Positions 1 to 64,000 of a stretch of DNA of 64,000 nucleotides are shown in pieces (the first letter of the stretch is position 1; each line of letters starts with the position of its first letter). The position numbers and the translations under genes were made by a program. Below the pieces are notes generated by a model that did no database searches, had not been told where the DNA came from, and was given only the letters and a program-made list of their open reading frames with translations. The DNA lies in contig OZ316893.1 in NCBI GenBank assembly GCA_973895155.1, positions 11,920,359 through 11,984,358 on the forward strand, read 5' to 3'. This DNA is from Marsupella aquatica. Its lineage: Eukaryota; Plantae; Marchantiophyta.

Positions 1-3000
1 GCAAGAACAAGAGAATAGATCAACTACAACCCCGCTAGGAGATAAATCTAGGGATATTTCGTTTCAAGAATTGAGGACTTCTGGATCTGAGTAATGAAAA
101 GTAGTTATTGTTTGTGACATTACCATTGAAAAACATGGATAACTTGAAAATTTACAAATTTTCAAAATGCCTTTACCACTTATTCATGAATTCATGGTTA
201 AAGTTTCTTGAGAAATTTGTAGTTTAATATTATCTTAGTGGGTTGTGTTTCAATTCAATTAGATGGTGTCATTTCTATTCTCCTTGTCTTCTTTTCACAA
301 TAATGTGTATCAGGTTAAGTTGTAGTAATTTATTTTCTGGTTTTTAAATGACAATGGCTTTTGGAGGTGATTTAGTTGTTGTTTCAAAAGACACCTCGTG
401 TAATTGTGAGACCATTGTAGATAATAGTGTTGTATTTGAGATCATTTATTGGTGGAATGTAACTTCAGATGAATTTGGTCATTTTTAGGTGTCAAAACAT
501 AGCTAGTTTATGTCATATTTTGTTCGCTCCATATTTTTGCTCTAAAATAGGTGCTAATTTTTGCACTTTTTTTGACTTTTTCGTTGTTTTTCTGATTTTT
601 TGGCTAGAGTTCCTAAAGTATGGGCTTGTTACTCATCATTTAAGGCTTCTTGTTCACTTTGGAGACATGTTTTTGTGTTTACTTAAGGCATGATGCACCT
701 TTGGAGTGATTTGCCAAAAGTGTCACCATGCATGCATACCATCACATTCGAAGGCAAATAAAAGTCATTTTTTGGTTCTCCAAGAGGTAGTGCTGCACCA
801 ATGGAATGGGCAGGGGAGTTGTGCTTCTCAGTATGGTGTGGGTGCGGGTTTAGGGAAGAGGAATATTCCAACCTTGCAAGGAATCTAAAGTTGGCTCTCT
901 TTGGAGGTACTAGGGCATGGTTGTGGTGCTTCCTTGTATGGTGTGTGTGAGTGGGTTTAGGGGTTTGCAAGGAATTTAGAGCTGGATCTCTTTTGAGGTC
1001 TAAGGACTTCATTGTGTCATTTGTGAACAATGGAGTGTCATAAATGCCAATTACTACAAATAGGGTCATTGAAACGGTCATTATATAGAATAGGTCAAAT
1101 GAGTGGACTTGTGGTCATTACATTGGTCCCTTGTGGAGTCATTTAGGAGAAGCTCAAATGATCAGTTTTGGGCTAGGGGCTAGAGGTGGGCCCTAGAGTG
1201 CCATGTGGCACTACATAGCGTTGGGAACCTATTTAGTGGGTGCAGGACACTCTACATACTATTCTTCATCCACTACTTGTGGCATAAACACTTTGGGATA
1301 TGGGGATTCTATTTCTAAACCCTAAACTTTTGCTTCATTGGGCCATTTGTGAACAACTCTAGGTCATAAATGCCAAATAATGACCTCCTAGAATGTGATT
1401 GTGATTATGATATGGGAGTACCAAATCACCCAAAATGGGGTCATTAGAGGATTCCCTCATGATGTCATTGAGGAAAGAGGTTATAATGACCAAACTGGGG
1501 CTAGGAGTAGAGGTGGGCCCTAGGGGATAACAAGGTTGTTGCAGGACAACAATGGAAAGGGTCTCTTTCTTCATTTCATTTGGGTTGATTGGTAATGGCT
1601 TATAAAATGTTTATGGCCCCTCCACACATATAGTTGTCGTATGGTGGAGTAAGCCTAAGTAACCTTATATGTTAGGGGTTCCAAACTTTTGTGTTACCCA
1701 ACAACTAGTCCCAAGTCATGGTACTCATCAAAAGGAGTATGGGACAAGAAACTTATCAACCGTTTGTACCACTACTTGCAGCACATGACTTCATTTTGGA
1801 GCCAATCATGCTTTTGACTGTCATAAGTGTCAATGACATGTATCTAAGTCATATCCACCAAATGACTTAGATACATGTCATTGGCACTTTAAGTCATATC
1901 CACCAAATGACACCAACAAGAGTCATTAGATACATGTGTTGGTGTCATTGAGGATCAGACACCAACAAAATAGGGCCTTAAATAGTATCATACAATTCTA
2001 CTATATACACTTTGTTTACAAGTACCCCAAATCCAAAAAATGCTAGAGAATAAAAATTTCCAGTCTCCCCAAATAGTTAGCGTTGGCGAGGAAAGCCATG
2101 ATTAAAACTACTAATTCAAAAATTTTGCCACCAACTAGCTCGATCATGCCCCACCCACCGACAAGGTTATTACTTGGCTTAGGACATGTTCATGAGCGCA
2201 ATACATGCCTATACATGGGATGGCTATCCTGGAGCCAAATTCCTGCCCAGCTAGGTTCCCTGGCCTAGCACATTGTTGTGGCTAGCTACTTTTAGCTGTA
2301 TGCTTGTGTTAACCAATATCAACTTATCTTATTCACTTTCAGAGCCCCTCCAGCAGGTACATGTACAGATGTCAAGGACATGGCTTATGGATCTCAGAAC
2401 GAGGTAAAACTGTTGATTTATACCTCCTTTACACCATGTTTACACCTTGTGTACAGGGTCTGTAAGTCACGACGTGCACCCTTATATATCAGGTTTGGAA
2501 TCAACCCTTACAGTCACTTCAAAGGTCATCCAAACTGACTCAGGTGTCAAGCTGACCTGCAAGCTGGGTTCTAAAACCAAGGTTTACACTAGTTTATTGT
2601 CTCTTTACAGGTCCATAAGGAGAGTCGGACAGTGTAAAACGTATATTGTTACTTCCCTTTGTATTTTCAAAATCTCCACTCGCAAGAAATGCCGCGCTCA
2701 AGGCTTTGGTGCTTCCAGACCTTCTAGCTCTCTCGCTATGGATCGAGCTTCATGCAACTGCGTCCTATTGTCCTTCGCGGCTTCTTGATTCAAACGACAA
2801 ATTTTAGGGTGGGTTTGATTCTAATCAACTAGCTGTAGTTGCAACTGCCAGTGTCCGCCGACTGAGCCCTTATCGCTAGTTTGCAATTGCATTGAACTTT
2901 CCCTTGTGTTTTCTCTAGACAGCCCCTGCCATCCACTTTGATTTTTCCCGTACATCTTCTCTCCGATAATATATACTCCACTTGAAGAGGGGAGAAAATT

Positions 3001-3179
3001 TTGATATTCAATGTATATCATGCTTTGGATCAAATAGCAGCATCGATGATTCCTCGATCCTCGAAATGATCACCCAATGTTTGTCAATGTTTGGTCACAT
3101 TCGGCCGGTGGCAATCGACATGTCAGTAGATTTTGGGATCCCTCGCTGTATTATTAATGATCTGAAGGAGGAGACTCGA

Positions 3180-5260
3180 TCCTAAATGCCAAGATCTTTG
3201 GGATGTTTTTGCTGGCCGACAAAGAGCGTCACATCGTAAATGCTGTTGTATTTCCCTTCTGCAATACAGTCTTTTTCAAGTCTTTCTTCTCTGAGGCAGT
3301 CATCTTTTAATGCCCTTCATTGTAGGCACAATGTTGTGATTATCATGAACGCAATATGTGGTGGATCACAGTAGCCTCTCAGACTTTACCCTCGCAAGTG
3401 GTCCTTTTTTATCTGCGCTTGAATGGTTTGTTTTATGAACATATCGCAATGAATGAGCTGCCAAATTTCCGTCCACAGGCGCTTTAGGGTGAGATAGGCC
3501 ATTTAATTTAGATCAGTAATAGCTTCTACGGCATTTGAGAAATCAAATCTTACCGTCTTCTGTTGGTTATGTTGTAGATATTGAATGTCGGAGAGGGACT
3601 GATGGCTTGTGGGGTCGCCTCCAGCTTGCAAGACGGGGTAGCACTGGCTAGCAAAGTTCAGCATTATGGGATAGCCAATAATTTGCTGGATGCGTGGATT
3701 TCAGTTTTAGCTGTCACTTAATTCCCTTCAAATTAGTCGATCATATAGAGGGTACGTATTGACAATGGCTGTTTCCTAATACATGAATGATGTAATGCTA
3801 GAGTATTCATGGATCATTAAAAAAATCAGGAGTAAGTTTTCCGGGTTAGTTTGTACCTTCAAAATCTTTTGATTAAGGATTTGTACGCTCAGAATCTGAT
3901 GTTCACTGCTAGAGAATTAATGAACTTCAGCCAATCTGAAGTGTTGGAAATCTTAAACTGATCGGCAGGAGCTTGCAAGTCCAAGATCACAATTTTGTTT
4001 TATCTTATTATTTTGAGTAGGTAGCAAATGTCCTTAATTTGACAATCTTGTCGTCATGCACAGAAATTGTATCGGGGGGAGTTGATTCAGTCAATGATGT
4101 GAGGGTTCTGAATGATTCGAGGCAAGAATCCTCAGCTTCTCAATGCAAAACGTGATCTGGAAGAACTCTCCTGGAGCTAGGGATAGGCATCGAATCTATC
4201 ACAGAACACGAGCGGAGCAAATACATATGGGCTGAAATGAGATTCAGGGTTGCAATTCAGCATTTTGGCAAATTTCAAGTTAATTATCTTTAGCATTGGG
4301 ACCAACGATTATAAACAAAAATAATAATAAGGCTGTAGTTTGCAAGTAGCTACAATCTTGAGCTGCAAGACAGCGAATTGAGGAATTTGTTTAACTTTTT
4401 CTTGCAACGGAATACAGGGCTTTTGGCATGCAATAGCAAAGTATGTCCTAGTGCACAATGGTGCGCCCTAGGATACAGTCCTGGAGTGATTTAGGCTAGC
4501 GGGAGGGCTAGGGCAGAAAAATGTGAAATTCCCACTTACTTTAAGGCCAGCCGAAAGCCTCTCTGATGGGCTTGTTACTTTCATGTCTGTAAGAAAATTG
4601 GTGTCATTAATAGATGCTTCAAAAAGGGAAGTACAAATGAATAGTTGTCACATAAAAAAAATTATCTCACAAAAGCAGTTGCTCCTGTATCACTATTTGA
4701 TTGCCACATGCACCGGCTTGATCTGTTCAATTCAACGTGTCAGTCTGTGGCAAGATCAATTTGGTGCATGTGTGAGTTTTGTACATAGGTGGACAAGCTC
4801 TTTTTGCTGTGAACTCGACCCCAAATGCCAAGATTCCGCAATGTTCTTGCTGGAGAAGAGGATCATGCCGCAAATGCCTTTGGTATGTACCTTCTCAAAG
4901 CCATTTTGGGGTTCTTCTCCTGGATTACAATCATTGTTGAATGCCCTTTATTGTAGACACTGTTATAATCATCATGAACTGAGGATTTGGTGGATCAGAG
5001 TAGCTTTCCGTTCTTTACCCTTTTCTAAACTTTAATGATTTGTAAACATATCTTGACCAATCAACTGACTCCTTTCCCTTTGCGGGCGCTTTTGTAGTAT
5101 CCGAATTATAGAATGACGTTATAGTAGGTAATATAGAAGTATGAATTTTGAAATATTATCAATATTTCTATGGCATTTGAGAAACATACCGTTTTGTTGG
5201 TTATGTTGTAGATATTAAATCATGCTGGAGCGGGATTGATGGCTTGGGGTACGGTTTGTG
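3180..5260 (+). repeat. Degenerate internal duplication (about 3180-3620 vs about 4820-5260)
   Basis: Shared blocks such as TCTA(C/T)GGCATTTGAGAAA...TGTTGGTTATGTTGTAGATATT...GATGGCTTG at about 3525-3610 and about 5167-5248. Confidence 0.7.
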
Positions 5261-6019
5261 GGGTTTCTTTCATTAGTCATGTGCAGTGTATCACCACTAT
5301 TTCATGATTCACTTATAATGTGAGTCTAAAGTTTTTGGGCATTCAAGGAGAAAAATAAGCAGCAAGTTGTAGCTTCAAAATCTGCTGATTGAAGGATGTG
5401 CACAGTAAAATTGTACCCAGTGGCAGCTCTCAAAACTCTTGGGACAAAGCTTTAAATGTCGTGTCTATTTGCTCCATAAGATCTCATCTGATGGGCTCTC
5501 TCTCTGCTGGCCACTAATATTGTAGAGACATCTCTCTATATCCCAGGGATCCAATTTGTGATAGATTCACTGTTTGTGACAGTGCCAGAAATCAAGCGAT
5601 GTAGTAAGCCAATGTAGTCTTGCAGCTAAAAGCTCTTGGAACTGACAATGTTCTTAGTTTTGACTTCGTGGATAAGCCCTCAAGGTGAACTCCAGGGCAG
5701 CCATGGTAAAGTTTTTGGAGCATCTCTACAGCCTAGGGGCACTTACGATGAAGAGAAGCTATCAGATTCTTTGGGAATTCAAATGGCACGGTTTACATTG
5801 AAATTTTTGCTCTATATATTGTAGTTGTCGGGGACTGTGGATTGAAATTGAATAGCTAGGTAGCTAGTGTGAGGGCACTGCCTGAGCATCTACTCAATAA
5901 TTGGGATGGTAACCGTGAGTTCACTAAATTCTGTTGATTTTATTTTTTCATCATTCTCTATCTTTAGTTCATGTTATTCCTCCTGGATGGCTAAGGTTTG
6001 ATTTGAGTATATTAACCAA

Positions 6020-7070
6020 CTTCATCTTTGACTGTTGCATGGTGCTTTGCCTATAAAGACAGGAAGGACACAACTTTTTATGTGAAATTCTGACAAGGAC
6101 TCATAAGTACTTGCATACGCTTTGTGTTTAATATTTTTCTTTGTACTTGCTAGCAGTGCTATATTTTAAGTGAATGTGTCAAAGGGCATGAGGCTACAAG
6201 GTAGCACTGGTAGCTGTGCCACCTAGAAAAGGTGCTTTCCCTTCTCCAATCTAGTGACCTAGCTTTAGGTCTGACTGAGGTTTTGTACAAAATTGATGTG
6301 GCAAACTATTGCATTCCTGCTTTTATTAATCAACAAGTAGAAAGGCCCAGAGTTCAATAAGAAGAAATAGCTTTCACCCTACCAGTCTCGTCTTCAAGTA
6401 TATATGACATGCTTCGGTGGAATGAGATTTATCTGACTTCTGTCATACAGATAATTGAATATTAGACCATGGTCGATGATTGGTATATATGCACCGTCAA
6501 AACTCTCGTTTGACATTGTGGGTGGGTAGTGTTGGGTACACCAGGAATCGGGGAATAAAGCCAGGAGAAGAAACAGGGATGGATGAAACCTTTGCTAGTT
6601 GCTGGAATCAATCGTGTCTTCAAGTAAGTTTTCCTGCTTGTGGTATTTTCACAGTCATGTTTTAATTGTGGCAGGATTGGTCCAATGAATATGTCCAAAC
6701 TGCAGTACTAAAATTTATGTTGCAGATAGTGACTGTCAAAGGATCTTGCAGAGCTGATAATATATTGCAAGGACTCTAACAAGGACACATTTCCGTGTAG
6801 TTCCCAGTATCATGAAGCTATCAACTATCACGTATTATTTATTACTAACAGACTTCATCGTTGACTGTTGGAAGGACACAACTTTTTATGTGAAATTCTG
6901 ACAGGGATACATGTTTTGATAAGCTTTGTTTTAAATTGCTATTTTTTACTAACTTGTTGGCATGCAATGGTATATTTAAAGTGAATGTGTCAATGTACTT
7001 GCAGGAACGAGGTACCATTGGTCCCTGTGCTACCCTGGAAAAATGTGTATTGATTCCCTTCTCCAAATTT
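6020..7070 (+). repeat. Degenerate internal duplication (about 6020-6260 vs about 6850-7070)
   Basis: GGAAGGACACAACTTTTTATGTGAAATTCTGACA and AAGTGAATGTGTCAA...CCCTTCTCCAA are each present twice. Confidence 0.7.
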
Positions 7071-8836
7071 ATTTATGGGCCCTGGTCCCTTTGCTGGGTG
7101 CACTTCTGATTGGTAATAGATCCTCTCTATGACTAGTACCTGGACGGAAGTGATTAAGTTGCCGGTACTCTGTTCCTGTATGTTCAACTTTGGTGACAAG
7201 AGGCTATTTTTGAGAGCCCTTCTGCACTTCTCAGTTATCTGGCATCTTTATTTAGAATTTCAATGTTGGCTGTGCTCTCCCCAAAGATGCTTCGACCTGA
7301 AGATTGGAACGATATGTCATCTCATGATGGGAATAACAATATTCTACTTGTTAACGTGGCTAGTTCTTGATGACAATAAGGCTTACCAATGCGTCGTTGG
7401 GATGAGCTCTACTCTGGAATTGACATTTTTGTTACCGCTAGGGTAGGATGGAGTTGGAGAATGCTGACAATGGAGAGCTGCAGAAGTTTTGCAATCTACA
7501 AGGGGCGTCAAAGACTGGTCGGTAGGTAATTCTTAGATCAATATGTAACAAGTACCTACCTCTCAAATGATGCCCACAGTACACAATCAATGGATTTTTG
7601 GTTCACTGCATTGTGGAATTCTAGATGGGCCAAGAAATAGTGTATGTAGGCTTGATAGATGTAGGTTTTGTAGGTTTTGTAGAATGAGTGACAACTTTGT
7701 TTTTCTGTAGACATTAAAAGTTGTTATGTATTTCAAATTGTAACATTCAATCCATCTGATAATACTATTTGTATGTTTTTCTTCAATGACATTTTGTTTC
7801 ATAAATTTGTATTGAGTTGAATAACTATTGCTTGACTTAAATGCATGTACCTTGGATGAAGAGAATGTCTATTATTAGTAATGTCATTTTGTAACTTTTA
7901 TTCAGCAAATCTATTGGATGAGTGTCCTGCATGACTCTTGAATGACACAAACAATGACATAATGAATGGTCACTTCATACACATTTGTTTGTGTCCAGTA
8001 TGACCACTTAAATTTGCTTAACTCAAGTCATTTAAAATATGACCTGAATGACCCACAAAATGACATATAAAATGACTTATTTCATGGTCATTATGAACAT
8101 CTGTATTTATGTCCAATATGACTCGTCTCAAGTCATTCAAGACATATATGTATTTCCATGTGTCTACTCTCAATTCAGCCACGTGCCCCCATATGACTTG
8201 TCTCTAAGTAAGTCATTTTGGACAAGTCCAAAATGACCCAAACCTATTGTCCCATGGTGAATACCATTTTGAGCCATGTGTCACTACTTGATTTGTTACA
8301 TACTATGCGTCATTTTGGACTTGTCCAAAATGACAATTGACCTATTTTCTTTAACTGTCACATGGCATTGTATAATTGGGTACGGAGACTATTGACGGTG
8401 AAAGATGATTGACCGTCGATGGTGATTTTTTTGGTCATTTCAGACCGTTCACCATTTATGACCAAATCGTAAGTTAAGTCATTTCGGATGACATGAAATG
8501 ACCACACATTTTTTGCGTCATTTGTCCGAAAAGACCGTGACGCAAATATCCAATGCAACGCGTCTGGAAAGACGGAAATGGATGCGTCATTGTTTTGATA
8601 AAAAGACTATGTGGGTAGTCATTGTTGCGGTCATAAACAACCATGTTTTCTACTAGTGGAGCCTCTAAGAAAACGACGCCACGGGAGGAGGTCGACAACA
8701 CCGGCAACACGAGAACGGAAGCTCGCATTCCCCTATCAAGGAGCCAGAGGTAGTAACATATGATGTAGTGAGAAATCCGTTGCGCCGGCCTACTCGTAAT
8801 AATCCATATGTAGGCATCCAATTGGTCGAGAGGAAG

Positions 8837-11117
8837 ATGACTGCCGAAGAGAGAAAGAAATATGACGAGCGAATGGATTCGGAAACAGATGAGGAGGTAA
8901 GCCGAAGCCAGGAGAGGCCGGTATTAAGAGCTTCTAATAGAGCCCAAGTGGAGGGACCTGTGGAGGAAAGTCAACCAGCAGCAGCCCAACAATATTCGGA
9001 GGAAGAGATCGAGGGCTTTGGAGGAGAGGCCGGCATGCTAGGTAGTCAGGTTAATGTGGATGATTACGATGACGACTATGTCGATCACGGGGAGAGGCCG
9101 GTACCAGGAGTTAGAACGATGGGAAGGTTTTGTAGAAGACTTCCTGCAGTCTTCTATGGCAAGCCGAAGGACCAGAAAACACCAGAATCTCCTCCACCAG
9201 ATGTGACGCCATTGGAATTTGACAAGATGAAGGAAGCTGAAGCCGGGCTACAAGAGAGGATTAAGGAGTGGGGGGCCCGAAATGCAGAACAGGAATGCCA
9301 GCTACCAGGAGGAGAGTGGTCGGAAGAAATAAGACGGCTTAGTGAGAGGCAGGCCGAACCTCTCACTGACTTCGATCAATTACGGGCAGAAGCCTGGGAG
9401 AAACGACCTTGTTGGCAGATACTAGTATCACCTGGCAGGTCAAAATATGCCAGGGATCGGGCTAGGGAGTATGGAGACATGTGTGGACTGCTCGCCTTAG
9501 AAATCTTCGGCACTGAGTTAGAATCCGGACCATTTCTTAGAAAGGAAATGGCTGACCAAACAAGGTTGGAGGAGGCAATGACGTTGGAGCGGTTAAAGAA
9601 AGAGGAGGTAATCGCTCGGCTTCGCTCCATGGAAGCCGAAGTTGCTAAGACGAAGTCTGGTCAACCAACTCAGCAGGATCTCTTGGCTAAGCAACAGGAA
9701 TTGGAAGTGGCCAACAACCAATTGGAAAACTACCAATTGGATAATCAGCAGATCAAGGAAAATTTGACGAAGGTAGAGCTAGAGTTAGCCGATTCAAAAG
9801 CAGAAGTACAGGGTCTAAATCGCCAAGTCGAGAGGCTCAGAAAGATGGCTAAGGATCAGGCCACCCAGAGCGAGAAGGCCTTGGCAGAAGCCCAAAGGAA
9901 GTATGACAAGTTACTCGACCGGTTGGAGGCCATGTGTGAGAAGCATGAGGACGCCGTTTGCCTAAGCCGAGTCCAACAGATACGCAAAGAGCTTCAGGAG
10001 GAGCTAACCAGGACAAAGCAGGCATGGACGAACGAGGTCACACAACTGGAAGGCATCAACGATTCCCAGAGAGCCGCTTTGGATAAGCAGGAGTTTGAGA
10101 TTGTGCAGATCTTAAATGAGGAGCTGAAGATGGCCAGGTCCGAGATACAATGGCTTAACGATGAAGTTGAAGATGTATCTCAGGAATTGGAGGAGGCCAG
10201 GGATAAGATGCTCGGGTTGCAGAAGCGTGCCAACAATCAAACGGAGAAATTGAAGAAGTATGCCAAAGCGGGATATGGGTCACCAACTGAAAGGCTTCCC
10301 GTCAGTAGTATGGTAGGCGGAAATATAGTGAAGCCGAAGCCGAAGCCGAGCTCACTGTTGTCAAGCGTGACTGGGGGCAAAGCCATGCAGTTGGTGGCAG
10401 ATTTGGCAAAGATGTTCATGGGGCCAGGCGATAATAAAGTGAAGCCCCTTAAAGCCACTCCGGAGGAAGTCGAGAGCATGGCCGCTCACATTTGTGGTAC
10501 TGTGGCCCTGAAGGCAGCTATGGTAGAGGTAAGTACTGTGGATCAACTTGGAGCTGCGGTAACAGGTTTAGACGATGGTATTGCTTCTCTCGGGGGTCTC
10601 ACTACATGGGGACCTCCCCATCACCTGCGACGTTTTTAGGCCTTGGACCCCCTAAAATGTAAGAATTTTTTTTATTTTTTAACCCCTATAAAGTTGGAAT
10701 ATTCTTGGAATATTCCAAAAATTGGATTAAAAAGGCCCTAATGTTCTTATAAGTCTCAAAATTGAATTTAAAAGACCCTATTGTTCTTCTACAAAAATTC
10801 TGAAGTCTTCCCTTACAACCAATAAAATGACCCTATCCTTCGTCGCACGTGATATGCCATTTTTGTGGAAGTGAAACCCCCGAGTTGCTTCTATGGACGC
10901 CCAAAATGTGAAGCCGTGGGTTATCGAGACCGAGCGCATCGGGGAGCAGGCTTGGATTGAGGAAGTTAAGGCAAAAGCTCTCCAGGCCGTTGCCGAGGAG
11001 GATGAAGCCGATGCCGAACCCAAACCCAAAGTCGAGGAAGCCGAAGGGGTCAAGCCGGAGCCGATGGCAGGAGAAGGTGCAGAGTCGGAAGATTCAGACT
11101 TACCCCCGGTCATCTGA
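8837..11117 (+). pseudogene. Long coiled-coil protein ORF (about 658 aa when restored), interrupted by a MITE; probably transposon/retroelement-associated
   Basis: Intronless ORF with first ATG at 8837, acidic N-terminus and a long heptad-rich E/K/Q/L region. Removing 10589-10892 (MITE plus one TSD copy) joins ...GIAS to MDAQNVKPW... in frame, ending at the stop at 11117. Family not recognised. Confidence 0.6.
10589..10884. mobile_element. 296-bp MITE, TIR CTCGGGGGT(C/T)TCACT, 8-bp TSD TTGCTTCT
   Basis: TTGCTTCT at 10581-10588 and 10885-10892. Termini CTCGGGGGTCTCACT / AGTGAAACCCCCGAG. AT-rich core. Confidence 0.92.
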
Positions 11118-12369
11118 CAATTAAGGAGAGCCAGTCATCGGTTGGAAGGAGGACATGGCAGCAGGAGAAGGGCTTGGGCCAGAAGGGCGCGGCCGTTTAG
11201 GATGGGACAGGGCAAGTAGCGCCCTGTCGGCTTAGGTAGTATTAGATGCTCGGTTCACACAGGGTTCCGGGCTAGTCAAGTTTTGTAGGTGATAGTTTTT
11301 TAGTAGGGTTATCGCGGTGGAAGGCCGTGAGTTGTGGTTAGGATTTCCGCCTTTTCCCCTGAATGCGCTGCAAGGATAAAAACCTGGGCAGTGTGGCTTG
11401 GGGGCTTTTTCTTAGTCAAGGCTTTAGTGTAAATCTGTATTGTTGTGAGCATAGGAAGCTCTCGGCTAAATCTAGACCGCAGGGTATCAGTAAACCACCA
11501 GTTCCCTTGGATTTCTGAGCAATTGTTTGAATTGAGTTGGCCTCGTTGCATAGTTTGCAGATTCTTGCCATCCAAGAAGTTGAGTGTTATAATATCTGTT
11601 GCTTGATCAATTTAAGTCAGATAGGGTGAACTGTTGAGCAAAATACAATCGCATTGTCTTGATTGGAGACTGCCCAATCAAACTCTAAGAGAAAAGTGAG
11701 GATTGAGAGTGTTTAGTCGGTGAAATGTGGGTTGAGTCAGTCTAAAAAAGACCTTCGGCCGGCTTAAGAAATTAAGCCATAGAGGTACATTCCGGGGGCG
11801 AAATACAAATATACCTGAAGAAGTTAAGAGGAATTAGGTGTCTCAGTTGTGCACAATTCACAAGCCCAGTGAAAGAATCGGTCCGGTAAGTGTGGATCGA
11901 AGGAGAGGATCGCGTTTCCAAACCAAATAGCTGCCATACGGCAAGAGGACAGACATAAACGAGTGGTTTATGATCGACTGAGGATAGTTCTTGGGGTTAG
12001 AGGTCTTGGAAAATGTGCCACAATGGGTGATGAACTACTCCCAGGGATCCCTACTTAGATTACCTTGCATGAAATTAGTTCAAGGTTGCAGTGAAAAGCT
12101 TTTTCCTTGACTGGCGAGAAACAATACTAACTCATTGTTTCTCTGATGGCAGATTTTGCTCTTGGTCAGCAAAGACACGTCTTGCGCACAATCCTTAGTG
12201 AGCACAATCCTAAGAATAGCAAAACCTAACATTCCACCAAATACCTAAAATTCTTTCAGGTGGACCAAACTACTAACCAAAATGAATAGGAAACTACCAA
12301 CAAAAATGAATAGGCCAGGAAGTGTGTCCCACCTATAGGAACACCAACATCCAGACCAAGCAACATTCA

Positions 12370-12770
12370 AGTTGGGGTCACACTATTTAAGGACATCCAC
12401 AAAATTGGTGGACAGTTTTGATAGAGAAATTTGGAAGCCCTGGTCAAATTGTTGTTGATCACACGGATCCATAGACGGGCCATAGACATCTAAGCCATGG
12501 TCCACAAATGTCTTACCATAACCTTCATGATATATTTTTCTAGAAAATACTTAGGCAAATTGAATGAACATCCGAGCTAGGCTCACACTAACCATATATC
12601 CACAAAATCGATGGAGCTAGAGTTTTGATCGATAGGAACTTTCAAAGCCATGTTCAAATTGATCCTGGCCACAAGGATCACCAGGCATCTAAACCATGGT
12701 CAACAAATATCTTGCCATAACCTTCATGATTTTGCTAGAGAATGAACAAATTGAATGAATATATAAGACT
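12370..12770 (+). repeat. Two-copy direct repeat, about 200 bp
   Basis: ATCCACAAAAT...CATCTAA(G/A)CCATGGTC(C/A)ACAAAT(G/A)TCTT(A/G)CCATAACCTTCATGAT...CAAATTGAATGAA occurs twice. Confidence 0.7.
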
Positions 12771-14868
12771 CAACTCATTCTGGGCTACTTAATTAGAAGT
12801 TTTATGAATGCGGGTTAATGTTTAGTTGTATCACTCAATTAGGAAGGTGAAGGGTTAGCAATTGATTTCTATACTGAACAAGAGTGACTGAACCTAGCTC
12901 TATCCAAAAAGTATAGTATAAAACTAACCCACATATCATGAAGTAACAAACTAGTGTTATAAGAGAATTTGAATGAAGTTTCCAGACTACCATTGTGGGA
13001 GCATAGGTTGGGTAGGGGGTGGAATTGGGAAATGGGCATGATTGGTATCTACAACTATAATAAAGGATCCTGTGTTTTTTGTCCTTTGTCCCAATATAAA
13101 AAAAGCTCTTGGGCGGGGAAGATCCACAGCCGTTGGATTTGTTGGATTTGTTTTGCTGTTTTCCCTGACCATTGATGGAGGAAATGGGCACCCCTGACGC
13201 ATTTGTGTGTTCCCCACATTGTACCATAAATGCCCGGCCCAACTCCCTATGGGCAGGCCCTCCTTGTGCCATGCAAGGGACTGGCATAGGGCTAGTTCAC
13301 CATAGCAAAGCCCTCACATTCAAACATTAGATTCTTAAAGGAAATGGATTCATGAAGGAAATTTCCCCTTTACAAATTAGAAAAAACAAAAACAAAAACA
13401 ATAAATTACTTTCACATACATCCTGCCTTTCCAAAGAAGTTCCAACACACATCTTGTCCTTAGCTAATCGGCAGAATTGATGCGATCACAAAAACCTTTG
13501 TCCTTACCTAAAGATGGGATACATAGGGCGAAAATAGGGTCAGAGCAGGGACGGCCCGAATCAAGCAATTCCAAGAGCTTTAAGGGAAAGGAATGGTTAT
13601 CCAAAGCCACAATGAACGAATCAAGGATTTAATAATACTTAAACTTACTGCAGAAGCTAAACGGAGACCGACAAATTTCATTGTTTAGGGAATTATGTAT
13701 GCAAAATGTTCGTCAGAAGAGCGAAACATGAACTTCTAGGAGCAGCTTTTGGAACACCAGGGACTGACATGACAGTAAGGATGAAGGTGGACTAACCAAA
13801 GAGGGGGCTCTTACTGTGTGTCGTGCTCCACTCTGAAATAGCTCACACACATACATATAGGAGATCTAATTCTAATCCAAGAACATGAATATTTTGAGAC
13901 TGTGGACGTTAATCTTAATAGAAAGCAATGGAATGTCCAGGATCGAGCAGCTAGTTAATATTCCCGTGGGTGAACTCCCCAGAGAAGGCACAAATGTACA
14001 GATCGAGCTTCCTGGCTAGAGATAGATCGAGGCACTACTTCAACAACAATTTATTGATGATCGCTCACAACAACTTTAATTAACACAAGGCGTTCGATCA
14101 GACTGTCGATCCTCTCGAATGTTAAGTCCAGTTTCTCTCTCCGGAGCCTCTTGCACTTGGTCGTGCAGACCTTAGGTTTTATTGAGCCCTCTTGCAATCT
14201 TTAACACAGGACGAATTTTGAACTTTTCTAAATTATACAACTTCACAACGCCTAGGATATCCATGATTGGCCAATATATTAATTAAACGTCACTGGGCTT
14301 ACAATATTCTTTCCAGTAATCATAGATGGGATCGGTCGACCTTGCTGTTCTCTGACCACAAGATTCATGGCCTATCAGACAGCGAATTGAAATCTATCCC
14401 ATCGAAATATGCAGCCCACGAACCGGAAGCTTTTCTAAATCGATAACCCTCGATCAACATAATCATCACCAGTACTGATTGACTGATCAACATAATCGAT
14501 GTGATGTGATACTAAAAATATCAACGCAATTGCCGGCGGTCTCGTTATGTTGTTTTTACACTTCTCCCCTTGACGTTTCCTTCAGAATGATTGATCGACG
14601 TCTATCTTGTCATGACAGACGTGATTTTTGCCTTTCGATAAATTACATGGCGGATCGAACAGAGCGAGACGGCAGCTGCAGCAAGTGTCATTAATAGACC
14701 TCTGCTTGATCTCTCAGTGTCCAGCTACGCCATGATTTTCCGGCTGTACAGCATCCGTTAGAACTACAGACAGTTTAGGTTGCATCGAATCTCAGTCTAG
14801 GCGCGCTGTAAGGTCTCTTCAAAAACCTCCTCTATAATCCTCAAATCTTGTCTAGCTAAGTGCAGAGT

Positions 14869-16551
14869 TTAGAAGCTGGAAGTATTCGAAACGCGGCCCC
14901 CTGCACTAATTAAGGGTTTCTCATTCGAATCGGCACTTGCTTGCCTTCTTCCCTTGTGCTTTCGACTCCTCTTTCTCTTTCGACTATCACCGCTGAATTT
15001 GATCATGTTATCGGATGAGTCGTGAGATGAGCTCACGTCGCCGGCCAGTCGCCCGCGAATAAGCTTTTCCGCCCTCTCCAATTCTGCTTGCAATGTCGTC
15101 GGCAGGTCAGGAGGATCTACGTTACCCTCCATCATCCTCAACACGGTGCTCATTCCAGGTCTCTCGGTCGGATCTCCCTGGAGACATAGAAGTGCAATCC
15201 AAATCAGTCGCTCCGCTTCGTTCGTATCGAATTGTTCTTCTTCGAGCATAAGGTCGACGACGTCCTCTTCTTCTCCTGCTAACACTTTCCGAATTGCCCA
15301 AGCAGGCAAGAAGAGACTGTCCAGGGCCAGGTCCTGATTCTCATGCTCTCGTCCACTCACCACCTCTAGCATTACGATGCCAAAGCTGTAAACGTCCATC
15401 TTCTGGCTGACTGCTGCGACATATATTTCCGGTGCCATATAACCCTTCGTACCTCCCGCAGCCAGAGTCTGTTTCGTCGTCGCTGATCCTAGTAGCTTCG
15501 CCAATCCGAAATCTGCTATTTTGGGCGCATAGACCATATCGAGAAGAATATTTTGTGGTTTGATGTCAAGATGAACAATCATCTGCCCACGCTGGAGTTC
15601 TTCGTGCAGATAAGCGAGGCCCTTGGCCGTCCCTTTGAGGATATCGACTCTCGTCTTCCATGGCAGCACGAAATCCGGATCCACTTTGACATTCTCGAAT
15701 ATCCAGTTATCGAGGGACCCGTTGGCGACGAATTCGTAGACCAGAAAAAAATTATTGTTCTCAAAGGTGAACCCAAGCAGAGCCACCAAGTTCGCGTGAT
15801 TGATTCTTCCCAGAGTCTTCACCTCCGTCTCGAAGTCCTTCACATCGCGTTGCCCGTTAAGCAGCCGTTTGACGGCTATGTCCGTCCCATCCCGGAGAGT
15901 TCCTTTGTACACAACCCCGAAGGCTCCACGCCCAATCTCAACGCTAAACCCGTCGGTAGCGCTATGCAACGTCTCGTAGGACAATCTCTTCCCGAGCTCC
16001 GCACTCGGATAGGAGAGTGCCGGCTTGGAGATACCCGAAGTCGTCGATGCTATGTTCGCTTGACGATTGTATGCGTTCCCCAAGGCCCTGGCCTCAAGCT
16101 TGGCTTCTACATCGTTAGAAATGAATTTATTGAATCTACTTGATTCGTTACCCTTGTCATGAGAACGGCGGCGAAAAACGAAAAGGCTGGCCCCGAGAAA
16201 AATTACCCCCAACCCAGCAACAACACCAATGGCAATTCCAACAGCGGCGCCAGAGCTCAGAGACTTTTTCCCGTTTCCGTTGGAGTTCCAACAAGCACCC
16301 CCAGTACAATTCCCCGCTCCGCAGTAGTCGATCGTGATTCCACAATAGTTATTTTTACTGCAGCAGTAAGTTGGGTCGGGACAGCTCTTCTTTGGGTTGC
16401 AAGATCCAGTGGCACCTCTACTCAATTCCACCTGCAGCAAAGCCGTCACACAGACCAGTGCCAAGATCAGCGGCCAGCTCCGATCAGCCCTCCAACCGAG
16501 CTGTTCTACTCTGCAGCAGGCCGCCCGCATCATCATTCCTGAAAACTTCAT
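14869..16551 (-). CDS. Hevein (chitin-binding type 1)-domain receptor-like kinase, non-RD, copy 1 (560 aa)
   Basis: First ATG at 16551, homologous to the start of copy 2. Hydrophobic signal (WPLILALVCVTALLQV), 8-Cys domain CNPKKSCPDPTYCCSKNNYCGITIDYCGAGNCTGGAC (16291-16401), TM AAVGIAIGVVAGLGVIFLGASLFVF followed by RRR. Kinase motifs GRGAFG, IAVK, HLDIKPQN, DFG, GYMAPE. Intronless. Confidence 0.92.
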   Translation of the reverse strand: MKFSGMMMRAACCRVEQLGWRADRSWPLILALVCVTALLQVELSRGATGSCNPKKSCPDPTYCCSKNNYCGITIDYCGAGNCTGGACWNSNGNGKKSLSSGAAVGIAIGVVAGLGVIFLGASLFVFRRRSHDKGNESSRFNKFISNDVEAKLEARALGNAYNRQANIASTTSGISKPALSYPSAELGKRLSYETLHSATDGFSVEIGRGAFGVVYKGTLRDGTDIAVKRLLNGQRDVKDFETEVKTLGRINHANLVALLGFTFENNNFFLVYEFVANGSLDNWIFENVKVDPDFVLPWKTRVDILKGTAKGLAYLHEELQRGQMIVHLDIKPQNILLDMVYAPKIADFGLAKLLGSATTKQTLAAGGTKGYMAPEIYVAAVSQKMDVYSFGIVMLEVVSGREHENQDLALDSLFLPAWAIRKVLAGEEEDVVDLMLEEEQFDTNEAERLIWIALLCLQGDPTERPGMSTVLRMMEGNVDPPDLPTTLQAELERAEKLIRGRLAGDVSSSHDSSDNMIKFSGDSRKRKRSRKHKGRRQASADSNEKPLISAGGRVSNTSSF

Positions 16552-19187
16552 CCACTGAAATGGACCTGCACGTACCCACCTTTTTCGTGGTCTCTCTAGT
16601 GCCGAAGTCTCATAATCCGGAGCTACTCCCCCGATCAATTCCACGAAGTTTAAGCTGTCCTCCGATCCTAGAGCAAAGTACGTGCTCGACGTAATGAAGA
16701 GGTGGCCGGCTTGCTCGTACGCTAGCTTGGACGATGGCCGGATCCTGGATCGAGGCGATAGAAAATGGATGAGCCACTGATCGATCTGATATTCTGATGA
16801 ACATACGCTAGTAACTGACGCATTCGGAGCCACTTCAATAAATTGGGCACAGGAAAAAGACAACTTACGACAGACCCGAAGCGAAGCTGTCAATTAGTTG
16901 AAACCTTTTAATAATGGCAACAATGACCGAGCCAGACCCGACAAGTGTCTGTGATTAATTCAACTTAGCTTCATGGTGAGGCTAGCTACTACAAAAATCC
17001 GAATGGAATATCTGTCATGGGAATCGCCATCAAACTGCTGGCCTGCAGACCTACACATTATTGAATGAAGTTACTCAAAGTCTAATTAACTCTTCTAAGT
17101 ATTAATATTGCACGACTTCCTGGCAGTTGCAGTCATTTCTTCAATGCCTGGAATTGAAGGACCTCTTCAGGACGGGGCATAGTTCGAGCTCGGTTTCCGA
17201 TTAACCTACACTACGTCGCCATGCGAGAGCCAGGGTGAAACCTAAGGTGTAGGTCAAAAAGGTTTTTAATTAATGATTGACATTCACGTTTGGTGTGGGT
17301 TTGGTGAGCTAGCCTGTGGCTCCCGGGAGATTCTTGTCCCTTCTGGAGTCCCGGAATCCAGGGACCCTCCGTTTCAGATTGGCAAATTCTCGAGGGGTGC
17401 CGGAGACCGTGCATTCTGCTGCATCTGTGGTGCCTCCACGCTAGCGTCAATATTGAGCGGAGATTTCGAAGCCCCTCAGGGACAGACCACCTTCATATAC
17501 AACAAACGACAGTGCAATTTTGTCGATATGAAGATTGGTTTCACTGTGCACGTACCAAACAGCACGCTACTAGCTTTGTAGCTCGACTGATTCTCGATCA
17601 GGCAAGTTTTAATTCACACCAGAGATGCATTCCTACCCCGTGCGTACAAAGACAGACCGGCCACAATTTCTTTGGCCATCGATATCACGTACTCCGATCA
17701 CGCTGCACTCTATACGCTCCTAAAGTATTGAGGATGGACATGGGATTTGGCCAGGATTGCTGATTGATCGAATCCGCTTATATATGTGTGATAGTTATAA
17801 TTTCTTGATACATATAATGAGAAAGTAAACGTCCCATTATTGGATCTGCGATCTGTTGTTCATACATGGAAGACGAGAACGGATCTTTAAGTCGCCAACG
17901 CCCATTGCCCCTTGAATCGTACTTTTGAGGAATGTTTAAAGAGTAGTATTGCATCTAGAAACAAATGCAACTCACAAAGTTAATCAAAACACAATAGTCC
18001 ACTCTTCTTGTGCACCCGACTTGTGCATTGTGGAGTAATTAACCAGGAACATAATGTTAAATAATGCTCATCAGTTTAGTGTTCATGATGTGGCAGTGGA
18101 GCGTGTCCTAGATTTGATTGCAAAGGAAGCTAGTTCGTACTGCAAGCTTAAAACTGATTTTCAGCAAGTTCTAATACGTTATGAGCGAGTTCTAATTATA
18201 AGTTATCTACGAAGCATTACTTCGTCGTTGACACTGCTTTTGAGAACACCATACGGTTCTGACTCACTGCCCGTGATGTATGCTACCGTTAATATTCCTG
18301 CTCTATGCCTTTGAGTGGTCTCGTCGAATGTTGCGTTGGTTTTCAGAACCTCTAGCTAAGGCCGATTCGGCCACAAGGCAAGCTTTTTGTTTTCCTAGAT
18401 TTTCTATAATTGCTTGGAGCAAACTCATTCAATGCCGACAAAATCAAAATATGATGGCCGGCTGACACTCAGTCTATTGGAACCCCATATCTATGATCGC
18501 AATCGCCCACAGTCGAGAATGGTCTCATGATCTCTTTGTGACTGATCAATACAAACATTTTGGGCAGGACACAGTTTGATTGTAGCTGGTCTGTGCAATA
18601 CCAAGTTCTGCATAGTTACCGTCATGTCATTAAATGTTTGCAGTCAGAGCCAAGTGCAATCGCGTTGCAAAAGTGGGCCTCGTGTGTGCAGAATTCCCGA
18701 GACGAAATATGCACTGTGTTGAAGAAGAGGGCTTGTCATAACAAATTGGGAACAACGTTTTTCAGTGCTTTTATGAAAAGCGCCTAAACTAAAGCCTTGA
18801 AGCTTCCAAGCGAAGTGTGAACTCATAGATCACTAACTTGTTTAACACGGCATAAAGTGCCTTTGGCACCATCACCTCACTGTCTCTGCTTTCTGCATAT
18901 ACTGTCAAGACTTCGCATGGGGCGTGTGAGGTTCCAAGGAGAGGGAAGATCACTTCAATAATCACTCAACGAAGTCTTAGTTTCGTCGATAATGCAATGA
19001 GTTCGAACCCTTCGTGCCTCCACATCCCCTTCTGGACATTCCCGTCTGGCCTTGCCCCCCACACTTATGATACTATATTTTGCTGTAGAAAAACAGTTTT
19101 TCAATACGATCACAATAGGTACTTACTGAAACTCTCCAACCATTCTCCATTACAATAGAGACGTACTATTCTACCCTTCTACCCCTA

Positions 19188-19211
19188 ATATATATATATA
19201 TATATATATAT
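19188..19211. repeat. (AT)n microsatellite
   Basis: Run of AT dinucleotides, immediately followed by CACACTGCAAGAGAAAA. Confidence 0.85.
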
Positions 19212-21739
19212 CACACTGCAAGAGAAAAACAGCTACGTGTAACCTCAGTTAGACTTATGATGTCGGCCAGGTTACTCAGGTGTCAACAGAGGAATTTTAA
19301 AACAAGTACTTTACACATTATTTACAGCCCATGCAAGTTCTTCTTCAGGCTCCAGAAAAAGTGTCGAGCCCTCGGCATTAGACTGTCCAGCAAGGTCCCC
19401 TATCTTCTAATGGCGATGTTCCCGTCAACTTTGATCGAGGAGCTTACTTCCTTCTAGATACTCTGTAGAAGCTCCCGAGAAGCTCCTGGTCATCTAGCTA
19501 CTACCGGGGCTGCTAATAGTGGCGACTGATCCCTTGCATCTGAAATTCCCTCCGGATTCTCTGTTGCTGTTTTCTCTGGGCTTCAACGTGGCTGCTGTCC
19601 TTCCGGCTGTCCTGCAGCGTAATTTTCTTCCTGGCCGAGGGTGCTGCTTGAATGGATTCTTCGCAGCTGAAAGTACTCTGCTTTAATCTCCATTAGTTCA
19701 TTGCAGCTACCTCGTCGCCGTTCCTTTCATTGGAATTCCGAAATCCCTGCTAAGCTCTTTCTGGTGCTGCCGCCTTTTCTGTCCAGTTGCGCTTCTCTTG
19801 TAGAACTTTCTCGGGATGCCCAGTGTACAGTAGAGCGGCACTCATTCTTCAATTCTGATTATTTACTTTGTACATTTCCCCTCTTCTCTTCTTGTGATTC
19901 TCTTTTGTCTATTCTTTTGAGATAATGGTGGTAACATTTTTGGGAACCGCACATTTTGCTTGTGACCCTGCCCGCAGCATTCCATGGAACAGCTGCGGTT
20001 TGAGTAGTTGGAGTAGGGCGTCTCAACTCTTTAATTTGGTTTTGGCTCAATCCTGTCAACAGTCAGACATGTTTTCCCAAAGTAAAATGGTATCTGACTA
20101 GCTTGCTAACTTGTCCTACCACTTGTGACCAACGTCCATAACTCACACTTAGACTAGCTCGCTTGTCTTACCACTGGTGACCAACGTCCATAACTCACAC
20201 TTTGGGCTGCAGATCTTTATGTTACTGGGGCTTCAGATTTGAGACACCCTGAGTGAAGAGACTAGAAGAGTAAGCGAAGCCATGGGAAGAGAAGACCTCC
20301 AGAAACTTCTGCAGCACAGGTTGTAGCCCCAAATATTCAAGATTCGTTTTTATGAGGTGGAGTTAGAAAAAAAGCAAAGGAGGCAGTTGGCTGGAAGCTA
20401 GTTTACCAAGGTTGACAACCTGAGTTTTGGGGTCCCAGGGAACTGCACATCAAAATATGACATATGACATCCTTCCAGATCATGATAAACCTTGTTATTT
20501 TCTTTAAATCAATACACACAGTATATTACCATTGATTTGTGATTACCTTATTTTCTTTAAATCAATGAGTCAACAATATATTACCTTTGTGATTACCGGC
20601 AGGGGAGTTTTGTATATATAAAACAGAGCATTTACAACTTACTGCTTAGTACGTACACCAGCCTTGCTATACAGGTTTGTCTAGTATGACTATTTGTGCC
20701 CTTGTCTATGGGTCTACAACTAGTGCAAATAGTTACAATAGACAAGTCTGCCAAAGTTACACAGTATACTATAGTTGGTCCTGATGTCTCCTTCCCAAAA
20801 GCATTATTCAGATAGTTGAAATTGGTGATTCTCAAAAGAGTCCTTCCCAAAAGCTACCTGAAGTGACCTAGTCTAAAGTGGCCTAGCTTTTTGTATCCAG
20901 TCTAAATTGGCCTTTTTGTATCTAGACAGTGTAAACTGGCACATGACTTTATGCAGTCCATAGGAATAGATACGGACAGCTTCTCTGTCCATTCTTGCTT
21001 GCATGGGTTTCCAGTTGCATGGCTTGCTCAAAGATGGCTTCCCTTAAGAAAGCAACAAATATAAAATGTGAAAACCTGTAGATATCCAAATCACTTCAAG
21101 AATTTTCAATTTGTAGTTTTTGGTACGTACTTATGGAAGAGAATGCTCATCATAGTCTGCATTTTGAGATTTGCACTCTACTTGTCTGTCAGGAAAATAG
21201 TAAGATACACTTTGATAGCAAAGTTGGTCCCTGGCTAAACAAAACCTCTAATAAAAACCCAATTTGGGGGCTCCTTTTTTGGCTAGCTAACTCGGAGGTA
21301 TAATGTGAGGGCTCAACAGGAATTTTGACGATGAGGAGAGTATTGTCAGCGAGTCACTAGTGGTTTTAAATTTCTTTTGATTTTTGCTGCCTTTCATATT
21401 TTTAGTGTTTTTTTTGTTACTCCAGTGGCTAGCCAGTGTGCTAGCTAGCCAAAAGAGGATCATTCCCAACTTAAAGTGGCATTGGATATAGAAATAGTGA
21501 CTACAATGACCCCTGCCATTTGGAGTCTTAGAAATAGACTAAAAATATGAAAAGTCAGCAAAATTTTTGACACTTAGAATCACTCATGATAGCTAACAAT
21601 ACTCTCGCTATCCAAAAGTCAGGTTTGCTTGCATCACCCAATACTTCCTCGAAACTTAAGCTAAAGCCCTATTTTTTTGGACATCGTATATATCCAAAAC
21701 GCCTTCATGTACACTGCTGATGGCGGGTAGGTAGAATGT

Positions 21740-22105
21740 ATATAGTAAATTCTTGTTTACAGTGAGGGCATTGTTGTGAGACTGTGCCTTACTTTTGATA
21801 GAAAGCAATGGAATGTCCAGGATCGACGTATATGGTAAATTCTTGTTTACAGGGCCTTGTTGTGGGAGGGCCTTGTTGTGGGACTGTGCCTTACTCTTGA
21901 TGGAAAGCTAAGGAATGTCCAGGGTCGACGTATATAGGAAATTCTTGTTTACAGGGTCTTGTTGTTAGACTGTGCCTTACTCTAGATAGAAAGCAATGGA
22001 ATGTGAGTCCAGGATCGACGTATATACTAAATTCTTGTTTACAGGCCTTGTTGTGAGACTGTGCCTTACTCTTGATAGAAAGCAATGGAATGTCCAGGAT
22101 CGAGG
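21740..22105 (+). repeat. Tandem repeat, about 90-100 bp unit, 4 copies
   Basis: AAATTCTTGTTTACAG...TTGTTG...GACTGTGCCTTACT...GAAAGC...GGAATGT...CAGG(A/G)TCGA recurs at about 21747, 21837, 21939 and 22029. Confidence 0.9.
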
Positions 22106-22571
22106 GGCTACTGTAGTTAATTTGCCGTGAATGAACTCATCAGAAAGCCACGTACATGTAGATCGAGCTTCCTAGAGATCGATCGAGGCACCAATTCAAT
22201 AACATCTGATAACAACAACCGTTTGACATGAGGCGTCCGGAGTGTCGTTTTCTATTGTACAATATCACAACCTCTGCGATATCCATGAATGGCCAATATA
22301 TTAATCGTCAATGGACGTACCATGTTCTTTCCAGTAAGCATCAATTGTATCGAGGTCGTCCTTGCAGTTCTCCGACAGCTAGATTCATGCATGGCCCTGA
22401 TATATGTCTGCCTTTCATGGATTACATGGCGGAAGCAGGTGCACGCGCCGATCAGAGACGGCAGATGCAGCAAGTGTAATTCACAGACTATGGCATCCGT
22501 CAGACCTACAGACTTAGGTTGTGTCGAATCTGATTGTAGTAGTTCTCTTCCAAAACCTCCTTTATAAATCC

Positions 22572-24266
22572 TCAGATCGACCCATTCGAAACGCTATGCC
22601 CTGAATTAACTAAGGGTTTCTCATCCGAATCTATACCTGTGGGCCTTCTTCCCTTGGGCTCTCGACTCCCGCTTCGACTAGTATCACCACTGAATTTAAT
22701 CATGTTATCGGATACCTCGCGAGAAGAGCTCACGTCGCCGGTCAGTCGCCCGCGAATAAGCTTTTCCGCCTTCTCCAATTCTGCTTGCAATGTCGTCGGT
22801 AGGTCAGGAGGATCTACATTAGCCTCCATCATCCTAAACACAGTGCTCATTCCTGGTCTCCCGGTCGGATCTCCCTGGAGACACAGAAGTGCAATCCAAA
22901 TCAGCCGCTTGGCTTCATTTGTATCGAATTGGTTCTCTTGAAAGAGATGGTCAACGACGTCCACTTCTTCTCCTGCCAACACCTTCCGAATCGCCCAAGC
23001 AGGCAAGAAGACAGTGTCCGGGGCCAGGTCACGATCCTCATGATGTCGTCCGCTCACCACCTCGAGCATTACGATACCAAAGCTGTAAACGTCCATCTTC
23101 TGGCTGACGGCTGCGACATATACTTCCGGTGCCATATAACCCTTCGTACCTCCCGCAGCCAGAGTTTGTTTCGCCGTCGCTGATCCTAGTAGCTTCGCCA
23201 ATCCGAAGTCTGCTATTTTGGGCGCATAGAGCATATCGAGAAGAATATTTTGTGGTTTGATGTCAAGGTGAACAATCATCTGCCCACGCTGGAGCTCTTC
23301 GTGCATGTAGGCGAGGCCCTTGGCCGTCCCTTTGAGGATGTCAACTCTCTTATTCCATGGCAGCACGAACTCAGGATCTGCTTTGACATTCTTGAAGATC
23401 CACCGATCGAGGGACCCGTTGGCAACGAATTCGTAGACCAGAAAAAAATTATTGTTCTCGAAGGTGAACGCAAGCAAAGCCACCAAGTTCGCATGATTGA
23501 TTCTTCCCAAAGTCTTCACCTCCGCCTCGAAGTCCTTCACATCGCGATGCCCGTCGAGTAGCTGTTTGACGGCTATGTCCGTCCCATCCCGGAGAGTTCC
23601 TTTGTACACAACCCCGAAGGCTCCGCGCCCAAGCTCAACGCTAAACCCGTCCGTAGCGCTGTACAACGTCTCGTAAGACAATCTTCCCCTGAGCTCTGCA
23701 CTCTGAATGGACATTGCCGAATTGGAGATACCAGAGATCGTCGATGCTACACGCACTTCACGATTGTATGCGCTGTCCCGGGGGTTAGTGTCCATCCCGG
23801 CTTCTAAACCCTGAGCAGTGAATCGAGTTTTACTTAATTCGTTGCCCTTGTGATGAGCACGGCGCCGGCAAGCCACGAAGAGACAGGCCCCGAGAATGAT
23901 CACCCCCAATCCAGCCACAACACCAACGGCAATTCCAACAGCGGTGCCAGCGCTCTGAGACTTTTTCCCATTGATTACAGTAGTGTTGTTGAGTGCCTTA
24001 GCACAAGGACCCCCAATGCAATTCCCCACTCCGCAGTAGTCGGGCGTAATTCCACAAAAGAGATTCTTACTGCAGCAATTAGTTGGGAGCTCACAGGTGT
24101 TGTCAGGTTTGCAGGATCCAAGGTCACCAATACTCAATTCCACCTGCAGCAAAGCCGTCACACAGACCAGTGCTACGATCAGCGGCCAATTCCGATCAGC
24201 CCTCCAACCGAGCTGTTCTACCCTGCAGCAGGAGGCCTGCATCATTGTTGTTCCTGAGGACTGCAT
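22572..24266 (-). CDS. Hevein (chitin-binding type 1)-domain receptor-like kinase, non-RD, copy 2 (564 aa)
   Basis: Signal peptide, 8-Cys domain CKPDNTCELPTNCCSKNLFCGITPDYCGVGNCIGGPC (24003-24113), TM helix, and a complete kinase with HLDIKPQN. Clearly paralogous to 14869-16551. Confidence 0.93.
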   Translation of the reverse strand: MQSSGTTMMQASCCRVEQLGWRADRNWPLIVALVCVTALLQVELSIGDLGSCKPDNTCELPTNCCSKNLFCGITPDYCGVGNCIGGPCAKALNNTTVINGKKSQSAGTAVGIAVGVVAGLGVIILGACLFVACRRRAHHKGNELSKTRFTAQGLEAGMDTNPRDSAYNREVRVASTISGISNSAMSIQSAELRGRLSYETLYSATDGFSVELGRGAFGVVYKGTLRDGTDIAVKQLLDGHRDVKDFEAEVKTLGRINHANLVALLAFTFENNNFFLVYEFVANGSLDRWIFKNVKADPEFVLPWNKRVDILKGTAKGLAYMHEELQRGQMIVHLDIKPQNILLDMLYAPKIADFGLAKLLGSATAKQTLAAGGTKGYMAPEVYVAAVSQKMDVYSFGIVMLEVVSGRHHEDRDLAPDTVFLPAWAIRKVLAGEEVDVVDHLFQENQFDTNEAKRLIWIALLCLQGDPTGRPGMSTVFRMMEANVDPPDLPTTLQAELEKAEKLIRGRLTGDVSSSREVSDNMIKFSGDTSRSGSREPKGRRPTGIDSDEKPLVNSGHSVSNGSI

Positions 24267-27200
24267 CCAACGAAATGTACCTGTACCTGGTGATCCCTCG
24301 CGTGCCCAAGTCTCACAATGCGAGCTAGCTACTTCCCCGATTCCACGAAGTTTAAGCTGTGTCCGATTCCTCGTCCGATCCTAGACCAAAGTACGTGCAC
24401 GACGTAAATAAGAGGTGGGCGGCTTGCTCATACGCTAGCTTGGACTCCTAAAACATCCGCGAGGACGAGAGGAGCTTGGACACGGACCGGATCAGCTAGA
24501 TCGAGACGACAGACAACGAACGAACCACTGATCAATCTGATGAACGGACGCTGGTAATTAAGGTAAGTGCAAGGTTTGAATGAAACGTGATCGACCCAAG
24601 CAAGGGTGAGAGGATATACGTACAGGCAAGAGGGGGAGAGATTAGCCCCGGGTGACCAGGCCAGGATCCCGGCGAGGATGAGCACCATGCTTTGCGCTAC
24701 TTCACCCAATCAGTCAATGCAACAAGAGAGATGCCATCTAGCACTGTGTTCTACCCACTACTGATCACTAGCTCGTGCCTTCTCGATCAGTCAGCGCAAG
24801 TGTTGGGAAACAATGCTTGAACTGTTTGTCCTAAATTCGAACACCTCCACTCGACCACCCGCGTGCTAGCCCTCGTCTCCCGGCATTCGACTGTAGCTCA
24901 CCTCATCAAACGGGAACGTTTACTCATCAATTGAAAACCTGCTTGATACAAACTTAAGGTTTTCACTCTCTGGGATGACGACGTCGTGTAGAATCGGGGC
25001 TCTACCTATTCCTCGGCCTGAGGAAGTTTAGATACTCGGAACTCGTGCAATGCAGAGAAGACTTACTGTAGACTTCGAACAAGTTCAATGATGCGCAGGT
25101 CTAGAGGAGCTCAATTGCGATTCCCCATGATGCACTAGATAACGCCATGAAGCTAAGTCTGTTGTATAAATTCACAGTTGGCGGATCTGCTTGGTCACTG
25201 TTGCCGTTATTAAAGCATCTGAACTGTTTCCGAGTAGTTCGTCTAGAGTAACGTGATGTTGACCAAATCAGGTAACATGCTATTTTGGCCAATCCTGTCA
25301 AATCAAGCCAAACGGGAAGCCCAGTGGGTGCCTAGTGCCTTAGGGCCTGTCAAAATTGTGCCCTGCTGGTAATTACACATATAATATAATGTGTGCATAT
25401 ATTGATTTAAAAATAAATAAAGAGGTTTATCAGGTACGGAGGAATGTAATACATGTTATATGTCATATTTTGATGTGCAGTTACCAAGACCCCCAAAGTT
25501 CTGGGTGTTGAGTGCCTTATTAGTGCCTGTCAAAGTTCTGGGTGCAGAGTGTGTTATTAGGGAGTGCATGTCAAAGTTTTCTTTCAACGCAAAGTGTTAT
25601 GGGGGTTTTAGATGTAAACAATTTCTTTCCACTGGTCACAGTTGGAAAGGGTGTCCATGTTGTGAGAATAGAGAATCACAATATAGTCACTCAAAACTTT
25701 CACCACATGATTTTCAGTATCTGCACAGTTATGAAATTGATTTCCATTGTGGGTAGTACGTATGAACAAGGTTAGATGGTTACCTGGAGTCAAAGGTCTT
25801 CAACCAAGTCGCAATGGAGTGTAGCATTAGTAACTTTTCTATTTTTAGTCATGACATTTGTAACTCCAAGGGTCATAATCAAAGTCACGGCAAGTATAGT
25901 CACTTACAATTAACAAAGTCACACAAGCTGAAAATAGTCACATATTTGTTGGGTAAATTGTCAACCAGGATCGACACAAGAGTCACATCCAATGTGCACG
26001 CCAACAACTCATGCACATTCACCATGAGACTACACAGCATATAAGTGGTTCACCCGGATGGGCTACGTCCACTGTCGTCGAGGAATCACTAATGATCAAA
26101 TCATACATGGTCCACCATAGCCTCCTCCGCAGAGCTCTAAGGCGTATCTCCTCTCTAGGTCTTTCACCGACGACCTCACTATGTAGAATGAGTTCCACAC
26201 TGGAACTCTCTAAGGTATTATGCTTACTCGAGTGAGCCACTTCACAAACTGTGCTAGTGTCTAACTAGAGCTAATGCTAGCCGCAATTAGCGGAGTACAA
26301 GGTAGAGGCAATACCTAACAATATTGTCTGAATGTGAAATTTTCTTCTAGTGTCTTATGGGGCTTGTATTTAATTCTAGGTAATATGTAACTCCTTACGT
26401 TGTGGCCATAAAACAATTTTATTGCTTTACCTGTATCTCATTTATGGCGTTGTTTTGGCATGTCCTATTGGGAGGGAGCCCGAGTGACTTAATGGGAACT
26501 AGAGATATTATTGAAGAGTACTACTTGATGAACCCCATGAGGTAAGTTGATTTAAGGTCTGGGCGGGATCACTCATGATCCCATAAAGTAACAATTTTCA
26601 TTTACTTACGGGGTTGGCCCAAACAAAAAAATTTAATGAAAATAGGGATGGCAAAGGGAAATTGGGTTATTGGAATGCTTTGGTATACTATCCTGACTAC
26701 CCATGAATCCCTTCCTTAATTAAAGTAAATAGAGACAAAGACCAAAAAAACAATGAATATTGCCAGAAAAACCTTCTATGCTATTTCCCCTTCATCTTTG
26801 CCCTCGTCTTTGCCATCCCTATTTTTTAATTTTTTTTGGTGGAAACGTATGTCATGCCTTTATTCATTGACTGAAAAAAAACAAGGTGCCCGTCAGAGAG
26901 GAGGAGATGGGAAAGACAAAAATGAACCAAAATAAGGGGGCTAGGTCGGAGAGAGAGCACCCTAAGAGATCGAGAAGAATGAGGGCCAAGCGAATCTAGT
27001 CTGCCAATCCCTGGTATTATTTGTCCAACCTCATTTTCAATTTTGTCCTAATTGAGAGTCACCAACAGATTTGTCTTTTTTAAGAGTTACGGTCCGAAGG
27101 CTTCACTCAAGACCCTAGCTCTGGAAAGTAACTCTGTATTGCACTTTATTAGTAAGATATTGACTGTAATAGGTTTTTTAGTTGAACTAGATTTGAGCAG

Positions 27201-27471
27201 CGCTGTGCTTTGCTATGCCCCTATAGTAATTAGTTGACGTACTTCTTACCATTCATTAAGATGTTTCTAAGATCACTAGATTTCCAAGATCTATCCAATG
27301 TGCAGATTTGAGAACAAGGGAAATAAGCATGTTACCAGATTGGGCTTTGCCTTTTAGTGAACCCTGTTCAAGCCAATTCATAAACAACAATTAGAGTATG
27401 GTCAGTACTGTCTGGATAATTAGTGTCTAACTTTAAGAAACCCACCAACTGGTGGAGATGCTCTTAGAAGC

Positions 27472-27605
27472 TTTCAACTAGTTAATCACAAGTTCCCTTA
27501 TAAGTTAGTATGAGTAACTCTTGCTACTCATCCTCCTAAAAATTTTCAACTAGTTAATCACAAGTTCCCTTACAAATTTAATATGGGTAACCGTTGCTAC
27601 TCATC
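27472..27605 (+). repeat. Two-copy direct repeat, about 70 bp
   Basis: TTTCAACTAGTTAATCACAAGTTCCCTTA...TTGCTACTCATC occurs twice. Confidence 0.8.
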
Positions 27606-28409
27606 TAAGCACTCTAATATGCAATCCCAGTTTTTTTTCTCATGGTTTGTTTATAGAATGTCATTCTGGTGGGAAGTTTCCCTGAGTGGTCATCATCTTA
27701 ACTGTCTAAGTTGAAAATTTTCTCTAGCCATGATATGGGCCTAAAGTTGTGGACCTTTTTTTGCACCCAACTGTCACCGTCCCCATAGCTTGGAAGCTCC
27801 TGCAAATCCAGTTGTCAGGCCAACTAGCCAATCGTGGTGACCGACTAATCAAGTGGGGCCATTAGTGTGGGCCTTCCACGCAATGCAATTGTCAAGCTCA
27901 ATTCCCTCTCCCCGGACACGTACAACTTAACCACAGCACTACCACAGAAACTTGAATGTGCCAAGTGTAGTCATCCTCTTCATTACCACCAACAACTCCC
28001 TTTCAAAGCCACTTATTCCACCCCCAATTCCACCACTGGAGGCTTGATTATTGTCATGCACTTGATCAACTCCGACCCAGCAATGGCTAGCACCTACATA
28101 GAGATTGGCAAGTTAAATAAATATTCCATTCAAGGCAGATAACTTGGCCATTGTGTTGTCTTGAGCCCAACTCTCATGCCCAACTATCGTTGGTGATTTG
28201 GTCAACAAATAGAGCATCCTAGACTATCAGTCTTGCCATAAGCAAAAACAAAGGGGTGACACCCATTTCTTGTCTAGAGATACTCTGCCATGTTAGATAT
28301 TGCTCTAGTCTTGTGACTCATGAGCTAACCACAGTTAGTCTAACTTGGGTTAGGACTTAGCTAATGTTAGCGGTTGTGCATATAGCCAGGGCTGATGCCA
28401 GACCCTGGA

Positions 28410-28630
28410 TGGAACTTAGGCTCATTGTTACGGAGCTAGTTGAGAGATAGAGAGAGCTTGTGCTGTGGATGCTTGGTATGGCCGGTCGGCCTAGAGTGCA
28501 GTAAAGTTCTTGTGTGTTCCCATGGACGTAGTCTCATGTGGAGGTGAACCACGTATCTCTATGTGTAGACTATTGTGCGTTGGATGGTTCATGGGCTTGC
28601 CGTTGCGAATGTCGTCTATGCTCAACATGC
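28410..28630 (+). repeat. Dispersed repeat, inverted homologue of 55514-55751
   Basis: GGCCTAGAGTGCA..CTTGTGTGTTCCCATG..GAACCACGTAT..TTGTGCGTTGGATG..TTCATGGGCTTGCCGT..TGCTCAACA matches the reverse complement of 55514-55751. Confidence 0.8.
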
Positions 28631-30910
28631 CAAATGTGCCTTGCTTCCTCACTTTCTATTTGTCACCGATGGACCTCACTACCTCCAGGCGGGCCTCCAG
28701 GACATGCTCAATCCATGGCCCTATGCGCATAGCTTATCCTTGAACCTTGAGACCATCTCAAGGCTCCAAAACTACAACTAGCAAGATGCAACCAAGCCAC
28801 TCATGGCTTTATGGGACTCCCAACACAAGCCCATGCTCTTGCCCCTCCCAGGTTTCCTCAAGCTTCCAAGCCACCCAAAGACAAACCTTGTTATGTTATT
28901 GCAGACAAATAGATTGCAATACCGCCTTAGTCCAAGAAGGCACCTTGACAAAGGTGGTCATATATGAGTGGTTGCTAGTAGCGCCATCATTGACCTAGAC
29001 ACAATGTTATCAATGTGTAGTATTAATTGCCATCAAAAGTCATTGGCAGAGAGTTATATCCCAACTAGATGCTTACTTGTTGGTATGGTCCCAACTCATG
29101 GCTATGGTGTTGAGGGCAAATTGATACAGATTGAGGGCAAAAATAGGAGGCCAAAGTTGGTCTGGGGTGGCAGGTCCCCAGAAGTATGAGGAGAGTGTAT
29201 GTTCTAAGAACCCTCAATCACAACAAGGATCACAAGTTAGCAATTAGTTGAGATCATTCTTTCATTGCTCCTGCAGGCCAAGGGACAAGAGTAGTACACA
29301 AGGGCCATACATACATTCAAGTGGAGCATAGGGGAGGTTGAATTGGTTGGCTTTGACTTGTAGTGCAACCCAAAGTGGCCGGGTGATTTTGGCACGTTGC
29401 AAAGCTGGTGATGATGGCTACCGAGAGTAAAGGTCTGTGGTAGGACGCCAGGCTGGGCGCTACATTGGCACTCCATCTAGAGACCACTGTACCAATCTAC
29501 CCCGATGAGCATTTGGAGTTCATATGAAGATAGCTCTCATCCATAGCTTTCAAATGATCCTGAGAACTAAGTGAGCACTTCTCAAATGAATTCACACTTG
29601 CAAAGGTATGTTTGGGGCTTGAGCCTTTGGTTGCAAGGCGAGGGGTAACTCACCAAAAATCCATGAGGAGAACACTCCCTTCGTTTGGAGACTTGCACCC
29701 CAGGAGACACATGCGCCCAAGGAGCAATGTTGTGCTCTAACCAAGGTGTGAAGGGAGAATCAAATTAGTTGGACAATGTCCCTTTCTTCCCTATTCCGAA
29801 TTTTTCATGGAAAATTAGGAACAAGACCTCGACGGCTGCTCAATTGGCAGAAAAAGGCCTTAAATTTGATGAATGGGATGTAAGCTCGCCAAATTACGTA
29901 GCTGATGTTGTGTGTGCTATTGTAGGAGAAGGTATTTCGGGCAGATCAGGCGGCAGATTGCTCTCACAGGTAAAGAGAGGCTTTTGGGTGTGGACGTGTC
30001 AGATTATGTGAGTAGCCCTACCACGAGCAACGAGATCAATGTCCCAAAATGCTGGCGTTCATTCACAGCGCCGAGGGAGGGGCAATTTCAGGACTTGCGT
30101 TCAAGCTGCAGCTACAGTAACAAAGTGCCCAGAGGAGATCAAAATCCATAATTCCTCGATCAATCTGCTCTCAAGGAGTTCTCTGCAGCCTTTCCTTTAG
30201 TGTATGGTATATGTCCCGACCAGACAACGAGTGAAGTACACTGCCCTGAGCTCTCTTGTAGGAGAAGCACCGGGAGGCAAGCTTAGTTGTTTCCGAACGA
30301 TACATTGAAATATCTTTTCGTTAACTCGTTAGATTAAACAATATGGATATTTGGGTTTTCTGATTAAAATTGAAAAAGTGGAATAGTTGGGTATACTGGC
30401 ATTTTCTTTCCACAACAGTCGACTCAAAGTGTGAGGTTCAAATGGCCAGCTACCTGAATTCTACACACTTCAGTTTTCCGATTGCCCTCGAATTTCTACT
30501 CTTCGGACGCTCACGTTGGGTGTCTATCTGGGTCCCACACTGAAATGATTCCATCAAAAAGTTCAACCTTGATTGACTACTAGGCTTAAACTTCCCGACC
30601 CTTCTGTCCGAGAAGGCTATTGCATATTACTACATTGCCTGTAGTGAGTTTCAAACATTTCAGAAGCGAGCTGCTATATCTCTGTGCAGTGTCATAAGGT
30701 GACATACTCCTTACGAGTGCTCGTAGGAACCTTTGAAAAGATTCGATTCAAAAAAAATGTACTATACAGTTATATGGTGTGTATACAAGAGTCGGCACAC
30801 CTGTGCCACAGAAGCGCTCAATCATATACACACTACATCGTGCCTGTATGTTCTGGGATTCCTCGCGGAAGTAAATGGCTTTTGGAATTTCCATATTTTA
30901 AGGCCTTACT

Positions 30911-33839
30911 TCACAAACTCACCCAGTGTAAGGGATCCAATGCTTCTCCATTTCTCCTGACTGTATCAAACCATACCAAACATGACCCTGCCATGAGTTT
31001 GGGCAAAAGCACTACGTGTACAAGCATTTATGTGCTTAACTGCTATTTCTCGTGACTTCGCAAAGTTTCTTACTGATCGATATCGCCAGCTATCATATTA
31101 TCGAAATTTATTAGAGAATTCTGACCCAAGATGACTACACGAGCTTGAACAAGAAGAAAGGAAAAAAGACAATAATAGCATTCACCTTCAAAATGTAAAT
31201 GTGGACCAGTTGAATGCCCTGTTGAGCCCACTGCTGCAACAGGTTGCCCCTGTGCTACTTTCTGTCAATACAGCCGGACTACGCATTATCAAAGAACTCA
31301 AGCTTACCCATTCACTTCAGAGTTCATGAACAGCCAGCAATCCTTCTGTGGCTTAAAGTGAAACGTATCTCCTAGATAGTTTCAGTCGTTATAGCTCACC
31401 TGCCCCACACGAGCATGAATGGCACAGCAATGTGCGTATCTGGTGGTGAATCCTCCTTCATGTTGGATAGCGATCACATAGCCGTATCTGCCATCAAAAC
31501 AGAATTGACAATTTCATCCAAACTGTCCAAAACTCAAGAAAACCAAATGAGAGGAAGTTGCAAAGAGAGTAATGATAAACAGACATTAATTGATTGAGTA
31601 TCCAAGATAAATGCATAGCTTTCGAGCTGATCTTGCATCAGAGTAAAGTTTCACTGAAGAACTTGCTCAGCTTTTCAATAGTAAGCAGTGGAATAGCCAG
31701 TGTCGCTCTTATGAGCCTCATGCATCAAATAATGAATTGTGGCATATTGATAATATTCAGGAATAAGTGCAGACTAACCTGCCACTCCACCCTGCAAATG
31801 TTACAGTACCTTGGTCTGCTGCAAGAATTGGAGTCCCTTGTTCTGCGGCTACGTCAACACCCTACATTTCCATTTGTCAAATGATTAATTAATGACTGAC
31901 GGAAAGGTAACAATCCGGCCTTTCCATATCACCAAATACAAGTAAGTTGTGCTAGAGAAAATGGGACTCAAGAGAGACACTGGTCTTGCACAATCTCACC
32001 TCATGAAAGGCACCCCATCGCCAACCAAACGAGCTGCTGACAACACTGCGACAAAATTTCAGTCACTGAGTCCTCCTATCCCATGAGGTGCAAATCCCAA
32101 TTTTTCCAGCTGCTTCTAAAGAAGCTAATCAGAAGGATACCAGGAATATAAGCCAGTGACGTGAACAATACATGTTGGGTATGCTTATTGACGATTATGC
32201 CATTACCCAGCTGTGAGTGGTAGTTTGAAGCGCATCCTTTTCTCCTGGGGCGGAAAACCACGTTTTGTGTTCTTCCAACGCCCTAATCCACACACTAGGT
32301 ATTCTCAGCTTTTTAGCACGTTTCTGAATAGAAATAAATACTTGGCCAAAACTTTCATATTTCGTTTCTTGTCCAACGAGACTGAAATGATAGCGGTTTG
32401 AAAGTAACTTGCAGTCAGGCAAACAAAACGGACATCTGAAATATGGGGAGCAGATTAACCTTCTGCTTTACCCATGGTCATAGGTGGCGTAGCTTTTGTT
32501 GGAGGCAGTGGCCCTCCAACATCAAGCCTTGAGAAGAGAGGCCGATTGGTTCTCCGTCGCCCAGCTCTCAACTCTACTACTTCTGTCTTGGAGGGTCCTG
32601 CACACATGGACCTAATGCTTATCAATACACGAATGATCCTTCAAACATGTCAATTGAAAGCAAAGAAGAAGCAATCAGCTAACACACTACAGAACGACGA
32701 AGTTCGTTTCGTTTCTGACAAACACCGAAGGTCTGAACAGAAAGGAAAAAGGTTATAACTGTCTACAATACAACGCCAGTCACATTCCTCACTTTAACTA
32801 ATCATGTCATAAAAGAGAGCATCAATTCTCGTCAAGCCCTTTATTCAGCCAACAATTCAGTGAGAACCAGAGAAAGTGTACGGAATTGCTACAGTAAATT
32901 ACTTGTTGGAAAAATAGCATATCCACGATTTACTTCATGACATACCCGGTAGACGAGCAACGATGCAGAGAAGGATGAAGAATTCTGGAGCGGGGCTCTT
33001 ACCAGGGCTCACAGCCAACACGTCACCCTCAAAAATAACATCATCTCGAAGACAATTTAGATATTGGAGCTCCAATACCCCAAGTCTATGGGACCCGAAA
33101 AACAAGCGTAAATTGTTAAATCGATAACATCTCTTGTTTTTTAGAAGGAACAATGGACAACTGGGGCATCACTTGGATCTCTTCCAGTAAGCGACAACTG
33201 TCATTGAAACGTCGGTCAACATTCAGAGCACTTGGGAGGAAACCTCGATTACCCATGTGCAGAGGCAATGTCAGCCAGAGTATCCCCATATTGAACCTTC
33301 ACGGTGTTTGGTGACAATGTCCTGCTGTTCTGAGCATGGCCACTGAATTTGAAAGGGGGATGGAAAAATTTTAATGTCTTCTCCGAAGAATCCAACCTAT
33401 ACCCTAGGTCCGATGCAGCTCTCTCTCGCGGACTTGCCTTTCTCCCCACCAAATACTGCTGCTCAGATGCCACAGATCGCTCTATCTTGAGAATGCTGTT
33501 CGAATCCAGGAGCAACACTCAGGCTCATCTGCGTGAATATGTTGACAAGATGAACACACGGAATATACATGTTGAACATTGTCTTGCGTTCTTAGAAGGG
33601 AGGGACAAACATGAACATCAAAACTGGATTACTATGGGGCATTGTACACTGATGAGAACTTACCTCCCAGTGTAGATCGTATCATCTTGTAGATTATTCA
33701 GCCTTTTGATCGAATTGACAGAAGTCCTGAACTCGTTTGCCAGCCACTCTAAGGAATCGCCTTCCACGACCTTGTACTCCCAATGTTTCTTCCCCAGAAC
33801 GTGGCCGAAGAGGACCAAGGCTTTGCTGAGAGGAAGCAT
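30911..33839 (-). CDS. DipM: LysM-LysM-M23 metallopeptidase, DipM/NlpD-like peptidoglycan hydrolase (10 exons, 348 aa)
   Basis: Exons 33839-33664, 33495-33253, 33085-33003, 32597-32472, 32282-32207, 32045-32000, 31861-31779, 31487-31400, 31261-31186, 30960-30911. All introns are GT-AG, phases are consistent, total 1047 nt. LysM1 [42 protein letters not shown]; LysM2 [42 protein letters not shown]; M23 [16 protein letters not shown]...[19 protein letters not shown]...[24 protein letters not shown] with HxxxD and HxH Zn motifs. The gene symbol is inferred from domain architecture. Confidence 0.9.
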
Positions 33840-34169
33840 GTCGAAACCACGATTGGGTCACAACCCACTACTCTTTAAAAGATTTTCAACCTGGGGCCCT
33901 GGATTGCTACTGTACTGGGAAGTTTGCTGCCGGGGCAGATAGCTGCCTTGCTGAGTGTCACTTAGAAACGAGACATGGTGAGCAATGTCGATGGTTGTTC
34001 CTCGTTTATAATTCTTCAACAAATTAGAGTTCTACAGTAGTTAATGTGGCCAAATCTGGGTGACTCTACTCTTATTTAGGCGCTGATCCAGGGTGAGCCT
34101 CACGTGTAGAACTACTCAGGGTTCCAACAGGGGATGAAATTGCCAGATTGGCTATAGCTCTACAGGAGT

Positions 34170-34490
34170 CCTGGGCTGGAGCCTAAGGAGACAACGACTG
34201 TACAATGAGACAACTTTGAGTTCACAGCACTTCTGGGTTGGACCATGATGAGAAAACTACAATGAGACAACTTCGAGTTCGAGTTCACAGCACTTCTGGG
34301 CTGGAGCTTAATGAGACAACTATAATGAGACAATGTCGAGTTCACAGCACTTCTGCGCTGGAGCTTACTGCATGAGACATGAGACAAGTACTGTAGGATG
34401 AGACTCCTTCGAGCTCACAGCACTTCTGCGCTAGAGTACAATGAGACAACTTTGAGGATGACACAAGTTTGACTTCACAGCACTTCCCCA
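34170..34490 (+). repeat. Tandem repeat, about 60-70 bp unit, 5 copies, upstream of the LysM-M23 gene
   Basis: ATGAGACAA...TCACAGCACTTC recurs at about 34223, 34286, 34344, 34416 and 34476. Confidence 0.85.
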
Positions 34491-35789
34491 TGACCTCGAC
34501 AAAAGTTTCATGAATCAATGTGTGTTGGTATTAGTATTTTAGGTCACTTGATTTTGGGGCTTAACAGGAAAGATCACCCTTCATTTGAGAAAACTAGCCT
34601 GATCACCCGGATGTAAATAGAGATGACGACAAAAACAAGTTTGCAAAATAAAAATGCTGTTGTTCATTTTTGCCTCCATCCCTCTTTTCTTTCTTCCTCA
34701 TATTTATTTTTTGTCTTTATTGAGAGTCAGTCTTAGTTGTTTTCTTTCACCTTCACTTTTATTTTGTCTTTATTGAGAGTCACTCTTAGTTTTGTTCTTA
34801 TTTAGAGTCACTCTTAGTTTTGTTCTTATTTAGAGTCGATGACAATTTGGTTAATCTTTGATCCCATCCCTTTTTTTTGGTACACCTTCACTTTTAAGTT
34901 TTGTCTTATTGAGAGTTAAGGTCTAAGTTTAACTCTAGACAGTAGCCTTTGAAAGTAGCTTTGCATTGTTAGATTACTTGGTCAGACCCCAAGCACAATA
35001 AATCTCTTTGTGGGGCATGCTTTTTGAAAGCTTTCTTGGTGGATCCCCTCGTTCATGTGTGTGAAGGGGGTGCTAATAACAAGCCCTCACCTTGTTAGAA
35101 GATCAAGGTTTAGGTTTGTTAAAACTGTGTACATTGTAACAAAGTCGACGAGCACCACTCCACATGAAGGAAAACGTTGGGACACAAGCGCTGACTACCA
35201 AATGGGAGGGAGACACAATATGTGAAAGAAACCATTGGCACACAAGCTGGAGCTTTGTGCTCTGCCATAGCCCCAATCTGTGTCCCGGTTCGCAACAGTC
35301 ATAGGGAATCCGGGACCTTTGCTCTTTCCCCTCTTTTCCTTCCCTTCATTGGGTTGCTTTGCCATTAGGATCTTGTCTTCCGGTTCGGCCTTTTTTGCCT
35401 TTGGGCACTGTGATATTTAATTTGCTTTTTCCTTACTTGTTTTGCCCTGAGTTTATGCCCAGCCATCTTAAAGACAAAAGCGGGTGGGAGATTTAGCATT
35501 TTCATTATAGGAAATAAAGTGAAGCTTATTCTCTTGTTTCCATGTCCTAATTTAAAAACAATATAATCACAATGAAAAGTCAGTTTACACCAGGCTGCAC
35601 GTAATATTCTGGAAATTTGCATGACAACATACTTTCCAAATTTTACAAGGACCCCAAAATATTTTATTAGTCCATGGTCCAGATTTTAGTTATTTATTTA
35701 TTGTGCAAACTGAGATGACACTACTGTATGTGAGAAGGCATAATGTTTGGATGTTAAGATCACTTCATAGCACATGGCAAAAACCATCC

Positions 35790-36470
35790 AAATTACAACA
35801 CATGGTCCCTACTATCCAGGCATTGCACTTATATGCAGTGAACTTTAGGCAGGGTCCTCAGGACAGATCAAAAGTAGCCAAAAAAAGGGTTCCCGTTATC
35901 CAGGTATTGCACTTAGGCAGGGTCAACAGGACAAATCACAATTAACAAATAAGGGTCCCCATTATCCAGGTAATGAAAAGAACATATTATCCAGGCACAC
36001 TTGTACACACTGCCCTTACTCAACTGGACGAATCAAAAGTAACAAACAAGGGTCCAATTGAAAAAAATCTAACACTATAATAGGCAATCCCGCCCATTTG
36101 GCCACTTTCGTCCGTCGTCCCGTTACGAATTTGAATATCAGCGGGAATGAAACTGAACTGTCAGATTAAAGCATCTCTTTTTTCATATCCATCCGATCGT
36201 GAAATGAGACATGCATCAGATGTTGCTCCCTTCCGTGCACCCCCTGGACTCATTATGCCCCTCCACCCCCACCCGCAGCAAGGACCTCCACATAGGGCTT
36301 CGCGACTCACGTTTACATTCCATGCACTTTCTCCCTATGGGACCGGCCCTCCTTGCACAGTGCAACGCATCGGCATAGGGCTCGTATATATATATCCAGG
36401 TAAAGAAAATTATCATCCAGGAATTGCACTTATACTCTTTATGCAGTTAGGCAGGGTCCACTGGACGAAC
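35790..36470 (+). repeat. Short dispersed/tandem motif repeats upstream of CENP-C
   Basis: (T)ATCCAGG(C/T/A)ATTGCACTTA and TAGGCAGGGTC motifs occur several times at 35810-36000 and again at 36410-36460. Confidence 0.65.
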
Positions 36471-36628
36471 TCGCAGGTCGTGTCTCGCGACACCCAACGG
36501 ATCCGAAATTCAAAAAACCATCGTTGTGAGAAAATCAGACCTCGAATGTCGAACAAAGTTTCTTTCGGAGAGAGAAGAACGATGAAGAAGGAGCGAAATC
36601 GTAGAGAGAGAGAGAGAGAGAGACGAGA

Positions 36629-39600
36629 ATGGAGGTGGTCGTCGAGAGCATTTCGATCCACGAAAGATCAATGAATGTCTTCGAGAGGACAAAGGGCGGG
36701 GCGGGGATCACAAAGCGAAGAAGAGGCGAAGCCGCTGTAGATTCAGGTGGTAGCGCTGCGGGCTTCTTGTACGAGGGCGATTCTGGGGACGATGAGCTCT
36801 CGAAACTCATGCCTTCGCTCAAGAGGCAACTCGAAGCTTTCGACGACGATGAGGGGGTGAGATTTCTGGCCTGATTTGCAATCGCTGCACTTGCAGCAGC
36901 GGGGTTGGATTTGAGTTCGTGTCACCCGGCCACTCCGTCGGAGCTTAGTTTTAGCGTGGCATCGCTTGTCAGGCTTTGGCACTCAAAAGGGTGCGTAGTC
37001 ATCGGGGTCTTGCGAATTGAGTTCAGGCTTGCTTGCCCGGAAACGTAAGCTAAGATAAATTTTTTGCAGACTTTGAATTTCATGGGAGAGATAATCGCGG
37101 CCAAGATGGAGAGCTTTCGACATACTAATAAGGAGAATGTTGGCTACGATCGGAACTCAATCCGCCCAGCAAGGAGGCGCCGAGAGAGTGGTCAAGTCAC
37201 CATTTCCAGGCCAATCGACTTTAAGAAGTTGTGAGTCAAACGCCTGAGTGTCAATCGCGGTGCTTTGCTTTCGAAAGCTGCATTCCGTTGTGGAAGTTTT
37301 CTCTCGCAGTGGCAGTTTTTGTGAGAGCCTTCGAAGGCTTAGTCGTTCTATCTCGCACACCCGACTGAAGTTTTGTTAGCCGTCCGCTTTCCCCCCACTC
37401 ATATCCGTTCCCTCTCCAACACCATTGCTCACGAGTAAAATGACTGTGATACCTTCCCCCTCTAGCAGGTACCACATTCTTATTTAGCTCGAATGCTTAC
37501 AGCTATGCTGCCGTATCATCTGATGAAGGACTGCAGAGACATACAGAACGCTGTTTGGAATGACTTTCTCGTGATTTCTGCACTGAAATAACGACGATGG
37601 CCAAGAATGAAGCTTGCTTCAACATTGTTTGTGTGTGCGTCTTTCAGGCTTTACCAAAACCTAACACCCGTTCTCAAGGAGAATGTTAACAGAGCTGGGA
37701 ATCAGTCCCAGAGTGTGGATGATTTCTGGTCGACCCAAAAGAAAAAGAGTATGTGACCCCCTCTTATTTCTTTCTTGTTGGGACATGTTCTTAATTATCG
37801 GAACCCTGCACTTATCCTACATGCTAGTTCCGGCTACCTCAATTCTAGTAGCTCAATTTGAAGACTGCATCTACAAAATATGCTGCTCATGGCTTTTCTG
37901 GATTACATGACGATGCAGAAATCTCGGCAGTCGCTCGTCGCAGGTTATTGGGAATCAAGACGCCTGCGCAGACCAAACCAAAGGCTGTGGAAGATAGGAA
38001 CTTAAGGCACGCACGCTCACGTCGTGGTGGAGGGAATAGCAGGTATGTATTGTCGCATGTTCCTTTGTTCTTCACAACACATAGAATTTGTATATACTCA
38101 GCGAGTCAATGGAAACCCAGCGTAAAATGTGAAGCCTGGTAAATGTTTGGTTTCGTTCATATTTGTACTTGAAAAGTGCTTGTCACTTGGAAACCAAAAC
38201 GATGAATGAATGCAGGTTACAACTTCAGCTTCTCGTAAGGTTGCACTCACGTGAATTGGTATCCAATGCCTTCTGTCAATCCAGGACATTGGGTAGAAAG
38301 CCTATAATGCTGGACCTCCATCTTGATGCGGCTAAAATTTCTGAGTGGGATCAGGAAACTCTCGCGGAGGAAGAGGTACCACCATCTAGTCGAGCTTATT
38401 CTGGTGCGTTCATGACAGCTGGTAGACCTGAAGCAGATGTGGAGGAGGAGGTACCACCGTCAACTCGAGCTCATTCTGGTGCGTTCTTGACAGCTGGTAG
38501 ACCTGCAGCAGCTGTCGAGGAAGAGGTACCACCATCGACTCGAGCTTATTCCATGTCAGCTGGTAGAACCGCAGCAGATTCACCCTGCTCCCTTACGGAC
38601 ATGGATATGAGTCCAGGTCAGTCTCCGCTTGTGGAAGTGCCGGAGCTCACTGGCAGAGTGGAGCCCGCTCAGACCCCTGTCCAGGAGCCAGGCTGTGCTC
38701 ATGTAGGGTCCCCAGTACCAGAGAGTAACTTGCAGATACAGCGATTTCCATTGACGTCTCCAACTCCTCCTTCTAATCCTGTGGCTGCTTACATGTCTTT
38801 GAGACATTTGGAAAGCGAGGTTCGTCAGAGGAGGCTTTCTTTTCTCAGCTCGCCCTCGAGTGAGAGCGTTGATACAGGCGGAAGTCGGGAGGTGAGTGGG
38901 ATGTGAAACTGTACTCGTGTGCATACTCCACATTGACCAAAGTTTGCCAAAAGCTGCCGCAGCGTCTCGTCCTTCGAGACTGACTCGCTCCTACATGCTT
39001 TCCGGTAGGAGTCCTAGACGTGGATTATACAAGGCAAGCAGCCACAAGACGAGGGTGCAAATACACACGAGAGTATTTGTTTGCATCAGTGAACCTTGTC
39101 TTCTTTTGTGCATGCTAGTAGTCAAACATTTGCCAGCGAAAATTGATTCTTAACATTGTCAGTGAGGGACAGTCTGTCGGGCGGATGCCAATAGCGACCA
39201 TAGAAAAACTCACCCACAGAGTCAAGAAAGGACGTCACTATATGACTACAAACTACTTGAACAAAAAGTATGAAAAAGCGAATTTATTCTAGAAAGGAAC
39301 GTGATGCAATCATGGAAGACACTAATCATCAGAACAACCGCCTAAGCAATAACCTCACCGGGAAGTGGGTGGTGACTTGCAACCAAACTGCTGGTTGAGT
39401 ACAAAACTTTGTAGGGAACTGAACTTTGATCGAACTTCTGATTTCTACAACAGGGTGCAATTCGTCTCCTAAGCCAAGAAGAAAATGCGTTGCCGACCAT
39501 ATCTAATGATCATCGCCAAGGTTTGTTTCCTTGTTACTTCCAGTGAATTCATCCCACCTCTGGTTCCAGATCATTTGTTTGAGGTTTTTCTGTTCATGAG

Positions 39601-41136
39601 CTGTAAATGACAACTCCTTTTGAGTGTGCAGATGATGAAGTCCTAGAGGTGCCAGATATCAATGAAGCTGAACTTCTCGACAGATGTAATTGGTCAAGAC
39701 TCCGAGTACAGACTCAGCAGGACGGACTACAACAGAACCATGAAGGTACATCTGGCTGGTCAACCTCAAGATATTCTCACCAAAGTAGAGAATTGTAGCT
39801 TACAGTCTTTCTTTACTCACCCGTGTAAGTTGTACCATCCTTTGGATCTATTTTTCCCTTCAAAGTCTCGAATAACAAAACCTTAAATGAAACAGTAAAC
39901 AGCGGGGCAGCTCAGGAGGGGGAGTCAAAGTCAAAGCCCAAGGAGAACCAGGAGGATCACCTTCCTTCGGATGTTGCAGAATCATTTGGTGACGTTCCTA
40001 TCGACAATGGAGCTCAAGTTTTACAGGACGAATTACGTCAGGCTGGGGATAATGAGGTGAGTTCTAGTGGGTATATCAGACGTATCAAGTACTGAGGGTT
40101 ATCGTTTATTAGTCGTCAGAGTCGAAGCGCAGAACCTCATGTTTGCTTTTTCATTACCATCGGGCTCCCCTCCTGTTTTCTTCGTGTGCAACAGAATAAT
40201 AGCGTGAGTGTTTTTATTTCAGTCATCACAGAGGCTCCTCTTTGCTGTTTTGGCTACATGCAGGCTGCCCCGCCATGTGTTGATCAGCACCAGAGTAATC
40301 CACCTACCGAAGGTTTGATCGGCACAGATGAAAGCAGTACAACTCAAACTGAACCCAAAAGGGTGAGGCGGGTTAAGAAAGCAGAGATTAGACGATCTAG
40401 TTTGGAAGGTTCGTTCCCAACGCTTCATCTCGTGCAATTGTACATATGTATGCAAAGTATATGTCCATAGGTGGCTTCTAACAACGCAATGCTTCTAATG
40501 AATTTTGACCATTCTTGCTCCGAGCCTCCACCCTTGTCAGCCACGAACAGCATTCTCTCACGTGAAGTAGTGGGTTGGAATTTCAAGTCGTACATGGACC
40601 GGGCTTGCCTCTGCAGGTCATTTGACTGGTGAATGAACGATCTTCAAAAGTTTGTTTCTGGATGTCACAGGAGGGTAAAATCTCGGCAATGAATCCTTGA
40701 CAGGCATTACTAACTTCAGCATGGCTGGTGCTGACAGATTGTGGTTCGATTTGGACGGAAGGACAAAGAAAGAGTCAGAGGATAAAAGTCAGGCCCCTGG
40801 AATGGTGGAGAGGAGAGAAGCTCCTCTATTCCCGGATACACAACAGTAAGATTTCTTGACAATCTTTAGCCTTGATTCGTGAACCTATCAACCTGCCTTG
40901 CTTCTCCAGTAGGCAAAGCTTTCTTGGGCAAAGCTATCTTTGCGAGACAATGGTTTATCCTACGGCACTCCTAACCTTTTCTCCCGGTGGATTGGCTGAT
41001 TGCAGCATTAACCACTGTCGTTGGCGTCAAGTTTTCATCACCAGGGAAGTTCGCTCGCGGAATTGATGAAGCATTTGTTGTGGAGTCTTATGTACCAGCT
41101 CAGTACAGCGAACGAGTTAGGTTCGCAGCCATCTAG
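36629..41136 (+). CDS. CENP-C: Centromere protein C (multi-exon; internal exon boundaries only partly resolved)
   Basis: The last three exons (40264-40408, 40738-40845, 41006-41136) splice in phase to ...[55 protein letters not shown]...[18 protein letters not shown]. This is the plant CENP-C motif (RxSxRxxxRPLExWxGE) plus the conserved plant C-terminus. Probable first exon 36629-36856; large low-complexity exon around 38290-38890. The 5' linkage is inferred. Confidence 0.85.
38364..38579 (+). repeat. 75-bp (25-aa) coding tandem repeat, 3 copies, inside CENP-C
   Basis: EEEVPPS(S/T)RA(Y/H)SGAF(M/L)TAGRP(E/A)A(D/A)V. GGTACC occurs at 38375, 38450 and 38525. Confidence 0.9.
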
Positions 41137-43469
41137 TCTTGAATTAGTATGCGGTTGCACTACTTTGATTCATTGGTTCGTTTCATTAATAAAACAAATC
41201 GTTGTACCCATCCTCTCCAATTTTACCTGCCACGAGCCCGTAGCTTCATTGTCCTATGTGGAGACAAAGGGTTAATATCCAATTTTCTCTCTTGTCACTC
41301 GATTTTTTTAAGCTGTAGTTTGATCATTATTTGTCGTCGTTCCAACTCACTTTCGTTCTCTCCTACTTGCAATCTTTTGCACTTTGTACCATTGTATTTC
41401 AATCGTTCTTATTCGCTATTCTATCATGCAATTCCGTTTTGCACGACAGTGTGAGTTGACATCGCTCGCTGGCTACATCTTGCCCCCACGTTTAGGTGCA
41501 TCTCACATCTTCTGTCGGACTTGGCCGGCACTGAACTCAACAGCATTAGATTTTGAAATGCAATCCCTCTGCTCTGGATTCTGGATTCTGGATTCTCCTT
41601 GAATGTCTCCGTCGTTCCCTCTCTAACTCCCTCGCGCTCACACGGTCATGTCTCTGCGTGACATCAGTCTACCTGATACAAAAGATCCAGAAGACCATGG
41701 TGATGACTATCCATTGTGAGGAGAGTCACGAACTGTAGATAGAGGTGGAAGTCAAGCAATTATTTATGATAAATCCAGCTCAATGCACAATGAAACATTC
41801 CAAAGTTAAGTGGGCGAGTCACGGCGTTTTCTTCATTTCATATAAACGCATGAAAACCAATTATGTCAGCTTTTTGAGGAGCACGATTCGGACGAACAAA
41901 CGTTCCATCCGGTGCGATGTAGAACTGAGCCAACTTCTTCTGGCTTCTACTGGTCGCCACAGCACCTCCGCTGAGACTACTGGCTTTTGCAATACGAGAA
42001 GTGTGCGTTCCAACTACGGTTCATAGGTAGCCCCACTTTCAGTCCTTTCCAACCGCTAGTATTTATGGCCAGTTTTTTCCTCTTCCATACCGTCGACCTG
42101 GGGATCAGCCCCTGCCTGCTGGCCCCGTCCCTCTTTCATTGATAAGTTTTCTCCCACCTTTGTCCCATGAATACCTTTACCTCTTCTCCCAAATCCTGAC
42201 TCTCCAATTGATCGCTGTCCCTCCGCACTGCCCATTAATTGCCTCCTTCTCTGCTGAGCTGTGTATCGACTCTCCCCCATCAAATTGCATATATGGCTGC
42301 ATCCTGCTTACCCGTCAATCCGCAATTCTCCGTGAAACCTGCTACCCTACTCAAATGTGCTCCAGTCGGAGCGCATAGGAAATCTTTGCCATTGAATAAC
42401 ACCTTTGAACTACTTGTCCAGTTTCTCTTACTCTCGTACCAAAATTGTATCTCTTGCTCTTGTATTTGCTACCAAAATTACAATGGATGAATTCCTTTAC
42501 ATTCACTGTCATGTTCATCTCATCTGCATAGAGTACATCGACACCGACCTTCCTAAGAACCACTGCTTTCTTTCTTTCCCATGCATATTGTTTTGGTGAA
42601 GAGCTGTAAGTCTCTTTACAGTTTCGGGCTCTTTCCTGCGCTCTGATAACAGAAGGAGATACGATGGGACAAAGGACTGCTTAGATGGGAGCGAAGCAAG
42701 TTTCGTTCATTCATTCCTGTTGAGATTCTTATGACAAGAATCTCTAGTTTAGGGCGATTGCCTCACCTGTTAATAAGAGTTTGAAAGTGCTACATAGCGA
42801 TGGAACTACACCCATGCTGTTGAACCTTAATATTGGCGGAAAAAATGTCCTGTACTATCATGAACCACCAGGGTCTTGAGTCTAAACTTCCAAATCACTT
42901 TCTGGTACCCTCCCTCTGGGCATACAGTCAGAACGGATGCGCTAGTCTATCAATGTAGACTGCATATGGAGTGTAACTCGTCCCTTCACTCCAAGTGGGC
43001 GGACTCAGATGTTCATATTTACAGTCTACGAACTAAAACTTTTTCGGAGGCTCAGAAAGACTGGAGGACATTCATGACCAATATGCATCATCCCAGTAAA
43101 ACCGCGAGATCTGACTGCTGTAGTGCACATCCGTCGATAATTACAAAAAGAACTGCAAACCAGCACAGCAACAAACCAATCAATCACAAGATCAGAGCAA
43201 CAACTTGGATGCGCCAACACAAATACAATAGCTAGACATGAGAAACCACTAAGTGAACGATACAATCAAGAGCTCCATTCTGGATAAACCTGGGCAATCA
43301 TCACAGTTGAGCAAAGAACTACGGACGAGGAAGGTGCCAAAACGAATTTCACAAACGCATCCATGTAGGTCCTATGGCAAAGGTCATTCATAATTTTCAT
43401 CAACACTTTTAATGCTCAGCTTGAGGTTAGGCCTTTACCTACTGCTTTCCCACATCATGCTTTTCGTGA

Positions 43470-45046
43470 TTACTTGTTGACTTGCTTTTTGAGGAAATGG
43501 CGGCTGAGTAAACCAGATATCTCCGTAAACCTCACTTGATCTTTGCCGAAGACCTCCTTTAGTTTGTCATCACAGTTAATAGTCGTCTTATTTGCAGGAT
43601 CCTGCCGTAATCACAGAACGATCAAACTTTCAGAATAGCTCTCACCTTGAACCTAAACCCCACTTTCATCGCAGTCTACATGCCACGACCTCGTCGGCAA
43701 AAGCAGATAGACTTCTGAACCGTTCGAACCTGTAAGGCCATAGAGAAACCCGAGCCATACGAGTACAACTTAGGCTAAGGGATTGGAATTATGAGAGGAT
43801 CCTCCCCAGTTCTTAGGTCCCAAATGCCGGATACCAAGCGAGAAATCGAGGCCCGTCATTTGCACCATTGGGTTATGAATTGCTTCCGGGAATATTAGAA
43901 ATCAAGCTTTAAAAATGTTTTTCAAAATTCTAGCCCATATTATGCAATCATTGGGGTGGAGGGACACTTCATACTAAGCTGAAGAACATCCGTGCTGACC
44001 AGAGTTTCCTAGTTTCGACTTCAATTTTAACTTCAACTCAGACTGCAAATTGACTTCAAGCAAGCGAAATGTCTCATCCAAGGAGGAATGGTGCCAGAGA
44101 CATTTTTCTCAGAAACAGGAAATTAGAGGCCCAAAGGAAGGACTGAATTGTTTTCGACTTCTTACTTACTTACCTTCAACTGAGACTGTACAAAATGACC
44201 TCTTAACTTCAACTCAGAATGTAAAAAATGACCTCAAGCACGAGAAATATATCATCCAAGGAGGAATGAAGGCAGAAGCATTTTCCTCAAAAACAGGAAA
44301 TTCGAGGCCCGAAGAAAGGACTGCATTGTTTTCGATTTTCGACTTACCTTCAACTGAGACTGCACAAAATGACCACTTACCTTCAACTCAGAATATACAA
44401 AATGAACTCAAGCAAGAGGGAAGTATCATCCAAGGAGAAATGAATGCCGAAACATTTTTCTCAGACACAGGAGATTCGAGGCCCGAAAAAAGGACTCAAT
44501 TGTGTTCGATTTCCTAATTAACGTCAACTAAATCGTCACAAAATAACCTCGAGCAAGAGAAAAGGGTCATCCCAGGTGGAATGACCGCAGACCCATTTTC
44601 GTCAGAAATGGAAAATTCGAGCCAAGGAAGGACTCAATTGACTGCTTCATTGCTGAGAGTCCAGAGCAGAGCAAGGCAGTTCAGGGAAGGGAAGGGAAGG
44701 GAACAAATACCTGAAGTTGATGCTCTTTAATGTAGGCCCAAATCTGCTTTACACTGTTTGACCGAGTAGTCTCCGCCACACCACCCAGAAAGTCCCTCAA
44801 AATGGGTGACACAGAATAGGGCCTGAACAAGGGATTCTCCTTCGTTGCTGTTGTCATCTTTGTCCGCGTCTTGGCAACAGGAGCAGCAGCAGGAGCAACA
44901 GCAACAGCAACAGCAGCAGGAGCAGGAGCAGGAGCAGACTTGCTGCCTTCTTTGGAAGCCGCCTTCGCAGCGAAGGCGGCCCTCGACGTCAACCGAAACT
45001 CTTTGCTCCCAGACAAAATCTGCGCGAACACTATCCTCGATAGCAT
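43470..45046 (-). CDS. Stand-alone SWIB/MDM2-domain protein, probably an organelle-targeted nucleoid protein (2 exons, 155 aa)
   Basis: Exon 1 45046-44711 and exon 2 43601-43470 with a GT-AG intron give ...VSPILRDFLGGVAETTRSNSVKQIWAYIKEHQLQ|DPANKTTINCDDKLKEVFGKDQVRFTEISGLLSRHF. The N-terminus is transit-peptide-like, followed by an Ala/Pro/Lys-rich linker. Confidence 0.9.
44010..44640 (+). repeat. Intronic tandem repeat, about 140-180 bp unit, 4 diverged copies
   Basis: TCATCC(A/C)AGG(A/T)G...ATG...CATTTT...CAGGA(A/G)ATT(A/C)GAGGCCC...GGACT recurs at about 44074, 44252, 44426 and 44567. Confidence 0.8.
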
Positions 45047-45475
45047 CGTGCCCAGCTTCCTAATCCTAACGATAAGTCCTCAACAAACCGTTGCATTCAC
45101 ACTTCCACTGAAAGAGTAAACACTGTTCGCTTTTCTCGTCTCTGCTTCTCCTCCGTTCGAGCAATTCGGGTTCTCGGCGAGTGTGAACAGCACTACCGCT
45201 GCAAAACCCAGAAAATGCTCGGTCGATAAATTCCACGGTGAGGAGGCGAGAGAGTGTGGAGAAGCTCAAGAACGGGGAGAGAAGACGCAGCAGTGGACGA
45301 GATGCCTGCCTGTTCGAGAGGGGCACGAACAACTGTTACGCGGGAAATTAATTAATCATCATCGTGAGAAGCGACTGTTACAATATTACACATACGTGTA
45401 ATGCAGTAATCTGTATGAGTGCTTCTTTTTGAAACTTTCAAACACGGGTTGTAACATAATTAGAAAACATACAGT

Positions 45476-45914
45476 AGATTTATTACTTCGCCACCTTTTT
45501 TTGTGTGAATTACAGTATATTCTTGTCATGATTTTTAGACTATTTCTTTATTAGAATGCCATTTTTTTCTAGCCATGGTTAGATTAATCACTTATAGTTA
45601 ATTCATGAGAATCCGATGACTGAAATCATGCCCAGATGTGTGCATCCAATGGTAGGGATTTTCCCTCAACAAATCTTTATCCAACCTGCTCTGCCCCAAC
45701 TGAAGGAGTTCGTCACCCGTCCCTGCCCTGCCCCACCTCTCTCGCTGTTGGAAACCTTTTCATGGCGTTTTTGGATGATTATGAGTTAGCCTTAGGTGGT
45801 TAAATTACCCATTGCTAGAATATGGTGGCATTCTAGTCCAGATTCTAGTAAATAAATTAAAAAACATGGCAAGATAGTAATGTACCACAATAAAAGTGGC
45901 AACTTAGTGAATCT
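45476..45914. mobile_element. Degenerate TIR element (MITE-like)
   Basis: Left AGATTTATTACTTCGCCACCTTTTTTTGTG...TCTTGTCATGATTTTT matches the reverse complement of the right end, AGATTCACTAAGTTGCCACTTTTATTGTG...TCTTGCCATGTTTTTT. No TSD resolved. Confidence 0.55.
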
Positions 45915-45941
45915 CAAGTTTAGAAAAAGAGCTTTTTAGTA

Positions 45942-46558
45942 GGTTAACCCCCAAACTGAGGGTTATTACAAACCTGACCCCAAAACTTTTTTTTTTACTA
46001 TACTGCCCCCCAAATAGTATACAAGTCTAAGCAGCCTTTTTCCGGCCCACGGGAGAGCCTGGTTCATCCTCCATCAACCGAGCTGGGTTAGCCTAACCCT
46101 CCAGTTCCCCTCTGGTCATCCCTACTGTGCACTCCAGTCGTTGCCTGTGAACACTCCTAGATGCCTCCCAAGCATGGGGTATCCTGCTGCCTTATCTTTC
46201 TCTTGAAAAAACATTGAGAAAATGAGAAACATTGGGAAAGTGTGTGACTTAGTCTAGACTGTCCCCAAGACAGCAGCATGTCACTTTCTCAAAGTTTTTA
46301 AAGAAAGACAAGCCAGCTGGATGCCGTGTGCTTTGGAGGCATCGGGCAGGTGTTCATGGGCGCTGCAAAGGTAGGGGCGACAGATGGGAGCAGGTGGGTT
46401 AGGGTAACCCAGCTGAGTTGATGGAGGATCCATCAAGGGCTCCCATGGTCAGGAATATATGGGTTACCTAGACTCGTATACTATTTTGAAGGTAGTAGAT
46501 TAGTAATAAAAATAGATTGGAGTCAGGTCTGTAATAACCCTCAACTTGGGTGTTGACC
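45942..46558. mobile_element. About 617-bp foldback element (imperfect inverted repeat over its whole length), flanked by TA
   Basis: GGTTAACCCCCAAACTGAGGGTTATTACAAACCTGAC versus the reverse complement of the right end GGTCAACACCCAAGTTGAGGGTTATTACAGACCTGAC. Internal arms also pair (ATCCTCCATCAAC..AGCTGGGTTA / TAACCCAGCT..GTTGATGGAGGAT). Confidence 0.85.
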
Positions 46559-47816
46559 TAGCAATATATAGCTGTTTATAAAAAAGGAACAAATTAAGTA
46601 CAATGAAGAGAAAGCAAACCAAAAAAAATGCAATGCAAAAGGACAAAAAGGCCAAAAGAGGACATGGGTCCCAAAGGTAAAGCAGCCCAATAAAGGGATA
46701 AATAAGTAAGGGTAAAAGGCCCTTAGAAGACCAAAGAGGTACAACAAACAAGCCAAGGAGGCCCCCACAACCAAAAAGGAACAAAAAATCAAACATCCCA
46801 CATAGTGTTCAAGAAGACTAATATCCTATTGGGCAGAGTACATCCAGAGTAAACCGCATAGGAGGGTCATGAAGTGGAATCTGTCTAGAGGCCCTAAAAT
46901 CCACTAACTTGGCTCTACAAAGAATACTAAATGCCTGAGCCCCTCTAAAGTGTCATGGACACCCTCTATCTAAAGAAGGTTGTGAGGGACAAAGAGAGAG
47001 AGATAAGGCCTCCACTCAATATAGAAACCCACACAAACCCGAAGACTCTTGTCAAAGCAAAAGAGGCAAAGAGGACAAACACTGAACAAAAGCCCAATGT
47101 AACCTCAAAACCTACTTGAAGGAGGAACAAGAAGAAAAATAGGGGAAAATGTACCGCCTCACTTAAGTAGTGCAATGAACAAATTGTCCACAACTAAAGC
47201 AAGTGTGTCACAAGCTAATGAAGCACATCTAGTGTCCTAACTAAATCTGTAAGTGAGACAAGGATGTACTCCAAGGGGGCAATCATTTGAGGAGGCACAC
47301 TAGCACCCATTGTGAGAGATTATTTGACAGTAAAATGCCCAAGCTAAAGCACACTGTAATGTCACTGAAATTTGCTGCCAAAAGTGCATGGTCGAAATGG
47401 GTGGGAAAACAGATAGTGGGGTCCAATGAGACCCCTCCGATCATGACCATTACGAGCTGTCAAAGAAATCCATCAAATTGATGATGAAGTTACCCAATAT
47501 CTCAAGAGCTAAGTTAGGAGATGAAATGTGTTTATGCTTGTTTATAAAAACTGTCTTTGAACACATTTCTACAAGGAGATGTACCCAAAATGAGAAGTGT
47601 TACTTGATGGACCCCATAAATGATCCAAACCATTGATAGACCTTAAATCAACGTACCCAATCTCTCATGGGGCCTCATGGGATCCAACAAGTATCACTTT
47701 TCAAATTAGAAGTCCATCAAGTATACATCTCTGTTCCTACACCAATTTTATGATCTCTTGAATGGTCACATGCCTGTAATGCAATGAAATTCATGGGGCA
47801 TTGATGTTTTCTACCT

Positions 47817-50160
47817 ATGGATCACCCTTATAGATGGAGAGCGTCCCAAATAGTACATCTTAATAAGCAAAAAGAGGAAAGGGGTCCACCTGCACCAGTA
47901 TCCAGAGAGAACTTGTTAGCTTGGGCAATAGAAAAGACAATGTATGATGCTGCAAAGATGGTGGAAGGTGGTCCAAATGATCCACGTGTGAAATATGGTT
48001 TCAAGCGACAAAGCTTACTCGACAAGGAGTTGGAGTATTGGAGTGTAAGTATCAAACATCATTTTCCTGAGCACTAGCTAACTGTTTCATCCTGTTAGTG
48101 GCCTAATAGATTTGTATATCATTGCTCAAACATTGAGTTTTATCAAGTTCTAGCTAGTGACACACTGAATGTGGGTGATAATAATGTATTATACCTTGTG
48201 TCACAGGCATTTGACCCTCGCAACATAACATTGATGTTATGCACATTGAAAAAAATGTTTGTGAGAGTTTAATGAAATGTTTTTCAGGCCAGAAGGACAC
48301 AGGAGCCATGCGATTGGACTTGGAATAGAGAGGGATAAAACCACACTTGTGGTTGAAGCCCCACCACAATAGAGCTAATGTGATTTTGAAGTACCAAGCC
48401 CCCTATTCATGCACACCGGAGGAGTGGAACACCTTTCTGTCAAGAGTAAGCTCTTTGAAGGTACCTTTTGGTTATGCTGGTGCCTTCAAAAAACATGTGG
48501 CAAAAAATAAGATAGGAAGTATGAAAACACATGACTTCCATATCATGATGCAACAAGTTCTACCTCTGTGCCTTAGAGGATTAATGCAGAAGCCAGTCCG
48601 TAATGTGCAGGATCAACAGATTGAGCTATGTCTTTTGGCGAATATGTGTGTTCAAGGTCTGGGATCCTGCCGATTTCCAGAAGTTGAAAGAAGAGGTAGC
48701 ATTCTTGCTGTGTGATCTAGAGATTTACTTTCCTCCGGCTTTCTTTGATGTGATGACTCATTTGATTCTTCATGTTGTAGAAGAGGCAGGTCACTTCAAA
48801 TGGACATGTGGGTGCTAGGTGGATGTACCCGTTAGAGTGGTACATGAAGTTACTGAAAGGCCATATTAGGACATATATATTATAGGCCTAAGGCTAGTAT
48901 GGTCTTGGGTTACATGAAGGATGAGACATTGGGGTACCTCTCGAAGTACATGGTAGAGTATGAGCATGTAAAGAGGAGGGTATGGCAGTGTGAATCAGAT
49001 GATGGAGTTACTCATGAAGTGCTGAAAGGTCTCGGGGGGTTAACTTAGTATATATTTTGGGGTACCACGTGCGATCCTAGCCTAATATAAACACACCTAT
49101 TTTATAATGGGAATATTCCAAAAATACTCTCTATTCTTAATATTAATGACCTATTTTATTTTATAAAAGGTACATATTAGAGAATATTCTACAAATATGG
49201 GTTTATAATACCTTCTTTTGCTTCCTACGCTTTTTAAAATTTTAGTTAATCTCTATGAAAATTACCTATTTTGGATTGCACGTGGTTCCTAAGATTTTTT
49301 ATAGTCAACCCCCCCCCCCCCCCCCCCCCAAATGTAAGGTGCTAGCAGATCATTAAGATTGAGTGAGAGAGTGAAAGACCTTGCTCATGACTTTGTTTTG
49401 CAAAACATGGAGGGGATGTGCCCATGGTTGGAGTGAGCACACCTTTCCCCCTATAATTTCTATGCTTACAATGTACAATTTGCTTAGTGCTTGGGTTATG
49501 CGCGCTTGTACTATTTAGTGAGACAAGCTAATTTAATCCTGCTGATTTGTGTTGTGACAGGGAGTATGAGAGGCAAAAGGAAGCCCATTCTATCAACAAC
49601 TCTTCAATAAGCTTTCCTTTAAAGGCGGAAAGGATCCGTGATGCAATTCAACATCATCATAGAGATCATCCAAATATGGATAGAGATGTGTATTTGATGT
49701 CCAATGCACCCAGAAGAACTGTTCAAAGTTATAAATAGATGACAGCATATGGGAATCACTTTAGAGTAAGAAGGGAGGACCGAGACTGATAGCTTTGTAT
49801 CATATGATTCTAGGTTGATTTTTGTATTTGAGTAGCAAAGTCCCTGACAACAAAGGTGGATGGAAATGGGCTATGTGGGAGAGCTAGATGCAATTTGGGT
49901 TCTCCATTATGGGGGGAACAATTGAGAAAACGATTATTATGAAAGGTGCATGGGTAAGACCAGATTGGCGTGGAGGACGGCCCACCATGAAGCGGGACCC
50001 AAGACGGGTTCTTGGTAGCAAATTTCAACCAAAGATTGGGAGAGTGGGAGGAGCCATTTGTATTTCCATCTCAAGTGGAGCAGGCTTTCTTCCTTGATGT
50101 GGAGGGTTCCCCTAGATGGCGAGTTGTTTGCCATAAGCAAGCCTGGAGTTGAAGAGTGAA
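47817..50160 (+). pseudogene. CACTA TnpD-type transposase remnant (Transposase_21 C-terminus, DUF4218, DUF4216 regions)
   Basis: Motifs DHPYR, HNIDVMHIEKNVCESL, MKTHDFHIMMQQVLP, CDLEIYFPPAFFDVMTHLILH, RWMYPLE, AHDFVLQN, EPFVFPSQVEQAFF. Frameshifts, stops and a MITE insertion are present. Confidence 0.9.
49031..49332. mobile_element. About 302-bp MITE, TIR CTCGGGGGGTTAACT, 8-bp TSD TGAAAGGT/TGTAAGGT
   Basis: Near-identical inverted copy of 52407-52694. The right TIR has an expanded poly-C run. Removal restores the transposase frame EVLKG|ASRSLRLSERVKDLAHDFVLQN. Confidence 0.9.
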
Positions 50161-51849
50161 AAAAACAGGCAGTAGAGTTCAGTTTGGATGATCACAAAGC
50201 CTTTGAGCAACCTCACGTTCAGTTTGCTTGTGTTACTCAATCTGGGATAGATTATATTCCTCTAACCAGAGTAGAAATTTGGGAAGGGGGAAGGGGAGAT
50301 GCCAATTGTAGAGGTCGAGGATGAATAACAAAACTCTGCAATATATATGTGCATGCATTGATTGCAAAAGTGTAAACTGTACCTTTTTTGTTTTTGTTTT
50401 ATGCCCGGTTTTATGATGCCTTGGAAATTGCATACACATTGTGGATACATCCAAAACATGGACGGCATGCATGAAGTGGGTGAGTATGAAAGGCAAACAT
50501 AGGCACAATGAGCCATGATTGTGGATAAGGCTATTGTTGAATTGGAGGCTGATCTGAGTTAAGGATGGGCTGAATTGTAATCAAGGGGAGATGTTTTGAC
50601 CGTGATTCGTTAATTGTTTGGTCCTATTCATATGCTACTTCACATGTATTCATAATTTTTAATATGCATGTGATCTGAGCTGTTGACCACATGCAGGGCC
50701 AATAGCAATTCAAAACAAGGCAAGCGGAAGCAATCACAGAAGAAGCATTGCCACAATACAAGACCTCTTAGGTGGAGTGAGAGACTATTGTCATTGTCTA
50801 AGCTTGCAATGACAAAGTCTAAGGATGACATAGATGCTTTGTTACCTGATGGAGACTTTGTGAGAGATGATGGCGAATATGATCTTGACGACTTGGATAA
50901 TAATACTCCATTGAGAGATGATGAGGAGCCTATACAGTTCACACCATAAATTCATCAGGTTTCAAATTGAACCTTATTTTAGTATTGCAAATATATATAA
51001 TGAAGTCGTTGTCAATGACGAGACCATAGTGGGATTATTTGTTATTAAGTTGAAGAAAACCCGGAAGTAGTGCCCTTTGTAGTTTTAGTGGTATCCTTTG
51101 TAATTGATGTTCAATGTTTGATTTCTCTTATAGAGTAAGACTGCAAAATTTTATACTAGTCATGGCTATTTTGAAGGGGCCCCAAAGTCTTATCATGGGC
51201 TACACAAAGCGAGTGTTATGAACACTCCAATGACAAAAGGATACAGTACTCCCATAGTTCAGAGGGCACAAACTGGCCAAGGTACACATTTGTCTGACAT
51301 ACATGGGGCACGATCGTAGGACTATGATGGTAGGGATGAACACAGGACTGGTGAGTATTGTTGGAACGACTATGCATGTTAAGGGCTGCATTGGTATTTT
51401 GTGGTGTCATGCTCCCGATTATTCTATTGTTCACCAATGACATGAGTTTGCATGTTATGCAGATCCCAACATGCCACAATGGGGAAAGTATGATGAATAG
51501 AGTTACTACACAACTCCACCAAAAGTGAGTCATAGTTCCAAAGGCAAAAATGGCAACAACTGGTGGAATGCACAGGCTGCAAATAACAGTGGACCACAAC
51601 AAGGCTGCAGTGCTCCCTTGGATTAATTTAACTCTCAAATAGGTAATGAAGGTCTTATTTTGTAAACATATTTTTAGAAATCAATTGGATTTTCTTAGCA
51701 ACACTAAGTATTCTGTCATTTGCAACAGGGAGGTGCAATATTTCTACCCAATCTAGTACTGCAAACAACAATGTAACAGAGGATCTTGAAAAGTATGGGT
51801 TAGTTATTGTGAATGCAGATGATTGGGTTACTACTGCTAGTGTGGGCAA

Positions 51850-53970
51850 GAACAGTTGGCAAGCTGATTTTAGACAAGAAGTATTGTAGTGGTTGGATGT
51901 AAGCATTATTAAATTTACAGATCAGGATGCAAGGGATTGGAATAGTGTTGCTTCCTACATCCGTGGGCGCTATGAGTATGTTGGGAATAATGGGAAGGGA
52001 GTAAATGAACGTTGTCTTAAGGCAGGTGCAGCAAAAATCTTAAAAAGGGAGAAGTTTCGGCTACAAAAGCTATGGCAGGAGAAATGTAGAGATGGTAGAA
52101 GAATGCCCCCACCCCCATCAGTGCAAAGTGAACAATGGGCATGACTAGTCAATCATTTTAGTCTTGAGTCTATTAAGCATATTAAGAAGTGAAAGAATAT
52201 CTTTTGCTAGGGCCAGTGTGGAGAACCCTGATGTAAGAGGCAGAAGTGGCAATGCCCCAATTTGAGAACATCTGGTAAACATTCCCCTAGCCTTGTGATT
52301 ACATGTCATGATATGGGTTGTATGTCAATGATGATTAAACCTTATAAATGTACTATATGAATAATTGTTTTCATCATAGATTGTGTGTTGAGCAATGATG
52401 GGTGGGCTCGGGGGGGTTGACTATAAAAAATCTTAGGAACCACGTGCGATCCAAAATAGGTAATTTTCATAGAGATTAACTAAAATTTTAAAAAGCGTAG
52501 GAAGCAAAAGAAGGTATTATAAACCCATATTTGTAAAAAATTCTCTAATATGTACCTTTTATAAAATAAAATAGGTCATTAATATTAAGAATATTGAGTA
52601 TTTTTGCAATATTCCCATTATAAAATAGGTGTGTTTATATTAGACTAGGATCGCACGTGGTACCCCAAAATATATACTAAGTTAACCCCCCGAGTGGGTG
52701 GGATGACATTTGGTAACTTTGATTCATGGAAAAAACCCTTAAATAATGGGCAATCCCCCACCAAAGAGGAGGTGCGGGCTGAAGCCTTAAGCCAAAAGAG
52801 TAGTCAGTCAAGTGACAGGGATAGTACAAACAAAGCTTGAATCTGATGTTTATTTTGCATTTTTAGTATATGATTATTAGTGATACTACCTAATAAAGTC
52901 TCTCACTCACGATATTGTGTTACAGGTTGGCAATTCCTCTGTTCTTAGTGGTCTGTCAGAGATGATAGAGAATCATTTTGATACTATAAACGCCGCCATC
53001 ATAGAATATAAGTCAAGGCAAGAGCATGATTGTAAGTTCCTCATGGATGAAATAAAACACTTGACCTCAATGGTTCAAGGAATGCAAGGACATGTTACAT
53101 CACCAAGTCGAGCAGTTGAAAATGCAGTTGGGAATACCAAGATGGTGTCTCCAAATGACATTTCTATGGATAAACAAGATGACATTCATTAATTACTTTG
53201 AACTTACTTATTGTTCAAAATTTAGTCATTTGGGTTGTTTGTGTACTTGTTAGAGATATATACAAGCAATGAAAACTAATACTGTACACATTGCTCAATG
53301 GATGTGTAGATGGAAAAGAAGGCCTGGAGGAGGGCATGTCCAAGAAACCTTCGGGTAAGGGTCCCAAGCAAAGGCAGAACTTGGTTGTGACCCAGTTTGG
53401 AGAGTCTTCAAGTGAGAAAGTGGTAGAGGATGAGTCTAAACCTGTCCAAGCCGGTGAGGTGAGTGGAGTACAGCTTCTACAAGAAGAGTCATGTATTGCT
53501 TAAAAGCTGCATGATACAGTTGGCTGAAGAGTAGGCAATGAAATTGAACTTGTTAAAGATGGCAAGCATACTGACCCTGGAGTTTGCAGGCTTCACATAC
53601 TTACAAGCAGAAAATTATTCCAAGTCGTGGGAATGATTACAAACTCCCACGAAAGAGTAGAAAAAGTGGGAGTGCAAAGGAGGTGACAACAGAGGCAGAG
53701 CCAATGCACAGCTTATATGGTGTCTTTGAAGATAGTGGTCCCGAGGTGGTGGCTTATGGGCGTAGTAAGGGCTGATCATCACCTATTTCATGGTATGGAA
53801 GTACCAGATGGTTTTAGTGTTGTGCATTTGAATTTGATTAGTAAGTCAAAGTATCCATTGCCATCTCCAAATATGTGAGATGATCCACCTCAACTACTTG
53901 TTGGAGATGCAATTAACTCCTTGGTACTATGGCCAACAGCTCATGTGAGGCAAGACATTCTTGATTGAAA
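51850..53970 (+). pseudogene. CACTA second-gene (TnpA/Tnp1-like) remnant
   Basis: Fragments ILKREKFRLQKLW...PPPSVQSEQWA*LVNHF and VVAYGR...HGMEVPDGFSVVHL...YPLPSP...LVGDAINSLVLWP are typical of En/Spm accessory proteins. Several stops. Confidence 0.65.
52407..52694. mobile_element. 288-bp MITE, TIR CTCGGGGGG(G)TT(G/A)ACT, 8-bp TSD TGGGTGGG
   Basis: TGGGTGGG at 52399-52406 and 52695-52702. Inverted sub-terminal CCACGTGCGATCC motifs. Confidence 0.93.
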
Positions 53971-55513
53971 TGACTTTCAGGAAAGTACGAAAGGTTCAAT
54001 ATGTAGGAATGTAGTACCTTGTTGTCCAAGTCAATTTGTTCTGATCTGCTTGGCCCCTTTTTGGCTGTTTTGGCCCTTGTATTGCCTTTGTGGCTTCTTT
54101 TCCCATGGCACTTCATGTGTTTCAGTGGAAAATAAAAACTCTATGAGAGATGGTGCAATTTGTGTTAATATTCTTGGGTAGGGTGGTTGTCACTCTCTAC
54201 CTTTTGCAATGCTTGTGGATGTTTTCAGTAGGGTGGTTCTAAAAAAAAGGTAGTTCTCCTTGCTCGTTTTGAATGATCTGTTCATTTTTCTTCTTAATAT
54301 GATACTAGTGATTGTGACTCATTCATTGCCTATTACACAACTAGTAGTTAGTTACAACTGAGAGACTACTCAATTGTAACTGTTTAAACCCTAAACCCCA
54401 AACCCAATCCATACATACAACCAAGACAGTCACTAATTATCACTCTTGTGGTCACTACTTATGACATAAATAGCAGCTTAATACAACCAGGCAAGTCATT
54501 TGTAATGATGAGTGAAGTGGTGTTTTACAACAATATGAGAATTTGGTTATAACTAGCACAACTATTGTGGCAATAGTATGAATCATTAAAAGGACTAGTA
54601 AAGTCATTTGCTATGACTGTGAAGCCTATTAATTACAGGCAGGTGAGTAGTTTGTAAATACTGGTGGAGCCATTTGTTATGACAAGTGGAATAGTTTTTA
54701 ACAACAGGGGGAGCTATTTCTTAGAACTAGAGGAGTGTAGTTGGAGCCATTGTAATGGCAAGTGGAGTCATGTTTTATGACCAGCCCAGTCAACTTTTAC
54801 AATAATATGAGTTGTTTGTAAAGACTAATTCAGACATTTGTTATGACCATGGAGTGGGGCTTTACATCAAACTACATGTTATGACTCGGAGAGTCATAGT
54901 AGTGGCAAGTGGAGTAATATCTTTTTTAAATAATTTTTTAAATAATTTTTTTAATTTTAAGTGGAGTAATATCTTATGACCAGCCCAGTCTAATTTTACA
55001 ACAATAATAATCTTTTGTGAAGACGTACTAGCTATTTCAGACATTTGTTCAGACCCTGGAGTGGGGCTTTATAGAAAACTATGTCCTATGTTATGACTTG
55101 GAGAGTCATAGTAATAGCAAAAGGAGTGATATTTTTTCACCAGCTCAGTCAAATTTTACAATAATATCAGTAAAGGAGCAAATGATCTCAAAAATGATCA
55201 ACTTTATCAGATTATAGATTGAACATCAAAGACCATATGGTGGCAAAATCTGTGATTACGTATAGATCCAAAAGTTCTCCAAATAAATGCACAAGTTTGC
55301 CCAAATTAGATCCAAAAATTCTCCAAATAAACGCACAACTTTCCCCAAAACCATGTTTATAGTTGGTCATAGTGCATGGAAAAACTACTTAAGGCAACTT
55401 AAGCAGCTAGTCACTTTCTCTTGGTGGACTCCCATGGGAAGTGCCTCCCAAATTCTATGGCACAATGTGCCACCACGTCAGTGATTTCCATCACAAACAA
55501 TAACATTTATTTT

Positions 55514-55751
55514 GTTGAGCAAAGACAACATCCATAACCGACGGCAAGCCCATGAACATCCAACGCACAAGTAGTCGACACAGATAAATACGTGGTTCAT
55601 CTCAACTGAGTCTAGATACGTCCATGTCAGGCGTCATGGGAACACACAAGACTTTTTTGCACTCTAGGCCCATTGGCCATACCGAGTCTCCGTAATACAA
55701 GATCTCCCTATCTCTCAACTGACGCCATAACAATGACAGAGCCTGAGTTCC
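55514..55751 (-). repeat. Dispersed repeat, inverted homologue of 28410-28630
   Basis: See 28410-28630. Confidence 0.8.
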
Positions 55752-56326
55752 TCCTATCAAAGCAAGCCAGCTTGGGGATGTACTATGCAGCACCGTTAAC
55801 CTAGCCAAGTCTATGACTAAGGTTAACCCTAACTATAGTAACAGTTGTAACTCAATCTAGACCTAAGAGTAAATACCTAAGATATGTTTGCAGTTCCATA
55901 CAGAGCGTAATTGGGATCCTATCTGAGCTCTTGATTTAGATTTAGATCCCATTCAAGCTTAATATGAATTCGAAGAACCATTTTTTAAAAGAGATCAACT
56001 TTGGAAGATCCATAGTTCACTTGCAAATTTAGTCACCACACTAGACGTGGACCATAAGCTAATCAAAGCATTGCTATTGCAATAAGTGGTCTATTTTACA
56101 CCCATTGTTTTGCTTAATTTGGAGTTTGCATTTGCCTTTGTCTTTGTGTTTTAATGTTTGTCCTTCCAAAGATTAATTGGCAATACCATGATAATGTCTT
56201 TCCATAATTCAAGAGTTACAGAAACCCCCCCAAAAGTTGCGCAAGCCAATCTTTGGCTAGTGTAAGGAAAGTCTCCAGATTGGCTACTGTAAGGAAAATT
56301 TGCAGGCTCAACAATTGACTAATAAC

Positions 56327-56519
56327 CCCGGTTTGGACTTGTCGGACAAATAGCAGTATTTACGAAGACAAAAGACATATGTCGTCCCGATCACTCCTGG
56401 TCGATCCCGGCCGCAAAGTGAATTACCGGCCCGGCCCCTTCCCCCCGCCCCGGCCCGGCCTCCCTCCCTCCCCTCCCCGCCCTCCCGGCCTCCCTCCCCT
56501 CCCCTCAGTGAAAACCGGG
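56327..56519. mobile_element. 193-bp TIR element, termini CCCGGTTT..ACT, 8-bp TSD CTAATAAC
   Basis: CTAATAAC at 56319-56326 and 56520-56527. Termini CCCGGTTTGGACT / AGTGAAAACCGGG. C-rich right half. Confidence 0.85.
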
Positions 56520-58648
56520 CTAATAACCTTAATAAATGTCCTTAAACTTTTTGTGCAAATCCATAAATAAAAAAACTAGGTTGTAATTGAAGGCATGTGG
56601 GCTTCTTGTCTGACATGGTGGTGGCTGTTGCATTTAGGGTGAGGCCAAACCAAGAATAAAAGGAAAATTATTGTATGCCATTGTGCCGAGGTGAAGCTCT
56701 TAGTAACCCTTGCCATGTGGGGCAGATCAATATTGCTTCCCCAATTTTGTTTTCAATTCAAATCGGTAACTGGGTCCCATAACCAGAGTGATACGAAGGC
56801 CCTGCAACTTTCCATCATGGCCCAGCTTTGACACATCCTATTGTTATAATATATTTTACATATTTATTTATAAAAATAATGGGATACACTTTTGCTTTGC
56901 ACATATTTAACGACATCTTTTACTTAATTACATCTTTTTTGCAATGACATATTTTATTTAACAACATCTTTTGGACAACCACATACATGTTTTACTTACC
57001 GGCATCTTTTCAGTAAAGACATCTTTCACTTAAGGACATCTTTAATGAAACTACATGTTTATGCAAAAACGTCTTCTGTGCAAGGATAATAGATTAGGTA
57101 CGCTTTTGCTTTCCAGGTAGTCTAAGCATTCTGTCTAGTCTATCCTTACAACAAGAAATAGCCCTGTAAAAAAGTCTGGAGTCTATCTTTACCACAAAAA
57201 ATGGCCTTCGAGTTTGTTTCGATGAAAACGAGCCCGCCACCCTGAAGCTCTCACCGTGAGCTTCAACCTGTGAAGGTGAATGAAAAGGTGGAGGTAATGA
57301 AAAGATGGAGGTAATGAAAAAGGTGGAGGGTTGTGAGCGAGAGAAAAAAGACGAGAGCTTTTACGGTTGGGGATGCTCACGTCTTCTAATTCAATGTCAT
57401 TATGCCCGACATCCGAGATGAGATACTTTCGATTAGGGATTCACAGTAGTGCTTTGTGCTCGATTCGTTGCACAAGCAGGGAGTAAGGAGGCAGAGATAA
57501 TGCAGAGGCCGGCGACAGCCCTGCTGCAAGAACGGTTCTCTTCGTTTGCCTTTTTGGGCTGCAGTCAGTCTAGTCTTCTCTCCTTTCTCTAGTGCTTTGT
57601 TTTTGGCTCTTCTTCTTTGGAATGTGCCTCAGTGAGGGGAAGAGGTGATGAGCTCCCGGGGTTTATCTTTTCGTGAGGTTTGTGAATCCGAGCTGACTTT
57701 TCTGAGTAGACCATCGTCACTCATCAGACACGTTCGGGAGCTGTGTTTTGAGTCACAATAGTAGATGGGAGATTCCGGATTTATTTTACGTCATGAGAAT
57801 GGATGGTACGTAGTGGAATAACATGGATTTGCTATGGTGAGATCTCCTTTCGTAGCGCCCTCGAGTATGAGTCGTCGACGTGGGAGCTGGTTTTGATTTA
57901 ATTTACAGAGTTCTGCCTTTGGAACACATTTAGTTTCTTCATTATTTCTTCCCCTCATGTCACACCCTTACTTGTCCGGACTGAAAAGATGAATCATGGG
58001 TGAAGAGATTCAGCTTTGCTGCGCTTTTCCGGAAGTTTCACTCCGAGAGTTTAATCATTGAAGTTGGTGTTTAAATTGTCGAGAGTGCGCTCAAGGTCTG
58101 TCCTCATATTTGCTAACATCAAGTTCAAATGCGCTCAATGGTAGCCCGGATTTCCTATCCACCCACTGTGTTGTGCATGGGGACGGCATTTACTCGTTAA
58201 CTCCACTGATTGAGGTAAAGAGTGTTATGAACGCTTGTTCAAATGATTTGAACAGATGCCTCCCACGCTGTAGCCATTGATTGCCAAGTGATTTGCGAGC
58301 TGCCAAGTTACTGGGTAGGATTTTTCGAGTTGGCAGGTTACTGGAGCGGTCCATTTGTTCTTTTGGCCACTACCTCCCTGCCAGTGCAGAAATGAAAGGA
58401 TCGATGTACGCCAGTCATCTCTTCTGTAGATAGAAGAGATTTGAACGTCAGCGGACGCACCAAAAGTTGTGATGGTCCCATCAATGCACCGATGAGATTG
58501 AGGTGTGAGGACAGTGGAATGAGCAAGTGACCAGGTTTGCTGAGTTCTGAGCTAAATTGCGCCAATAAGCCTGTCCTCGTTCGCGACCGTCAGCAGGACG
58601 CTTCTGTAGCACGGAAAGCAATTCTTAATGAAAGAAGCCAAGTAAGCC

Positions 58649-59581
58649 ATGGCGGACTGGACAGTCGTTCGGCACAAGCGAGGAGGCACTGCTGGGCGGA
58701 GAACTTCTGCTGAGAATGTTATCCAACAATTGAATGTTCTCCCTTCCGGCAACAAAAGATCATCTGGTGCTGCTGGTCATGTCGGCTTTTACTCACCCAG
58801 ACCGCCCCCCAAATCAGGTTCTCCGCCTTCCTCAGTCATCGAGGACGCCAATGAATTGAACCAAGAGGAAAGGCTGCTGGGTAAAATGCGACGAGCGAGA
58901 GAAAAAGTTGAGCAGTCAGTGTTCTTTTCTAGGTTCATGAAACAGATGCAGGATTTGGAAGTCATGAAGAATTTGAGTCGCAGTGGGTCTGGCAAAGCCG
59001 GAATGGAAGAAGAAGAAGAAGAAGAAGAAGAAGAAGAGAGATCCAATGACGAAGGCAAGGAGCAGTCCTCAAGAAGCCCAAAGGTGGAGCTTGTCGTGTA
59101 TGGAGTGGGGAGCATTACCAACTCTGAGATTTCCCGATGCCAGCTTTCTCTCGCCCTATTGATGAGGCAAAAGTTAGCGGAGATCATCGGGAACGTTTTT
59201 GTCTACGATCCTGTCATGTCTCCCTCAGACCGAAAAGTGATGATTGAGCTTGGTTTCTCCCCACTCGAGAATAACGACGAGGGAAGAAGACCACTGCTTG
59301 GACCCACTCTCTTTTATATGCCCCATTGTGATGTAGAGCTCTACGAAAGCGTGTTGCAGGCGAATTTGAAGCCCAAGAGTGTCGATCAGATGGTCATTCT
59401 GGGGAACAGTTTTCGTACATATCAGCACAGATGGTCGGTGAGGCCATTGCCGCATGGAGAACGTCCTTCTTGTTTGTTGAAGGTGCAGCCAACCGTAGAA
59501 GAAGTACCAGTGGCTGACGATTTCTCCCCCACTGCCTTCAATGATACCAGCTGGCACTTCTTTTCCAAAATCGAATTTTGA
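58649..59581 (+). CDS. SRR1: SENSITIVITY TO RED LIGHT REDUCED 1-like protein (310 aa, single coding exon)
   Basis: SRR1-domain motifs LVVYGVGSI, RCQLSLALLM, VYDPV, EGRR, PTLFYMPHC..LY, ILGNSF, AFNDTSWHFF. Contains a (GAA)n poly-Glu tract at about 59006-59036. Confidence 0.92.
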   Translation: MADWTVVRHKRGGTAGRRTSAENVIQQLNVLPSGNKRSSGAAGHVGFYSPRPPPKSGSPPSSVIEDANELNQEERLLGKMRRAREKVEQSVFFSRFMKQMQDLEVMKNLSRSGSGKAGMEEEEEEEEEEERSNDEGKEQSSRSPKVELVVYGVGSITNSEISRCQLSLALLMRQKLAEIIGNVFVYDPVMSPSDRKVMIELGFSPLENNDEGRRPLLGPTLFYMPHCDVELYESVLQANLKPKSVDQMVILGNSFRTYQHRWSVRPLPHGERPSCLLKVQPTVEEVPVADDFSPTAFNDTSWHFFSKIEF

Positions 59582-62044
59582 AAATTCACTAACTTCTCTG
59601 GAATTTCAAGTAAGTCGACATTTTTAGGCAAGAGAATGAGATTGTCGAAGGACTGTAACGCACCACCCTCAGCATCAGTGACAGGAACTTGTTACATACA
59701 GCCTTGTAATGCCGTTCATATGTCCCTTGTCCGTGCAATGGAAGGGTTAGGGTCTTAGATATAGCGTTGGCAGAAGCCAGTTCTCGGGAAGCTGAGATAT
59801 GCAAATGGAGACACTTTAATCCGGAGACGAGAACATCTCTATTCTCTCTGCCAATGACTTATGAGACAAGGTCGAGCCTATTGGTCCCGTGATTGCAATA
59901 ACGATTACGGTAATTCTCTTGACGCGATGATTATAACTCATGCGATTAAGTCGTTCAATTCGGCTCTAGAAGATGCTTTGGGTGTGTGGTCCTTGTTTAA
60001 CACATGTCTTCTAAGATCACGTTCCCTGCCTCATAGTTTCTCATTGTTATTCTTGTCGGTTGTAGATACACAAATCTTGCGATTAGCATGAAATTAGTAT
60101 CCAAGGATTTCAAAGCATGGGAGGTGTTGGCGACCTGGAGAAAAATTGAAATGATGCAGCAGTCCTACCGTTCTAGAAATTTGATATGTACTCTGCTTAA
60201 TGGCACTGGACTGTTGATAATGCCCGGGAGAGGTTATCCGTGGTTGGGTCTTGCACGGAACCCTTTTTGAAAATAGAGTTGTGTTCTTCAGGTGGTTGCT
60301 CAGAATTGTTGTTTACTCCTTCACTGCTTCAACCCTTGAGATCGAAGACAGATTAAGCCCACTTTAAATTCGAAAAAGCTTGTCTTCGACTGTGCCTGCT
60401 CCTAGAAAGGGAAGTCCTGACTGCTCTTAAGTTTGCTTTGTCTTCAGAGAGGACTGAGCCAGTGATCTGTCTTACTAGATTGAAAACTGAATCCTCTACT
60501 TCTTTGGACGTGGTTTTCCTGCTTCTTCCTATCCTGCCTCTTCTGCTGGCTTCCCTTTCTTACTTTTTATTTGGTTTGTTTCTGCTAATACACAAGGTCG
60601 AGCTCTTGGCTCCTCTCTACTCCAATAGGAACTTGCTCTAAATACTTCGCGCTAACAACAGGCAGCTAACTACGTAGTAGCAATACTACTGATGGTACTC
60701 GAACGTGTCGTGTCTTGTTCTGCTGAGGCAGAATTTCTGATGCAATGTTGGTGGTTCTATCAAATGGAATAGCTCAGGTCAGGTTGTGGTTATTAATAAA
60801 GTATAATCTTTGTAGTTTGTATCTGAAGCGCTTGCCATTTCAGGTAGAGCTGACCATGAATGGCAACATGTGATTCGACGAGTCGTTGAACAAGATCCTC
60901 ATAAGCACAGTATTAAATCAGTTGATGCTGAAAATATCAAAGACTTTCTGTTACCTATATATAGGTGTTGAAACGTGTAGGAGCAAGCACTGAAATTCTC
61001 GACATCTTGGTTAGCTGCTCATCAGAAGGTTTGACGACCTTGCTCTCTGACTCCGTCTGATGATCAACATCGCCCATGGTACAAAGATATGATCCGAAAG
61101 AGACTTCAGCAATCCAGGGCAACAACCAAGACAGTCTTATAGACTAAAAACGAGCCGAAACACTGATGGCAGTCCGGATGCCTCAGGCAAGGACTGGGAT
61201 GCTTAAGTCATGCGAAGTGACAGTTTCACAAGTAATTCTTGTTTGGTGAGCGGAAAGTTGAAATGCACACCTCAACAACGTGCCATCGTGAAGTTTATTC
61301 ACGCTTAGAGCCTTGAAGCAATGGAATTGAGCCCCTTCGGAGCAGAATGCCTTTGAACCACGCATTTACTTACTTCAAGCAGAGCTGCAGCCTGATCTGT
61401 CCTCATTAGGGCGTCTCAAACTTAAGCCATAATGAAAAGTGACGGCCACGGAACTAATCCTGTAACACAGCCCACGGGAGGTTCTGACGGGAATAGAAAA
61501 AAGGGGGGGGGGGGTAAGGTTTGACCCGCCCTGTATAGCAGCCATTACGGCCTAAGTCACGTTTCAATTATCAGCACCATTTCCCCTCCTGCTCGGAATG
61601 TCCCTGCCCGAACGTGCCATATGCTGCCACGTCGGTTGGATAGCGCAGGTCCTCCATTCCAAAGTTGCAGAGGTTTAAATTTTTAGGAGCACCGTTGACA
61701 CGTAATGCGTCGATTGCACTTTAATCACCGACGACATACTCGTCGTATGCAATTCAAAATCTGGATTTCCGGATTGCCGGATTTCAATTTTCCCAAATGT
61801 GCGAATTTGCGCACTTCTTTCAAATTTTGGCATCGTCGACATCTCCCTCTATCACAGCACAAATTGCTAAGTCATGGACAATGCCTCGTCTGAATCTATG
61901 TATATATGTGATAGAGCTTTCGACATTTTAGTTCGAGCATGAACTGCCCTTTGTCACGAGGTGGAGCACAAGGTTGCTGATTACTTGCAGTCCATTCTTG
62001 ACAAGCCCACATCTTCTTCTGTGGGCTCACACTCTTTCAGCACA

Positions 62045-63808
62045 ATGTCTAGCACAGGGAGCCAGGGTTTTGTGAGAGAAGGTTTTGGGAGGAGCAAAGG
62101 CTCTGCCTTCCAGCCACCACGAGCAACTGTTGCCAACGAGCAGTACCGAGTTCCTGCTGAGAAGTTTCGCTTGAAGGATGAAGACTATGATCTCATAGTC
62201 TCATACCTTGAGATCCCTGAGAACTTTGTAGCAATGCATGGATCAGGTAGGAGAACAAAGATTGGGCAGAATTACCAGTCTAAGGCCACTGTCATGAAGT
62301 CCATGTTGGCTGCACTCATTCATCATGGTTTCCCCAAGGAAATCACTGCACCAAATCTGACGAAGTGATTCCAACGGTACAAATTGAGATACAAGCAAGC
62401 TCTTGAAGTGAAGAATGGCACTGGAGCAGGGCTGATAGAGGAAGAGTCATTGGCTGGGATGACCTTGGAGGACAAATTCAACCGCCTCTGCCCTCATCCC
62501 TGGGGAATCACTCGTTGGATTATTAGAACGGGGTGCGAACAAATGAAGGTTCTTTTTAATCTTGTTGGTGTAATAATTATAATCAAAAATTTGTACTAAA
62601 GGCGTTTAAAAATCCAATTTTGGTAAAAATATTAGTTTTTATATTCAACAAGGTATTTAAAAATTTGTCAAAGCCATATAATCAAGGGTACAAGGGTATT
62701 TTTAATTGAATTTATTTTTTAATTTGTTTTTTCAAATTTCATTGGTTTGTTCTCACGTGTTTTAGGGATTTTACTCTAAGTGATTCCCCAGGGGCCCTCA
62801 TTTTGAGCGAATGCATGCTCTCTTTGGAGCTAGACCCAATGTTAACCCACCAATTGTTGGTGATGTTGGAGTTGAAAATCTTGACTTTATCATGACTGAA
62901 GATGACTCTGGGGATGTGGAGATTGTCGATGATTGGGAGAACTCCTGCCCAAATATTGCACAGCAACACAGTCCAACCATAATCCTTGATGGTACAAGCT
63001 CTCCCATTCCTTTTTTGTTAATTATATTTTCGGATTCAGGATTCTGTGTTCACTGTAAAGTGCCTAACAAATGCATTCATCTCCATATTCTTCCTGGGGT
63101 GACACAGATACGCCTGCACCATCGCCAGCTCAATCTGTTCACACATCAACACCAACAGTGCATCACATTCCTACACCTTCAACTTTAGGACGAGCACCCC
63201 CAGTCGATGATGGCTTCTAGAAGGAAATGGAGGACATCGCCAGGGAAAACATTGGGGCTCATGTCACCAATTGCCTGTGTCAAGTTTGTACCAGGTTTGC
63301 AGGCATGAACACTGGGGAAAACGTGCCCCGCCCCACAGACAGTGCTACTTCAAGACCACGAACTGCCTCACCAATTCCTCCCACAGTCCTAGCCCCCTCG
63401 AAGAAGGGGCACAAGACTCCCGCGCAAGCGGCAAAGGAGGCCCAAAAGGAATTCAAGCCTTCCTTTTCAGCAATATACACTGAGAGAATCAACCTCAAAG
63501 CTGATTATCGAAGAGATTTGATCATAAGTCGTGACAAGTGGAAGACCCAAGACATTGTTGAGCGACGTGAAGCTAGAACCCAAGCTCAGGTTGAGGCTTC
63601 AGCCAAGCACCGGTTGGACAGGAAGCATCAACTGGCCTTAGAAGCCTTCTGTGCTGAGAACGCTTTGAAGAAAGTCAAAGCAGAGCAAGAACATGCAGAG
63701 AAGCTGGATAAAGCAAATAGGCGAACTACATTGTTGACCACTCTGTTAGGGTCCAACAAGTCTTCTGATGGGATCAAGGATCTTCTTCAGCTTCTAGATA
63801 AAGAGTAG
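62045..63808 (+). pseudogene. Harbinger-associated Myb/SANT-like DNA-binding protein remnant
   Basis: LIVSYLEIPENF...NLTK*FQRYKLRYKQA...TGAGL...LEDKFNRLCPH|FERMHALFGARPNVNPP once the MITE is removed. In-frame TGA at 62366-62368 (likely CGA>TGA). Basic coiled-coil C-terminal exon 63227-63808. Confidence 0.6.
62498..62793. mobile_element. 296-bp MITE, TIR CCCTGGGGAATCACT, 8-bp TSD GCCCTCAT
   Basis: GCCCTCAT at 62490-62497 and 62794-62801. Perfect 15-bp TIR, AT-rich core. Removal restores the reading frame. Confidence 0.93.
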
Positions 63809-64000
63809 ATTGAACTATTAATAGTACATATTTGTAGAACCAGATCTGCATTTAGTAATGTACGTACTGCACAATGTACACAGCTTCACTTTACAATTGT
63901 GAATTAATAATGGGCAATGCAAACCTTGCATGTGTTTATCTTTTATTTTCAAACTCTGCATTCGTGTACAAAACAATGTCTCTCAACATCCTTCCTATGC

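Follow-up and report, generated by a model that had tools for sequence, protein, structure and literature searches.

To our knowledge, the plant chitin receptors that have been characterised use LysM domains. In the available text of the reports on Marchantia, chitin-induced ROS and gene induction are described as abolished in Mplyk1 and Mplyr (bioRxiv 2022.12.28.521631), CO4/CO7 calcium influx as lost in the M. paleacea lyka and lyr mutants, and MpaLYR as binding CO5/CO7 at nanomolar levels (PMC12184373). The other classic GlcNAc-binding fold is that of hevein, the wheat germ agglutinin domains and Ac-AMP2 (CBM18), which are soluble or chitinase-linked. Its non-reducing GlcNAc site is attributed to Ser19, Trp23 and Tyr30 and its second sugar site to Trp21 with Glu1 (available sections of PMC6908686); replacement of any of the three aromatics of Ac-AMP2 by Ala gives weaker chitin binding (available sections of the review PMC10136942). 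The hevein-TM-kinase architecture was named by Bellande et al. 2017 (PMC5485988) and tabulated, for Marchantia, by Van Holle and Van Damme 2019 (PMC6362431, Table S3). The Marchantia entries of both surveys fall in the same kinase clade as the two genes described here; the architecture is not new and, having been in print since 2017, is of limited discovery value. A first-pass annotation knew of no functional characterisation, and here our literature searches agree: no functional study of hevein receptor kinases was found in openly accessible papers, also when gene identifiers were used, and the text available reports no function for the M. polymorpha kinases Mapoly0103s0065 (MpRLK-Pelle_SD-2b; A0A176WS68 cluster) and Mapoly0123s0006 (MpRLK-Pelle_SD-2b6; A0A176WDS5 cluster). 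The terms hevein, CBM18 and chitin-binding do not occur in a 2026 receptor review (PMC13006823), nor does hevein in a fern receptor survey (PMC12512272).

The window, i.e. the whole 64-kb stretch of DNA that was analysed, contains two genes of this type, A and B, with uninterrupted ORFs on the minus strand (Table 1). In gene A the first usable ATGs (16551 and 16536) are both in frame with the stop at 14869. Within the window tblastn detected these two copies of the hevein kinase gene only, and a six-frame scan located the hevein core pattern in the same two genes only. Positions 14884–16732 and 22584–24445 are 84% identical by blastn, and the 3' flanks of the two copies give patchy matches of 74–79% identity. 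An assembly duplicate as the source of the pair was ruled out on the basis of the 84% identity and of run X1, a public assembly of independent origin, in which separate contigs cover parts of gene A and of gene B with no differing letter. Judged from their sequences, A and B are sister paralogues that were recently duplicated; since one Calypogeia fissa cluster corresponds to both of them, the duplication is likely to be younger than the split from that species.

Table 1. Positions in the window of genes A and B, of the segments and site residues that they encode and of the duplicated copies
Feature	Position	Strand	Remarks
Gene A CDS	14869..16536	minus	intronless; 555 aa hevein-TM-kinase (P0001) from ATG 16536
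Gene A predicted signal segment	16411..16536	minus	residues 1-42, hydrophobic core ~20-40; hydropathy only
Gene A hevein-like module, Cys1-Cys8	16291..16401	minus	Pfam, PDB, fold, residue mapping
Gene A site residues	Ser19 16357-16359; Asn21 16351-16353; Tyr23 16345-16347; Tyr30 16324-16326	minus	residue mapping
Gene A TM helix (approximate)	16174..16242	minus	hydropathy; ~15 residues past last Cys
Gene A kinase domain	15127..15939	minus	HLDIKPQN = 15550-15573
Gene B CDS	22572..24266	minus	intronless (P0002); 564 aa (ATG 24266) or 557 aa (ATG 24245)
Gene B predicted signal segment	24123..24245	minus	hydropathy only
Gene B hevein-like module	24003..24113	minus	Pfam, residue mapping
Gene B site residues	Ser19 24069-24071; Asn21 24063-24065; Phe23 24057-24059; Tyr30 24036-24038	minus	residue mapping
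Gene B TM helix (approximate)	23871..23939	minus	hydropathy; ~21 residues past last Cys
Gene B kinase domain	22824..23636	minus	HLDIKPQN = 23247-23270
Tandem duplication copy A	13892..16732		blastn
Tandem duplication copy B	22051..24445		blastn; gene + 3' flank + ~200 bp 5' flank

The domain order given by the first-pass annotation, i.e. a signal segment, an eight-Cys module with a CCSxxxxCGxTxDYCG core, a TM helix set off from it by a short stalk, and an HLD kinase that is intact, was recovered in both proteins. Each shows two hydrophobic peaks, which fit the signal segment and the TM helix (by hydropathy only), and each has eight ectodomain Cys (residues 46, 52, 58, 59, 65, 72, 77 and 82 in gene A); about 15 residues (A) and 21 residues (B) separate the last Cys from the TM helix. 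Chitin_bind_1 (PF00187), the expected domain, does match A and B, but its scores of 20.9 and 19.9 bits fall below the gathering cut-off of 27.8. By sequence, the ectodomain is matched best in the PDB by hevein lectins, namely wheat germ agglutinin and its relatives, and all seven structural matches to the predicted ectodomain at Z ≥ 2 are hevein-type, the top one with Z 3.7 and an rmsd of 1.0 over 29 residues for a model of modest pLDDT (66). Foldseek gave no match at E ≤ 0.001, nearly all of its first 30 listed rows being hevein-type; a homologue search with residues 1–130 alone returned no match at E ≤ 0.01 among 926 candidates, and a search of the ESM Atlas yielded no usable match. An EGF-like fold was rejected because the PDB sequence and structural matches are hevein-type. 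The data support a predicted hevein/CBM18-type, eight-Cys, knottin-like fold.

With hevein, the wheat germ agglutinin domains and Ac-AMP2, the modules of A and B share the eight-Cys pattern, the predicted fold, Ser19, an aromatic residue at position 23 and Tyr30; they differ in being membrane-tethered and kinase-fused and in having Asn in place of the aromatic residue at position 21. This Asn, present in both domains, is an observation absent from the first-pass annotation; for gene B the contigs of four runs, of unstated kind, list no alternative letter at the codon concerned. No RNA data set was listed as containing the genes. In 25 domains from 17 family proteins, Ser19 is found in 24, aromatic-23 in all 25, Tyr30 in 24 and aromatic-21 in 10, a count for which the Fisher p-value is descriptive only, as the domains are not phylogenetically independent. 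Among plant hevein motifs from outside the family, 170 of 186 have an aromatic at position 21, as counted by hand in part 1 (189 rows) of Table S5 of PMC6362431 after three rows had been set aside (two Marchantia hevein kinases and one neighbouring fragment). Position 21 underwent at least four state changes on the kinase tree; the family shows six different substitutes there, non-aromatic or charged, and the aromatic is missing in 8 of the 9 members of the A/B subclade. A full aromatic triad occurs in at least one domain of 8/17 family proteins, among them C. fissa P0008, which has a domain with Trp at position 21. The eight Cys, Ser19, aromatic-23 and Tyr30 are also kept across Marchantiales and Calypogeia. 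The predicted second sugar subsite has been lost repeatedly in the family and the predicted first one kept, from which recognition of terminal GlcNAc, rather than of long chitin oligomers, would be expected.

GxGxxG, IAVK, the alphaC-Glu, HLDIKPQN, DFG and APE are intact in both kinases, which are predicted to be non-RD kinases with complete catalytic motifs. Their nearest non-hevein kinases in searches, the G-type SD-2b kinases (SD2-5-like), are mostly HLD non-RD as well, whereas their ectodomain is of the bulb-lectin/PAN type. Since HLD is common to such relatives (64 of the 78 closest non-hevein kinases among single-kinase non-family rows), non-RD status is not independent evidence for a chitin receptor. 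Trees were built from 54 and 33 of 101 single-kinase rows; entries with several kinases, three near-duplicates and the majority of the redundant G-type rows from angiosperms were left out, as were LRK10L, SD-1 and WAK outgroups. The kinase phylogeny proposed by the first-pass annotation as a check placed A and B with all other hevein family kinases (20/20, listed Marchantia proteins included) in one clade with support 97/92; under the mixture model, SH-aLRT of the hevein clade exclusive of the Cache/vWA kinase falls to 84. The clade, whose Marchantia members carry the name SD-2b in their source records, is sister to the sampled G-type set and not nested in it, in trees rooted on CRKs only. Fold matches, the HLD motif and these relatives bear out the annotation's description of a hevein/CBM18-type module joined to a receptor kinase of non-RD, SD-2b-like type.

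The named members of the clade are liverworts only (Calypogeia, Marchantia and Riccia), in the sense that only liverworts occur among the named matches, P0004 and P0016 being without a named source. The family was found in every liverwort genus seen among the matches, with seven clusters in Calypogeia fissa versus two in each Marchantia species. When 1.84 billion cluster representatives were searched with a profile, the best 150 matches included seven members of the family, all known before, and added no further protein with a hevein module; multi-kinase proteins occupy that list down to 430 bits, and a distant moss, hornwort or fern hevein kinase could rank below it. The nearest relative of A and B is C. 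fissa CAM6091375.1 (P0003; 72% identity over the full length), a single-module protein that is sister to A + B at 100/99 and likewise lacks the aromatic at position 21, which is Ser. The record of P0003 carries no PF00187 entry, so that this protein would go unnoticed in domain surveys, and several family members escape such surveys because they score below the Pfam cut-off. The two M. polymorpha kinases share hevein module(s), a TM helix, an HLD kinase and the clade with A and B (49–50% identity over 87% of the length), but they have two and four hevein modules, whereas A and B have one and belong to a separate single-module subclade. Beyond what is in print, the present analysis contributes the single clade spanning Marchantia, Riccia and Calypogeia, its larger size in Calypogeia, the members that fall under the Pfam threshold, and the repeated loss of the predicted second sugar subsite with retention of the first.

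Between A and B, dN/dS is 0.25 for the kinase (95% CI 0.15–0.37), 1.19 for the hevein module (0.61–2.03) and 1.45 for the juxtamembrane segment (0.95–2.15), and 15 of the 33 non-Cys ectodomain positions are unlike. The kinase is under purifying selection and the non-structural ectodomain sites change without constraint. Positive selection on the ectodomain was tested and found no support, the dN/dS interval including 1; since it does so and the juxtamembrane segment is equally variable, the divergence is accounted for just as well by relaxed constraint.

The reading that we favour, at a probability of roughly 0.4, is that A and B are liverwort-clade plasma-membrane sensors which would bind terminal GlcNAc of microbial surfaces weakly and through avidity, and would not be high-affinity receptors of soluble chitin oligomers. 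Since one of the three aromatics that grip the sugar is missing from A and from B, weak sensing of terminal GlcNAc seems likelier than a stand-alone chitin receptor. The retained pocket (Ser19, aromatic-23 and Tyr30) would bind one non-reducing GlcNAc, and a densely substituted surface (a hyphal wall or a glycoprotein) may cluster several receptors; with a stalk of only ~15–21 residues, that surface would have to lie close to the membrane. The non-RD kinase might then signal with an RD-type partner kinase, the output being defence or accommodation and supplementing, not replacing, the LYK/LYR chitin system. MpLYK1/MpLYR and MpaLYKa/MpaLYR are also cell-surface receptor kinases aimed at GlcNAc-containing ligands, as predicted for A and B, but their ectodomain is unrelated and, in the available text of the reports, they are required for chitin responses. 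Against the preferred reading, the conservation of Ser19 and Tyr30 could reflect folding instead of sugar binding.

The first-pass annotation had proposed that A and B are true LysM-independent chitin-oligomer receptors. The hevein fold and the intact non-RD kinase stand, full triads do occur in the family, and the source organism is not a Marchantia, so the wiring may differ. The claim is nevertheless weakened by the loss of aromatic-21 in both proteins, by the sharing of HLD with relatives and by the Marchantia mutants: each of the two species has hevein kinases in which one or more domains carry the full triad (P0007, P0011 and P0025), and yet chitin responses are lost in Mplyk1/Mplyr and lyka/lyr in the available text, if these kinases are assumed to be expressed in the thallus. 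We consider it very doubtful. A different ligand, a protein, would suit the divergence of the module: the hevein fold may be a bait for an effector or protease with which fungi attack chitinases that have a hevein domain, and binding or cleavage of the bait would trigger the kinase. The loss of aromatic-21 with its varied replacements and the 15/33 differing positions are in keeping with this, as are the hevein-like WAMP peptides, which have a weakened sugar site and inhibit fungalysin (available sections of PMC10136942). However, the primary sugar-pocket residues are kept in 24–25 of 25 domains, a dN/dS above 1 lacks support and the protein partner is only hypothetical, which makes the bait unlikely, albeit worth keeping in view.

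Sensing of an endogenous glycan or of wall state in development (e.g. GlcNAc-ended glycoproteins) would agree with a domain set at the membrane–wall interface by its short stalk, with persistence of the family in all liverwort genera seen and with the finding that, in M. paleacea, both of the Chitin-binding type 1 genes induced by CO7 are GH19 chitinases, not kinases. Tandem duplication, lineage expansion (seven clusters versus two) and fast ectodomain change are, however, more typical of immune receptors, and we regard this possibility as rather improbable. Least probable to us is a decaying ectodomain that binds nothing relevant, with the proteins acting through the kinase as ligand-independent partners or regulators: an ectodomain dN/dS compatible with 1 and a Pfam score under the cut-off would fit, but neither copy has lost any of the eight Cys, Ser19, aromatic-23 or Tyr30 in spite of the differences elsewhere, and the same residues persist across Marchantiales and Calypogeia.

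Extending the favoured reading to the family gives a more tentative scenario, possible rather than probable, in which liverworts made their own glycan receptor class from hevein and a non-RD kinase. A Calypogeia-type lineage would have enlarged this class and shifted the specificity of the module from chitin chains, keeping the terminal-GlcNAc pocket, dropping the chain-stacking aromatic and varying the residues around it between paralogues, so that the copies may differ in the GlcNAc-containing microbial surface (or hevein-targeting effector) that they read, alongside the LysM system. This should be easy to test, since M. polymorpha has only two members among the matches and LysM mutants exist. 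If true, a liverwort receptor class built on the hevein fold would represent an independent solution to fungal sensing.

The hevein core pattern occurred twice in a six-frame scan of the 64 kb window, in genes A and B only. Each product has an N-terminal hydrophobic segment, an ectodomain with eight cysteines, a stalk of ~15–21 residues leading into a transmembrane helix, and a kinase in which GxGxxG, IAVK, alphaC-Glu, HLDIKPQN, DFG and APE are all intact. The architecture described in the first-pass annotation (one eight-cysteine module, short stalk, transmembrane helix, intact HLDIKPQN kinase) was thus borne out, while the signal peptides that it also listed are predicted from hydropathy alone. 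The copies are 84% identical across about 1.85 kb and have their 3' flank in common in patches; in one independent run, separate contigs agree exactly with the stretches of each gene that they span. The pair is a genuine tandem duplication, as had been claimed. A unit matching the array downstream of gene B (see table) sits downstream of gene A at 13892, so the array was amplified in one copy after duplication. The two high-depth stretches, the second of which contains inverted repeats of 18–21 nt, are likely small high-copy mobile elements; the 656-codon frame gave no significant Pfam match and is possibly a retroelement structural gene.

Features of the window (positions in the window)
Feature	Position	Strand	Description
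Gene A	14869–16536	minus	intronless reading frame, 555 aa
Gene B	22572–24266	minus	intronless reading frame
Tandem array	21738–22140		~4 units of 89–102 bp, downstream of gene B
Intergenic high-depth stretches	20239–20605 and 21272–21706		~10-fold higher contig depth in all four runs
Open frame	8669–10639	plus	656 codons, long coiled-coil-like stretch
Open frame with SRR1 domain	58646–59581	plus	E 1e-38, ordinary single gene

Pfam Chitin_bind_1 matched both modules (E 4e-4 and 9e-4), but below its curated cut-off; the closest solved-structure sequences were those of wheat germ agglutinin and related lectins. When the AlphaFold model of the ectodomain (43 residues, 17-row alignment, pLDDT 66) was compared with 48,161 chains, the seven matching at Z ≥ 2 were all hevein-type (best match: Z 3.7, rmsd 1.0 across 29 residues). 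Such low scores are expected because the model has only 43 residues, and they still agree with the sequence. As judged from sequence and model, the ectodomains are hevein-like yet divergent, in line with the fold originally proposed.

According to the available text of PMC6908686, hevein holds the non-reducing GlcNAc by Ser19, Trp23 and Tyr30 and the second sugar residue by Trp21 and Glu1; in Ac-AMP2, Ala at any of the three aromatics reduces chitin binding (review PMC10136942). Genes A and B retain Ser19, Tyr/Phe23 and Tyr30 and have Asn at position 21. Across 25 domains from 17 family proteins, Ser19 is found in 24, an aromatic at 23 in all 25 and Tyr30 in 24; an aromatic at 21 is found in 10/25 and is missing in 8 of the 9 rows of the window's subclade, these counts being non-independent samples. 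In nine of the 17 proteins the full triad (aromatics at 21, 23 and 30) is absent from every domain, and position 21 changed state at least four times on the kinase tree. By hand count, 19 of the first 189 rows of a published plant hevein motif table (PMC6362431) are without aromatic-21; three of these belong to the two Marchantia hevein kinases and to a fragment next to one of them, and the remaining 17 Marchantia rows retain it. Even so, the pattern is specific, the first pocket being retained and the second repeatedly lost, and suggests a clear retuning of the predicted lectin site in the family.

A Calypogeia fissa protein is closest to the window genes (72% identity over the full length), followed by more C. 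fissa, Marchantia polymorpha, M. paleacea and Riccia proteins and two others. This order of matches points to a relative of Calypogeia among the liverworts as the likely source of the window. No additional member was found among the best 120 matches of a profile search or the best 150 of a search of cluster representatives, both lists being dominated by multi-kinase proteins. All 20 family rows of a 54-row kinase tree group together in a single clade (97/92; hevein motif in 19, related protein P0020 appearing truncated), with A and B as sisters (99/89) and P0003 (C. fissa CAM6091375.1) next (100/99). Under a mixture model (33 rows) SH-aLRT support for the clade is 84. In trees rooted on CRKs only, the clade falls next to the sampled G-type SD-2b kinases and not inside them. 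P0065 (M. paleacea Mapa_014331), a receptor kinase whose ectodomain families are Cache and vWA (PF02743, PF00092), sits on a long branch and is placed as sister to the hevein clade by both trees (100/98 and, in the mixture model, 96). In liverworts, two unusual ectodomains may have been acquired by a single kinase lineage.

Between A and B (gene-wide dS 0.245) the kinase is clearly under maintenance (dN/dS 0.25, 95% CI 0.15–0.37). The ratio is 1.19 (0.61–2.03) for the hevein module, set against gene-wide dS, and 1.45 (0.95–2.15) for the juxtamembrane segment; non-synonymous change is about five times faster in the ectodomain than in the kinase, and the dN/dS test of the ectodomain did not demonstrate positive selection. 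Runs X3 and X4 (two of the four runs whose contigs were compared) contain, next to a contig with the window's own sequence, a second gene-B-like haplotype at 23990–24049. Within the hevein module and stalk it lacks three bases, in frame, and carries five listed substitutions; four of the five alter the residue when read singly, and position 21 is the same. The haplotype may be an allele, a mixed sample or a third paralogue.

The architecture is not new, since domain surveys already list Marchantia examples. Bellande et al. 2017 (PMC5485988) report a pair of M. polymorpha receptor kinases bearing one or four CBM18 modules (A0A176WS68 and A0A176WDS5, cluster members of related proteins P0010 and P0007), and Van Holle and Van Damme 2019 (PMC6362431), who include Mapoly0103s0065 and Mapoly0123s0006, count one hevein(2x)/kinase and one hevein(4x)/kinase in M. 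polymorpha. Literature searches gave no functional study of hevein receptor kinases, so the family is apparently not an already characterised one; the window pair is a real feature, adding members to a listed, apparently uncharacterised kind. P0125 (Mapoly0123s0007), a 108-aa hevein-only gene model adjoining the four-module Marchantia kinase and inside its 90% cluster, may be a fragment, a split model or a soluble companion. Another architecture, hevein/jacalin/protein kinase, is tabulated once each for Chlamydomonas and Sphagnum (PMC6362431 Table S3, row 97).

Tentatively (probability about 0.4), we favour weak, clustered sensing by A and B of terminal GlcNAc on a dense microbial surface. The proteins would lie at the plasma membrane, each displaying one disulfide-rich module close to it; judging from the retained pocket, the module would hold terminal GlcNAc weakly, a dense microbial surface would cluster the receptors, the non-RD kinase would, as is expected of non-RD receptors, signal with an RD partner, and LysM sensing would be supplemented at close plant–fungus interfaces.

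The first-pass annotation had instead proposed LysM-independent chitin receptors, which we consider very unlikely for A and B and which, as a stand-alone function, is disfavoured for the family. Mplyk1 and Mplyr both lack chitin-induced ROS and gene induction (bioRxiv 2022.12.28.521631), and the calcium response is lost in M. paleacea lyka and lyr lines, MpaLYR binding CO5/CO7 at nanomolar levels (PMC12184373), although hevein kinases carrying one or more full-triad domains are encoded in both species; this comparison concerns Marchantia thalli, and the window species lies outside that genus. In the enrichment table of PMC12184373, the two CO7-induced Chitin-binding type 1 genes are GH19 chitinases. 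HLD, present in A and B, was also found in 64/78 of the nearest non-family single kinases (RD in 3/78), so the non-RD motif adds little. It is unlikely that the ectodomain serves as bait for a fungal protein that targets hevein and rather improbable that A and B sense an endogenous glycan; a decaying ectodomain seems most doubtful. The appeal of the pair is lowered because the architecture is published and LysM-independent chitin function disfavoured, but stays above the ordinary: the family is apparently uncharacterised, is easily testable in Marchantia and has what would be a clear retuning of its lectin site.
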